Positions 1 through 64,000 of a DNA stretch of 64,000 nucleotides are shown here, one piece after another. The stretch lies in assembly GCA_965240325.2 (NCBI GenBank), contig OZ251227.1:434001-498000 (forward strand), given 5' to 3'. The notes beneath the pieces were generated by a model. That model saw only the letters and a program-made list of their open reading frames with translations. It was not told the origin of the DNA and did no database searches. Positions within the stretch are counted from its first letter, which is position 1. Each line of letters starts with the position of its first letter. Both the position numbers and the translations under genes were made by a program. Source of the DNA: Rebecca billardiae RCC1528. Its lineage: Eukaryota > Protista > Haptophyta.

Positions 1-1224
1 CAAGGCGCGCGCAGCGTGAACAAACGTCCCACGAGCGACGCCGAGGGGCCCGCGAAGGAGTACTTGCGTGCGACGGACCGTGACTCGTGAGCCGAGGGCG
101 CCAGCCGCGCCAGGGCATCCTCGCCCGCGCCCCCCCACGCCATCTGCACAGGCAGGACCGCATGCCCACAGGCTGCGCAGCCGGCGGACGACGCGGTATT
201 CTAGCAGAACGCGAATATATGTATATATGTATATACATATATACATATATATATACTATATAGTTATGGCCCGCGGTGCAGGGCGGAGCGCGCAGCGTGG
301 AGCCCGCACCAGCGGGCCCGAACAACGTTTCAAAAAGATCTTTGTTCAAGAAAAAAGGGACGGGGGACGATTTTCATGGCTGGAGGAGACCGAGTTTCGA
401 ATTTTGAGACCCTCTCTAACATGCATCACGGCCGAAAAAGGTCGCGCCCACGGCAAGTTCATAGTAAAGCGTGGAGTGACGCCCGTCCAAAAAACTTCAC
501 GCCCTTTAGGATCCCTAACGTAACGAACCGTTACAAGCGATTTTTCCGGCCAATGAGATTGCAGCAAGGTCCAAGGAGCGATGACGTATCTAGATAGAGA
601 TTGCCGCGAACCGATGTGACCATGTACGTCCCTTGAATCAGTTGAATCAACTATTCAATCGCGCCGTGTCTGTATCAGGAGCCGACGAGGCAAGGGTCAG
701 TAGCGACAGTAGCCGATGGGCCAACCTCGGCGAATCTCAATACTATCTGACACCGGAGCGGGAGCCGGGGCGCCGGCGGGCCCGCGTTTTCTACGCCACG
801 GCTGCGGCGAGACCGCGAGAGGATGAGGCGAGCTGACGAGCGACCGACGGGTGAGGACGGCGATGGGCAGGTGCGCGCGGCGAGTTGCGCCTGGAGCGCG
901 CGGCTGCGGCGGGTCCCGACTGCCGTCGACATCGCGTTCGTGCCCCCGCTCACTCCGCGCGCCCCCGCCGCCCCGTGTCGATGCCTGCGCGCGGCCGCGC
1001 GCCGGTCGGCGCCGCGGCGCCCCGGCCGCGCCGCGGCAGCCGCCCTGTATTCGGGCTCTCGCAAGCTCGGGGGCAGCGGCGCCTGATGCCGGACTGATCG
1101 ATCTCTGAGTCTTCGACTTCACCACGCGCCGCCCTTGCCATGCCTTTCCGGGGAGCGCCGACGATCCGAGTCCATCGTCGACCGGTCGACTCTGAGCGAG
1201 GGCTACGCCTCGGAACTGAACGGT

Positions 1225-1710
1225 ACTCTACGAGGAGGACGAGCTGCGCGGGCGACGGTGGTGCGTGACGTCCCCAGAGCTGGCTGTGCCTCTGCAACGC
1301 GTGCCGAGCCTGATCGAGGTGTGTCAGCCCGTGCACGCGCGGCGTGCGCGAATGATCTGTGACTGGTGCCCAGTCGCACCTCCGACCTCGGCACCGTGCT
1401 CCCTCGGGCTGTCAGCTCCGCGTGGCCTGGCGTGCACGTCGAGTTGCGCTCATGCGTCGATCACGCCTCGCGCCCGCCTGTCGGCCGTCGCGCAGGCGCT
1501 GGTCGAACCCTACTCGGACCAGTGCAAATCACCTAACTATCCTGGCGCTGCCGCGGTGCGCGGTGACCCGCGGCGGGACAGCGGTCAGTCAGCAGCAGCG
1601 GCCCGAACGAATCCGCGGCCCCGCACCGTGCTCCCTGGCTGTCAGCTTCGCGTGGCCTGGCGTGCACGTGGAGTCGCGCTCATGCGTCGATCACGCCTCG
1701 TCGCATCCGC
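1225..1710 (+). pseudogene. Probable decayed intron-containing gene fragment
   Basis: Exon-like LYEEDELRGRRWCVTSPELAVPLQRVPSLIE, then a GT..GCAG intron (1319-1495), exon ALVEPYSDQCKSPNYPGAAA and a second GTGCGC donor at ~1556. There is an in-frame TGA upstream and no credible start or end. Confidence 0.3.
1391..1704 (+). repeat. ~80-bp direct repeat (1391-1473 and 1623-1704)
   Basis: gcaccgtgctccct(c)gg(g)ctgtcagct(c/t)cgcgtggcctggcgtgcacgt(c/g)gagt(t/c)gcgctcatgcgtcgatcacgcctcg occurs twice with few differences. Confidence 0.9.
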
Positions 1711-2094
1711 CTGTACACAATCGGCGCCGCGCCGGCGGCTGCGAAGTGCGCCGATGGGCCCGCGCCCCGGGCGCGGCGGGCGGCGGCGCGCCGCTGGAGT
1801 CTAGTTGTACGGGCATGCAACTCCGGGTCTGTCAATAGACGACTGCGATGGAGGGTGCACCGCCACCGCGGGCCCTGAACTACGTTCGTTCTACGGAAAA
1901 GGACCGCGGAACGCGGTCATATCGGAGATTCGGAGCCACCCAACGGTTACTACTCCTAGCTATATAGGCCGCCGGTGTCAATAGTAGTTAGATAGTAGTG
2001 CGCTCAGCCAGCAACACAGTGCCATGATGCGCGCGTGAGCGCAGTCCAGGACTCATCAGCAGCAGCGCAGCGCATGCAGTGCTCATCATCGTCA

Positions 2095-3835
2095 TCATCG
2101 CTCGCTGTAGACTGTGCGCTGCCGGTCCCGCGTCTGCCGCTGTCTGCGATTCTGCTTGCTCCGGATGACCTTGGTGTCGTACTTGCTTGGGGGTCTGTGA
2201 CCGCGGCCGCTGTCGGATTCATCGACGCGCAGCCCGGGCGTACCCCAGAGGCCCAATTTGTCCACCGTGTGCGCGTGCAGCACGGGCGGGTGGCGCAGCC
2301 TGCAGCACGCGCAGGCGCGCGGGCGCGCATCGGCCCAGGGCGCATCGTCACATGCCACGCGCGTGGCGACTGCGCGCGGCCGCAGGCGGCGTCTGGACGC
2401 GCGCGCGCGCGGGTGCGCACCCGATACTCGAGGCGAACTCGTTCGCCCTCGCCACCAGGTTCTCTGGGCTCAAGCTGAGCTGGCGAGCGCGCCACAGGTG
2501 GACGTAGTAGCGGAGCCACGCGCGGTACGCCAGCGTGCCGCCGTCGTACGCGTACGGCCCCGAGACTGACGCGGCGACGTTGCCCACGCGCTCGAGGGCG
2601 CGCGAGAGCGCGGGCGGCGTCTCGTCCGTGGGCGGCACGCCGCCGTGCGCCGCCCAGTCCTTGAGCGGCAGGCCGGGGAGATGCTCGAGGAAGGAGCGCT
2701 CGAAGTCGCAGAGCAGCAGCAGCCCGATGCCGCCCTCGTCCATGCGCCCCAGCCGGCTCATGTACATCTCGCGCGACGGCGCGCAGCCCAGCTGCAGCAC
2801 GCAGCTGACGCCCGGATAGCGCAGCCCGCGCGACGTGAGGTCGGAGCTGAAGAGCACGCCGTTGGGCGCGTCGTGGAACTGGGCGGCGGTGTGGTCTCGC
2901 ACGGCCTGGTCCAGCCGCGAGTGCAGGGTGCGCACGTCCATCCCCGCGTTCCTGAACACCGTCGCGAGCAGGTGGGTGGCGTGCGTCGTCGGGATGAAGA
3001 CGATCACCTTGGCGTCGGGCGCGCGCGTGAGCTCAGTGAGCGCCGCCCAGAGGGTGGGCAGCAGCTGCGCCATGGTGCACTGCAGCGCGTACTGCTCGGG
3101 CAGGGCCGCGCCGTGCCGCTTGGCGCTCGCGCAGTTGATGCGCCGGTGCTCCGGGGACGGGCGCATCATGCGCATCGCCAGCGTCTCCACGCGCTCCGGC
3201 AGCGTCGTCGCGAGCATCATCGTCTGCCGCTTGCGCCGCGGCGGCATCATCGAGACAATCTCATCGGCCGCGCGCGCAAAGTCAGGGTCGCTGAACAGCT
3301 CGTCGGCCTGGTCGAAGACGAGGACGCGGAGCGCGCTGAACCGGTGCATGAAGCCAGGCGTCTTGTGCAGGTGCTTCACCAGCCGGCCTGGCGTCGTGAT
3401 CAGCACGGGCGGCAGGCCGATCATTCGCACCAGACTCATCTCGTATTCGAGGCTGCTCGCGTCGCCGCCCTTCATCGCCAGCACGCCGAGCGGCGTGCTG
3501 GAGAAGCAGGTGAGCAGCTGCGCCGAGCGCGAGATCTGCGCGCTGAGCTCTCGCGCCGGGATCACCACGAGGAGCGCCACCTGGCCTGCCGGCACCGCGC
3601 CCATCCGCCTGATGCGCTCGAGCGCGGGCACGAGGTAGGCGAGCGTCTTGCCAGCGCCCGCGTCCGCGCGCGCCAGCACGTCCGAGCCGTCGAGCGCGGC
3701 GGTGATCACCACCTCCTGCACCGGGCTGCAAAACTCGTAGCCGAAGCCCTCCGACATCGCGCGCTGCGTCTCTGGCAGCAGCGGGAGCGACGCGAAGCGC
3801 GTGCTCGACAACGGCGTTGTGTGTGCCAATCGCAT
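2095..3835 (-). CDS. DEAD-box RNA helicase of Mss116/plant RH25-26-31 type with degenerate catalytic motifs; intron 2300-2420
   Basis: Q motif GYEFCSPVQ, motif I GAGKT, Ia PARELSAQ, Ib TPGRL, II DQAD, V SRGL. The spliced C-terminus ANEFASSIGLRHPPVLHAHTVDKLGLWGTPGLR matches this subfamily's C-terminal extension. ATG at 3835. Confidence 0.85.
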
Positions 3836-4049
3836 GCGTGCCGGGCCAAGTGCCAAGTGATGGTGTGGCCCCTCGGCGACCTGCGCCGGGCCCAGTCTCA
3901 GGCACAGCCGTCTTGCCGCCCATCTCGCGCAGCCCAGCGCAACACCACTCGTGATGGCAGCCGCACGCGCGGCCGTCATGGCGACACGGGTGGCGCGTGC
4001 GGCTCCGCCAGGGCGCTGCCACCGCCCACCGGTGGCCACGACGTGCACG

Positions 4050-6170
4050 ATGGCGACGGCGGCGGAGTCCCTGCGCACGCAGCTCGCTAGCGCCGAGCGC
4101 GAGCTGGAGGAGCGCCTCGCGGCGTACCACGACGCGAGGGAGCGGCGGGACCGCATCAAGGCGGAGCTCGCCGAGACCCTCCGCGAGCACCGCGCCGCAC
4201 AAGCCGCCGTGGACTGGTCTGCGCGTGAGGCCTTCCCGTGGACGGCCGCGATCGAACGCGCGCTGCGCGACGTGTTCCACATCCCGACGTTCAGGCCGCT
4301 GCAGCGCGAGGCGATCAACGCGGTGCTCTCCGGGCGGGATGTCATGGCGCTCATGCCCACCGGCGGCGGCAAGTCCCTCCTCTTCCAGCTCCCGGCGACG
4401 CTCGGCGGCCTGACGCTCGTCGTGTCTCCGCTGGTCGCGCTCATGCATGACCAGGTGGAGCAGCTGCAGGAGCGCGGCATCCGCGCGGCGCTGCTCACGC
4501 AGCAGACGCCGAAGGAGGCGCAGCGCGAGCTCCTCGCCGCCATCGCCGACGCCCAGCACCCGCTCGCGCTGCTGTACGTCACGCCCGAGCGCGTCGCGCA
4601 GTCGAAGCAGCTGATGGGGCGCCTGGAGAAGGCGGCCAAGCCGCAGCCGGCGGACGGCGCGGCGCGGCTGCGGCGCATCGTGGTGGACGAGTGCCACTGC
4701 ATCTCGCAGTGGGGGCACGACTGGCGGCGCGACTACCTCAAGCTCGGCGTGCTCCGCCAGCAGCTGCGCGGCGTGCCCATCATCGCGCTCACGGCGACCG
4801 CGACCGCGCGCGTGCGGCGCGACGTGAGCGCATCGCTGGGGATCGAGGGTTGCGAGCTGTTCCGCGCGTCGGTGGACCGGCCCAACCTGCGATTCGGCGT
4901 GCTGCCCAAGCCGGACGCGGTGGCGGACGCGTCGCGCCTCGTGATCGAGCTCGTGCAGACCCGCTTCCCCGCGCAGCGCGGCATCATCTACGCGTTCAGC
5001 AAGCGCGAGGCCGAGGCGCTCACGGACGCGCTCGTCGGCGCGGGCGTGCGCGCGCAGCTCTACCACGCGGACCTGACCATGTACGACGCGGACGGGGTGA
5101 GCGGCCGGATGGACGTGCACGCGCGGTGGCACGACGGGCGCACGCACGTCGTCGTCGCCACGTGCGCCTTCGGCATGGGCATCAACCAGCTGCACGTGCG
5201 CTTCGTGCTGCACCACACGCTCGCGCGCTCGCTCAGCGCGCTCTACCAGGAGGCGGGGCGCGCGGGCCGCGACGGCGCGCCCGCGGCGTGCCTCACGCTG
5301 TACCGCCCGGCGGACGTGGTGCGCGTGTGCACGTTCGGCGTGGGCGGCGGCAAGCGCGCCGACGCCGTGGACGAGGAGGTGCTCGGCGTCGTCTCGTTCT
5401 GCGAGCAGCTGCTCGGCAGGCCGGAGGCGGACGAGGAGGGCGGCGCGTGGCCGCTCGCGCGCGCGCTGCTGCTGTGCCACTTCGGCGAGGGGCCGGCGGC
5501 GGAGGCGGTGGCGGGGCCCGCCGACGACGGCGGCGGCGCTGCCCGCGGCGCGATCGACCTGACGAGCGACGGCGCTCCCGCCGCCACCCGCGACCCGCCG
5601 CGGAGCTCCCCGGGCACCGACCTCGCGCCGGACGCTCGCGTCGTCCTGGGCATCGTGCGCGCGCTGGGCGCGTGTGAGAGGCGGCTCACGCTCGCACAGC
5701 TCGAGGCGTGCTGGAAGGGGGTGGGGCGCAAGGCGGAGTGGGGCCTCGCGGAGGTTGGGCGCGCCGACCCGGCGCTGAGCAAGCTCGAGCGCGAGCGCAG
5801 GCTGATGCACATGCTGCTCGGCCGCGTGCTGAGCCTCGAGTACAGCTTCAACGCGTACGCCGTGAACGGCTACGTCGTGAAGGGGCCGCGCGCGGAGGAG
5901 GTGGCGTCCGGGCGGGTGCCTCTGCTCGCGCGGCTCGAGCCGCTGACGGCCGACGCTCGCGCGGCCGCGCGCGCAGTTCCGAAGCGGGTGGGCAGCGGCG
6001 GCCCTGCGAGGCGCGGCGCCGGCAGCAAGGACCGAGCTGCTGGACCCGATGTCGGCGCGCAGGAGTCAGACGACCCTGACGATGACTTTGAGGAGGTGAC
6101 GCCGGGCCCACGCGCAGCGAAGAGAGCGAAAACGAGGCTGCCCACGGGCACACCGTCGGCGGAGGAGTAG
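4050..6170 (+). CDS. RECQL: ATP-dependent DNA helicase RecQ, RECQ1-like
   Basis: N-terminal coiled coil, WxxxxFPW, FRPLQREAI, MPTGGGKS, VDECHCISQWGHDWR, ALTATA, AFGMGIN, YQEAGRAGRDG and a winged-helix hairpin EYSFNAYAVNGY. No HRDC domain. Confidence 0.92.
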   Translation: MATAAESLRTQLASAERELEERLAAYHDARERRDRIKAELAETLREHRAAQAAVDWSAREAFPWTAAIERALRDVFHIPTFRPLQREAINAVLSGRDVMALMPTGGGKSLLFQLPATLGGLTLVVSPLVALMHDQVEQLQERGIRAALLTQQTPKEAQRELLAAIADAQHPLALLYVTPERVAQSKQLMGRLEKAAKPQPADGAARLRRIVVDECHCISQWGHDWRRDYLKLGVLRQQLRGVPIIALTATATARVRRDVSASLGIEGCELFRASVDRPNLRFGVLPKPDAVADASRLVIELVQTRFPAQRGIIYAFSKREAEALTDALVGAGVRAQLYHADLTMYDADGVSGRMDVHARWHDGRTHVVVATCAFGMGINQLHVRFVLHHTLARSLSALYQEAGRAGRDGAPAACLTLYRPADVVRVCTFGVGGGKRADAVDEEVLGVVSFCEQLLGRPEADEEGGAWPLARALLLCHFGEGPAAEAVAGPADDGGGAARGAIDLTSDGAPAATRDPPRSSPGTDLAPDARVVLGIVRALGACERRLTLAQLEACWKGVGRKAEWGLAEVGRADPALSKLERERRLMHMLLGRVLSLEYSFNAYAVNGYVVKGPRAEEVASGRVPLLARLEPLTADARAAARAVPKRVGSGGPARRGAGSKDRAAGPDVGAQESDDPDDDFEEVTPGPRAAKRAKTRLPTGTPSAEE

Positions 6171-6322
6171 TTCATCAACTCTTCGTACTCGTCAACGCTC
6201 TGGTGTCACAAGGGCCTCCCTTCAACAGCTGGCCGATGACGAGGCCGCGAGGCGCTCCCGCGCTCGTCGTCGCAGTGGTCATGAGGCATTCTACGTGCAT
6301 GTACAAACAATAGTATGGGGGA

Positions 6323-6350
6323 GTACTGTATGGATATATCCATACAGTAC
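6323..6350. repeat. Perfect 28-bp palindrome
   Basis: gtactgtatggatatatccatacagtac is its own reverse complement. Confidence 0.95.
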
Positions 6351-6510
6351 GTTGTAACAATCATGCAATGTGCCAAGGGCCGTAAATGTATCACACCGGG
6401 CGCTGGGCGTCATTGGTGGCCTCGATCCCCCGGTCGCCATCGTTGGCGGCGAGCCACGGTTGCTGGCACGCGAGCGCATCACGAGCCCTCGCGCTCTCCA
6501 GCGCATCGCC

Positions 6511-7626
6511 ATGAAGATGAGCGGCTCTCCAATGCGCATGCCCAACCACGCCTCGCGCCCCGAGCGGCCCCCGAACTCGCCGATAGACACGAACGCGCCG
6601 CGGTTCTCAACTGCTGCTGCGACGCCGCATGTGAGCTCATGGAGCACAGACGATGTGGCACTGTGGCTGGCGAAGGAGCACGGGGTGGCAAAGGAAGTGG
6701 TTGACGCCGCCAAGCGGAACCGTGTGACTGGGCCGCTGCTCGCCGAGCTCGACGATGCGGCGTGGCTCGAGCTCGGGGTCGTCTCTGCGCTCAAGCGCGC
6801 CAAGCTGCGGCTTGGCGTTAGGGACGCCCTCGAGACGCCCGCGCCGCCGTCGAGCGCGATCGTGCACCGCATCCCGATCGTGAACGTCTTCTTCGACCTG
6901 CTGTTTGACGAGATGCCGCCGAAGCTCGACTCGGTCAAGAGCACACTCGACACGATCGCGCTGCTTTCCGCGCTCTTCCTCACGATCGCCATGGCCATCC
7001 CAGCCAGCGTCGACTACGACGAGCTGATGGCGGCCAGGGCGCGGTTCGACGCGGCGCCGTATAACGCGTGGGCGTCGGGCTCCGATCTCGTCGAGGCCTT
7101 CGCCCTATACTCCGCCCTCTCCACGTACATGCTCGGCTCGTCGCTGATCGCGACGGTGGTGACGCTCGTGTCTCTCATCGTGACGCAGGACGACGTGAGC
7201 GACCGCGTCGAGGTGCGGCAGCGCTTCTGGATCTTCGCGCGGTGGGGCGCGCTCTGGGCGATCCTCGCGCTCGTGCTTGGTGTCGTTGCGTGCTTCTTCG
7301 CCTTCAACCGGCTCATCTTCGTCAAGATCCCGGACATCGCCGTCGAGCGCGCGGGTGCGGCCGGCCTGCAGTCGCCGTCCTCTGTGATCAGCGGGTTCCG
7401 CACCCTCGCGTACGCCAGCCTGCTCGGCACGCTCATCTCCACGTTCATGCTGATGGGCTTGGGCAAGGGGCATGCGATAGCGTACCTCCTCGAGGAAGCG
7501 CGGGCGCCGCGCCCGGCGCGCTGGCCGTCTAACAAGATCATGTCCTGGGCAGCAGGTGCGTCGTCATCGCGGACGGACGACGTGGGTCAGCATGACGATG
7601 GGGATACCGCGGGGGCTGACGAGTGA
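6511..7626 (+). CDS. SAM-domain protein with a C-terminal ~4-TM membrane domain
   Basis: SAM signature WSTDDVALWL...NRVTGPLLAELDDAAWLELGV, followed by four hydrophobic helices (TIALLSALFLTIAMAI; LSTYMLGSSLIATVVTLVSLIV; ALWAILALVLGVVACFFAF; LAYASLLGTLISTFMLMGL). Start codon uncertain. Confidence 0.75.
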   Translation: MKMSGSPMRMPNHASRPERPPNSPIDTNAPRFSTAAATPHVSSWSTDDVALWLAKEHGVAKEVVDAAKRNRVTGPLLAELDDAAWLELGVVSALKRAKLRLGVRDALETPAPPSSAIVHRIPIVNVFFDLLFDEMPPKLDSVKSTLDTIALLSALFLTIAMAIPASVDYDELMAARARFDAAPYNAWASGSDLVEAFALYSALSTYMLGSSLIATVVTLVSLIVTQDDVSDRVEVRQRFWIFARWGALWAILALVLGVVACFFAFNRLIFVKIPDIAVERAGAAGLQSPSSVISGFRTLAYASLLGTLISTFMLMGLGKGHAIAYLLEEARAPRPARWPSNKIMSWAAGASSSRTDDVGQHDDGDTAGADE

Positions 7627-8048
7627 TGGCGCGGCATGTGCTTCGGCGAATCATGTCGGACTCACTGAAGTCTGGGGGCGGGGCTGGGCGCACTATTCGG
7701 CCAGGCTGCTGCTGACCGATCATCCTCCTTGTATGCCACACAGCCTCCTAGTGCGTCGCAGTTGTCGTTTGCCGCGGGCGCGATGTCCGGCAGCTTCAGT
7801 AACGGCAGACGGCGTGCGGGCGCGAGTTTATTATCGACTCCCTGGATCGACGATGCTTCGTCAACGGTCAGTCCGGGTGGTTCGTTCGGCTTCTGATGAC
7901 TGATGAGTGATGAGTCCGGCGACACAGCAGGAAATCTCCTCCGATCGCAGCAGCCGCAAAGGCGGAAGGCGCAGCTCTCCAGCGCAAGCCCAAAGCAGCC
8001 AACGCTTTCGCGGCCCCCGCGTTGGCATCTCTCGTCCGCTGCGCGGCA

Positions 8049-11000
8049 ATGTCGAACGACGCAGTCGTTGAAGACGTGGCCGCCGCGAGCACGGCAATGA
8101 CGGAGAAGGTGGCTGATTCGATGTCACGCCAGGAGGAGTGGATCTCGATGCAGCAGATGAAGCAGCTCGTGCGCGCGCGCGCGCGCGCGCGCGTCCGCCC
8201 GCGCGCGTGCACCTCGCGTGCTCATGGCTGCGCATGCTTCTGACCCCCCCCCCGCACCCGCCATCACCGCGGCGCAGGTGCGCGTGTGCTGCCTGGAGGT
8301 TATGGGCGCAGCCCCCGCGCAGCTCGAGCACTACAAGCAGGAGGTGCGCGAGCTGCAGTCTCTCGTGTCTGACTTCCGCAAGGAAGTGGCCGAGCTCAAG
8401 TCGATGCGCACAGCGGGCTCTGACGATGGGCTGAGCGCGGCGGACGCGGCGGGCGTGGACGGCGGCCGGGCGAGCCACCCACCCGCGGCGCCCTCCGCCG
8501 GCGCGGCCGAGGGCCCACCGCTCACGCTGGGCGGCGGCGCGCTGGGCGGCGGCGTGGCGGCCGCCGGCGCGGCCGCGGGCTCGGTGCAGCGCATTTACAT
8601 CGAGCTCGACGGCGCGCCGATCCAGTCGTGGTACGAGAACCGGCCGATGCCGCCGATCTCGGTGAAGCTCGTCGACGACAAGTCTCCGCCCTCCCTCTTC
8701 ACCGACGCGTCCGAGCTCACCCTGCGCATCTCGCTGTGCAACGGGCGCGGGCTGGCCGAGGAGCGCACGGCGAACGGCGCGCAGGACCTGCTGGTGGGCG
8801 AGCGCGAGGTGAAGGTGGTGGACGGGCGCGCGACGTTCCAGAACCTGCGCGTGATGGAGATCTCGCAGAAGCACTACGGCTCGTTCCAGCTCGCCATCGC
8901 CCCGGTCGGCGCGCCCGCCGGCCTGGCGATCCAGCCGCTGCGCACGAAGCAGTTTGTGGTGCAGGTCGGCCGGATGTGGAGCAAGCGGCGCAAGTCGGAG
9001 GACGAGCTGCAGCCGGACGACCCGATCTCGCAGATCCCGGGCGTGGGCAAGCAGTACGTCTCGCGGCTGCAGGTGCAGGGCATCACCGAGATCCGCCAGT
9101 TCGCGCAGCTCTGCTCCACCGAGGAGGGCAAGGCGATGCTGCAGCGCATGTTCAAGGGCGACAAGCTCAAGAACTCGCTCAACGACGCAAAGTTCAACCA
9201 GATGGTCGAGCAGGCGAACAAGGTGATGGTGCACGCGTCGGCGGAGGCGCTGGCGAGCCGCGCCGGCGGCGCCAAGCGCATCCGCACGCCCGCGGGCGCG
9301 CCCGCGCCGAGCGGCTACCCGCCGCAGCCGCCGCAGCCACAGCCACACCAGCCACACCAGCCGCCGCAGCCGCAGCCGCCGCCCGCGGGCTCGTCGATGA
9401 TGGCGCACCCGCCGATGCCGCCGGCGCACATGCTCGCGCAGTCGCAGTCGGCGGGCGCGGAGGCGCACGCCCAGCAGTCGCGCCCGCTCTACCCGCAGCA
9501 CCTGCCGCCCTACTTTGCGCGCGAGCAGCACGAGCACCCGGCCGCACCGCCCGGCGTCGGCATGACGAGCGGCCACGGCTCGCCCCACCAGCACGACCAG
9601 CACGACGACCACGGGCCAGCGCGCTCAGACGAGGCGTCGGGCGACTCGGGCGTGCACTCGGCCGGCTCGCCGCACTACGCGAGTGACCGGCACGACACGT
9701 CGGGCAGCGTGACCCCCGTGCACCGCGCCGAGCTCGCCACGCCGGCCGTGCGCCCGCACGCCGCCGTGCTCCCCGGCAGCGACCAGCTGTCGATGGACGA
9801 GATCATGACGCTGTTTGCTGAGGACGGCGGAGCGCACCACCGCGGCGCGATCGCGCTCGGCGGCGGCGGCGCGCCGCACGACGGCGCGGACGCGCCGCCC
9901 GTGTACCGCGGACGCGCGCCGCCCACGCTGCTGCCCGCCGGCTCGCGCGGCACGCCCGCGCCCATCCAGGTGCGCACGGCCGGCGGCGCGGACGGCTCGC
10001 TCGCCACGCCGCGCGAGGTGTCGATGGTCGGCTCGGACGACAGCGGCGCGCCGCCGCCGCCGCCGCCGCTCCCGCGCGGCCTCTCCACCGAGCAGATGCT
10101 CGCGGCCGCGTGCATCGGCGCGCCGCACGGCACGGCGGGCGCGTTCCCCTCCGGCACCGGCGACTCGGAGCTCGCCGGCGTCGGCCCGCTGCTCGACGCC
10201 TTCGACGTGGACAGCCTGACCATCGACGGCGCGCTCGACGCGACCGAGGGACCTCTCGTGCGCTCGGCCGCGGGCGGCGTGCGCGCGCCGTTCACGCCGG
10301 CGCCGGTCGAGGTGGGCGGCTCGGCCATCGTCGAGGCGGACGACACGGTGGGCACGCCGCCGTCCCGCCAGCCCATCTCCGTCGAGGCGCTCAAGAACAA
10401 GGTGGCGCAGCCCTCGCCGGGCGCGCGCCACGGCATGGCCGCCCTGCAGGAGCTGCTGCACGCGCTGCCCGCCGCGCCGGACAAGAGCGCGCGCGCCGCC
10501 GCGCAGCCCGAGCCGGCCGGCGCGCGCGCGCCGCGCGCCGCGCCGCGCGCCGCGCCGCACAGCGCGAGCTCCGAGGACACGTCCGTCGCGCCCAAGCCGG
10601 CCGGCGGCGCGCGGCCGTTCGCGCAGATGTCGGACGCGCACGTCGCCGCGTGGCACGGCGACCCCGAGGCGCTGCTCGCCGCGCTGCGCCGCTCGTCTGC
10701 CACGGACACGGAGCGCTCGGGCTGCACGGTGCTCGACGCGGCCGCGCTCGGCGGCGACGCGCAGTGCGTGGAGATCCTGCTCAAGCTGAGCGCGCGCGGC
10801 GGCGGCGGGGACGAGGCGGCGCGCGCGGCGCAGCCCGACGCGTCCAAGCAGCGCGCGGCCGAGCGCGCGAGCGGCGCGGCGCTGCTCCCGCCGCGCCCCA
10901 GGCTCGAGCGCGCCGGTTCCTCTGCGGGCGTGGGCGGGCTGCCGCTGCCGCCGCTGCACGTGTGCATCGCCTCCGGCCGGCGCTCGGCCGGGGTGGTGCG

Positions 11001-12059
11001 CGCGCTGCTCAGCGGCGGCCACGCGGTGAACGAGCGCGCGGCGTCCGGGCTGAGCCCGCTGCACATCTGCGCGCACGTCGGCGACGTGCCGATCGCGCGC
11101 GAGCTGCTCGCCGCGGGCGCGGACGTGAACCAGCGCGAGCTCAAGCGCGGGCTGCGCCCCGCGCACTTTGCAGCGATCGGCGGCCACGCGGCGGTGCTCG
11201 AGCTGCTGCTCGCCGCGCCGGGCGGGCTGCCCTTCGACGAGGGCCCGGCGGAGAAGCCCGCGCCCGCGCAGAGCGACGGCGCTCCGCCGCGCTCGCCGCG
11301 CTCGCCTCTCTCGCTGCTGCTCTGCGCGGCGGTGCGCGCGCGCGCGCCGCCGCCCGGCGCGCGCGGCGCCTCGCGCGCGCGCCGCGGGCCTCCGCCGTCG
11401 CGCGATGGCTCAACCGCCCGTGCCCGCCCCCGCGCCGCGCCGCCTGCCGTGCTGCCGCGCAGGTCTCGCACTCGCAGGCGTGCGTGCGCATCGCGCTGCG
11501 CCACCAGCCTGTGCGCTCCGTGCGCTCCGCCCTCGCCGCGTGCGCGGTGAGCGGCGCCGCCGAGTGCCTGCAGCTGCTGCTGGCCGAGGGCGCGGCCAGC
11601 CCGCGCGCGTCGGCGGCCGTGGCTGCGGACGGCGCGCCGAGGCTCGTGGACACGCACGACGCCGACGGCATCACGCTGCTCATGCTCGCCGCGCTGCATG
11701 CACACGAGGTGCGCGCGAGGCGCGAGCGCGCCGCGGCCCGTGCCCGCGCCGGCGCGCAGCTCTCACACGCGCGCCACCGCCCTCCGCGCGCACCCGGCGC
11801 GCCGCAGGCATGTGTGGGCGTGCTGCTCGAGCACGGCGCGAGCGTCGACCGACGCGCGACCGGCGCGCAGTGGGGCGTGCTGCACTTCGCCGCGGCGGCA
11901 GGCGACGACGCGGTGCCCATCACAGAGCAGCTGCTGGCCGCGGGCGCAGACGCGGCCCTTGAGAGCGCCGACGGCGCAACGGCTGTGCAGCTCGCAGACC
12001 TCCTCGGGCACAGCGCGATGCAGCGCGTCCTGAGCGCCGCAACCGCGTCGCGCGCATGA
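8049..12059 (+). CDS. Putative transcription factor: CBP60-like DNA-binding region, P/Q/H-rich region and C-terminal ankyrin repeats; introns 8169-8277, 11332-11462, 11709-11807
   Basis: Three GTGCGC..GCAG introns join the ORFs in frame. Ankyrin repeats are clear (GLSPLHICAHVGDVPIARELLAAGADVN, GLRPAHFAAIGGH, GITLLMLAALHAHEACVGVLLEHGASVD). The 8581-9225 segment resembles the plant CBP60 core. Confidence 0.75.
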
Positions 12060-12452
12060 GCTACGCGCCACTCCTGCACGACTCATGCCGGCAGGACAGC
12101 ACGTTGACCAAGCATTCGCAGATATGTCATCAATCGTCATCTAAGTTCGCCTCGGACCGTACTCCGTAGGCGTAATCCGGGCACCGAGTGCGGCCGAGTG
12201 CGCTCAGCTGTCAGCAGTATAGCCGTGTTACGACTAATGTCTAATTAACGCGACCGAGCTTAAATCGTCATCGTGTAGGCGGATTAGATGGAGTCCAGGC
12301 AGGGAACACACGCGTGACCGGAGTGCCAATAAGGGACGGATCCGGTCCTGACGATCACTGGCTGCTGATCATGCAGCAGCACGCTGACTAAAATTATTAC
12401 GCCGAAGACCGGCCGGGCGGCTAAACTTGACGGCTCGTCCGGGGCATATTGA

Positions 12453-13990
12453 AAAACTCTGCCCTGGCGGGCGGGGGGGTCGGCGGGCCGTGCCAGTGCT
12501 GTCGCAATATTTCCTCTGCGGCGGGTTCGCGTCTGCTTTATTCATCCACATTCGCTCGTGGCCGTGGGTGACGGACAGCCCGAGGGCGAGGACCAGTGAC
12601 ACCTGAAGGCTGAAGTTCTCCCACGTGACCGTGTAACACGTCTGTACTCTGTGCCGCATCACTCCATCAGCGAGGCCCACACCCACGAGGGAATGTGCAG
12701 CACGCGGGGCAGGGAGGGTAGCCCGTTGCTCCGCGCGAGCGCGGGTACGCGCTGTATGTGCCTATACGGCCCGCCATATTTGCTTGTGACGCCTGACGGT
12801 GACGGTTCAATGTCACGGCCGCCACGCTGCGCAACAACGCGTCCAGGTCCAAGCGCTCGTCGGCGCTCGCCGCTTCGCGCGACAGGTCCGGCACCCGCAC
12901 GTTCGGCGGTATCAGGAGCTGTCGGCGGTGCGCGCGCGCGCAGTGCGAGAGCGTGTGCCACTCGCGATCGAGGGTGGGCACGCGCTGCTCGAGCAGGCAC
13001 AGGAAGCGCAGCGCAAGTGCCACTGGCTTCACGACGTCGGCCTCGTCCCGCAGCGCTCGTGCCATGGACAAGGATGGCGCGGCGATCTTGCACGCGCGAC
13101 GTTTCATCTCGTCGCGGATGCGCACCTGGGATCGCTTATAGCGCGTTGTCGCCTCAGTCGCCGACTCGCGAAGACGCGATTCCGGCCACGGCGGCAGAAC
13201 CGGCAGGTGCGTGCGGTGCGCCTCGTACGCCGCTTCGCGCTGCGCCTCCGTCGCATTGGTCACCGTCACCGCCGACGCCATGCAGGCCGGAGGCGCCGAG
13301 CGATCTTTGGCCGCGAGCTCGCGAGCGCGAAAGATGAGCGCTCGCTCTGGAACGCCAGTTTGCTGCATGCGCCCGACCTTGCCAACCGGGGCACGCGACA
13401 GTCCGGTGAGTAGATTCCGGTTCTGGTGTTCAGAAGGCCGCGCCGAAGCTTGCGTCGCGTGCGATGGCGCTTCCCGCCCGCGAGACACCTCGTGATGAGG
13501 GCCTTCTCGCACCGAGCCCGACGCGCGACGGTGGATCGCGCGAGGTGGTTGTCGTGCGCAGCGCTTGATGCTATGGCCCGTGCGAGCGCTCGACGTGCAA
13601 GTCGGGCGAGGACCGCCCCAGGTCGCACGATCGTGTCGACGCGCCGAGCGTGCCTCCAAACGCGTTGACTTTGGCCCCCGTTCGACCTGCACGCGAGACG
13701 ACGAGGGCAGCAATCGCGAATCGGGCGAAAACCCCCCTCGGGAGTCTTCTCACGATGTCCGCTCCGGCGTTGGATTTGGCGCGCGCCGCCCACGCGCTCC
13801 GCGCCATGGCCGGCATGGTTTTCGGCCGAGCGTCCCCAGTGGGAGCTGCGAGGGCGCCCGGTAGTGAGCGAAGCGACCCGGCAGTGAGGGAGGCGATTTT
13901 CTTTTCTTTGCGAGGCGATTTTCTTTTTTCCTTTTCTTTTTCTTATCTTTTTCCCGGGCACTACAAGGGGCGGACCTACGGCCCGCCATA
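12453..13990 (-). mobile_element. Dispersed ~1.5-kb repeat, copy 1 (probable non-autonomous transposon derivative with an ORF fragment)
   Basis: 12814-13990 and 12453-~12540 match 50247-51500 and ~51690-51774 in inverted orientation. It has an A/G-rich end, inverted GGCGGGCCGT motifs near both ends and an internal ORF MASAVTVTNATEAQ...LDLDALLRSVAAV. Confidence 0.65.
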
Positions 13991-14032
13991 TTGCCATACT
14001 CCCATAGCTAACTGCTAAGGCAGCACCGCCGC

Positions 14033-15733
14033 CTAGCCCTGCCGCGACGCGTAGCGCTTGTGGAGCATGGCGAAGAAGGCGCGCATGCCCATGGCCTCGC
14101 CGCCCTCCGGCCGGCCTGGCGCGGACGCCGTGTTGAACGCCATCACATCCATGTGCAGCCACAGCGGCTCGTCCGCCGCTCGGCCGCCCGCGCCCGACGC
14201 GTCGGCGCCGTCGTCGCTGCCGGCGTCCGAGTCGCCGCCCGCCGAGCCCTCGGCCGGCTCGGCGACGGCCTTCCCGCGCCGGCCGACGAATTCGCTCAAG
14301 TAGAGCGCCGCCGTGATCGCGCCGCCGTACGGGCCGCTGCCGATGTTCTTGAGGTCGGCGACGGCCGACTTGAGCTGCTTCCTGTACGGCTCCCACAGGG
14401 GCAGCTGCCACAGCTGGTCCTGCTCGGCCGCGGAGAGGTCCTGCAGCTCGCGCGCGGCGCCGTCGTCGTTGCTGAAGATGGAGGGCACGTCGGCGCCCAG
14501 CGCGACGCGCGAGGCGCCCGTGAGCGTGGCCATGTCGATGATCAGCTCCGGGCTCTCTTCGCCCGCGAGCACGAGCGCGTCCGAGAGGACGAGCCGCCCC
14601 TCCGCGTCCGTGTTGCCCACCTCGGTCGTCTTGCCGTTGCGCGCGAGCAGCACGTCCCCCGGGCGGAAGGCGGAGCCCGAGATGGCGTTCTCGACAGCGG
14701 GGAGCAGCAGCTGGAGCTGCACGGGGAGCCGCGCGTCCATGACCATGTGCGCGAGCCCGAGCGCGTGCGCGGCGCCGCCCATGTCCTTCTTCATCGTGAG
14801 CATCGCCGCGGCCGGCTTGATGTCGAGCCCGCCCGTGTCGAAGCACACGCCCTTGCCGATGATCGCGATGCGGGGGACGGAGGGCCCGTCCGCGCCGCGC
14901 CAGCGCAGCTCGATCAGCCGCGGCTCCCGCCCGGCCGCCGCGGCGCGGCCGACCGCGTGGATTGTCGGCAGGTTGGCGCTCAGCAGCGCATCCCCCACCG
15001 TCGACGCCACCTCGGCGCCCTCGTGCCGTGCCGCGAGCGCGCGCGTCGCCTCCTCGAGCTCCGCCGGCCCGAGCTGCTCGCACGGGGCGGAGATCAAATC
15101 GCGCACGAGGTACGTGGCCTCCGCCGCGCGGCTCACGGCCGCCGAGTCGCACCCGGCCGGCCACACGAGCCGCGGCTCCGGCGTCTCCGGCGGCTTGCTC
15201 GGCTTCTTGAGGCAGTCAAACGTGTACGCGCCCAGGGCCCAGCTCAGCGCCGCCGCGTTTGCGCCGCGCTCGTCGAGGCCACCGATCACGTTCAGCGCGT
15301 AGACGTTCCCAGCGGGCAGCGCGCCCGGCAGCGCGGAGTACGTGAACAGAGCCGACGCGTTCGCGACCGGCAGCACTACGCGGCCGAGCGCGACGCCATC
15401 TTCGGCGGGGATGGGCGTCCACTCACCGGGCTTGAACTTGGAGCGGCCGAGGGCCTCGAGCCAGCCGCGAGTCGTCTCGCTCTGCTCCGCGAGCCAGCTC
15501 GTCCACGCGGACTTGGGCACGGCGGTAATCTCGACGGAACGCGCGTCCGAGGCCTCCGCGAAACGGCCCGCCCAGCGGCGTGGGTCCAGCTCGACAGGCG
15601 TCGGCCGCTGGGCCATGCGCACCGACGACAGCGCGCGCCGAGAGACGCGCGCAGTGCGCGCGACGTGGCCAGTTGTCGCGGAGACGGCGGTCACAGGCAT
15701 CGCGCCCAGGAGCGCGATCAGCACGCGCGTCAT
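14033..15733 (-). CDS. Leucyl aminopeptidase (peptidase M17, bacterial PepB-like), probably plastid-targeted
   Basis: GKGVCFDTGGLDIK, MKKDMGGAA, NTDAEGRLVLSD, DMATLTGA and WLHMD. N-terminal signal peptide plus an R/S/A-rich transit-like peptide. Confidence 0.93.
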   Translation of the reverse strand: MTRVLIALLGAMPVTAVSATTGHVARTARVSRRALSSVRMAQRPTPVELDPRRWAGRFAEASDARSVEITAVPKSAWTSWLAEQSETTRGWLEALGRSKFKPGEWTPIPAEDGVALGRVVLPVANASALFTYSALPGALPAGNVYALNVIGGLDERGANAAALSWALGAYTFDCLKKPSKPPETPEPRLVWPAGCDSAAVSRAAEATYLVRDLISAPCEQLGPAELEEATRALAARHEGAEVASTVGDALLSANLPTIHAVGRAAAAGREPRLIELRWRGADGPSVPRIAIIGKGVCFDTGGLDIKPAAAMLTMKKDMGGAAHALGLAHMVMDARLPVQLQLLLPAVENAISGSAFRPGDVLLARNGKTTEVGNTDAEGRLVLSDALVLAGEESPELIIDMATLTGASRVALGADVPSIFSNDDGAARELQDLSAAEQDQLWQLPLWEPYRKQLKSAVADLKNIGSGPYGGAITAALYLSEFVGRRGKAVAEPAEGSAGGDSDAGSDDGADASGAGGRAADEPLWLHMDVMAFNTASAPGRPEGGEAMGMRAFFAMLHKRYASRQG

Positions 15734-15942
15734 CCGGCGGAGACGCGAAATACGCGCAATCAGCGACCACATCAGCGATTCAGCCAGTCAGCCTCACCCA
15801 ACCGCACTGGCAAGGGCCTTGCCTCACCGTCGTCAGGTCCGGTTTTCATCGGTGGGCGGCGGGACGCGGCCCCCCCCGGTTGCCGTTTGGCGGCGAGGGA
15901 GCCGAGAAACGCGGCGCCCTGCCGCTGGGACGGCTCACGGAC

Positions 15943-17200
15943 ATGTCGTCGGAAGCGCGCGAGCCTCGAGATGGCGCGGCCATGACCCGGTCTAAGTCGG
16001 CGGCGCAGCTTCGCTATCGCACCCTGGACCGGACGCGTTCCATGCCAAAGCTCCGGGAAGATCTGCCGCAGCGCTCGACCCCGCTGGAGCTTGTGCTCTC
16101 CTTGGGCTTCCTCGTGCTCGTGTGCTACGGGGCCTTCTGCCTCTTCCATGCTCATCGCCTGGGCTTCTGGGTTGCAGTTGGGCTCTGGGCCGTGTGCATC
16201 GCGCGCATGCACTTTCAGATCTGGTACTACTCGGGGACGGCGCAGTTCGCTCACGTGGCGCGTCGATTCCCGCACGCCTACATCAATACGGTGGTGGGGT
16301 TTGTGCCGTTCAACGTGGCCAAGCTCCTCCAGTGGATCGTTTGCGAAATGAACCCCTTCTTCGACTTCCAAGGCCAGCTCTTCACCATCGACACCCGTGG
16401 TGGGTACATCGACACAGACAGGTACCTCAGGGCGGCCATGGACCTGGACAAGCCCCTGCTCTTCAAGCGAGGCCCCACCTACTGGTACATCAACGTCGTC
16501 GGCTTCAGCGTTTCACCCCAGATGTGGACAAACGTGTACACTGTTGGGCCCGTCGCCGCATTCGGTGTCTTCCCTGTGGTGTACTCGGACAGGTACGTGA
16601 TGTTCCAGAATGACCTCCTCGGGACTCATTTCATCTTCAACTCGATGGTGCGCGCTGCGCGCGGGCGCCGCAGGGAGGGATGAAACTGCAGGTGTTTTTC
16701 GCGGGAGGCGCTTGAGGGTGGCAGGGATGGCGTATGCACCGGGGTGCCCCGTGACCTTCTCTGCGCCCCGTTTGGTGGTGCCCTGGCAGGTGATGTTCTA
16801 CTTCAACGGCCGCGAGAGCTTCAACCATGTCAAGCAAATGACCCTGCCCCCTCTCTCGTGGCTGATGACAGTGAGCTGGGAGAACTTTGGGCTGACACTC
16901 ATCGACGTCATCGAGGAGTCCGAGGAGCGGCGGTCCAGGCAGCCGGTGCCAACCTATCTCGGGCTCCTTACCGCGTCCGAGATCGATGCGCTCCGGCCAG
17001 CCTCTCTCGCCAATAATTGGAACCCCCCGGACGCGGAGAAGAAGTGGAACATGAAGTGGACGATGATGCCAGCCAAAACCGCCGCTGCCAATGTGGCGAA
17101 AGCCCGGCCGGAACCGCCGTCGGATGCGGTGCCGGATGTCATGGACATGTCCGCGCCCACGCAGCGGAACAAGCCTGCCCGATTCTGCGGCTGCATTTGA
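15943..17200 (+). CDS. Uncharacterised membrane protein; intron 16648-16789
   Basis: Two ORFs joined in frame by a GTGCGC..GCAG intron. N-terminal TM helices, aromatic-rich globular part, C-terminus RFCGCI and coding-type codon usage. Confidence 0.7.
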
Positions 17201-17984
17201 TTTGCGCACTCTCAAACCCGGCCCGCGCGCCCCGTCTCCTGTTGGCACCAGGACCAGCAGCCGTCGCGGTGCGCCGCCCACGGCACAGCCCAAGGGCGTT
17301 CCCGGGCGTCCATGCCACACTGGCGCGGCCGTACTGCCTACTGGCTAGTCACTTCGGCACAATGCAGCGCGCGGTACTCGTAGTTATTGACCCGCGTCTC
17401 TGCTACCTGCGGGAGGCTCCGGAGTCCGTATCATGCGGTATAACGGTAGTCGGTACCGTCAATCAGTCTCATCACGCGGTCTAAACTCTATATAAAGCGT
17501 ACTCGTCACTCCCGGTGTCACTGTACCGTCACTGATGTACCACTACCACTACCAAGTACCAGTTTAGTCCGAGCAGTGTCTGTCAGCCGTCCGTCATAAG
17601 TCATATAATTAAGACACTGCGGTAACTATTTGGCGCCGGTATGACCAGCGTGCGGGCGGGAACCGCGGGGGGAACGCCCCGGAGACTGGCCGGCCTGGGT
17701 CAGCGGCCAGCGCAGCGGCAGCGGGCGGGGGCGTCACGGTGGCGGTCACCCTGACTGACAAGACACGAGTGACTCAGTGACGCGGTTGCGGGTCGCGGCC
17801 CGGCGGGTCGCGCACTCGGCGAGGCCCGCGAGTCGCAGAAGCCAGGAGTGAGGAGGCAGGACGGGCCGTCTAACGTCGCAATACTTTATAATTGTAGTCG
17901 TCTACTGATGTACTACCAAGTACTACTGCTAGTATAATAGGCAACCGTAACTCCTCAAGACATATTTATTCCTGACGATGGTAG

Positions 17985-17986
<2 letters not shown>

Positions 17987-18017
<31 letters not shown>
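17987..18017. repeat. (TA)n microsatellite
   Basis: Pure TA run. Similar runs occur at ~215-262, 19231-19252, 40503-40512, 42552-42567 and 63921-63935. Confidence 0.95.
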
Positions 18018-18019
<2 letters not shown>

Positions 18020-18546
18020 TTATTCCAGCGCTCGACGAGAAGGGGCAGGTCACGTGTGGGATGTAGCGCAGCTGCGCAAATTATGATCCTCTGTGACAGC
18101 AACCACCAGCCACAACCGCGATGCTGCCAGGCAAACTGTGCGAGAACATAACCCTACTACAGCGCGAGAAAGGCGAGCCGCATGCGCATCGACGCGAGAC
18201 GTGGTGCAAGTGCAAGTGGCGACGAAGTCGAGGTCGAGCTGGCACCACTGATCAAGAGCGCTGGGGGCTCATCGCGGTCCACTGCATCGGGACTCGCGGC
18301 CGGTGCAGCCCCGTCCATCATCCGAAACTATGCGCCCCCTCCTTCTTGCGTCGACCTCCGTCCACCCGAGGCGGGCCCTCGCTGGTTCCATCGCGCGGTG
18401 ACCGGATCAGCAGCCCAGAACTCCAGAGCGGTCGGTGACGGCCGGTGACTGACCGGACGGCCGCCCGGAGGGTCCGGGTTCGAGGTTCATCGCCGCCTTC
18501 TCACCGAATCTTGATCAGCAAGACGCTGAGCAAGCTCTCCGCACTG

Positions 18547-18939
18547 ATGGCGTCCCGAAGCATCACGCTGGCGCTTCTCGCGGTGGTGAGCCTTGCCGTC
18601 ACGGCGGCGGCACACCTGCCTGCGGCGACTTCGCGTGTTCTCGCGCATACGCCACGCGCGCGCGTGGTCGCGGCCGGCGAGGCCCCGCAGCGCGTGGAGG
18701 TGTGCCGCGGTCGGCACTGCGCGAGGCGCGGCTCGGCCAAGACACTTGCACTGCTGCAGGAGCTCGCACCGGATGGAGTGACAGTCTCTGAAGCCGACAC
18801 CGAGGACGAGGAGCACGGCTGCTTCGATGAGTGCACCATGGGGCCGAACGTTCGCGTTGACGGCAAGCGCATCGTGAACGGCATCAAGGGAGCCGCGGCG
18901 TGCGCAGAGCTGCTCGGCGTGGACCCACCGGCGGCTTGA
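18547..18939 (+). CDS. Thioredoxin-like [2Fe-2S] ferredoxin with signal/transit peptide
   Basis: VCRGRHCARRGS and GCFDECTMGPNV supply four Cys in the Trx-like ferredoxin spacing. Signal peptide MASRSITLALLAVVSLAVTAAA. Confidence 0.85.
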   Translation: MASRSITLALLAVVSLAVTAAAHLPAATSRVLAHTPRARVVAAGEAPQRVEVCRGRHCARRGSAKTLALLQELAPDGVTVSEADTEDEEHGCFDECTMGPNVRVDGKRIVNGIKGAAACAELLGVDPPAA

Positions 18940-20399
18940 GCCCCTTGTAGGAGCAGAGGACCATACTTCCCCATTCAGCGGTGGGTGTACTTCCGACGCA
19001 GAGCGTACCGTAGTCCTATATGGGAAGCCGCTGCGTGTCACCTTACCCGGTCACGGCTGCATCGATGACCAAATCGGCATTCGATTATTTCGAACCGTGC
19101 ATTCGTTAGTCAGTAGTGTGAATCGTGATTCGTGTCGATTGCGGCGATTGCCGGCCGATCCTGCCGCCCGCGGTCTAGTGAGATGCTAAATAGTTAAATA
19201 GTTAATAAGTTAAATATATATCCGCATTGGATATATATATATATATATATATGTATTACTTGAAATATCCGGCACCGCCTTCCGAGTCCCGGGCCGCTGC
19301 TAGACACTGACATACTCGTCCGGCCCGACCTAACTGGCACCAGGCGCATACCCACACCGCATTCATTAGATCATCATCATATGCATGCAGTGTCAGAGTA
19401 CTCGTAGACGTAGTAACTCGTCAGCGGTCACCGTCACGGCTTCGGGCCTGGTGCTCGGACCCGGTCAGACTCATTCTATGATTTAACGGCACAGGGAGGA
19501 CGACGCGGGTCTCCTGATTCGTCGGCGGCAGTGCCCGATCGTCGACACGAAGTCGGCGTTGGTGGCAGAGCATAGCCTGCACGGTGCGCCGCGATCGTAA
19601 AGCTTGAGCGCACGGCCTTGGTTGGGCTTGAGCTGCTGAAGCCGCGACGATCCACCTGCGCTGCGCGGCTCGCATGGACCTGCTGTGCCCCGAGCAAGGG
19701 CGAAAGTGCAGGTCCGGATGTCAGACTCACAGACTGCCGCCGCGACCCGTATAGTATTAAATACATAATAAATAGGTCTATTCGAAATTATAATTAAAAG
19801 TATCAGCAGATCCATGAGGCTGCTTATGACCGTCAGCCGCGAGCTGACTACTCGGACTTTGCAGAGCGGCAGTTTCGTGGAGTTTGGAGACTCCGCGCTG
19901 CTGCAAGTCACACTCAGGCCGAGTGATCATCACGGACACGCGGCCGCAGACTGAGACTCGTCTTTAATACCTGCCTGCTACCATCTATCTTTGATGTCTT
20001 ATTAGCAGCAAACTGCAAAGCGCCGCAGTCACTCGCTGAGTCAGCATGAGTACGCTGACGACTCGGACTGAGGAGTGAGAGTCGAGTCGTCGACGACTCA
20101 CCACTCAGTGACTCACCACTCACCAGTCACCCGTCAGTCACCGACTTCGGACTGACACCGGCGGACAGGTTGCACGGAGAAATGACCGCCCGCGACTGAC
20201 AGATGTTAATTACATTCACAGTGGACGCGACCTGTCCACCCGTCTTTCGGTACATCGCGCCCGTCCCATGGCGGCCGGCGCGTGGCGCGAGTGCTTGGAA
20301 ACCACGGAGCACACGAATGCCGGTGGTTTCCGACCTTCGCCGCCACGGCCCGCCTCCCCGTTCGCCCGCAATCGGTACCGCAGTCTGGTGCCCAGTTCC

Positions 20400-21624
20400 T
20401 CTCACTCCCGCGTCGGCAGTGGCGCGAAGCCGAAGCGCATCGAGAAGAAGCACAACTGGGACCTGGATACAGGTGGTAGATAGAGCCTTCAAGGAGGCTG
20501 CCGTCGCGAACGAGCAGGATGCGCCGGTTGTGGTATGCGCGTGCACCCATGCACGAACGTGTGCTGGTCTCCTGCTGCACTCCTCATACCGTACGCACGA
20601 GCACGCAACCGTGCGCACGCGCTCAGGTGGCTCGGACCACACACGCGAGTGCTTGTGAAGCTCGCCTCACGAGGCCTTCGTAGAAGAAGGCGGGCAACCG
20701 GAGCGCGCTAAGGAAGCAGAAGACGATGCTCGCCAAACGCGTCCAGCGCGCGAGGGCGAAGCTTGCTACGGCGCGCGCGGCCTCTGTTGTTGCAGCTCGG
20801 GCCGCTGCTCCGGCCGTGAAGGCGTCTGGCGCGGGGTCCTCAGACAAGCAGGCGAACTCTGGGCAGTCTGCCTTTGCCGCCGGCAAGAAGTATCGGAAGC
20901 GCACGCATTTGGTCGAGCGCGTGGCGCGCTCGCGCGCCGTGACGCAGCAAGCAGGCGATCCTTGACAAGCGCCTCGCTGACGCTCAGCAGGCCGAGGCAA
21001 CGAGCGCGGCGCTCGACCACGCTGACAGGCACGCCCTGAGTGAGGGGGAAGGCACCTTTCGAGACAGCACTCAGGCGCTCGACGTTGAGTATGTCATTGA
21101 TCGCGCGCGTGTGTGATCACGGCAGCAAGGCTAAGTCGCGCGAGGTGGAGTAGGTGGTAGCGCGCCTCTTCGCCGCATCATCCGCAGCTGACTGGCGTGC
21201 ACCCGCCAGCTCGCTCACGTCGCGCGCGGCAGCGGTCGGCTTCCACCCTGTTCGCACAGCGCGGCGCCGGCTGCACCTCCCGTTCCGCTGGACGCCGGCT
21301 CGCTCGTCGTTGACGACTTCTTCTTCAACCCGGTCGCGCGGGCGCGGTGATGATACACTCCGGCAGGCAGATGCGGCGCACTGTCTGATGCTCTATGCGT
21401 GCGTGTGCCTTTCCACGACGTCGACTCCTAAGGCTGCTACGCGTGGCATCCAGCTCGAGGCGGAGGTCGCCAGGGCTCGCCCAAGGTCGAATCTGCCTTG
21501 CGTGTGCTGGGTCGCCGAGGTGCGGCCGCAGGGTGCTCGCTGGCTGACTCCTGACGATGACGAGGAGTTGCGCGCCGTCGCAACCTCTCGCACGTATCGT
21601 GCCGACCGCGAGTCGAGTGGATGA
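20400..21624 (+). pseudogene. Decayed coding relic (gene or transposon)
   Basis: Protein-like stretches (WIQVVDRAFKEAAVANEQDAPVV; KTMLAKRVQRARAKL...KKYRKRTHLVERVARSR; WLTPDDDEELRAVA) with an intron-like GTATGC..CTCAG segment and several in-frame stops. Confidence 0.3.
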
Positions 21625-22064
21625 CGCTCGTGGCGGCTGCTCTTCATTCAAATGACGCGGTCGGGCCCTTGGCGAGCTTGGGAGGAGGGCTCAGTCTGCT
21701 ACATGTGCGTCAGTAGTCACGGCCTAAACCGTGCGCAAGATTCATTGAGTCGTACATGGCGCGGCAGCAACGGCCGCACCCGCGAGGGCGCCGTGGGCGG
21801 GCAGCCATGCTCCGAAGGGCCGAAATGTAACACCAAGGTCACTTTCCCGTGCAACCTGTCGGCGTTAGAATCGGCGCGCGGACTCGCGATACGGTGGATA
21901 CTTCTATGATCCGACAGCGGCGGACGGCGACGCAAGTCGTCGTGATATTCACCGTGATTGGCTTTGCGGAGCCTGGGCACCAGCCAGGCAGCCCCCCGCA
22001 CCAGGCCACTGCCACTGGCGTCCGCGCAGCGGACGATTTGCCGCCTTGAGACTCGACGGCACGC

Positions 22065-22070
<6 letters not shown>

Positions 22071-22126
<56 letters not shown>
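22071..22126. repeat. (TA)n microsatellite
   Basis: About 56-bp pure TA run. Confidence 0.95.
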
Positions 22127-22127
<1 letters not shown>

Positions 22128-22871
22128 TACCGTTGACTCGTCTCGGACGACGGCTAACACTTAACAGCTTAATAAGCCATTTGTTATTATTACGTAGACT
22201 TAAGTCGTACAGAGTTTGAAGTGAGTGTGACGGTCTCCGCGCAATAACTTGATTAATGGTCCGGTCCGATCGTCATATGAACGGACTGATGTATGACGAT
22301 GAATAATATGACGACGTTAATGTAGTTGCTGCCAATGCCATGAGGCTCTGACATGATCATTGTCAAAAGCCCAAGGCAGCCATTGGCGCCATTCCCCAGC
22401 TCGAGGTTTCAATCTCAAGGCGCTGAGCAATTCTAAGCGCCACCATGCTGAGGCTTCATTCCAATTCAAAACCTTATCATCGACCTCAACTGTCGGTTTT
22501 AATCACGTCCAGTGCACCAATTCATTCATCATCATTCATCGTGCATTTCATAATGGCCAACAAGCGTCGCGGAACAATCCAGGAATCAAAGCCTCCTGAG
22601 ATGTTCTCAAGCCTTCGCAGGGCAATGCACTATCAGATCATTCCGAGAACGTGCCTTCGCAATCAGAAGCCGAGAAGCAAAATCTCCAAACTTTCTAATC
22701 ACGAAAGTTCTGGGATGAGTCCTTCGTGAGAACCCTACAAAAGTTTTTCTCAGCGATCTGGAGCTACACCAGCCACACCACAAAACCGAACTGATCAGCA
22801 AGCAGGGAGACTCCTGCGCCACCATCGCCAAAGAGCGAACCTCCGCCAGCGCACGAAGTGCCAATCAATCA

Positions 22872-24071
22872 TCATCCCATCATGTCAGCACTTGCCCTTG
22901 GCATGTCGCACGACAGAGCCTCATGCAACGCCCAGCCCGCGACGATATGCCATGTCCCATGCAGGAGCGCGTAGGCAGCATACCGTCGGCGTCGGCGGCA
23001 GATGACCGAGCTCACAAATAGCACGAGGCCTACGGCGGCGGCCACCCGGCGCAAGTGCGTGCGTGGGCCGGCACAAAAGAGGAGCGGATGTGCCGCTGCT
23101 CCGCCGACAGTGCACGCGCACAGCACGTCACAAACGGCCAGCCGTCGCGTCCACCGAGAGCGTGCTGCGCGCACATCCCCGCTGGCACGGAGGCAGCAAT
23201 CGCACGAGCCCGTCTGCACGCTGTGGAAGAGCGTTGAGATCGCCGTGAGCGCTGCGATGGCCACCGCCGCGGTCCTCATGCCGACAGGAAGCGCTGTTGG
23301 CGGCGCCACGCCCGCTGCTGACAGCCGGTGCGCCGTCCACGAAGTGGCTGCAAAGGCCCCGTTGGTCGCGAGGAAGCCGAGCCGCGCAGGCGCACCCAGA
23401 CCTCTTGGAGCCCACTCGCTGAAGGTGGGGGGCAAGCGCGCGGCGCTGGGCGCCGGCTCGCGCCGCTCGGCGCGCTGCTGCCGCGCAAGCATTAGCGCGT
23501 GCCCGATGTGAGCCACGTTTGGAGTCCACCGGGGCAGCGTACACGAGATGAGGATCTCGTGCGCGTTGTTTGCCAGCCCGGCAGCGCACATGAGCCAGAT
23601 GCAGGGCCCAGCGCGACGCGCACGAGTGGCAAACAGCCCACCAAAGCCCACGAACAGCGTGACACCCCAGAGCTTGCCCGTGATTGAGTGGTAGGACGCG
23701 AGCCGACCGAACCGCGCGAGCGCGACCGCCCACTGCGCGAGGTGAGACGCGACACTCAGCGCAATGGGCAGCGCGTGCACCCCAAGTTCGTTCGGATACC
23801 ACCGGAGCGCCACGAGCAGCATTGAGACGTACAGCATCGTGTCGGCCCGGCTGTCGAGCACCGCGCCCAGCTCTGATGTTGAGCCCAGCGTGCGCGCCAC
23901 AGCGCCGTCGACCGCATCAGAGAGGCCCGCGAGGACGAAGACGGCATTGAAGGTCGGGCCGGGCTCTTGATACAACGACCAGGCGAGCAGGCCCGGCCCG
24001 GCGGCGAGCCGAAAGAGGGTCAAAGCGCTCGGGACGTGCACAGAGCACGCGCGCACGGCCGCAGCCGCCAT
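22872..24071 (-). CDS. CDP-alcohol phosphatidyltransferase fused to a CREST-like membrane domain
   Basis: PSALTLFR and the signature DAVDGAVARTLGSTSELGAVLDSRAD. The C-terminal TM region contains STLFH, CDVL and HGTWH. Confidence 0.85.
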   Translation of the reverse strand: MAAAAVRACSVHVPSALTLFRLAAGPGLLAWSLYQEPGPTFNAVFVLAGLSDAVDGAVARTLGSTSELGAVLDSRADTMLYVSMLLVALRWYPNELGVHALPIALSVASHLAQWAVALARFGRLASYHSITGKLWGVTLFVGFGGLFATRARRAGPCIWLMCAAGLANNAHEILISCTLPRWTPNVAHIGHALMLARQQRAERREPAPSAARLPPTFSEWAPRGLGAPARLGFLATNGAFAATSWTAHRLSAAGVAPPTALPVGMRTAAVAIAALTAISTLFHSVQTGSCDCCLRASGDVRAARSRWTRRLAVCDVLCACTVGGAAAHPLLFCAGPRTHLRRVAAAVGLVLFVSSVICRRRRRYAAYALLHGTWHIVAGWALHEALSCDMPRASADMMG

Positions 24072-24458
24072 CTTGACCGACGGCCCTTGGCCTCCGTGCT
24101 GAAAACACCGCGCCACTGTTTGATTCCACTGCCCAAGACGGCTACGCAGCCGCCATCTATCAGTAGGCCGACGACGGGTCGACGGCTACTACCCGCTTAC
24201 TGTCTCAGTAAATTGTAGTATTGGAACTGTCTCAAAGTTGCCGTGTTCTGCCGCCGTGTTCATTGATCATGACATCATATTTGAGCACCCGCGGGTAATC
24301 ACGTGCCATTTATCTCGGGAAAAAATGGCGATTCGTGCTCTGTGAGAATAATGGAGCTGTATTAGCGGGTCCGGAGCAACCACGGCGTCCGCCTTATCGC
24401 GACGACGAAAAAGGTGGGCGGCGGCTCCGGCCCCGGGCGTGCGCAAGAGCGACGAGGG

Positions 24459-27036
24459 ATGACGACCCTCGCTCCCGACGTCGAGGGGTCTGTCCGCTCG
24501 GAGGGGCGCGTGGATGAGTCCTCGTTCGCCGACGCACTCAATGCGGTGAATGTGCTGCATGCCGTGGCGGGCGACATGCGGGGCGAGCCAACGCAGGCCG
24601 TGGACGACGCCGTCTTCACGACGATCGAGCAGGTGCAGCTCCGCGAGGACTTTGGCAGCGAGAAGCCCACCGTGGTCGTCTCTGGCGACGACCAGGAGGA
24701 GGGCGCTGGCCCCGAGGCGTCGTCCGACCACGAGAAGAACGTCACATTCACGGAGCTCCGCGAGCCGACCGACACCATCCCGGCCGTCGCATCGACGGGC
24801 TCGCTCGGGTCGGACGTGGGTGCCGAGGCGATGTTCACGACCATCAAGTCCCCGCCCATGGCGCGCACGCCAACACGCGCGGCGGGCCCGGGGGGGGCGA
24901 GGCCATCGAGTGCGCAGAAGGCGCGCATGTCCTCGGCCGAACGTAGCACCACCGAGGAGAGCGCTCCCTCATTCAAGACCGTCGTCGCCGAGGCGGTGCG
25001 ACAGCACGCGGTGCGTGAGCTTCGGCGTGTGATCCTGCTGCTCCCGCTCGTGCTGTCGATGGTGGGGCACCGGGAGGAGCATCCGTTGCTCTGGGAGAGG
25101 TGGGAGGTGTGGTTCCTGCGCCCGCTCTACCTCCTCGTCGCCGCGCGCCTCTTCATCGGCCTCGTCTTCAAGCTGCTCGAGGTGGTGGGCGCGTACGAGA
25201 TGCTGCCAGCGCGCGCGACGATGCTGCTCAACGCCTTCCACGGCACGCCGATCATCACGATCGTGTGGCTGTCGATGTGGCCCGCGGTGCGGCTGCTGCC
25301 CAGCCCCGAGGGCGATGCGTGGAAGATGCTCATTCGGATGCCCTGGCGCGTCGGCCTCAACCTGCTCATCGGCCTCGGCGCGGGCGCGTACGGCCTGCTG
25401 CAGGCGGGCCTCTCCGGGGGGCTCTCGCACCTCAGCTCGCGCCACTTTGAGGAGCGCGTCAACCAGACGGTGCTCTCGCTGCGCGTGGTGCGCATCATCT
25501 TCTCCGAGGCGCGGAACATCGCCGTTCGACGGCAGAACAAGCGCAGGAAAGCGAACTCGCGGCACAACAGGGACAGGGACAGGCGCCCCTCGCGCCCGTC
25601 CAACGCCATGCTCTCCGTGACGAGCGGCAAGTCGCCCGGCGCGTCGCCCGCGATGAGCGCGAACGCCGGCAAGCCGCTGCCACGTGGCGAGTCGACGTCC
25701 GACCTGACGTCCGAGGATGGCGAGCTGTTCGACACGTCGATCTTCGACTTCCGCGAGCAGTACGCCGTGCTCGTCGGCGCGATGGGCCTCGGGCTGCTCA
25801 ACACGCTCGCAGAGTCTCGCAAGAAGGCGCGCAAGGCGTTCCAGCTGCTGCTGCACGGCCAGCTCAACGACGAGCAGACCTCCGCGAGCGCGGCGGCGAA
25901 GGCGCAGTCGGGCGCGAACGGCAACGGCCCGCTGAGCCCGCCCGCCTTCGACGACGCGGATGTGATGTTGGTCCGGCGCTCGTACATCGAGCACGTGTGC
26001 GGCGAGGCGGCGGAGCGCAAGGGCGGCAAGCTCGCGCGTATGCAGGTCACGGCGCACGTCACGTCGCTCTTCGCGAACAAGGCGGTGACGGAGGAGGAGT
26101 TTGTCGCGGCGTTCGAGCGCGTGTACCGCGAGCAGCGCCTCGTCCGCGCGAGCATCGACTCCTTCGACCTGCTCCAGGACCGCATCCGCGCCGTCGCCAC
26201 CGTCGCGTGGGCGCTCCTCTTTGGCGTGGCGCTCGTCTTCATCCCAGACTGGGGCGATGCGGACATCTCCGACTCGGTCGTCGTGCCCATCGCCACGTCG
26301 GGCTTCTCGGTGGTCTACGCGCTGGGCTGGCTGCCGTACGAGACCGTCTCCGGAGCCCTGTGCGCGCACCGCGCGACGCGCCCCCGCCTCCGCCCGCGCG
26401 GCCTGACGAGCCCCTTCCCACGTCGGGCCTGGCTGCGCTGCCCTGGCGCGCGCCGTGGCCCCGCTCGGACGCAGCTACACCATCTACATCCGCCCGTACG
26501 ACATCGGCGACCGCGTCATCATCGGCAACCCGGGCAGCCCGATGGACACCACGCACTTCATCGTCACGGAGATCTGGCTCACGTACACCCGGCTCGTCGA
26601 CGCCGCGACCGGCCGCTCGCACATCATGATGAACCACATCCTCCGCCGGCTGGACGTGTGCAACCTGAACCGCTCCAAGGCTGCCACCTACTACCTGGAC
26701 GTGCAGGTGCCCGCCTCCACGTCCGTCGTCAAGATCGCCGAGCTGATCGACGCGGTGCGCACGTTCATCCTGGAGACGTCGAACGAGTGGAGCGCCGCGA
26801 ACGCGGCCGTGGACTCGGCTCAGTACGACCAGGGCATGATGGTCATCAACTTTGAGATGACGAGCGCGCACAAGGCGCACGAGATCGGCCCGTGGTGGCA
26901 ATCGCGCTCCAAGGTCATCCTCTTCATCCACGAGTACATGCTGAACAGTGGCATGGAGTACATCAAGCCACCACAGCCGCTCTTCTCCGCCACGCCGATG
27001 GGCGGCAATCGGCGAGGGGGGGCAAGCACCAGTTGA
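24459..27036 (+). CDS. MscS-like mechanosensitive ion channel (eukaryotic MSL type); intron 26360-26474
   Basis: Multiple TM helices and EF-hand-like VTEEEFVAAFERVYREQR. Spliced ALYTIYIRPYDIGDRVII, VTEIWLTYT and VCNLNRS form the MscS beta domain. Confidence 0.85.
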
Positions 27037-27356
27037 TAAGCTGCGAGGTGAGTGGGCTTGACGGGCGACTACGCGTCGTCGTCATCGGCGCCGGGCACGG
27101 CGCTTATTTTATTCATGCAGTCGATCAATGATCACAGCTGCGACGACGCGCGATTGATGGCGCCCGGCAATATCGAACGGCACGGCGGCGCGCGCATAGA
27201 CTACTAGTAACTAAGCACTACATCATCGTCAAGCCCGCAGGGCGGGCAGTCGCATCCGTACCGGCAACGACGCGAATATATATATTTTAAGAAACTTCGT
27301 ATTATTTACTCGCGTTGAATTGGTCTTGGAATTTCAGCAATAAACCAAAAGTGTCG

Positions 27357-27376
27357 TATATATATATATATATATA

Positions 27377-27417
<41 letters not shown>
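27357..27417. repeat. (TA)n(TG)n(TA)n compound microsatellite
   Basis: Read directly from the sequence. Confidence 0.95.
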
Positions 27418-27420
<3 letters not shown>

Positions 27421-28088
27421 CAGGAGAATCACGAACGCCCCCCCCAAGTATCATCAGAAAGATGCAGACGCCTTTTCCCTATTAGTTGAGTTCGCATTCT
27501 TCGTCGATATTATTACTTACTATCATATCCAAATATTAAGAGTTATAATACGGGCAGCAGGGGAGAAGCCGTCACATATTGACGCTGCAATCAGACCGTC
27601 ATCAAGGGCAGCGATATCGTCTCACATGATGCGGTGTTCACACCTAAATCCACGACCTACAAAAATCCCCAAATTGTCATCCTGCGCGCATTCTCTTTTT
27701 TGATTTTGCGGAGCACGTGCGCCGCCCCCCCCCCCCGGCTTTCGCTCACGCTCAGACCTTTCGCCTTTCGGGGGCGGGCCGTGCGCCATATCTCTAGCTA
27801 ACCTAAGTTTTAAAATGAGCAGCAGCATTATTATTTATAATCAGTTACGACGACAGCAGCTAGCTCGACAGATCTTGATATATGACGAATATATCTAGAG
27901 TTATTGTGCAATGACGACCGCCGCTACAACTCGTAAGTCGTAGCAGTCGTATTACCGACGGCGACGACTCGTCGTATAGTAGTACCAGTACGACTGACTG
28001 ATATTGTCGCGAGTCACTGTCGGCGTGCCTGTGTCGGCGGCCGGAGGCCCGCGACTCTCGGGCTCGGAGCCGCGCGCCGCCAGCAGCA

Positions 28089-29000
28089 TCAGCTCCCAGC
28101 CGTCGAGTAGTTCTTGTACTCGGGGGTTGCGTCGAACGCGTTGACCCGCATGCCTCGCACAAAGGCGGGCCGCTCGCCCAGCCGCTTCTCCCATGCCATC
28201 AGCCGTGGGAAGCGCGCCTCGAGCTCGAGCTCGGCGCGCGCCGCGTAGAAGGTCGAGAGGCAACGCACCCAGGGGAACCACGCGAGGTCGGCGAGCGTGA
28301 GCTGCTGTCCGAGCAGGAACGGCCGCTCGTCAGCGAGCGCTCGCTCGAGCACGTCGCACAGCCGCTGCACCTCCATCGTGTACCGCTCGTGCGCGTACAC
28401 GATGCGCCTGCCCTGCGCAGCGCCCGGCGCGTACTTGTGGAAATGGCCGAATTGGCCAAAGAATGGACCGGCGCCCACCTGGAAGAAGAGCCACTGGAGG
28501 CACTCGGAGCGCTGGGCAGGATCGGCCGGGAGGAGGCCCGAGCCGGTCTTCTCCGCGAGGTGAAGCATGATCGCGCCCGACTCAAAAATCGAGTGGCCGC
28601 CAGCCTTCTCAGCCGCTGTCGTTGCATGCGCTTGGTCCACGAGCATCGGGATCTTCGAGTTGGGGCAGCGCGCCGTGAACTCGCTGCCGAATTGGTCGCC
28701 GGCCATGATGGAGATGAAGTGCGCATCGTACGCGAGCCCCAGCTCCTCGAGCAGGATGGTCACCTTGTGGCCATTCGGCGTTCCGCACGAATACAGCTGC
28801 AGAGGAGCCGTGCCGCGTGGCAGGGCGCGTTCGAATCGAGGGCCGGCTGTGGGGCGATTGATTGAGCCCCACGTGCCGCCGGCACCTCGAGCACCCGGGG
28901 CTGTGCGTCTCCCTCGCCAGAAGCCGATCGCGGCAGCAGCTCCGAGAGCCACGCCACCCACGATCCACCGTGCCGCGGATGATGGTGAGTCCGCCATCAT
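28089..29000 (-). CDS. Nu-class glutathione S-transferase / disulfide oxidoreductase (YghU-like) with N-terminal membrane anchor
   Basis: SINRPTAG...LPRGTAPLQLYSCGTPNGHKVTILLEELG, PNSKIP, IFESGAI, WLFFQVG and TLADLAWFPW. Confidence 0.92.
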   Translation of the reverse strand: MMADSPSSAARWIVGGVALGAAAAIGFWRGRRTAPGARGAGGTWGSINRPTAGPRFERALPRGTAPLQLYSCGTPNGHKVTILLEELGLAYDAHFISIMAGDQFGSEFTARCPNSKIPMLVDQAHATTAAEKAGGHSIFESGAIMLHLAEKTGSGLLPADPAQRSECLQWLFFQVGAGPFFGQFGHFHKYAPGAAQGRRIVYAHERYTMEVQRLCDVLERALADERPFLLGQQLTLADLAWFPWVRCLSTFYAARAELELEARFPRLMAWEKRLGERPAFVRGMRVNAFDATPEYKNYSTAGS

Positions 29001-29333
29001 CGATTTTTGATTAGCAAGGCCATGGCAGCGGCGGCAGCAGCGGCGGCGGCGGCTTGCGCAGCCGTGCAGCGGCCGAGGACGGTGCATGCAGGGTACTGTC
29101 TGTGTGCGTCTCTTATTATTCTTAGTAAACTGTAGTAGCAGCTACAGTTTCGGGTAACTACATGACGGTACGTTACCCGTACATACAGTACTGACTACTA
29201 ATGGTACGGATACCGGCTCAGCAGTCTCTTAAACGTAGAGGACAGCTATACTAACAACGGTAACGAGTCAGTGAGCATCGTCGCGTCGTGAGTGCGCGCG
29301 TCGTCATGGATCACTGTGACTGGCTAGCTGACA

Positions 29334-32300
29334 CTATTCACGTGTTCGAGCACGCAACGGCGGCGTGCGTCGAGGCCCAGAGCCTGCGCTTGCGCCTGCG
29401 CCGCCGGCAATGTCGGCGGTCAATCCGTCCGAGGCCGACCCCGAGCGGCGGTGCAGCCGGTTGGCTGCGGATGGCGACAGAGCGCGCCCGCGCTGCGCCG
29501 CCTTCGCGGACGTCTGCATCGGCGGCGAGCCCGTGCCCCTGACCGGCGGCGCACGCATGGGCCCAGCTGAGTGCGGGCGCAGGCCGGCGCGGCCGGGGCT
29601 CGGCGACCGCGCCGCGCGCGGGCTGCGGCCGAGCGGGCGCGCGTGAGGCTTGGCGCGAGCGTTGGCCGCGCCGTTCGTGCGCGCGGGCATCGCTCGCCAC
29701 GTCGGCTGGCTCGACGTGGGCGACGGCGTCGCGCTCGCCAGCGAGACCAGCTCGGCGCGCTGCTCTGGCGAGAGCCCCAGCTCGCCGTCGAGAACAAAGC
29801 GCAGCCCGCCCTCGCCCAGCCGGCTGCTCAGCTCGACAACCAGCTGCGTGCGGAGGAAGCCGACGAGCGCGGAGGCGGCCGCGTGCTCGCGCGAGGCCGC
29901 GACGGCGCGCAGCAGGTCCTGCAGGTACGTGCGCTCGTCGCCGGGCGCGCGCTGCTGCAAGGTCGCCGAGAGGCCACCGTCCCAGGGGTGCCTGCGGCGC
30001 GCGCGAGCCGGGGGCGTGTGCGCGTGCGCGTGCGCGTGGGCGTGACGGTTCGCTGGGGCCCAGGCGCGGCGCGTGGCGCCGCGCGTGCCCTCCGAGCGAT
30101 CCGCGGGGGGCGAGGGTGCCCCGCCGCCTGCGCCGCGCACCGCAGCGCGCCCGCGCACCTGAGGAAGCACATGTACACGGAGCACAGCCCCATCTCCGCG
30201 ATGGGCAGCTTGGGGAGCGCCAGCCCCGCCTCGTCCACAGCGGCGCCGTGCTCGGAGCGCATCGCGCGCAGCGCCGAGTCGAGCACCGTGTGCGGCAGCA
30301 GCTCGGAGCAGCACGCGCACCGGAGCGCCTCGCGCACGCCGGGCCGCACGCTCGCCGCGACGACCGGCTCGTCCTCCGCCAGCAGGTAGTACAGCGCGTC
30401 GAGCAGCGAGAGGTTGGTCCAGCCCGCCTTGGCGTCGAGCCCGGGCGAGCTGTCGTCCGGCGGCGCGCGCAGCAGGTGCGGGGTGGCGTGTCTGTAGCAC
30501 AGGTACTCGGCGATGTGCGTGAGCGCGTGCTGCAGCAGCTTGGGCGACATCGCGAGGTGGAGGATGCTGCGCGGCGCACGCGGGGTCGGCAGGGCGCGCG
30601 CGCGAGCCACGGGCGTGAGCGCCGTGCGCGCGCGGGCGCCGCGCATCGGGCGGGCTGGGCGGCTGGGCCGGTGTCGCGCCATCGGCGGTGCGTCGGCGCA
30701 CGGCGGGTGTCGCGCGCACCGCCCCGCGAACGCCACCATCGTGCGGAATGCGCGCAGCCGGCTCGGGCTGGGCTCGGCGCGCCCGCCGCGGGCGAGCTCG
30801 TCATCGCACAGCCGGTGGCAGCGGCGGATGCGCACGAGGCAGTTGTGCACGAGCGCCGGATCGATCCGGACCGCCTCCTGGCCGTGCGGCCACGCGCTGT
30901 AGCAGTGCTTCACCAGCTGCAGCACCGCGCCGATCTCGTCGTCCAGATCGGCGCACAGCTCGAGCGAGGCGGCCGAGCCGTCGAAGGTGCGGTGCAGGTT
31001 GAGCGCGCCCGCGTCGCGCAGCAGCATCGGCGCCTCCATCGAGTGCCGCCGCTCGCCGAGAGAGTGCGCGTGCGCGTGCGCGTGCGCGCCCTCCGCCTCG
31101 TCCGCGCACGCGGGGAGGCCCTCGAGCGCGGAGACCGCGGCCGGGTCGAGCTGGTGCGTGGGCTCGCGCGCGTCCGAGGCGGGCACGAAGTCCGGCGCGC
31201 GGATCGTGTAGAGCAGCGCGCCGGTGAACTGGCGGCCGGGGCCGCCGGGGCTCTGCGCACCCTCCGCGCGCGCGCCGAACGCGCGCAGCGGCGGCCGCTT
31301 GGCCGGCGACGCCACCGCCTTGCGCGCCGCGGCAGCGGCGCCCGTGGCCGAGGAGGAGGTGCGCGGGCGGCGCGCGGGGGACTCCGCGCCCCGCCGGCTG
31401 CCAGAGTGCGCGCCTCGCGCGTCCTCCGCGCGCATGCCCGCGCCCCTGAGCAGCTCGTCCACCGTGTCCGCGTCCAGCTCGGCCATCCGCACCACGCCCG
31501 CCAGCCGCTCGCCCACGTGCGCGTGCAGCACGAGCAGGACCTCGCCGACGAGGTGCTTGTTCAGCGCGGACTTGGACGCGTCCGCGCGCGCCATCGCGAG
31601 CACGCTCACCAGCGCGTGCAGCTTCGAGCGCAGATTCGTCACGCGGCACGGCCCGTCAAAGTAGGCGCGCACGGCCGACCACGGGTGCCGCCTGAGGCAC
31701 ATGTACACGACCGTCAGGCCCATCTCACGCGCGCGCAGCGCAAAGTCGTCGCGCTGCTTGACCGAGCGCAGCATGCACTCCACCGCGCTCTCCACCAGCA
31801 CGGACGCCGGCGCCGCCGAGCACGCCGCGCAGCGCAGCGACTCGCGCACCGCCGCGCGCGACGACTCGTTGAGCTGCGAGCCCTTCGCCAGCAGCCCAAA
31901 CAGAGCGCCCAGCGCGTCACGCACCACCGCCAGCGCACTGCCGTTCGACGCGCGCCGCTCGGCGGCCGCGACGCCGAGCACGGCCGGCGTGACGTGCGCG
32001 AAGCAGAAGAACTCGCCCATGTGCTTCACCGCCTGGTTGTACAGCACGCTGCGCCCCGAGCGCTTCACCACCATCGTGCAGAAGTCGAGCATCTGGAACG
32101 ACGCGTCCACGTCCGCGTCAGACACCGCGCCCGCGTCGTCGAGCAGCCGGTGCCACCGCCGCACGCGCACGAGCGCGTTGTGCAGCAGCGCGACCACCGG
32201 GTTGTTCACGCCGCCCTGCGTCTTCTTCGCCCACAGCGACTCGTCCACCGCCGCGTGCTGCAGCAGCTCGAGCACCATCCCGCGCTCGTCCTCAAGCTCC

Positions 32301-34690
32301 TCCCACACCTCGTGCGAGCGGCGCGCCTCGGCGGCGTGGCTCACGCGCAGGCCGAGCTCGCGCTCGCCCGTCGCGCGCACGCTCGCCGGGATCACGAACG
32401 AGTCGTGGTGCATGCCCGCGCGCGCGTCGGCGTCCACGGTCACCGGCGCGGCGGGCCGGCGCGCGTTCAGCTCCTCGGACGCGGCGGGCAGCGCCTCGAG
32501 CGCCGCCACCGCCTCGGCCTCGATGCACGTGCTCGGCGCCGCGGCCACGCCGCCCGCCGAGCCCGCGCCCCACGCGCCCTCCGGGAGTCCGGGAGGCGGG
32601 GTCGCGAAATCCGGCTCGGTGAGCGTGAGCAGGCCCGCGTGCAGGTGGGGCGAGGTCGAGTCGGCTCGACGCCGGCCACTGCCGGGCGGGGAGCGCACGC
32701 CGTGCGGGCTGCCCACGCTCAGCGGCGAGGGCCCATCCTGAGGCACCATGACAGCCGTGGGCGGCCGCACGCCCGGCACGCCGCTGCCCGCGCCGCGCGC
32801 GCGGTCGGCTGATTGCGGGCGCCTCGGGAGCGCCGAGATGGAGCTGCTCGTCGACGGCCCCGAGATGCCCGAGCTCTCCTCACCGAGCACCGACGGGTGC
32901 GCCGAGATGGACGAGGGCCGATTGTCTCGCCGCGCGGCAGGGTCCGTGGCGGGCCCGTCTCCGCGCAGCGCGTGCCGGACCGTTGACGCGGGGCCGCGAG
33001 CGCGCGGCGCGCTGCGCTCGCCGGAGGTGCGCTGCCTGCGCCCGGGCGAGGGATATCGCCGGTCGGCCGCGCTCGGCGAGCCGCGACGCGCGCCTGACCT
33101 GCGCTCGACCGTGCGCGCCGCCGACGCCGAGCGCTCCCCCGGCTCCGCCTCCGCGCGCATGCCCGCGCCCCTGAGCAGCTCGTCCACCGTGTCCGCGTCC
33201 AGCTCGGCCATCCGCACCACGCCCGCCAGCCGCTCGCCCACGTGCGCGTGCAGCACGAGCAGGACCTCGCCGACGAGGTGCTTGTTCAGCGCGGACTTGG
33301 ACGCGTCCGCGCGCGCCATCGCGAGCACGCTCACCAGCGCGTGCAGCTTCGAGCGCAGATTCGTCACGCGGCACGGCCCGTCAAAGTAGGCGCGCACGGC
33401 CGACCACGGGTGCCGCCTGAGGCACATGTACACGACCGTCAGGCCCATCTCACGCGCGCGCAGCGCAAAGTCGTCGCGCTGCTTGACCGAGCGCAGCATG
33501 CACTCCACCGCGCTCTCCACCAGCACGGACGCCGGCGCCGCCGAGCACGCCGCGCAGCGCAGCGACTCGCGCACCGCCGCGCGCGACGACTCGTTGAGCT
33601 GCGAGCCCTTCGCCAGCAGCCCAAACAGCGCGCCCAGCGCGTCACGCACCACCGCCAGCGCACTGCCGTTCGACGCGCGCCGCTCGGCGGCCGCGACGCC
33701 GAGCACGGCCGGCGTGACGTGCGCGAAGCAGAAGAACTCGCCCATGTGCTTCACCGCCTGGTTGTACAGCACGCTGCGCCCCGAGCGCTTCACCACCATC
33801 GTGCAGAAGTCGAGCATCTGGATCGACGCGTCCACGTCCGCGTCAGACACCGCGCCCGCGTCGTCGAGCAGCCGGTGCCACCGCCGCACGCGCACGAGCG
33901 CGTTGTGCAGCAGCGCGACCACCGGGTTGTTCACGCCGCCCTGCGTCTTCTTCGCCCACAGCGACTCGTCCACCGCCGCGTGCTGCAGCAGCTCGAGCAC
34001 CATCCCGCGCTCGTCCTCCAGCTCCTCCCACACCTCGTGCGAGCGGCGCGCCTCGGCGGCGTGGCTCACGCGCAGGCCGAGCTCGCGCTCGCCCGTCGCG
34101 CGCACGCTCGCCGGGATCACGAACGAGTCGTGGTGCATGCCCGCGCGCGCGTCGGCGTCCACGGTCACCGGCGCGGCGGGCCGGCGCGCGTTCAGCTCCT
34201 CCGACGCGGCGGGCAGCGCCTCGAGCGCCGCCACCGTCTCGGCATCGATGTGCGTGCCGGAGCCCGGCGGCTCGCGCGAGAAGCACGGCTCGTCGAGCGT
34301 CCGTATCCGCGAGTTCTCCTCCTGGACGCCGTCCTCCGCGCGGGCGCGCGACAGCCGCTGTGCGCGCGGCAGCGCCCTCACGACATCGCCAGTTGCGCGC
34401 AGCGCACGGCCCGGCAGGTAGCCGCCAAGGTCGGCGGTCGCGTACAGGCCGTGCGCGTTGGCCGAGACGGCCATGTCATCGGTGGCTCGACGCGCGCTTT
34501 GGCTCGCCACCGACATCGTCGAGCCGCCAAAGTCCGATGCTCGCCTCGCGAGCGATAGCCGCCGTCGCGGCCAGCCGAAGGGATCATCCGACTGGTCCGC
34601 GCCGCGCGCTGAGAGCGGCATCAGCGAGCGCACCGCGCGGAGCTGCTGCGACTCCTGCAGGAGCCCGCCCACATAGTCCACGTCGTCCAT
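29334..34690 (-). CDS. Large protein with three tandem alpha-helical (HEAT/TOG-like?) domains; introns 29992-30158 and 30567-30719
   Basis: One long ORF plus two GTGCGC..GCAG introns. Splicing restores a third, diverged unit (LVHNCLVRIRR, EMGLCSVYMCFLRHPW) matching units 1 and 2 (LLHNALVRVRR, EMGLTVVYMCLRRHPW). Confidence 0.75.
31423..34250. repeat. Near-identical 1.1-kb direct repeat inside the CDS (31423-32525 and 33148-34250; offset 1725)
   Basis: About 6 substitutions seen over ~1100 bp. Confidence 0.95.
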
Positions 34691-35089
34691 GCGCTCGGTC
34701 GGGGCGCTGGACGCGCCAGCGCGCGCGCGCGCGCCAGCTAAGCCGCGGCCCGCTCCACCGCCAGGCAACACAGCCCGAGCGACCTGTGTTGGATCTCCGG
34801 GCTGAAGGGAGCCAACCAAGTGTTGAAGTGAATCATCTCCGGACGAGATTAAAGGAACCGCATATGTATGGGTAGGCGCCGTACATTCGATTGGCTATTT
34901 TGGACCCAATTCGGGCTCGACTGCCGACTAATGAGCCGAATGCACCCATATAGCAATTACAACACGCGGTGTATCACTGTATTCATCAGCATGATGACAA
35001 TGAGTTGACAACGAGATCATATTGGAGCTTGAGGCGCATCCGGACTGCTACCAACGAACAACCTCGGTCCAGTCCGGATAGTCGGCGCC

Positions 35090-38000
35090 ATGCCGAGCGG
35101 GCGGGGCGGGAAGCGGCCGCGGGAGGCCGGCGAGCTCCCGACTGTCGGCCTGGAGCCCGTGCCGGCCGTGGATGCGTCGGAGGATGAGAACTACTCCGGC
35201 CCCGTCGATCGCTGCAGCTCGCCTGTCGGCTCGCCACAGCCCATCAAAGTCGCGCTCAAGACGCACAGTCCGGTTTGCCCGAGCAGCGTCAAGGGCATGG
35301 AGGCTCGACCGCCTGGAGCCTCGACCGACGAGGCCGCACGTTCGGGCGTCGTCGTCGAGCTGGAGTTCGTCCACCCACTCAAGCGCGTCCACCCAGACGC
35401 CCTCACCACGCCAACCCTTCGCCTGCCCGATCCTGAGCACGTCACGGCCGATGCGGAGCATGGCAGCGCTCCCGTGTCTGCAGCGCCCACGGCAAAGCGA
35501 CGACGCCCGAGCCGTACGCGATCTGCAGACGAGCCGCGGGCAGCTGATCCGTCGGCGACGCCTGCACCGCTGGGCGCAGACAGAGTCCTCAGGCCCAGGC
35601 GCAGATCGGGCACGGCCGCTCCGCCCGCGAGGGCCGAGGCGGCGGCGGTGGATTCGGCCGCGGCGGTACCGCGGCGACCGGCGCGTGGTGCAGCATCTGA
35701 TGCCGGTGCGCAGTCCAGCGCGGCTGCGCCGGGCGCAGGTGCATCGCCATCAGCGAGCGCTGCACCCGACGGCGCGTCGCGCGAGCCAGCATGCGCGGCG
35801 GAAGCAGAGGCAGCGCGCCGTGCGGGGGCGGACGCGGGGGCGGCATGCGCTGCGGACGTGAAGGTGGAGGCAGCGGGCGCTGCTGAGGCGGAGCGCGCAG
35901 CAGAGCCGGCAACCGCTGCGCGGGAGGAGGAGGTGCGCGCGCCGGCAGGGGCCCGCACGAGGTGCTCGCCAGCGCCTGCGGTGGCAAAAAGCGCGCAGGC
36001 CGGCGGCCGCGCGCCCGACCGCGCGCGCAGACCGGCGCCTGCGCCGCGCACGGCTGCGGCCAAGAAGGTGCTCGTCTCGGGCGAGGAGACGCGCCTGTAC
36101 CTGTCCTGCGTGGACGGTGGCCTCGACGCCGTGTGCCGCGTGATGAACAACCTCGTCTCGATCCAGGACGACCCCGAGCACCCGGGTCTCGTGCTGCTCA
36201 TGCGGCGGAAGCCCAGCGGCTTGTACAAGCAGTGGGCGGTGGCCGATCTCGAGCGGCACGAGTGCCGGCTGGCGGGCCACGCGTTCGAGTGCGACACGAT
36301 CAAGGAGGCGGACGTGCTCGGGCAGTGGCTGCAGGGCGGACGGGTCGGACCGATGCCGCTGCGCCTCAAGATGCAGCCGGGGTACGCGCAGGCCAAGAAG
36401 GCCAAGAGCGGGGCCGACAGAAGGGCCATGCAGGAGGCGCGCGGCTCGCCTGCGCTGCTCGCGCAGGTGATGGCCGCGCGCGCGCGCACCGCCGGCGCGC
36501 ACCGCGAGCGCGTGAAGGAGGAGCCCGAGCACGACGGCGCGTGCGAGCCGGGCGAGGAGGCGCCGAGGCGCCGGGTTCGTGCCTCGGCGCCTCGCGTGCA
36601 GGAGGACCCCGAGTACGCGCAGCCGCTCCGGTGCTCTTTCGATCTGGGCGAGTACGAGCGCCACCGGCAGAGCGCCGCGCGCGACACGCAGCCAGGCGGC
36701 CGGTACCACGCGCTGTGGCTCGAGCAGCTGGCGCGCACGGAGCGCGTCATGCGCGCGGCGGCGGTGCTCGCGGCGCGCACGTGCCACGACGGCGAGCCCG
36801 CGCAGCCGGCCGCGCCCGCACCGCGGGCTGAGGCGGCGCCGGCGGCCGCGAATGCCAGCGTGCGCGGCGTGGATGCTGCGCACGCGCCCGAGTCGAGCCG
36901 CGCCGCCCTTCCGGCGCCAGAGTCGCCCCTCGCTGCCGCATCCGCGCCGGCGGCACTTCCCGCGGCTGCGGGCGCGCCGGCCTCGCTGCTCGCAGCCGCC
37001 GATGTGGCGGCCGCAGAGCCCGCAACCGCCGACGCGCCCGCTGTGCCGCCCACAGCCACGGCCGGGGCGGCCGAACCGCCCGCAGCCGCGGGCTCGCCCG
37101 CCGTGCCGCCCGCAGCCGAGTCAGCGCCGGCCGCGCTGACCGCACCCGCGGCCGCGCCCGCCGCCAGGGCTGCAGTCACGGCCGCGCCGGCCGCGCCGCC
37201 TGCAGCCGAACGCGCGGCCGCGCCAGCCGCGCTGCCAGCAGCCACGCCCGTGCCCAGTGCGGCCAGGCTGATCGCGCCGCCTGCAGCCACGCCTCAGCTG
37301 GCCGCAGCCGCGGCCGCGCCGGGCGCGCCGCCCGCCGCTGCGGCCGCACCGGACGCGCCGCCCGCGGCCGCGGCCGTACCGGCCACGCCGCCCACGCCCG
37401 CGACCGCACCGGCCACGCCGCCACACGTCGCGGCCGCGCCAGCCGCGCCAGCTGCGCCGCCCGCGGCCGCGCCAGCCGCGCCGCCCGCAGCCGCCGAGTG
37501 CGACGAGCCGATCGCCGAGCTCTCGGCGCTGGTCGAGCTCGCGCGACAGATCTTCGGCGGGCTGGGCATGGCCGGCCCGAAGCAGATCCCGAGCGAGATC
37601 GATATCTGCCGCGGTGTCGTCTCGGCCGCTGACGGGCTCGGCCGCGTCGAGCGCTCCGAGTGGACGGCGGAGGCGGGCCCGCTCATCTTCTCGCCGTCCG
37701 AGCTGGGCGACCTCGAGGCGGCCGGGCTGCACGTCCCGGGCTGGCGCGACTTCTCCGACGTACGCGCGCGCGCGCGTCCGAGCTGCGCCCAGCCCGCGCG
37801 CCCGCTGCGCGCTCAACCCCGTCCGCCGCGCGCGCGCGCGCGCCCGGCCTCGCCGCTGCGTGCCGCCGCTGCGTGCCGCGCAGGTGCTGGAGGGCAAGCA
37901 CGCGGAGGCGGGCAGCAGGCTCAAGAAGGGCTCCAAGCTCAACAAGTCGGACCTGCGCAACGGGCAGCAGGGGCAGATGCGCACGGCAGAGGTGGTGAGG

Positions 38001-39029
38001 CAGCTGCAGACGCCCGCGAGCGCGCGCACCTCGCTGCTCAACTCGATCACCGAGATCAAGGCGGGCGAGCTCAACGTGAGCCTGCCGCGCGCGCTCGAGG
38101 CGCAGCGCGTGAGCAACCTGTGGTGGCCGGTCGACTCGGCGGTGCAGACCTTCCTGCTGCTCTCGATGCGGCAGTGCTCGATGTCGTACCACCTCGACCT
38201 GTGGGCGACCGCGGTGTTCTACAACGTGCGCTGGGGCTGCAAGGTCTTCGCGCTCGCGCCGCCCACCGAGCACAACCTCAAGCTGCTGCGCGCGTGGCAG
38301 GTGCGCGGCGAGCTGGACTCGGGCGAGGCGGGCGGAGGCGCCGTGTTCCCGCGCGACCTCCAGGGCTTCACGGTCGCGGTGCTCGAGGCGGGCTCGGCGG
38401 TCGCGATCCCCGCGGGCTGGATCCACGCGGTGTACACGCCCGAGGACTCGTGCGTCTTCGGCTGGAACTTCCACACCTGCGCGCAGCTCAGCACGTCGCT
38501 CGAGGCGATCACTGCCAACTGGGGCGAGAAGATGGCCGAGATGTGCGCGCGCGCACACGGCCGGGCGGTTGCGCCGCCGCGTGCACGGGCGCGCGCGCGC
38601 GCGCGGCGGTGCCCTGGTGGGCACGTGAGCCCACAGCTCCCCGGCCGCGCACACTGCCCCCGTCGCGCCGCGCCGCGCCGCGCCACGCCGCGCAGGCGGC
38701 AGACGCGAGCGTTCACCGTCGCCAAGCTCGACGCCGGCCTGTGGCAGCTCGCGACGGCGGTGACCAACAGCCACGACTTCCCGTTCCATCCGTTCAGCGC
38801 GCTCACCGCTGACCTCGACCTCTCGCGCCGAGCAGTCGCTCGCTCCATGAGCGTGCTCGCGGAGTACCTGACGGGCGACTGGACTCGCAACGAGCGAGAC
38901 GGCAAGATGCGCGGCCACTTCCCACGGGTCGCCCCGAAGGACGCTGCCTGCCTCGCGTACAAGGAGCCCAAGGCCGTGCTCGATCGGCTGTTCGCGCTCC
39001 TGCAGGAGTACCTCAGGGCACCGCCATGA
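35090..39029 (+). CDS. JmjC-domain protein, KDM2/KDM7 (JHDM1/PHF8)-like histone demethylase; introns 37760-37883 and 38543-38695
   Basis: YHLDLWATAVFYNVRWGCKVFALAPPT and IPAGWIHAVYTPEDSCVFGWNF give an HxD...H triad with the 2-OG Lys. Long Pro/Ala-rich linker upstream. Confidence 0.82.
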
Positions 39030-39315
39030 AAGTCGGACCGACCGATCCCGTGCAGCCAGGCCGGCGAGATTGGCGGCGCTGACTCAGCTGCCGTGGCGGA
39101 CGGCTGAGGATTTGCTGCGCGGGTGTTTGCGTCGACCGACGGATGTATCGGTGGCCGGCCCCATATGCTTGTGACGACACTGCCGGTGAGTGATGGTCCA
39201 CCCGGCTCAGTAATCCCCAGCACGCCGCCATCGAAATCCGGTTACAATAAACGTTACCGCCACCATCGGTGACAGTGAACGAGAAACGACCCGGCATCTC
39301 CAGAACGAAAAAACG

Positions 39316-39905
39316 ATGGCACCCACGGTGGTTTTGGACGCGCGCGCGCGCAAGGTGGTCGAGGAGAAGGACGAGCAGCTGCAGGAGGCTCGGGACGAGA
39401 TCGGGAAGCTACGATCAAATCTCTCGAAGAAAGAGAAGGCGGTAAGTACTAGCGCGTGGTCCGCCCCGCACCAATCAAGGCTGCGACTGCGTGCGCCGTC
39501 TCACCCCGTGCCCTCCCGGCCTGCCCTGCCCCGGCACTGCAGCTCAAAGAGGCCACCGAATCGCTTACTCGCCTGAGACGGCAGCACACCGAGCTGCAGA
39601 GCAAACATGACAGCTTGTCAGAGCTTTCAACGCAGCAGCAGCAAACCATCGAACGCCTCGAGGACGAGCTTGCCAAGGCAAATCGCCTCAACCGCAACTA
39701 CCTCAACGAGGTCACTAAGCAGGATCAGATGCTCTCCCTCGTATGCGCGTACAAGGGAGAGGACGAGCGCCGGGACATTGCCATGCTGCTGCACGAGAAC
39801 ATCACCTTGGAAGAAAAGGTCGAACGGTTGCAAGCGCAGGTCAAGCGGCTGGCACGCGAGAATGTTGCAGCGCTCAACGAGGACTGGGAAGGATTCGACG
39901 ACTGA
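39316..39905 (+). CDS. Small coiled-coil protein; intron 39442-39542
   Basis: A GTAAGT..GCAG intron joins two heptad-rich ORFs in frame. Confidence 0.75.
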
Positions 39906-40963
39906 CAGACTGTCTACTGACCGAGTGACCGTCGACTGACGTCTCTCAGAGCGGCTCCCGGCGGCCGGAGGCGTCCTCCGTTTTTGTCCTGCTGATCCGC
40001 CACGTAGCACAATAGTCCGTCTCACTCGCGCCGTACTCGGCGGATGCGCCGTACTACTACTCGGCGGATGTCGCAAGTGACACTCCGAGACTTCGGACGG
40101 AGTCACTTAATTTATACTAAGTAAAGTATTAAATCACTCATTTACCTAATTATTAACAGCCTAACGAGTACCGTGATGCCTGAGTGAGTGACGGTGGTTA
40201 CGTAGTCAGGCAATTCCGACGTCGAGACTCGAGAGTCAGGCCGCGGCCGCGCGGCGCGGCCGCGCCGACTTCAGCGGGCTGCTCAAGTGCTCAGCTGCCC
40301 GCGCCAGTCAGGCTCGGCCGCCCAGCGACCGCCGTACTGTAGCACTTGCTACCGCCGCGGCCTGCGGCATATAGCTGGCGCGGCTGAAATTGATGCCTGA
40401 ATGAGCCATCGTCTGGACGATCACTAGACCAGACACCAGTGCGGCCGAGCACCACCGACGGACTGGCTGAGTAGTGGCTGCCAGTTAGGCAGTTGTTTCA
40501 GTTATATATATATGTAGCTTAGTAGCAGCCGGACATAAAGCTGCTCGATCCTGGCCTCCCCTTTCCCGCCCCCGGCGTCTCCGCACTGGCGAGCCCCAGT
40601 TGTCAATGGCGTCCAGACAGACGAGAGAGAACAAAACGTACGTGTACTAGCTACTACCCATACTATGATTTAAAGTGCAGTAAGCTACGACATCTTTGGG
40701 CCCCCCGGCTCCGGTGGTGTCGTGGCTGCGAGAGTGTCCTCTGGTACCGCAAGCAAGGACGTCTAGATCCTCCTCGGGATTGCTCATGCCTCATCCTTGC
40801 CTCATCGTCGTCGCAAATATGAATGCTCTGCGGCTGCACTCTGCAAGCAGCTCTCAACTTGGAATTCCGCGCGCGCCTTTCCGGACTCTTTATTGGTCAG
40901 CATCTGTGGTGAAACCGGCGCTTTGTGGCCGACGCGGCGACGCCGCGCCTGCGATACTGTACG

Positions 40964-42391
40964 ATGGCGGCGGAGACGCCGCCCTGCTCGTTGGACGCGG
41001 TGCCACCAGACCTGGTGGTGCACGCGCTCGCCATGCTGGACGACGTGGTCGATTTCGTGCGTGCAGCGCGCGTGTCTTCTCGCCTTCGCGAGCTCGTCGA
41101 GCGCGCCCTCCTCCTTCGCGCGGCTGCTTCAGAAGCGCTCGGCAGCGCGCAGCCGCCCGAAGAGGGGCTGTCCTGGACGCCTACGCTTCTATTGCGCGAG
41201 ATCCGCGCGCGTACGCGTCACGGCATCGTATCTGGCGGCACATACTCGTCCGCGATCGTCACCGCCGACGGCCATCTGCTCACGTGTGGGGGGCCCACGC
41301 TGCTGACCGCAAATCGTGTTCGGCCGGAGATCAGCCTCGGCCTCGGGATCCATGCCCGCGTCGATGAGCATGCGGAGGTCGCACCCGTGCCCGTCCCGAC
41401 GCGCGTGACTCGCGTGCAGGGACCAGCAACCGCTGTTGCTGTACACCCGTCCTCGATGTGCACTGCGGTGACCACCGCGGACGGCGGCGCTGCTGTTTTT
41501 GGCCGAGGCGGATGGAGCTGCGCGCGCGCTGAGCTGGACGAAGAAGGGACGGGCGTGGTGATGATCGCCTGCTTGCCTCGCAACGAGCTGCTAGCGCTGT
41601 ATGCTGACGGGCAGATGCGCTGCGTCGACAGCCGGCGCGCGGCGCTGCCCCTTCACTGCGCGATCCCAGCAGGCATGCTCTCCCCAGCGCACATTGTGAG
41701 CGTGAGTGCCTCTGAGACCCATGTCGTCTTTGTGAGCGCAGCTGGTCATGCGTACACGTGGGTCACACCAGGCGCCGAGCCCTCGTACGAGGCGCTCGGG
41801 CATGGCGAGGTCGCGGTGAGCGTGACCCACCCAACCCTCGTGGAGTCTCTTGCCCACTCGGGCGTGCGCATCGTCAGCGCGGCTGCGGCGAGCAACCGGA
41901 CCGTCTTCGCGTCGGCCAGCGGAGCCGTGCTCAGCTGCGGCTACTGGTACTTCTTTGAGCTCGACCCGCTGAGCGCGGATGGGGCGCGGCGCCCAATCCC
42001 CACGCACGACGCGGGCGCGTTTGGACGCGAAGGAGCTGCGCGCGCCGTGTACGTCAGCGCCAGTGACCTGCACACGCTCGCCATCTCGACGGATGGCGCT
42101 GTCTACTCGTGGGGCTCTTGCCACCATGGTGCGCTTGGCCACCCCGAGCTGCAAGACCATCGCCTGCCACGCGTCATCGATGCCCTTGCGCGCGTGCGAG
42201 CCGTCTCTGTCCATGCAGCATCCTGTCACTCGATCGTCGTCGCAGATGACGGCGCCGTGTACACCTTTGGGGAAGGAGATGGCGGCAAACTCGGACACGG
42301 ACCGAATGAGGAGGGCGCAATGTCCACGCCGCGACCGCTGCTTGGGGTCACGGCTTCACTGCTGGTGGCATCATCACCCGGCGGCGTATAA
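40964..42391 (+). CDS. F-box-like / RCC1-repeat protein
   Basis: N-terminal LDAVPPDLVVHALAML...RAARVSSRLREL (F-box-like). RCC1 repeats HTLAISTDGAVYSWGSCHHGALGH and HSIVVADDGAVYTFGEGDGGKLGHG. Confidence 0.85.
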   Translation: MAAETPPCSLDAVPPDLVVHALAMLDDVVDFVRAARVSSRLRELVERALLLRAAASEALGSAQPPEEGLSWTPTLLLREIRARTRHGIVSGGTYSSAIVTADGHLLTCGGPTLLTANRVRPEISLGLGIHARVDEHAEVAPVPVPTRVTRVQGPATAVAVHPSSMCTAVTTADGGAAVFGRGGWSCARAELDEEGTGVVMIACLPRNELLALYADGQMRCVDSRRAALPLHCAIPAGMLSPAHIVSVSASETHVVFVSAAGHAYTWVTPGAEPSYEALGHGEVAVSVTHPTLVESLAHSGVRIVSAAAASNRTVFASASGAVLSCGYWYFFELDPLSADGARRPIPTHDAGAFGREGAARAVYVSASDLHTLAISTDGAVYSWGSCHHGALGHPELQDHRLPRVIDALARVRAVSVHAASCHSIVVADDGAVYTFGEGDGGKLGHGPNEEGAMSTPRPLLGVTASLLVASSPGGV

Positions 42392-42631
42392 TGACTATAT
42401 GATTCGGAGGCTTCAGGGTATTGAACGACCGTATCGCGCGTCGCCACTCGTCGTTATTTCAGCAGATTATTTATATTTATTATTTTTAAATAATATAATC
42501 TACTGAGCTAAGCTCAGCCACGGTCGTGACGGAAGTGAGTGACGATGATCGATATATATATATATATGCTGCATCATGTCACTTTCGATCATCCGCCGAC
42601 ATTCGGTAGCGCAGTACGACACTGAGTGCTG

Positions 42632-43816
42632 TCACACGTCTGGCTCTGGCTCGTCCTGAGCAGCACTGCCAGGAGGGTCCTCCGCACCCTCCACGCTCTC
42701 CACGCTGCCCGGGGGCAGATCGAGACCCGCCCGATCGTCGCGCTCAGGAGGCATCGGCGGGGCACCAGTGGCGATCCCCGGATCTGTGGTCGCGACGGGC
42801 ATACTCGGCGGCCATCCCATGAGTTCCGCCGGCCCCAACCCCATCCGGCCGAGCACCAGGCCCGCAACGAGCGAGGCGAGCGCGGCTGACCACGACCAGC
42901 CGCCAACGCGCGCTGCGGGCTTTGCGCGCTCGCCGGCGCTGCGCGCGCGTGAGGCGCTCGCCGCCTGCTTGGGCGGGGAGGTCGCGGCGAGGCGGGGATC
43001 GAGCTCGACGGGCGAGTCCTCCTCGGGCCACGTTGCCGCCGCGGCGAGCACGCGCTCGCGCACCTCCTCCCCAAGCCCGTCAAGCGCAAGCTCGCCATCC
43101 GCGTCTGCAACCGACCGATCGGCGCCGCGCGCGAGGAGCAGCGCGAGCAGCGTCTCGTGCTCGCACATCGCGGCCATATGCAGTGCGGTGAGCCCGTCGC
43201 TATCGGTCGCATTCGCTGAGACCCCTCGGGCGATCAGCGCCCGCGCCACGTCCACGTGCCCCGAGTCGCTCGCCCAGTGCAAGAGCGTGCGCCCGTCCTC
43301 GTCCGTGCGCTGCAGCAGCGCCGCGCCGCTGTCCGGCGCCTCGTCGAGCAGATCGAGCAGCCGCGCGAGCTCGCCCTGCTGGGCACACTCGATGGCCCGC
43401 TCGTGCACGCTGAGCCCCCCCGGCGGGGCCGCTGGCTTGGGCTGCGCCGGCATGCTGAACACCGCAGCGCCGACGCGTGACATGAGCTGGTCCTCAACCT
43501 CTGCTGCCATCTCGTCGTCCTCGAGGCCGTCGTCCGCGCCCGAGCCGGACGCGCCGCAGAGCTGGGCGACGGCCTGAACGTACACATGCTGCGCAGCAGA
43601 GGTGCCCAGCCCCACCACGCTGCGCCAGGCCGTCCACTTGGCATGCTCCTGCACGCGCAGTCTGCTCGGTCCAGCGCTCGGCGCGTCGCCCTCGGTCGCC
43701 TGCTTGTACAGCGCGTACAGGCGCAGCTTGTGCGACGTGCCCAGTGTGGGCATCTGCGACGAGCGCGCCAGCTCGACCGCCGCTCGGAACTGCTCCTCTG
43801 TGGCGTCTTGGCCCAT
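42632..43816 (-). CDS. Acyl-CoA-binding protein with ankyrin repeats (ACBD6-like) and a C-terminal TM segment
   Basis: KLRLYALYKQATEG...KWTAW (ACBP). Ankyrins GRTLLHWASDSGH and GLTALHMAAMCEH. Confidence 0.9.
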   Translation of the reverse strand: MGQDATEEQFRAAVELARSSQMPTLGTSHKLRLYALYKQATEGDAPSAGPSRLRVQEHAKWTAWRSVVGLGTSAAQHVYVQAVAQLCGASGSGADDGLEDDEMAAEVEDQLMSRVGAAVFSMPAQPKPAAPPGGLSVHERAIECAQQGELARLLDLLDEAPDSGAALLQRTDEDGRTLLHWASDSGHVDVARALIARGVSANATDSDGLTALHMAAMCEHETLLALLLARGADRSVADADGELALDGLGEEVRERVLAAAATWPEEDSPVELDPRLAATSPPKQAASASRARSAGERAKPAARVGGWSWSAALASLVAGLVLGRMGLGPAELMGWPPSMPVATTDPGIATGAPPMPPERDDRAGLDLPPGSVESVEGAEDPPGSAAQDEPEPDV

Positions 43817-43926
43817 GCTCGCACGCTATTGAGACCCCGCGGCTGAGTCCGAATCAGGGCGGCGCTCGCCCCCGCCGCGTCTCTTGCGACGCGCCAAGAG
43901 CTGCCCGCCCTCACTTTCGGACGACG

Positions 43927-45285
43927 ATGGCGGCCGCAATCGCAGTGGCGACCCTCTTGGGGCTCGCAGCGGGGAGCCATGGGGACGGCCAAGTCGCCCC
44001 CGCGTCTTCTTGCACGTTCCCGTCGTCGCCGCTCCCACGCTGCTCGTACGCCCTCTTCATCCACATTCCCAAGACCGGAGGCACGAGCATGCGACTCTTT
44101 ATCATGAACCAGCCGGGCTTTGTGTACATGCTGCTCCGCGTCGACCGCACGTGCTTGCCGAGGAACACCGCCGAGCTGCTTCGCGGCTCGCCCGTCGTCT
44201 CCTGGTCTTGCCTGCTCGAGCAGCTGCGCACGAACCACTCCTTCGTCGCGGCGAACCCGAGGCTCGTGCTCGAGGTGCACGGCGGCATGCCCAACTCGAC
44301 GCGGCTCGCCGAGCAGCTGAGCGCCGCCGCATCGCTGCCACCGCTCGCCTCACTCGGGTGCCGCACGACGTCGTTCGCGCTGATACGCGACCCGCTCAAG
44401 TTCGTCTCCTCCAACCTGCACGACAGCTTCAAGCACTCGTGGTTCAAGCGCGAGTACGCGCAGCTTGCGCAGCCGCTCGCCCCGGCCGCTGATCCGGCCG
44501 TCCCAAAGGGCAAGCAGATCCGCGCCGCGGACTACCGCAACGAGCGGCTGCACGCGCAGCTGCCGAGGTGGCTTCCGCGGCTCGTAGACTCGCAAGTACG
44601 CCAAGTGCACGTCTACGCCGCCGGCTCGCTCGAGCTGAGCTCGTCCAAGGCGCCGATCCAGCACTCGCACGTGGCCGCAGTGCGTGCCTTCCTGCGCACG
44701 CTCGACGTCGTGGGCGTGACCGAGCGCGCCGCCGACTCTCTCGTGTGGATCATCGAGGCGACGGGCTTTCAGAACACGCTGTACCACGTGGCGGGGGCGA
44801 ACGACATCGTCAAGAATTTTATCCGCAACCACCGCCCGCACTGGGCGGTGAAGGAGAAGCCCGTCCTGGGCGCGGTCGCCAACCAGTCGGGCCGCGACCA
44901 GCTGATCCACGCGGACGCGATGCGGATGCTCGACCGGGCGGTGGCCGCGGGCGGCGCGGCGTTCCGGTGCAGGGTGGGGCTCTTCAAGCAGCAGAAGGTG
45001 ATGGTCAACCCGAAGCGTTACCCGTGCGTCGAGGGGCTGGTCAACGACCCGCGCGCGCCGTGGGCGCGGTGCATCCCCGTGCACCTGTGCGGTACGTCGT
45101 ACGCACCCGTCTGCACCAAGCCAGGCGAGGCCCTCCCGACGGGAGCGAAGCGGGTGGCGCCGATGCGACGAGGCTCGCGTGAGGGGAGGCCAGGCCGGAC
45201 GCGGCGCCTGAGCGTGCTTCCCGCGCGCGCCTCGTCATCGGCACCATCAGCGACGGCATCACCGTCGCCGGTGGTTGCAGGCTGA
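43927..45285 (+). CDS. Sulfotransferase-fold protein (secretory/Golgi type)
   Basis: Signal peptide, 5'-PSB motif FIHIPKTGGTS, 3'-PB motif IRDPLKFVSS and VVGVTER. Confidence 0.8.
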   Translation: MAAAIAVATLLGLAAGSHGDGQVAPASSCTFPSSPLPRCSYALFIHIPKTGGTSMRLFIMNQPGFVYMLLRVDRTCLPRNTAELLRGSPVVSWSCLLEQLRTNHSFVAANPRLVLEVHGGMPNSTRLAEQLSAAASLPPLASLGCRTTSFALIRDPLKFVSSNLHDSFKHSWFKREYAQLAQPLAPAADPAVPKGKQIRAADYRNERLHAQLPRWLPRLVDSQVRQVHVYAAGSLELSSSKAPIQHSHVAAVRAFLRTLDVVGVTERAADSLVWIIEATGFQNTLYHVAGANDIVKNFIRNHRPHWAVKEKPVLGAVANQSGRDQLIHADAMRMLDRAVAAGGAAFRCRVGLFKQQKVMVNPKRYPCVEGLVNDPRAPWARCIPVHLCGTSYAPVCTKPGEALPTGAKRVAPMRRGSREGRPGRTRRLSVLPARASSSAPSATASPSPVVAG

Positions 45286-45765
45286 GTCGTGTAAGCCCGC
45301 CCCGTCCTGAGTCCGCAACACTAAGCTGCTACTATGGCATCAGCTGTCAGCAGCAGCAGTGACACTACTGTACGCCGCACGGCACGAGTGACGAGTGCCC
45401 CGCTGAGCTATCGAGACTGCTCAGAGCAAGAATCGTTTCTGCCCCGGCCGGGAGTGTACGCGCCTAGCTACGTACGCGCGGTTATCGTTGCGCGGATTCG
45501 TCATCGTCCTATAGTACGTCTGCTAGCAGCTTCATCGACATTGGATGTTCAGGACTCGGCCTGATGAGTGATGTAGCCTGACCATGACTATTGACTCAAT
45601 GAGTAGTGACTCAACGGTGACGTGATGTCGTCATCACGATATGCGCTGATGCGCTGAGCATGCCTCAGACGTCTTCCGCCTCGGATGATATGGTACAGGT
45701 TTGTCTTGCACGACGGTGACACTGACACTTGCGGGCACCGTTGACTGGGAGCGTTGACGAGTCGA

Positions 45766-48210
45766 TCATGTCCAGGCGGAAGCGCGGCGCGGGCGGCTGT
45801 GCGGCGATGGCAGGCGCAACGAGGGCCGTCGCGCAGCATCCGCGGCCACCGAGGACCGCCGCGCACCGTCCGCGGCCACGCGGCTGCCGCGCGGCGGCTG
45901 GGCGAAGAGCGGGCGCTGCCACGGCTCTGCATCCGGCAGCAGCTTCCTGGTCGTGCCCGCCTGCCCCGAGATCTCAAGCGAGCTGCCGTCGTAGAAGCGA
46001 TCGAGCCGCACGGGCGTCGCCCCCTGCGACGTGTGCGGCCGCGCCGGCAGCTGGCGGTGGCCGGAGTTGAAGGAGCTGGCCAAGCCGCGCTCCTGCAGGG
46101 GCCTGTGCTCGTACATCCGCGAGGAGGTGAACGAGCTGGCCAGCTCATCCGCGTGCACGCCGTCCTGCCCGTGCGCGCCATCGTACGCGTGCCCGCCAAT
46201 CGAGCCGGTCGAGCGTCGCGCCGGCCGCACGGCGGTGCCGGGGCGGCGCAGCAGGTCAGCGCCGCCACCGAGCGTCAGGGCATCGGCCTTGCCGGCCAGG
46301 CTGTCCTTGCCCAGCAGGCTGCTCGAGGCCGAGCTGGAGGACGGCCGGCGGGTCGGCGCCTCGGAGGCGGCGGTCGTGGTGCTGCCCGAGCTCCTGCGCG
46401 ACGAGAGATCGCCCGGCCGGCGCGAGAGCAGCGTGGACGGCGGCAGCGCCGAGCGCTCGGAGATGGGCTTGAGTGGCGCGCCCGCCGCCTGCTGCGTGCC
46501 CACGGCCCTCTTCGCCGCGCACAGCTCCTCGAAGACCTTGGAGCACGTGTACAGGCAGTACGCGAGGCGCCAGAGCGACGCGCCCGAGCGTGTGGCCGCC
46601 GGCGGGCGCAGCGGCGACGTCGGCGGGCCCGTCTGACTCGTCGCCTCCGCCTGCGTGCGGGCCGCCAGCACCTCAGCGCGCACGCGCGTTGTCCGCGAGC
46701 CAGGACTGCGCCCGCCCGCGCCGCGCAGAGACGCGCCGCCTGGGGGCGCGCCTCCCGAGGTCTGCGTGCCCGAGGTGCACATGTTGCTCGTCTGCGTGCC
46801 CGCAGCGCACACGCTGCCGCCCGCGCCTCGCGCGCCGTTGCCCGCGCCGCCCGGGCTGCCGGGGGCGGCCTGCGCGCCGGTGCCGGTGCCGGCTGAGGCG
46901 CTGCCCTGGGCGCCCTGAGCGCTGCCCAGGCCGCCGAGGGCGCCGCCCGCGCCGCCCTGCGCGCCAGCCGCGCCGCGCTGCGCGGCGGTGGCGGTGGCGC
47001 TGGCGCCGCCGGCGCCGCCGACCGCGCCGCCCTGCGCGCCCGCGTCGTCGTCGCCCTCGTCCGCGCCGTGCACGAGGATCGGCACTGGCGGCAGGGAGCC
47101 GCGCCTGCGCGCGCCGACCACGGTGCCGTCGCGCGCGTCGAGCGTGAACGAGTCCACCAGCCCGTTCGCCGCGCCCCACACGCCCGCCTCTGGCAGCGAG
47201 TGCCGCGGCGCGCGCGCGGCGGGCAGCGGCAGCCCCGAGAGGCTGGAGATGCCCGAGCCCTGCGCGGCGGTGCCCTCCGGGTACTCGGCGGTCGGGTCGG
47301 TCTGGACGTGCACGGAGCGCGCGCGCTCGCTCTGCGCCATCGCCGACGCAGAGCCCGCGCCGTGGCGACCGTCGGCCTCGGCCTCGGCGGCCGCCGCGGC
47401 GCGGCGCTGCGCGATCATCTCAGCGAGGCTCGCCGACACAGAGCCGACGCTGCCGCTCACGTCCGCCGGCAGCGAGTGGCGCGCCGAGCGGCGCGCGCTC
47501 GCCTCCGCGGCGCTGCGCGCGGCCTCGGCCTCAAACGCGGCGAGCTCGGCGTCCTCGTCCGCCGCGCTGGCGTCCTTGCCGTCGGCCGCGCCATCGCCCT
47601 GCCTGAGCTTAAGCTTGCCCTCCACGTCCTCCGTGATGCGCCGGAAGAGCCGGCTGGTGAAGTTGACGTACGCCTCCTCGTCCAGCCCGTCCACCCAGTG
47701 GTCGGCGAGCGTGAAGAGCGAGTGCGCCAGCTGGTCGAGCGAGAGGTTCTGGTCGTGCGTGCCGAAGGAGCCGTCGGGCGCGCGGCGGCAGTCGACGGAC
47801 CACTCCTCGCGCGCGACGCGGTACGCCTCGTACCGCGGCAGCTCGGGCACGAGGCACTGCGCCATCTTGAGGTGGATCTTGACGTACTGCTCGCGCGACA
47901 TCAGGTCGTCGCCGCGCAGCCCGACCGAGGCGAAGTAGGCCTTGGCGACGCGGCGGAAGCGTGGAAGGGCGGCCTTGCGCAGCTCGTTGCGCTTCTCCAC
48001 CATCTCCGCCGCGTCCCAGTGCTCATCGCCCTGCAGCCTGTACGGCGTCTTCTGGTCGAGGAGCGCGTCGGGCTTCTCAAAGTTGAACTCGGTCGACTCC
48101 GAGCGCGACGGCTGCATGTAGCTCGGGAGAATGCGGCGGCCAGTCGGGACGGGCTGGGTCGAGGCCGCTGCTGACCGGAGGGTCGAGTGGAGCGAGTTGA
48201 TCCACGACAT
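45766..48210 (-). CDS. Uncharacterised protein with an N-terminal EF-hand-like helical domain and a long disordered tail
   Basis: Globular segment MSREQYVKIHLKM...SLFTLADHWVDGLDEEAYVNFTSRLFRRIT followed by low-complexity A/G/S/R sequence. Strong codon bias on this strand. Confidence 0.65.
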   Translation of the reverse strand: MSWINSLHSTLRSAAASTQPVPTGRRILPSYMQPSRSESTEFNFEKPDALLDQKTPYRLQGDEHWDAAEMVEKRNELRKAALPRFRRVAKAYFASVGLRGDDLMSREQYVKIHLKMAQCLVPELPRYEAYRVAREEWSVDCRRAPDGSFGTHDQNLSLDQLAHSLFTLADHWVDGLDEEAYVNFTSRLFRRITEDVEGKLKLRQGDGAADGKDASAADEDAELAAFEAEAARSAAEASARRSARHSLPADVSGSVGSVSASLAEMIAQRRAAAAAEAEADGRHGAGSASAMAQSERARSVHVQTDPTAEYPEGTAAQGSGISSLSGLPLPAARAPRHSLPEAGVWGAANGLVDSFTLDARDGTVVGARRRGSLPPVPILVHGADEGDDDAGAQGGAVGGAGGASATATAAQRGAAGAQGGAGGALGGLGSAQGAQGSASAGTGTGAQAAPGSPGGAGNGARGAGGSVCAAGTQTSNMCTSGTQTSGGAPPGGASLRGAGGRSPGSRTTRVRAEVLAARTQAEATSQTGPPTSPLRPPAATRSGASLWRLAYCLYTCSKVFEELCAAKRAVGTQQAAGAPLKPISERSALPPSTLLSRRPGDLSSRRSSGSTTTAASEAPTRRPSSSSASSSLLGKDSLAGKADALTLGGGADLLRRPGTAVRPARRSTGSIGGHAYDGAHGQDGVHADELASSFTSSRMYEHRPLQERGLASSFNSGHRQLPARPHTSQGATPVRLDRFYDGSSLEISGQAGTTRKLLPDAEPWQRPLFAQPPRGSRVAADGARRSSVAADAARRPSLRLPSPHSRPRRASAWT

Positions 48211-48724
48211 CGGCGTCGAGATCAGCGAGGCGGCGTGGCCTGTGGACGTGTGTCGAGCGGAAGAGCCCGTGCAGGTAGCGCAATCGCGCTTCCGGTCATC
48301 GGTGCCGCAGTGGGCGCGAGCGCGGCAAAGCCAGATTTGGATCACATGTCCGAGGCCTCTCGATCAGTCTCGTCAACTGCTCGCTTTTAGCGCAGCGGAG
48401 TGGACCCTTTCTGCCCCGTTCGATGGCACTTTGGCGTGATTCGCCGAGAGACCTTGTTGTTGCCTGTTGGGGTGGTTCACCGCCCCAGCAAGCTGCGGCA
48501 AGCAGTCATTCGTCAGTACCCGCTTCGTTAGAGACACTTTATGGGCTTCGAACATTAATTTTCGGCTGCTCAAAAATCCTGCTGCTGGTGAAAACTGAAT
48601 TAAGATCGTCCCATCACAAGCATGGCGGCCGGACGCCTAAGACTCCTCCCAGTAGGCGGGGACTCGGGGAGTGACACCTATCACGACGTAGTGTACTAGG
48701 TGCATCGTCGAGGATCAGCAAGCC

Positions 48725-50080
48725 ATGGGCCGTATTGCGGCATGTGGCGTCCTGATGAATGCCGTTCTCTTGGCTCCGTCTCGAGGGAATCCAGTTCGAG
48801 GCGCTGCATTTGTGCACGTGGGTCCCTACAAGACGGCGACGACATGGGTCCAGGCCCACCTCGTGCAGCGTGAGCCTGCTTCACCCGTCCTGCTCGCTCT
48901 CGAAGCGAATGACAGCTTCGTCGTGCCAGTAGGCCGACCAGGATCGATGCTGTCGCTCGACCGAAAGGCTCACATTCAGCTCGCATTCGTGCTCAAGCCG
49001 AGGCCCCCAGCGCGCGAGTTGTTGATCCCACGCAACCTTACCCTGCAGCACTTTGCACGAGCTGCGCGAGCCGCAGCAGCAGCCGGCAAGTCCATTTTCC
49101 TCTCTTCGGAGGGCCTCGCCGAGAGCGATGTCGACATGCGCGCGCTGCAGGGCATACTGACTCCCTTCGCGTCGACCACGATACTCGTCGCCTACCGCCG
49201 CTTTCACGAGTGGCTGACCAGCCTGCACTACGAGATCTTCAAGATGGCCTATTTTTTTCCAGGGTCGACGTTGTCCGACTCGGCTGCGGCGTACTGGCGC
49301 TTCGTGGACTACTTTCGGTGGCGCAACGGCTCCTTCGTCGTCGGCGGAACCAACTCGTGGCCTCGCATGTCCAGCTCGGAGCGCGTATACTGGGAGCGCG
49401 TGCGGCTCGCGATGGGCGATTCACACGCAAGCATGCTGCTCACTCCTTTGGGCGCCGTGAGCACCTGGACGGCCGCCACTCTCGCGCGGTACACCGCTGC
49501 TTTTGGCAGCAGTGCCGTGCGAGTGCTCAACATGCATTCAGAGACGGATGTGCTCATTCAAATCGCCTGTTCTCACCTGCATGCGCAGAGTGCATGCGCG
49601 CAGGCCATGAGCCAGGGGCGCTCGGCGTGGGAGGCGGAACGGAACGAGAAGGCGAGCTTGCTGCTGCACGACGTGCTCTCAGATCTGGTGTGGCGCGGCT
49701 TGGTGGAGCCGGGCGTGGCGAGCAATGCGAGTGGAAAGGCGGCGCTGCTTGCGCTTGAGCGTGCGGTGGCCAAGCAGCCCGCCCTGCTGGACAGGCTGCC
49801 CCTGCAGTGCCTGTCGGACGAGGAGGTCCTGTGGGTGCACGAGTTGGGCGCGCACGCCGAGGCCGCGCTCCTGCCGGAGTGGCACAACGCATCCGTGCTG
49901 CAGCACGCGTTCGAGCAGGCAGAGGCTTCCGGCGCATTCTGCTCGGTGGATACACGTACGAACGCCTATGCAGAGCAAATACTACCCGCCGTGCACACCG
50001 CACTCGCTGCCACCGAGTCGCTGACCGCACCTCCGCCTCTGCGCGGTGCCGCCAGGCGACGCCGGCGCAGCAGAAGGTGA
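48725..50080 (+). CDS. Sulfotransferase-like P-loop protein
   Basis: FVHVGPYKTATTWVQ, FLSSEGL, LVAYRRFHEWLTSLH and a late RN motif. N-terminal hydrophobic segment. Confidence 0.75.
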   Translation: MGRIAACGVLMNAVLLAPSRGNPVRGAAFVHVGPYKTATTWVQAHLVQREPASPVLLALEANDSFVVPVGRPGSMLSLDRKAHIQLAFVLKPRPPARELLIPRNLTLQHFARAARAAAAAGKSIFLSSEGLAESDVDMRALQGILTPFASTTILVAYRRFHEWLTSLHYEIFKMAYFFPGSTLSDSAAAYWRFVDYFRWRNGSFVVGGTNSWPRMSSSERVYWERVRLAMGDSHASMLLTPLGAVSTWTAATLARYTAAFGSSAVRVLNMHSETDVLIQIACSHLHAQSACAQAMSQGRSAWEAERNEKASLLLHDVLSDLVWRGLVEPGVASNASGKAALLALERAVAKQPALLDRLPLQCLSDEEVLWVHELGAHAEAALLPEWHNASVLQHAFEQAEASGAFCSVDTRTNAYAEQILPAVHTALAATESLTAPPPLRGAARRRRRSRR

Positions 50081-50246
50081 CTAGACGCGAGCTTGCAAGC
50101 AATCAGAGCTTGCAAGCAAGCATTCAGAGCAGCAGCAGCCTCGGAGATGATAGCGAATACTCACTCCTCAGTACAGTATCGACAGACGCCGTCGAAGCTA
50201 CTGATATGTCTACTGTGTGATACACTGTATATTCCCAAGTTGACTG

Positions 50247-51774
50247 TATGGCGGGCCGTAGGTCTGGCGGGCCGTAGGTCCGCCCCTTGTAGTGCCCGGG
50301 AAAAAGATAAGAAAAAGAAAAAGAAAAAAGAAAATCGCCTCGCAAAGAAAAGAAAATCGCCTCGCTCACTGCCGGGTCGCTTCGCTCACTACCGGGCGCC
50401 CTCGCAGCTCCCACTGGGGACGCTCGGCCGAAAACCATCTTCCCGATGGCGCGGAGCGCGTGGGCGGCGCGCGCCAAATCCAACGCCGGCGCGGACATCG
50501 TGAGAGGATTCCCTAGACGGGTTTTCGCCCGATTCGCGATTGCTGCCCTCGTCGTCTCGCGTGCAGGTCGAACGAGGGCCAAAGTCGACGCGTTTGGAGG
50601 TACGCTCGGCGCGTCGACACGATCGTGCGACCTGGGGCGGTCCTCGCCCGACTTACACGTCGAGCGCTCGCACGAGCCATAGTATTAAGCGCTGCGCACG
50701 ACAACCACCTCGCGCGATCCACCGTCGCGCGTCGGGCTCGGTGCGGAAAGGCCCTCATCATGAGGCGTCTCGCGGGCGGGAAGCGCCATCGCACGCGACG
50801 CAAGCTTTGGCGCGGCCTTCTGAACTCGATCGCCGGAAACGGCGCACCGGACTGTCGCGTGCCACAACTTCTCAAAGCCGGGCGCATGCAAATCCGTTTG
50901 CTACAGCTGTACCAGTTCCCGGCCAAGCCGAAGGGCCGGCCCTTGTCCCGGCGATCATCTTTCGCGATCGCGGCCAAAGATCGCTCGGCGCTCGCGGTCC
51001 CTCACAGCCGAAAGCCCACGTCCGGCCTTCAGCATGGCGTCGACGGTGACCAATGCGACGGAGGCGCAGCGCAAAGCGGCGTACGAGGCGCAGCGAACGC
51101 AGCTGCCGTGTCTGTCGCCGTGGCAGGAACCGCGTCTTGGCGAGTCGGCGGCCCTCGTCGCACAGCGCTACAGTATGACCGATCCCAGAGGCGCATCCGC
51201 GACGAGCTGAAACGCCGAGCGTGCAACATTGTCGCCCCATCCTCCACCATGTCACGAGCGCTGCGGGACGAGGCCGACGTCGTGAAGCCAGTGGCACATG
51301 CGCTGCGCTTCCTGTGCCTGCTCGAGCAGCGCGTGCCCACCCTCGATCGCGAGTGGCACACGCTCTCGCACTGCGCGCGCGCGCACCGCCGACAGCTCCT
51401 GATACCGCCGAACGTGTGGGTGCCGGACCTGTCGCGCGAAGCGGCGAGCGCCGACGAGCGCTTGGACCTGGACGCGTTGTTGCGCAGCGTGGCGGCCGTG
51501 CACGACGCCGACGCGACCTTCGCCGAGCCCATCGTGCCCGGAGCGGACATCGGCATCCTCGCGACACACGATCTCAGCTGGCGGCAGGAGGAGATGCTGT
51601 CGCGTTATTATTCGTCAGTGAGTCAGGTCGTAGCTCACCATCATCTGTGTGTCGCATTGTTATTCGTCATCCTGCCCGTCAAACCGCTAAATAAAAGGCG
51701 CGAACCCGCTGGGGAAATATTGCGACAGCACTGGCACGGCCCGCCGACCCCCCCGCCCGCCAGGGCAGAGTTTT
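50247..51774 (+). mobile_element. Dispersed ~1.5-kb repeat, copy 2 (inverted relative to copy 1)
   Basis: Matches 12453-13990. It has a 16-bp tandem duplication tggcgggccgtaggtc at its left end, and its ORF (ATG ~51034) is frameshifted near 51170. Confidence 0.65.
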
Positions 51775-52137
51775 AAACCAAGGCCCTTGGGCAGGTGTTT
51801 GGCGCGGCTGCACTCTCGAGGTGGCTGGGATACAACATCCAGGTGCAGCACCCTCCCCGTGTGGTGTCAGAGCGCGCTCCCGAGCGCGTGCCTCCGAGCG
51901 CGGGGCGGCCGCTTGCTGCAATGGCCGCCTCGATGAGGTGCGGCAACGCGCCCCTCACCTGCCTGCGCCGGTCTGTTTTGTGGCGGTGTCTTTGTGCAGT
52001 GTTGGATGGCGTCAATCACGCCTTAACCAAGTGTGCACGTTAAAACATAGTAAACTGTAGTACAGCATTGTAGTACAGTACAGGACTGTACCGACTACTG
52101 TACTGTGTAGTGAGTGGACGGCCTGACTCCGTGTTTG

Positions 52138-54026
52138 ATGATGGCGGAGTCGCCGGAGCGCGCGACGGCCGAGGCGAGAGTTGCGGCGAGCGCCATGGCG
52201 AGCTCGGAGCGCCGAGAGGCCGCGGAGAGCGCCCTCGCCTCAGAATCGTTCGGCCTCTTCCTGCGCCGCTCGGCTGCCATGATGGAGCGAGTGCTGCATG
52301 CGGGTGGCGGTGAAGCGCACCCTGCCCTCTTCAAGGACTACGCGGCATCGCCGGCGAGAGGGGGGCGCGGCGAGGGTGCCGACGCGGGTGACGCGGACGC
52401 ACTCGCACTCTCCGTGCAGTTCGGTGCGCGCACAGGCGCGGGCGCACGGCGCGCGTCGGCCGTCGGCCAGATCGCCGACAACCTGACGCACGACTGCGGC
52501 GCGGTGATGGACATGGCATGGTCGCCCGAGCACCCGGAGCTGCTGCTCGTCGCGCACGGCGGATACTTCGGCTGGGCGGAGAGCTGGGGCGGCACGTCTG
52601 CCACCGCCGGCGCGTACGCCGCCGCTGCGGCGCCCCACGGCGCAGGCGGCAGCCCCGGGCTGATGCGGCTGTGGTCGCTCGCGCTGCCGTCGCGCCCAGA
52701 GTTCGAATTCCGCAGCGACGTTCCGGTGTGCTCGGCGACGTGGGTGCCGTCGACGCCACAGCTCGTGATTGGGGGCTCGCGCACGGGCCAGCTTCTCGTG
52801 TGGGACATGCGTGCGCACGCCGAGCCCGTGCAGGTGTCCGGCCTGGCGGGCGGCGGGCACACGCAAGCGGTGCACTCGGTGGCCGTCGTGGGCGCGACCC
52901 GAGTCGGCGCAGGCGGTGCGAGCGGGCGGCAGGACGAGCTCCTGAGCGCCGGGATGGACGGTCGGCTGTGTGCCTGGGCGCTCGCGTCGTTGGACAAGCC
53001 AATCGACGCCATCACTCTCGACGCGCTGCCCGCGCGCGGCGCGGCCGCGGCGCGCCCTGCGCTCGCGCCGACAGGTCCGCTGAGCGTGAGTGCGATGGCC
53101 ATCAGCGGCTACCAGGGGGGCATGCCGCTCGTTGGCGCGCAGGATGGCGGCCTGCATCTGGTCGCGCGGCCAGGAGTGCCCAACGCAGGCGTGCGAGCGG
53201 TGCGCAGCTCGCGCCCCTTCGCCTGCGCGCGCGCTCCGCCCCATCCACCGCGCGCGCGGTGTGCCCTCCACTCCGTACTGCAATGTGCACTCACTGTGCT
53301 CCCTCCTCACACGCACGCGCGCCCACAACCGGCCCCATCCCGTCGCGATGCGCGCGCACCGCGGCGCGACAGTCCTTCGCGCCGCACGCCTCGGTGGTGA
53401 CCGCCATCGACGCACACCCCGCCAGCGCCGCCGCAAGCGCCGACCTGCACGGCAGCCTCGCGCTCACCGCGTCGGTCGACTGGACCGTGCGCCTCTGGCA
53501 GCTGGCAGACGTGGCTGAGCTGGGCGGCGCCGCCGCGCTCGGCGCTGACCCGGACAGCGCCAGCGAGCACCTGCGTGGGGGTGGCGGGGCGGGCGCCCGT
53601 CCGCAGCCGGTACTGACGCTGGACAACGCGAACGAGTACGTATGCGACGTGCGCTGGTCGCCGCTGCACGCGGCCGCGTTCGCCACCGCCGACGCGGCCG
53701 GCTGCGTCTCCCTGTGGGACCTCGCGCGCAACGATGACGAGCCCGTGTGCCGGACCGCGCTCCAGACGGCGCACGCTGCCGCGGCGCACAAGCTGGCGTG
53801 GCACTGCGGCGGCCAGCTGCTCGCTGTCGGGGATACGTGCGGAGGCGTGCATGTGTACAGCGTCGGCGTGCACTCAGCCGACGAGGCGGCAGCGGCTGCC
53901 CTGCAGCGCTTGCTCGCAGCGCCACGAGGCGGCGACTTTCTGAGTGCCGCCGTCGAGATGGCCTGGGCCCGGGAGACCACGCTTGACGCGGAGGCGGAGC
54001 AGATGGATGCCGATGCGGAGCGCTGA
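52138..54026 (+). CDS. WD40 dynein intermediate chain (cytoplasmic dynein-1 IC-like); intron 53200-53372
   Basis: SESFGLFLRRSAAMMERVL, DMAWSPEHPELLLVA, RPEFEF, GGSRTGQLLVWDMR, GHTQAV, TASVDWTVRLW and EYVCDVRWSPLHAAAFA. Confidence 0.8.
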
Positions 54027-54322
54027 CTCCAGCAGCATTCTCCTCCGCGCGTGGCCGGGGCGTCTCAGTGAACGGGCTCTGAGGGTCTGACAACATGTAT
54101 ACTGCGACGTTGAAGCGTCGCGCGTCGCACGCGTGCGGCCTCCCCTCTCCAGTCTCCGTACCAGGTAGGGCTGTCGCCGCTGTCGAGTCGTCCGTTGAGA
54201 CGAGATTCGATTTGTTTTCTGGAAAACCCGAACCGAGCGGACGACCGACCCCGCGGCCGAGAGCAGCACTCCGACGGCCCGTCTCCTATCCCCGCCAAGC
54301 CCGCGCCGCGGTGGGGCCCCCC

Positions 54323-56530
54323 ATGGTGGGTCTGGGGCTGAGCGTGCGTACGACCGTGTCTCCAGTTCCGCTCTCCGTCGAGGCCGAGCCGCACATCGTG
54401 CGCAAGGGCGCGGAGCTGACCGTCAGTGTCGCTGTCAACGGCGACCCGCCGCCATCTCACCCGCTCACGCTCGTCGCCGAGCTGGTTGACGAGGAGGGCG
54501 CGCTCGTGCCGCCGACAGCGGAGGCGCAGGTGCCCCTCGGTTCTGTTACGAGCTACGTGCTGCGCCCCGGCACGACCTCCGCCACCCTCCGCCCGCGCAT
54601 CAACGTGCTCTCGTCGGCGTTCACGGGCTCAGACGCTCCGTTCCGCATCCGCTTGCGCGCGGCGAACGACCCGAGCGTGGCGCCGGTGCTCTCGCCCAAG
54701 ATCGTGGTGCGCAGCAAGTGGCCTGCGAAGAGCAAGCGGGACACCCCTGCCTCCGCCCTCGCGGAGACCCTCGCGGTCAACGTCGCGACCGCGGTGTCGC
54801 AGCCTACCAGTGTGAGCACGCCCTTGGCGCCCGTCGTGCCGAGCGTGCTTGTCGATGGCCAACCCGCGCCGGGGATCATCTCGCAAAGCCACTCGCTCAG
54901 CGGCAGTGACTCGCAGGGCGGCCCGATGGACATGCGGCAGATCGGCGAGGTGCTCACGAGCGCAGCCGCCGAGCGCACGTCTGGCCGACGGTCGCGTGCC
55001 GACTCGCACGGCAGCGACGCGCCGGTGGGCTCGAGCGGGGCCTCGGCCGTCGGCCTGGGGCTCGGCGACGCCGGCGCGCAGGCGGAGCCGTCGCTCTCGG
55101 TCGAGCCCGTCGACATCGAGAGCGTGCTGCACCTGCTCGAGTCCGACGACTCGGACGCGGCGCTGCAAGCGATCCTGGCGATGAGCGCAGACGGCCTGGA
55201 CGGCGGCCTCTTCGTCGACGCGATGCCGACCGAGCAAGAGGCGGCGCAGGGGCCGCCGCCGATGGCCGCGGGCGTGGGGCCGGCCGGCGGCGGGGACGGC
55301 TTCTTCTCGAGCCCCGCCGGTGGGGCAGCGCAGACTTCCGCCTCGGCCCCGTGCGCGGGCGCCTCGGACGGCGGCGCGGCGACGGCGCCGCCGCCCAGGC
55401 CCGCGGGCGGCGGCATGGTGCGTGCCGTGATTCCGCCGCGGCGCGAGCGGCAGCGCTCGCACGACGAGGTCAACCCCGCGGCGCCCGCTGAGCACGAGGA
55501 GGAGCCGAGCGACGCCTTCAACGAGTCGCTCGAGGCGTCGCGCCGCAAGAGGCGGCCGATCAACCCGCCCAAGCCGCTGCCGCTCGTGCCCAAGACGGAG
55601 CTGCCGGGCTGGCTCGAGCGCGCGTCGCTGTGCCGCAGCTCAGGCTTCCTGTGCCTCGACTGCGTGCTCGCGGACCCGCAGCCGCCGGCGATGCGGCTGC
55701 TGAAGGGCCGGGCCGAGTACGAGGGCGCCGTGTTCAAGGTGCGCTGGTGCTCGGCCAACATGAACCAGGCGATGGACTGTGCGCTCGACCGGCTGTGCGC
55801 CGGGCAGGAGCTGCCCGACTTGGTCGACTCGGCGGCGCACGCGCGGCTGGGCGCCGCGTCGGAGGAGCTCGCGCATGCGGAGGTGCGCTCGGCGCTCGAC
55901 TGCGGGATGATGAGCTTCGCGGTGGGCGACGACGAGCAGCGCGCGCGGCTCGAGCTGCACGTGATGCTGCACACCGACGGCGCGCCCAAGGGCTCGATCA
56001 GCGTGCGCCGCCTCTTCCTGCTCGCGCGCGTGCACGCGCACGCGCTGGGCGAGCACCCGCCGCTCGCCTTCAAGCACCCGTGCGCATGCGAGGCGCCCGC
56101 CGAGGCGGGCGACGTGGTGAAGCGCGTGTTCTGCGGCCGGCTGATCTACTCATCGCCCTCGACGCACGAGCTGTGCGGCTACCACCCGTGGGAGTTCCTC
56201 GGGCGCGAGGCGGGCTGCACCGTGCACCCGGACGACGCGCAGCGCTGGTACAAGCAGAAGATCGAGATCTCGAGGAAGCTGCAGGCCGAGCCGGCCAAGC
56301 CCGTCGACCACCACTTCACGTACCGGCACGTGCACAGGCAGAGGTCGTGGGTGTGGGTGTCCTCGCACACGCGCACCACGCTCTCACACCAGCGCCTGCC
56401 TCCGCGACGCCCGAGCTCGCAGCACGAGGCGCTCGTCGCGGCGTTGCAGGAGGTGATGATTCGGATGCGCGCCGTCGACGTGCCCAGCGGCAACGCCGAC
56501 GTGCCGCCCGCACCGATGACGGGCGAGTGA
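54323..56530 (+). CDS. Putative transcription regulator: Ig-fold (CudA/STAT-like) domain plus tandem PAS domains
   Basis: Clear PAS_3: LIYSSPSTHELCGYHPWEFLG...VHPDD...YRHVHRQRSWVWV. A degenerate PAS precedes it. N-terminal domain RINVLSS...PFRIRL...VLSPKIVVRSK. Start uncertain (ORF open from 54095). Confidence 0.7.
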   Translation: MVGLGLSVRTTVSPVPLSVEAEPHIVRKGAELTVSVAVNGDPPPSHPLTLVAELVDEEGALVPPTAEAQVPLGSVTSYVLRPGTTSATLRPRINVLSSAFTGSDAPFRIRLRAANDPSVAPVLSPKIVVRSKWPAKSKRDTPASALAETLAVNVATAVSQPTSVSTPLAPVVPSVLVDGQPAPGIISQSHSLSGSDSQGGPMDMRQIGEVLTSAAAERTSGRRSRADSHGSDAPVGSSGASAVGLGLGDAGAQAEPSLSVEPVDIESVLHLLESDDSDAALQAILAMSADGLDGGLFVDAMPTEQEAAQGPPPMAAGVGPAGGGDGFFSSPAGGAAQTSASAPCAGASDGGAATAPPPRPAGGGMVRAVIPPRRERQRSHDEVNPAAPAEHEEEPSDAFNESLEASRRKRRPINPPKPLPLVPKTELPGWLERASLCRSSGFLCLDCVLADPQPPAMRLLKGRAEYEGAVFKVRWCSANMNQAMDCALDRLCAGQELPDLVDSAAHARLGAASEELAHAEVRSALDCGMMSFAVGDDEQRARLELHVMLHTDGAPKGSISVRRLFLLARVHAHALGEHPPLAFKHPCACEAPAEAGDVVKRVFCGRLIYSSPSTHELCGYHPWEFLGREAGCTVHPDDAQRWYKQKIEISRKLQAEPAKPVDHHFTYRHVHRQRSWVWVSSHTRTTLSHQRLPPRRPSSQHEALVAALQEVMIRMRAVDVPSGNADVPPAPMTGE

Positions 56531-57351
56531 CGCTGCGCGCATGCCGGCATCGTTACTGTTGGGCGCTCCTTGCCTCTGGCAGCGGCGTGGGTATCATCAC
56601 GCCGTTTCGTCGTTCAGTTGCCCGGTGCCGCAGTCCTGTGATGCCCGACTCGGTGATGGGCGGGCGATGCAGCTGCGGAAGTGCGGAACGGCGACGTCGG
56701 GCAACGCGGTGAATGAACGCGGCTGCGCCGCTCCTGGCACCGCGCGGCTAGCAGTCACACTACTCACACAAAATTTACAGGTGTGACGGGGCTGTTGCCA
56801 GCGGTCTCAGGTCAGGAGTCTCGAGTCCGCGTCGGCCTGACTCGGGACCGGGTCTCGGCCTCACCCGGGGGCCGCTCGTAGTTCCCCGCAGGCTGCCCGA
56901 TGACTTCTCGGACGGACGCGGGCGGCTGGCGGTGAGTGCCAGCAGCTATATTCTGCGAGCCGCGCAACGGGCCGACACGGCCGGCCGGGCCGCGCGAAAC
57001 CGCCGAAAGTCTACGCCGCGAACCGCCGCGGGGCGGCGGGCGGGCCGCGGGCGGGGAGTGACCGTGGCAGGCACAGGGGCGGACCGTAGTCACCGGCCCA
57101 CGCGGCCGCCGGCCCCGTATATAGGTGTGCTCAGCAGCCGCGGTCCTATATAGTCGGCCGCCAATGATCTGGCCGATTCTGGTCGCCTCGGGTCGGAGCC
57201 GGCAGTCGATCTGAGCCTGGAGTGAGTGACGGTCCCGACGGCGGCCAGCCCCGGCCCCGGCCACTCTGGCGGCAGAGGAGTCGGCATCTTAGCCTTACGC
57301 CAGTGATGGGCTGAGGGTACAGTGTGGATGAGGGCGACCGGCATCACTCGT

Positions 57352-58086
57352 CTAGCCAACAAATTCATCGTCCTGCGCACGTATCAGGAGGTGCCAGTGT
57401 CAGCGTGAAACTGGCGAGGGGGTGATGGTCGCTCATGATCAATGGAATTGACGCATGCAGCAGAGCACTTGGCAGCGCGCGCACCTGGAAGGTGCCCTTC
57501 TGCACTGTGCCGTCCTTGAGAATCTTCTTCCCCTCACCGTGCATCTTATCGTTCTGATGCGCGTACGTGCACAACCCAAGGCGCGCGGGCGAGGCGGGGC
57601 AGGGGCAGCGGGGCATTTGGCAGGTGGGCACCTGAGCGCAAGCCGCTGCCTTCCGGACCGTGGCGCAGAGACGCACCCTGAACTCGCCGATGTATTGCGC
57701 GCCGTCTGGCCAGGTGAGCATCCCCTGCCCGTCCATCTTATCCTCCTACGCGCGTGGCGCGACGTATTGGGGCGGGTAGCGGCGCCCGATCAGAGCCGGC
57801 GCAGCACCCAGCAAGCACTGCGCATCGCAGCAGCACACGCTCGCGATCAACGCACAGGGCCACACCTTGAAGTCGCCAATGTACATGATGCCACTCGGCC
57901 AGAGGCACTTCCCCTTACCGTGCATCATGGCATCCTGGCGTCCGCGAGGCAGGATGGGCTCGTTGAGCGGCGAGCAGCCAGTGCTTGCACAGCGCGTGCC
58001 GTTCCTGTGCGACAGCGGGCGCCACCCATCACACGCACCTTCCATTCACCCGTGTACTTACCACCATCTGGCCTGTAGTTGGGCAT
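57352..58086 (-). CDS. Small MORN-repeat protein (91 aa); exons 58039-58086, 57866-57934, 57677-57745, 57485-57553, 57352-57372
   Basis: Spliced product MPNYRPDGGKYTGEWK-DAMMHGKGKCLWPSGIMYIGDFK-EDKMDGQGMLTWPDGAQYIGEFR-NDKMHGEGKKILKDGTVQKGTFQ-DDEFVG. All introns are GT-AG and phase 0. Confidence 0.9.
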
Positions 58087-58352
58087 GCCCCGTAGACTCC
58101 GGGCGTGCAGTACCTGTCGCCCGCGTGTGACCGCGCGCACGCCGCCAACAAGCCGCCATGCGACTGTCGACGGCATCGCGCGATCGCCGATCGCCGCTCT
58201 CACGGCCGCGGAGTTGATGGCCGGCCCTGCTTGGACGTACGACGTATTTCCGGTTGCTGCGAGTAGCCAATCGGCAATCGCGACCGAGAGCGGGCTGGCA
58301 GCGGTTCCGTCTGCCGTTGGTGGAGCAAGTGTTTCTCTCTCTCATCGACACG

Positions 58353-60113
58353 ATGGCGGCATCCTGGGCACAGCCGCTTACAGGCCTTCGCGCGCTGGGC
58401 GGCGGGCTACGCGCGGTCGCGACCGACCTGGTCTGGCTGCTCTACCTGGCGATCGCACTGCTTGTCGCCGCGTGGCATCTCCGCGCGCGGCTACTCCCAG
58501 TCGCCGCGCGCCGCTTTGCCGAGCTCGAGCTCGAGCTCGACGACGTCGTGCTCCCGCCCGGCGGCGTGCGCTGGGCCGAGAAGCCGCTCGAGCGCGCGCT
58601 GAGCGGCGACATGCCGTTCGACTCGCTCGACTTCGTGCTCGTGAAGGTGGTTCTATACGTCCTTCCCGCCGCGACCGCAGCGGAGACCGAGGCGTCGGCG
58701 CGTGAGTCGCGCGCCGCGCCGGGCGACGTGCCGCGGCTGGAGGAGCTGCTGCGCGCGCAGGCGGTGCGCTTGCGGCTTGAGCGCGTGGGTCCGCGACTCT
58801 TTGACGTGCGAGTCGAGCTCGAGCGCCCGCACATCCGCCTCGTCGCGCACGACGCCGCCTTCCGCGAGACCAATCTTGGCTGGCTCTGGGCCGAGTCCCC
58901 GCCCGCGCCGCCGCCGCCCGCGCCACCGCCCGCGCCTGCGCCCGCGGGCGGCGGCGCGAGCGCGAACGACGCTGTGGTGGCCGGCACCCCGCCCGCGCGC
59001 GGCGGCGGTGCCAAGCCCATCGTACGGCGTGCGCGCGCCGCGGGCGCCAGCGCGCCGCCGGCGCATGCGCCTGAGGCTGAGCTGTCGACGAGCGCGCAGC
59101 TGCGCCGGCGGGTGTGCAGCGTGCGGCTCATCGACGGCGGCCTGAGCCTCGAGGTGGCACCGCCGCGCGTCGGCGCCCCCGGCGGCGCCGCTCCCGCGCC
59201 GCGCCCGCTGCTCAGCGTGCCGCTCGTTGACGAGGCCGTGCCTGTGGCCGCACTCGCTGAGGCGACACCGGCGGCGCTCGTCCGCTGGCTGGCCGCCCTC
59301 GCCCTGCGGCTGGCCGCGCAGGCGCGTGCAGCGCGCGACCCACAGCTCACCGAGACGCTCGCCGCGCTCAGCCGACTGGTGGACAGCCACCTCCCCGGCG
59401 GCGGCGCCGAGCCCGCGCGCGCCGCGCTCGGCGCGCGCGCGCGTGACGCGGCGCGCGTCTTGCAGCACGCGGCGCACGCAGCCGAGCCGGCACTCGCCGC
59501 GCTCGCGTCGCGCGCGGACGCCGCCGCGGCCGCCGCGGGCGGCGCGGCGGGCGCGCCGCCAACCTCCGCGCAGCGCGCCGTGCGCGCCGCCGAGGCTGCG
59601 CGCCGCGGCGCGGCGGACGCGCCAACGCACCTGGCCACAGCCGCCGGGCAGCTGGGCGCTCTGCTCGGCGCGGCGGAGCAGGTGGGCACGTGCGCCGCGC
59701 CGCTTGCCCAGCCGCTGCTGGGCTTGGTTGCTGCAGATCAACGGCGCGCGTGTGCAGAGCGCGGGGAGCGCTCTCTCGGCGAGCGCGCTCCCGAGCTGCT
59801 CCGCGCGGTCGGCGCGGCGGGCGCGCAGCTGCAGCAGCAGCTCGGGGCGGCCGCGGCTGACCCCCTTCCGCGCGGTGCGGGCCCGGCGGTCGGCGGCGCA
59901 CGGCCGGCAGGCGGCGAGCCTCCCCCACCGGTCGAGAAGCTTGTGCTACGGGGGCTTGCCGCAGGCGTCGGCGCTTTCCTCCGCGCGAGCGGCCGCGCGG
60001 CGGACGCCGCGAACGGCGCGCAGGCCGGCTCGCAGCGGGCGGCCGAGCCGGGGAGCGGCGACGGCGGGCGCCCGCGTCCCGTCCGCAGGCGGCGAGCTCG
60101 TGATGCGGAATGA
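58353..60113 (+). CDS. Uncharacterised membrane-anchored protein (possible AsmA-like N-terminal beta domain)
   Basis: TM helix LVWLLYLAIALLVAAW, then alternating beta-strand patterns (LELELDDVVL; VRLRLERV; VELERPHIRLV...ETNLGWL) and an Ala-rich helical tail. Confidence 0.6.
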   Translation: MAASWAQPLTGLRALGGGLRAVATDLVWLLYLAIALLVAAWHLRARLLPVAARRFAELELELDDVVLPPGGVRWAEKPLERALSGDMPFDSLDFVLVKVVLYVLPAATAAETEASARESRAAPGDVPRLEELLRAQAVRLRLERVGPRLFDVRVELERPHIRLVAHDAAFRETNLGWLWAESPPAPPPPAPPPAPAPAGGGASANDAVVAGTPPARGGGAKPIVRRARAAGASAPPAHAPEAELSTSAQLRRRVCSVRLIDGGLSLEVAPPRVGAPGGAAPAPRPLLSVPLVDEAVPVAALAEATPAALVRWLAALALRLAAQARAARDPQLTETLAALSRLVDSHLPGGGAEPARAALGARARDAARVLQHAAHAAEPALAALASRADAAAAAAGGAAGAPPTSAQRAVRAAEAARRGAADAPTHLATAAGQLGALLGAAEQVGTCAAPLAQPLLGLVAADQRRACAERGERSLGERAPELLRAVGAAGAQLQQQLGAAAADPLPRGAGPAVGGARPAGGEPPPPVEKLVLRGLAAGVGAFLRASGRAADAANGAQAGSQRAAEPGSGDGGRPRPVRRRRARDAE

Positions 60114-60678
60114 CGATGACGAGTGCCGCCACCGAGTACTACTAAGCTAGAGTCTCAGAGTGTGACTACGCTCTGCTGTGAGTGCTGTGACTCTGCTCCC
60201 GATCCGGCCGAATCGCCGATGGCGATGCAGATGCTGCGCGCTATGCTGCGCTTATATATACTACAGTACTCGCGTAGTCTCAGGCGCTTCTGCGCTGTCT
60301 CGATATGTAGCTGCTGATACAGGCTGCTCGCCCAGACTCTCGTCTGACTCTGGCACTCTGACTGTCTGAGCTCTCGGACTCCGGGCCTCTCCGAGACCGA
60401 GTCCGGACGGAGTCTCGTCCGTCTCTCGGTCTCTCAGCTGGCTGTACTTCGCTCTCAATCTATACCCGCCAAGGGCAAGTAGCTAGGACCGCCGTGCCCG
60501 TGACACACTACTCACATATTATACGGCCCGGCAGCAGCCCGCGCGTTGTAACTCCCGGTACCGCCGATAACCGAATACTGACGTGACCTGCTATACTGCG
60601 CGCGCTATTCTATGAGTCGTCTGTCCCGAGTCATATAGTCTGTCTGATCACTGAGAATCGCGCCAGCCTGAGCCGTCG

Positions 60679-62340
60679 TCAGCTGTCGTCCTCAGGGTTG
60701 CCGCCCCAGCGCGTCGGGCGGCCGAGCCGCTCATCTGCCACGCGCATCTGGAGGTAGAGCTCCTCGCACCGCTCGCGCGCCCACCTGTGCTCGGTGTCGC
60801 GCAGGAACTTGAGCGCGCTCTTCACCGTCGGTCGCGCGGCCGGCTCGAAGCAGCGCACGCCCGTCTCGGCCGCGAGCGCCGCCCAGCCCATGCGCGCTTG
60901 CAGCTCCTCCACGATCTGCGCCAGCTTGACGCCCTCGAGCAGGCGCCGCGCCGAGCGGGCCTCGAGTGCGCGCGGAGTGATGTCACCACTCGCGTCGCCG
61001 GCGCGCTCGCGCCCCGCGGCCGACATGCTCGCCATGCGCAGCGCGGGCGGGCGGGTGGCGCGACGGCGGCGCGGCGGCCCGTCGAGCGCGAGCTGCCCGC
61101 ACGCGCCCTCGGCGTCGCGCCCGACGGCGCTCGTCCACCGCACGAGCGCGTTCACGCCGCGCGCGCGCAGCCGCGCGTGGAAGGCGGCGACGGCCTCGTC
61201 CGACGGAGTGGCGTAGCCGAGCGCCGCGCCGGGCGCCGTCGGGTTGTACGGGATCAGGTTGACGAACGCGCCCGGCCCCGCGCCGGCCGCGCGCGAGCGC
61301 GCCCCGCAGAACTCGGCGAGCGCGGCCGCGTCCTCGGCGCCATCGTTCACACCCTCGATCAGCAGGTACTCGAGCATGGCGCCGCAGCCGCTCAGCCGCG
61401 CGTGCGCGTCGAGCGCGGCCGCGAGCTCCGGCAGCGGGCACTCGCGCGCGGAGGGCAGCAGCGAGGCGCGCAGCGGCTGCGTCGCCGCGTGCAGCGAGAG
61501 CGCCAGCCGCACCGTGGGCGCGCACTCGCCCAGCCGCACAATGGCCGCCGCCGAGCCGCCGACCGTCGAGACGGTCAGCTGCCTCGGCGAGAGAGCGAAG
61601 AGGTTCATGTGCGTGAGCGCGCGCGCGGCGCGCAGCACCGCGTCGAGGTTGTCCAGCGGCTCGCCCATCCCCATGAACACCACGTTGCGCAGCGGCGCCT
61701 CCTCCGCGCCGCCGGGAGCCGCCGCGCCGTGCGCGATCAGCTGCCGCGCCAGCCACGCCTGCTCCACAATCTGGGCCGAGCTGAGCTGCGCGCGCAGGCC
61801 CATGGCGCCGGTCGCGCAGAAGGTGCAGCGGCGCGTGCAGCCCACCTGGGACGAGACGCACAGCGTGTGCCGCGCCGTGCCCGAGCTGCGGTGCTCGTGC
61901 CGAATCAGCACGGTCTCCACGCGCTCGCCGCTGCCGAGCTCGACGAGCAGCTTGCGGCCGCCGCCCGCGGAGTCGCGCGTCTCGACCACGCGCGACGCGC
62001 TCGCCGTGAATGCGGCGCACAGCTCGCGAGCGCGCTCGCGCGGCAGCCCGGCGGCCGCGAGCGCGGTCGCGTCGAGATCGCCACCAGCGCGGAAGAGCGA
62101 GCGGTACACAGCCTGCAGGTGGAGTGGCTTGAGACCGCGCGCCGTGCACCACTCCTCGGCGAGCTCGAGATCAAAGATGGACGCCTGGCCCTCGCGCGGC
62201 CACTCTGGCACAGTGCGCGCGGCTGAGGGCAAGCGGTTACCCGCGGCGAGCGTCCATGCGTGCGCCCCACCGGCGAGAAGCACGCAGCTCGTCGCAAGGA
62301 GCGTCCACGGTCGGCCGGCACGTCGGCCGGCACGCGCCAT
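60679..62340 (-). CDS. rlmN: RlmN/Cfr-family radical SAM RNA methyltransferase with a C-terminal VF530/DUF2132-like domain; organelle-targeted
   Basis: VETV, CVSSQVGCTRRCTFCATG, VFMGMGEP, SLHA, EYLLIEGVND, NLIPYN and GACGQL. C-terminal LEGVKLAQIVEEL...MGW...CF...PTVKSALKFLR...WARERCEELYL. N-terminal signal peptide. Confidence 0.88.
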   Translation of the reverse strand: MARAGRRAGRPWTLLATSCVLLAGGAHAWTLAAGNRLPSAARTVPEWPREGQASIFDLELAEEWCTARGLKPLHLQAVYRSLFRAGGDLDATALAAAGLPRERARELCAAFTASASRVVETRDSAGGGRKLLVELGSGERVETVLIRHEHRSSGTARHTLCVSSQVGCTRRCTFCATGAMGLRAQLSSAQIVEQAWLARQLIAHGAAAPGGAEEAPLRNVVFMGMGEPLDNLDAVLRAARALTHMNLFALSPRQLTVSTVGGSAAAIVRLGECAPTVRLALSLHAATQPLRASLLPSARECPLPELAAALDAHARLSGCGAMLEYLLIEGVNDGAEDAAALAEFCGARSRAAGAGPGAFVNLIPYNPTAPGAALGYATPSDEAVAAFHARLRARGVNALVRWTSAVGRDAEGACGQLALDGPPRRRRATRPPALRMASMSAAGRERAGDASGDITPRALEARSARRLLEGVKLAQIVEELQARMGWAALAAETGVRCFEPAARPTVKSALKFLRDTEHRWARERCEELYLQMRVADERLGRPTRWGGNPEDDS

Positions 62341-62518
62341 CGTCGGGGGTTCGATCGAGCACGTGTTCCGGACACTCCCACATTCGATCCGGCCGGGGCG
62401 GGTCCTGCCAACCTTCAGGCTCGGGCGGGAAATCTCCCGGGCCGTGGTCCACTGGCGAGCGGCGTGCTGAACACGCAATCGGAGGCCAGGCAGGAAGGTC
62501 ACCGTCCGTGTCGACGCC

Positions 62519-63560
62519 ATGCCCTCGCGATACCTCGTCCTGCTAGACATGAACGGCTCGCTCTGTTACCGCACCGAAGAGGCCGTCCGAGGTGCTCGTG
62601 AAGACCTCTACGTTCGGCGCAAATACTACTACGCCCGGCGCGGCATCGACAAGTTCGTACGCGCCCTGGGCACCAGCGGCAAGTTCGAGATCTGCGTGTA
62701 CACGTCCATGATGGGGCACAACGCGGAGGCGGGGCTGAACGCCGTCCTCCGCGAGCGTGAGCACATCTCGCATGTGCTTGACCGCAAGATGAACAAGCCC
62801 GACCCCGACGGCGTCAACGACTGGGACACAGTTCGTGACATGGACAAGGTGTGGAGTCGCCTGACCGGGTATGGTCCCGAGCGCACACTGCTTGTGGACA
62901 ATGAGGAGCGCAAGTTTAAGGACACGCCCCTCAACGGCATCATCGTGCCCGAGTTTGGGCCAAGAGAGATCCTCTCTCGTGATTCAAGCACGCTGGACGC
63001 CCTGCTGACGTACATGCTGCAGCTAGGCGAGGACGCGCCTGAGGACGTGAGGGTGTACATGCGCGCACGGCCTCCGTTCGACGTCGCCTCTTCAGGCAAG
63101 GAGCTCACTGCACCCTCCACGGCCACGGATGTCCTTGCCAGCACGCTAGCGACGGCGCTTTCGCTCAACGAGACTGAGGTTGATCCTACCAAGATCCCGC
63201 CGGGCATGCGCTTCCACCTGGTGTGCATCGAGAACGGCCAGTTCGTCATGAGCGGAGGCAAGGATGATGTGCGCGCGTCGCGCCCCCCAACAAGGAGACT
63301 GAGCCGGCTCAAAATCCTCCTCACACTCGTGACCCACCTTCCACTCCGGACCGCGCCCCGCTGGACTGTGCTTTCTGCAACCCTGCTGGCTGTGCCGCCC
63401 CGAGCAGGCTCACTACATTGCACGCGGACCGGTGCCAGAGCAGGGGCGCATCGAGCCAAAAATGGATTTCGTTCGGCTGCTGGAGCTCGTGGGCGAGCGC
63501 AAGGTCAAGGTCGAAGCCACTCATGCGCAGCCTGCCGGTGGACGAACTTCGTCGTCCTAG
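62519..63560 (+). CDS. FCP1/NIF-like HAD-family phosphatase; intron 63269-63407
   Basis: LVLLDMNGSL, RRGIDKFV, VYTSM, RDMDKVW, TLLVDNEERK and NGIIVPEF. A GTGCGC..GCAG intron leads to a 50-codon last exon ending in TAG at 63560. Confidence 0.8.
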
Positions 63561-64000
63561 TGCAGTAGTCAGGCAACACTTCTCGTTCGTGGCCTTTCCC
63601 AATTCCCAGTGGCGGGGCGCCGACCGCGTTGAGTGTTGGTGTTAACGAATTAATTACGGGCGGATCGTCGACGTCAGACTCGGACTATAGTTCCAGAGGC
63701 CCGCTATCTAACTATTTATAATGTAGTATCTTCATCAATTCCATTATACGTCATATACGCCAATACGTAATTAATTAGAGACACCGTTACTTTACTGCTG
63801 ATATAGTCGTCTGCCGCTGCACGACGAATCAGTCGAATCATGCGGCTACTGGCTAGTGCCTAGCCCTAGGGCTAGTGAGTAGTGGCTAGTTATTATTCAT
63901 ACTTAGTGATACGTACTACAATATATATATATATATGATCGGCTACGCCGATCTTCGGGTAGTAAACAACGAAGTTGAGGGCGCACGGCCCTAGCTAGTT

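What the first reader, a model, noticed from the sequence alone, without database searches (positions are those of the whole stretch)
8049..12059. CBP60/SARD1-like DNA-binding region fused to ankyrin repeats: an NF-kB p105-like architecture in an alga
Seen: 8581-9225 encodes DLLVGEREVKVVDGRATFQNLRVMEIS...SFQLAI...IQPLRTKQFVVQVGR...LQPDDPISQIPGVGKQYVSRLQVQGITEIRQFAQL...LNDAKFNQMVEQANKV. By eye this is colinear with the plant CBP60 core as I recall it (PLLTGDLQVTLKEGVGTL..F..NSS...KFRLG...IREAKTEAFTVKDHR...PALNDEVWRLEKIGKDG.FHKRL...GI.TVEDFL.L...MSNKMW..LVEHAKTC). Within it is a basic NLS-like SKRRKS. A P/Q/H-rich activation-like region and about six or more ankyrin repeats follow. Established: CBP60g/SARD1 are plant immune transcription factors, and p105/p100 couple an Ig-fold DNA-binding domain to autoinhibitory ankyrins. 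Inference: a non-plant CBP60-like factor with a built-in ankyrin regulatory module, possibly a stress or immune switch. I know of no description of this fusion.
Basis: partly seen in the sequence, partly recalled or inferred. Interest (0 to 1): 0.85.

Follow-up and report, generated by a model that had tools for sequence, protein, structure and literature searches.

The report
CBP60-like DNA-binding domain fused to ankyrins
A haptophyte alga carries one gene that joins a distant relative of the plant immune regulator CBP60's DNA-binding module to a tail of about nine ankyrin repeats, a layout like animal NF-kB p105 that is conserved in related protists and that I found described in no paper, though its function is untested.

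Summary
Window 8049-12059 (+) is one gene of four exons. Its three short introns all start GTGCGCGCG, and it encodes about 1223 aa.

The parts, in order:
- N-terminal coiled coil
- Ig-like beta-sandwich
- invariant RMWSKRRK motif
- helix-hairpin-helix (HhH) domain
- long P/Q/H-rich linker
- about nine ankyrin repeats

CBP60 homology is real but remote:
- Pfam misses the window protein. One ortholog reaches 25.4 bits against a cut-off of 25.5.
- The haptophyte clade joins a wider non-plant family at hhalign 99.9%.
- That family matches verified plant CBP60 at 96% (E 2e-9, 204 columns, N and M subdomains). Shuffled and reversed controls give 0.6% or less.
- The third CBP60 subdomain is absent.

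The AlphaFold model's best ESM Atlas match is a CBP60A cluster. Its best PDB matches are velvet, NF-kB p65, Runt and STAT DNA-binding domains. A plant CBP60 model returns the same neighbours.

The ankyrin fusion is present in 15 of 16 haptophyte orthologs, including complete transcripts, and in centrohelid proteins.

DNA binding, and any p105-like autoinhibition by the ankyrins, are inferred and not shown. No RNA run was listed for this genome. The scan had not noted this elsewhere.

The parts
8049..8168 (+). Exon 1: ATG and the first 40 codons (MSNDAVVED...WISMQQMKQL)
   Evidence: Sequence. The junction-spanning motif is conserved in orthologs. Spliced model.
8169..8277 (+). Intron 1, 109 nt, GTGCGCGCG...GCGCAG, with a (GC)n run
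   Evidence: tblastn of orthologs starts at 8275/8278.
8278..11331 (+). Exon 2: rest of the coiled coil, DNA-binding module, linker and ankyrin repeats 1-4, plus the start of repeat 5
8121..8403 (+). Predicted N-terminal coiled coil (spliced aa about 25-82; spans intron 1)
   Evidence: Heptad-like sequence conserved across 16 orthologs. The coiled-coil reading is an inference and was not modelled.
8578..8982 (+). Ig-like beta-sandwich, the counterpart of the CBP60 N domain (PF07887)
8971..8997 (+). Basic motif RMWSKRRKS in the flexible hinge after the last strand; NLS-like
   Evidence: QVGRMWxKRRK is invariant in the haptophyte clade except S->C in P0015. The pLDDT dips here. It is not conserved in the other subfamilies.
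8989..9243 (+). Helical helix-hairpin-helix domain (IPGVGKQY hairpin), the counterpart of the CBP60 M domain (PF20451)
9316..9612 (+). P/Q/H-rich low-complexity stretch of the linker
   Evidence: Translation. No Pfam family. Absent from the shorter linkers of orthologs.
9787..9825 (+). Acidic-hydrophobic motif LSMDEIMTLFAED, matching ortholog consensus FSMxELLLLASxD
   Evidence: Alignment A1. Coordinates. Its role (activation or export motif) is an inference.
10183..10218 (+). Linker motif GPLLDAFDVDSL, read by eye against ortholog consensus GFAALDAL
   Evidence: The window sequence is and the ortholog consensus. MAFFT did not align the two motifs to each other; the match is by eye.
10639..10662 (+). 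Motif HVAAWHGD just before the ankyrins, read by eye against ortholog consensus LRAAWRGD
   Evidence: The window sequence is and the ortholog consensus. MAFFT did not align the two motifs to each other; the match is by eye.
10714..12056 (+). About nine ankyrin repeats, interrupted by introns 2 and 3
   Evidence: Pfam Ank/Ank_2 hits. Repeat cores are listed. tblastn of ortholog ankyrin regions.
11332..11462 (+). Intron 2, 131 nt, GTGCGCGCG...CCGCAG; shifts frame 1 to frame 3. An alternative acceptor at 11477 is also in frame.
   Evidence: Removing it restores an ankyrin-like repeat.
11463..11708 (+). Exon 3: ankyrin repeats 5-7
11709..11807 (+). Intron 3, 99 nt, GTGCGCGCG...CCGCAG; in frame, so it is predicted from the splice motif and repeat register only
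11808..12059 (+). Exon 4: ankyrin repeats 7-9 and the stop codon at 12057-12059

Best explanation
One nuclear gene of a haptophyte, probably of the Pavlovales group, encodes a protein of about 1223 aa. Its core is a two-part DNA-binding module homologous to the N and M subdomains of the conserved domain of plant CBP60/SARD1. The first part is an Ig-fold beta-sandwich of the Rel/velvet/Runt/STAT kind. The second is a helix-hairpin-helix domain.

Shown here:
- the gene model, by homology and splice motifs;
- the remote homology to CBP60;
- the fold;
- the conserved fusion to a C-terminal array of about nine ankyrin repeats across haptophytes and centrohelids.

Inferred:
- The protein is a dimeric DNA-binding transcription regulator, dimerised through the N-terminal coiled coil.
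- It enters the nucleus through the invariant KRRK motif next to the sandwich.
- It carries an acidic-hydrophobic activation-type motif in the linker.
- The ankyrin tail controls it, either by folding back on the DNA-binding/NLS region as in NF-kB p105 or Relish, or by recruiting partners.

My odds: single fused gene with a CBP60-type module about 0.85; DNA-binding regulator about 0.6; p105-like autoinhibition about 0.25.
For: Orthologs:
- 16 proteins at E 1e-46 to 1e-56, 15 of them with ankyrin Pfam hits. They include Prymnesium parvum, Chrysochromulina tobinii and complete MMETSP transcripts.
- Two Pterocystis (centrohelid) proteins and six other distant members also carry ankyrins.

Homology chain:
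- The haptophyte profile finds about 60 full-domain relatives at E 1e-20 to 1e-7 among 1.84e9 proteins.
- hhalign of the haptophyte clade against that group gives 99.9%, E 3.5e-33.
- The family against Pfam-verified plant CBP60 gives 95.8-96.2%, E 2e-9 to 7e-9, over 203-204 columns.
- Reversed or column-shuffled controls give 0.6% or less.
- Pfam PF07887 hits ortholog P0014 at E 1.8e-5.
- A CBP60 HMM hits 70 real sequences against 4 reversed decoys at E<=10. The window protein scores E 0.006.

Structure and language-model features:
- ESM feature neighbours are all PF07887 clusters.
- The AF2 model has pLDDT 85.7, and its best Atlas match is a CBP60A cluster at TM 0.58 over residues 1-223.
- A plant CBP60 model returns the same list.
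Against: - The window protein itself has no Pfam CBP60 hit at E<=1.
- The haptophyte clade alone against CBP60 gives only 2-27% hhalign probability, so the link is transitive.
- Generic Ig domains (complement MG, pilus chaperones, GH2) are mixed into the list. Bacterial giant Big_1/cohesin proteins also hit the sandwich, so the sandwich alone is not specific for DNA binding.
- The CBP60 C subdomain is absent.
- No DNA binding, localisation or processing data exist.
- The KRRK motif does not co-occur with ankyrins outside the haptophyte clade.
- No RNA run for this genome was listed, so the introns and the long linker are unverified.
Confidence: 0.6

Rival explanations
1. Same protein and same DNA-binding module, but the ankyrin tail is not an intramolecular inhibitor. 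It is a platform that recruits partner proteins, as in Swi6/Mbp1, CAMTA or the Notch-CSL complex.
For: - Ankyrin arrays are general protein-binding modules (established knowledge).
- Linker length varies widely between this gene and its orthologs, which argues against a tightly constrained fold-back geometry.
- The KRRK motif is not linked to the presence of ankyrins across the family.
- Ankyrin-less paralogs exist.
Against: Nothing here speaks directly against it. The basic motif at the C-terminal edge of the Ig domain, which is the position IkB masks in Rel proteins (established knowledge), is invariant in the ankyrin-bearing haptophyte clade.
Confidence: 0.3
2. Not a gene-specific transcription factor. 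It would be a non-specific DNA or chromatin-binding scaffold, for example in repair, chromatin tethering or nuclear envelope function, that uses the HhH/BAF-like domain.
For: - HhH motifs typically bind the DNA backbone without sequence specificity (established knowledge).
- JGI pipelines named relatives 'flap endonuclease-1-like'.
Against: - No nuclease or other catalytic domain was found by Pfam.
- The homologous CBP60 conserved domain binds DNA sequence-specifically (Zhang 2010 and Qin 2018, as cited in bioRxiv 10.1101/2020.07.16.207134).
- The top fold neighbours of the sandwich are sequence-specific transcription factors.
Confidence: 0.15
3. The resemblance to CBP60 is not common descent. 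It would be an independent pairing of a generic Ig-like (Big_1-type) sandwich with an HhH motif.
For: - The window protein and most relatives miss the Pfam CBP60 models.
- Bacterial Ig-repeat proteins hit the sandwich profile at E about 1e-25 to 1e-8 through many summed repeats.
- The branch between CBP60 and the non-plant clade is very long, 3.4 changes per column.
Against: - One colinear hhalign alignment of 203-204 columns runs through both subdomains and the hinge at 95.8-96.2%, while controls give 0.6% or less.
- The best Atlas fold match spans both subdomains of a CBP60A cluster.
- ESM feature neighbours are exclusively PF07887 clusters.
Confidence: 0.07
4. Gene-model artefact: two adjacent genes, a DNA-binding-domain gene and an ankyrin gene, read as one because stop codons are rare in this G+C-rich DNA.
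For: - Spurious long ORFs abound in this window.
- The roughly 490-aa linker has no family match and is far longer than in orthologs.
- No RNA run was listed.
Against: - 15 of 16 orthologs, including complete transcripts, have both halves in one frame.
- The three conserved linker motifs occur in the same order in the window.
- No in-frame stop lies between 8278 and 11331.
Confidence: 0.04

Closest known systems
Plant CBP60 family (CBP60a-g, SARD1): Pfam PF07887 + PF20451 + PF20452
   Same: - The Ig-like sandwich and HhH domain are homologous to the N and M subdomains of the CBP60 conserved domain. They are colinear, including the hinge: R..LY..K/P in CBP60 and the distant group, RMWSKRRK here.
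- The fold neighbours are the same.
   Different: - It scores below Pfam thresholds.
- It lacks the C subdomain (PF20452).
- No calmodulin-binding region was identified.
- It has an N-terminal coiled coil and a C-terminal ankyrin array that the plant proteins found here lack. All 120 best plant hits list only the CBP60 Pfam domains, apart from PF09805 in one, P0200.
- It comes from Haptista, whereas the family is called plant-specific in current papers (PMC11049924, PMC13354941).
NF-kB p105/p100 and Drosophila Relish
   Same: - The domain order matches: Ig-fold DNA-binding domain, basic NLS-like motif at its C-terminal edge, flexible linker, C-terminal ankyrin array.
   Different: - There is no sequence match to the Rel homology Pfam models.
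- The second (dimerisation) Ig domain is replaced by an HhH domain, and dimerisation is presumably through a coiled coil.
- No death domain is present.
- Processing or masking is untested.
- The architecture is therefore convergent.
Fungal velvet domain regulators (VosA, VelB, VeA)
   Different: No Pfam velvet hit. Velvet proteins have no HhH domain and no ankyrin tail.
CAMTA (CG-1 + TIG + ankyrin + IQ) and yeast Spt23/Mga2 (IPT + ankyrin + TM)
   Same: An Ig-type domain is followed by ankyrin repeats in a transcription regulator. Spt23/Mga2 are processed like p105 (my own knowledge, not checked here).
   Different: No CG-1, TIG/IPT or IQ Pfam hit, and I saw no C-terminal hydrophobic segment by eye. 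In CAMTA the Ig-type TIG domain is not the DNA-binding domain.

Membership tests
Plant CBP60 family | Pfam PF07887 (Calmodulin_bind, N domain) at or above the gathering score of 25.5 bits | tested here: not met
   The window protein has no hit at E<=1. The best ortholog, P0014, scores 25.4 bits, E 1.8e-5, on HMM positions 80-146/147. Three of 17 orthologs and 1 of 61 distant relatives hit weakly. Profile-profile homology is nonetheless 95.8-96.2%.
Plant CBP60 family | Pfam PF20451 (central, HhH-like M domain) | tested here: inconclusive
   There is no Pfam hit, but the hhalign alignment runs through CBP60 columns 168-241, which correspond to PF20451. HHH_5, IMS_HHH_1 and DUF4332 hit the same residues.
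Plant CBP60 family | Pfam PF20452 (C domain) | tested here: not met
   There is no Pfam hit, and the hhalign alignment ends at CBP60 column 241 of 306. In the window protein a disordered P/Q/H-rich linker follows.
Plant CBP60 family | Same fold as the CBP60 conserved domain | tested here: met
   The best Atlas fold match is a CBP60A cluster, TM 0.58 over residues 1-223. Three of the top five rows are PF07887 clusters. A plant CBP60 model shares the PDB neighbours.
Plant CBP60 family | Calmodulin-binding region and sequence-specific binding to GAAATTT-type sites | not testable with these tools
   In plants the CaM-binding regions lie outside the conserved domain (bioRxiv 10.1101/2020.07.16.207134). 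No reliable predictor was available here.
NF-kB p105/p100/Relish | Rel homology domain (sequence family) with two Ig domains | tested here: not met
NF-kB p105/p100/Relish | C-terminal IkB-like ankyrin array in the same polypeptide | tested here: met
   About nine repeats, conserved in 15 of 16 orthologs and in centrohelid relatives.
NF-kB p105/p100/Relish | NLS at the C-terminal edge of the DNA-binding domain, masked by the ankyrins; signal-induced processing | not testable with these tools
   The basic KRRK motif is present and invariant in the haptophyte clade. Masking and processing need experiments. Glycine runs occur in the linkers of some orthologs only.
Velvet family | Pfam velvet domain | tested here: not met
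   No hit. Fold similarity only.
CAMTA | CG-1 DNA-binding domain, TIG domain and IQ motifs | tested here: not met
   Only ankyrin families were found by Pfam.

The most novel reading that the evidence does not exclude
Haptista (haptophytes and centrohelids) have a signal-released transcription factor built like NF-kB p105 but from a CBP60-type DNA-binding module. The ankyrin tail would hold the KRRK/NLS and DNA-binding surface inactive until a stress, viral or Ca2+ signal removes it. In addition, the CBP60 module itself would belong to the Rel/velvet/Runt/STAT class of Ig-fold DNA binders. The master immune regulators of animals (NF-kB), fungi (velvet) and plants (CBP60g/SARD1), and this algal family, would then share one ancient fold class, and CBP60 would not be a plant invention.
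Probability: 0.15. Interest if true: 0.85.

Novelty: new variant of a known kind. Interest (0 to 1): 0.6.

Why it matters
CBP60g and SARD1 are master regulators of plant immunity. Current papers call the family plant-specific (PMC11049924, PMC13354941).

A remote but statistically supported sister family in haptophytes and centrohelids moves the origin of the CBP60 DNA-binding module outside land plants. It also provides an outgroup for working out which residues matter.

The conserved fusion to ankyrin repeats gives a domain order like NF-kB p105 or Relish. That suggests a testable, independently evolved 'tethered inhibitor' switch in ecologically dominant marine algae, whose transcription factors and antiviral or stress signalling are poorly known.

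Both the algal and the plant domains have velvet, Rel, STAT and Runt domains as nearest solved folds. This also gives a structural hypothesis for how CBP60 proteins bind DNA.

Tried and rejected
- **Pfam on the window protein.** A direct hmmscan of the protein and of 8581-9225 found only ankyrin hits and a weak HhH hit, with no CBP60.
- **PDB sequence search.** A profile search with the haptophyte alignment gave nothing at E<=10, so no solved relative is detectable by sequence.
- **Broad family alignment (search for homologous proteins).** I instead fetched plant CBP60 cDNAs from plant-associated metagenome contigs, using a back-translated WRLEKIGKDG pattern taken from the finding's own text, and verified them with Pfam.
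- **Haptophyte-only profile against CBP60.** It gives the same register but low probability, 2-27%, so I rely on the transitive link.
- **RNA evidence.** No sequencing run was listed.
- **KRRK and ankyrins.** I tested whether the KRRK motif tracks the presence of ankyrins across the family, as NLS masking might predict. It does not; KRRK is specific to the haptophyte clade.
- **Single origin of the ankyrin fusion.** On the quick tree, ankyrin-bearing lineages are scattered near the base of the non-plant clade. One origin is not excluded and gain cannot be told from loss. Many 'ankyrin-less' sequences come from short contigs and may be truncated.
- **Literature.** Searches for CBP60 with ankyrin, haptophyte, velvet, Rel or crystal structure found nothing relevant. 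Plant-TFClass (Trends Plant Sci 2024) is not in the library, so I could not check whether it already lists CBP60 as an Ig fold.
- **Minus-strand and other-frame ORFs over the locus**. I dismissed these as G+C-driven.
Full report
**The locus and gene model**

The window is 60-80% G+C, and long open frames occur in every frame, so an open frame alone means little here. On the + strand a 1110-codon frame runs from 8218 to 11550. An ankyrin-like reading continues in frame 3 to the stop at 12057-12059.

I built a four-exon model: 8049-8168, 8278-11331, 11463-11708 and 11808-12059. It gives a 1223-aa product with no internal stop. All three introns start GTGCGCGCG and end GCGCAG or CCGCAG, and they are 81-89% G+C.

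Support for each intron differs:
- Intron 1 is supported by a junction-spanning motif. The window has WISMQQMKQL|VRVCCLEVM and the orthologs have FVSMxKMQQMVRVTCLEVM. tblastn alignments of orthologs also begin at 8275-8278.
- Intron 2 is needed to change frame, and removing it restores an ankyrin-like repeat.
- Intron 3 is in frame and rests only on the splice motif and the repeat register.

No RNA run for this DNA was listed, so the model is not confirmed by transcripts of this organism.

The quoted peptides, the RMWSKRRKS motif (8971-8997), a P/Q/H-rich stretch (about 9316-9612) and ankyrin repeats are all present. Pfam finds ankyrin families at E down to 3e-14 in the main frame, and further ankyrin hits in the tail. 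By sequence I count about nine repeats.

**Orthologs and the fusion**

A search restricted to the N-terminal domain found 16 proteins at E 1e-46 to 1e-56, with 44-52% identity. They include Prymnesium parvum, Chrysochromulina tobinii and MMETSP transcripts marked complete. Fifteen of the 16 carry ankyrin Pfam domains.

The full alignment shows a shared plan:
- a coiled-coil-like N-terminus
- the conserved domain
- an invariant QVGRMWxKRRK
- an HhH motif
- a variable linker with three short conserved motifs (FSMxELLLLAS, GFAALDAL, LRAAWRGD)
- the ankyrin array

The window protein has all of these in the same order, but its linker is far longer.

On a quick tree the window sequence is sister to the 14 other haptophyte sequences, with support of 100. 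I did not test the organism's identity otherwise.

**Is the domain CBP60-like? Sequence evidence**

Pfam gives no CBP60 hit for the window protein at E<=1. Among the orthologs, 3 of 17 hit PF07887. The best is P0014 at E 1.8e-5, 25.4 bits against a cut-off of 25.5, on the C-terminal half of the model.

A profile of the haptophyte domain was searched against 1.84 billion representatives and found 203 proteins at E<=0.001. Among them, about 60 proteins at E 1e-20 to 1e-7 cover the whole domain but have no CBP60 annotation. Their Pfam hits are only HhH-type families, and eight also have ankyrins. Several are from the centrohelid Pterocystis. One of these aligns directly to window 8629-9243 by tblastn at E 6.6e-15.

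To get real plant CBP60 sequences I scanned metagenome contigs with a back-translation of WRLEKIGKDG, a motif quoted in the finding. This gave more than 120 loci. Nine cDNA-like open frames were verified as CBP60 by Pfam: PF07887 at E about 1e-53 to 1e-64 in eight, one N-terminally truncated frame at 2.7e-20, and all with PF20451 and PF20452. A later search named the same proteins CBP60 B/C/D of angiosperms.

The hhalign results:
- The 56-sequence non-plant family, which includes the window, against eight plant CBP60 domains gives 95.8% probability, E 7.2e-9, over 203 columns. It covers CBP60 columns 5-241 of 306, that is, the N and M subdomains.
- Variants of the family alignment give 94.3-96.2%.
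- Reversed or column-shuffled alignments give 0.6% or less, E 0.1 or higher.
- The haptophyte clade against the distant group gives 99.9%, E 3.5e-33.

A CBP60 HMM searched against the family plus reversed decoys hits 70 real and 4 decoy sequences at E<=10. The window protein scores E 0.006.

The homology is therefore real but remote and transitive. The third CBP60 subdomain (PF20452) has no counterpart.

**Structure**

An AlphaFold2 model of window 8578-9246 with the ortholog alignment has mean pLDDT 85.7. It shows a nine-strand sandwich (residues 1-135), a low-confidence hinge holding KRRK, and a helical domain (138-222).

- In the ESM Atlas the best fold match is a CBP60A cluster, TM 0.58 over residues 1-223. 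Three of the top five rows are PF07887 clusters, and two ciliate clusters also match.
- The language-model neighbours of the sequence are all PF07887 clusters, with a best score of 0.89, which the tool calls a lead only.
- Against the PDB, Foldseek ranks the VosA-VelB velvet complex first, then Runt and VeA among many antibodies.

**How it probably works**

Shown: a conserved single polypeptide with a CBP60-type Ig+HhH module and a C-terminal ankyrin array.

Inferred from the CBP60 conserved domain being a sequence-specific DNA binder (cited in bioRxiv 10.1101/2020.07.16.207134), and from the fold neighbours: the protein binds DNA and regulates transcription.

Inferred from sequence only: the N-terminal heptad region dimerises it, KRRK acts as an NLS or DNA contact, and LSMDEIMTLFAED is an activation-type motif.

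By analogy with p105 and Relish, the ankyrins might mask the NLS or DNA-binding surface until a signal removes them. I found nothing that tests this. One indirect check, co-occurrence of KRRK with ankyrins across the family, was negative. A partner-recruiting role for the ankyrins is about as likely.

**Distribution**

Ankyrin-bearing members occur in the haptophyte clade, in two Pterocystis proteins and in six other proteins of unknown origin. On the tree they sit near the base of the non-plant clade, with two large ankyrin-less groups nested among them. This is compatible with an old fusion followed by losses. However, the tree is a quick one with long branches, gain cannot be told from loss, and some short proteins may be truncated.

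**Novelty**

Papers in the library call CBP60 unique to plants or plant-specific (PMC11049924; PMC13354941 and PMC13486240). Large surveys cover land plants only. Searches combining CBP60 with ankyrin, haptophyte, velvet or Rel homology found nothing relevant.

One precomputed Pfam hit on an ortholog shows that databases may already flag a few of these proteins. I could not read Plant-TFClass, which may already classify the CBP60 fold.

I rate this a new variant of a known kind: a known DNA-binding module in a new lineage and a new, conserved architecture, with its function still to be shown.

Noticed in passing
window 8169-8277, 11332-11462, 11709-11807: All three predicted introns start with GTGCGCGCG, end with (G/C)CGCAG and are 81-89% G+C. 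The 9-mer occurs 20 times on the + strand of the window and five times in this gene. One of those five (10996) lies inside a conserved ankyrin repeat, so the motif alone does not mark an intron.
   Followed up: partly
window 10279 and linker 9250-10650: A further GTGCGCGCG sits in the linker, which is far longer than in orthologs. Part of the linker could be an unrecognised in-frame intron.
   Followed up: no
plant CBP60 model from A6 (L063:756-1673:-): The nearest solved folds of a plant CBP60 conserved-domain model are velvet, NF-kB, STAT, NFAT5 and Runt DNA-binding domains, with Pol X/POLQ-type HhH for the M subdomain. I found no paper in the library stating this.
   Followed up: partly
P0036, P0062, P0064, P0106 and others: Giant bacterial proteins with 11-22 tandem Ig-like repeats hit positions about 50-127 of the sandwich profile. 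An example is a Gemmatimonadota 'cohesin domain-containing protein' with Big_1 and CarboxypepD_reg repeats. The sandwich therefore shares the G-x-A-x-F-x-x-L...G-x-F-x-L signature of bacterial Ig-like domains.
   Followed up: partly
P0008 (Chrysochromulina tobinii Ctob_012434): The public gene model has an N-terminal Methyltransf_32 domain in front of the family's N-terminus and lacks most of the ankyrin region. The environmental near-identical proteins P0009 and P0010 do not show this, so it is probably a merged and truncated gene model.
   Followed up: no
A1 columns about 660-700 (P0008-P0010, P0013): Glycine runs (GGGGSGGG..., GGGGGGGGG) occur in the linkers of some orthologs, which recalls the glycine-rich processing stop of p105. 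They are not conserved across the family and are only weakly present in the window (GGGGAPHDG).
   Followed up: no
window 6370-7626 (+): The upstream open frame has weak SAM-domain hits below threshold (SAM_2 E 0.005, SAM_1 E 0.03), followed by hydrophobic stretches. It may be a SAM-domain membrane protein gene.
   Followed up: partly
window 43094-43396 (-): tblastn with the ankyrin parts of orthologs also hits a minus-strand ankyrin-like stretch here (E 7e-5 to 8e-4). This is a separate ankyrin-repeat gene with no CBP60-like domain nearby.
   Followed up: no
ESM Atlas rows: Two ciliate clusters of hypothetical proteins (TM 0.52 and 0.49) and an oomycete 'DG1062 N-terminal domain' cluster (PF28397) resemble the model. 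The Ig(+HhH) module may therefore be more widespread in eukaryotes than Haptista and plants.
   Followed up: no
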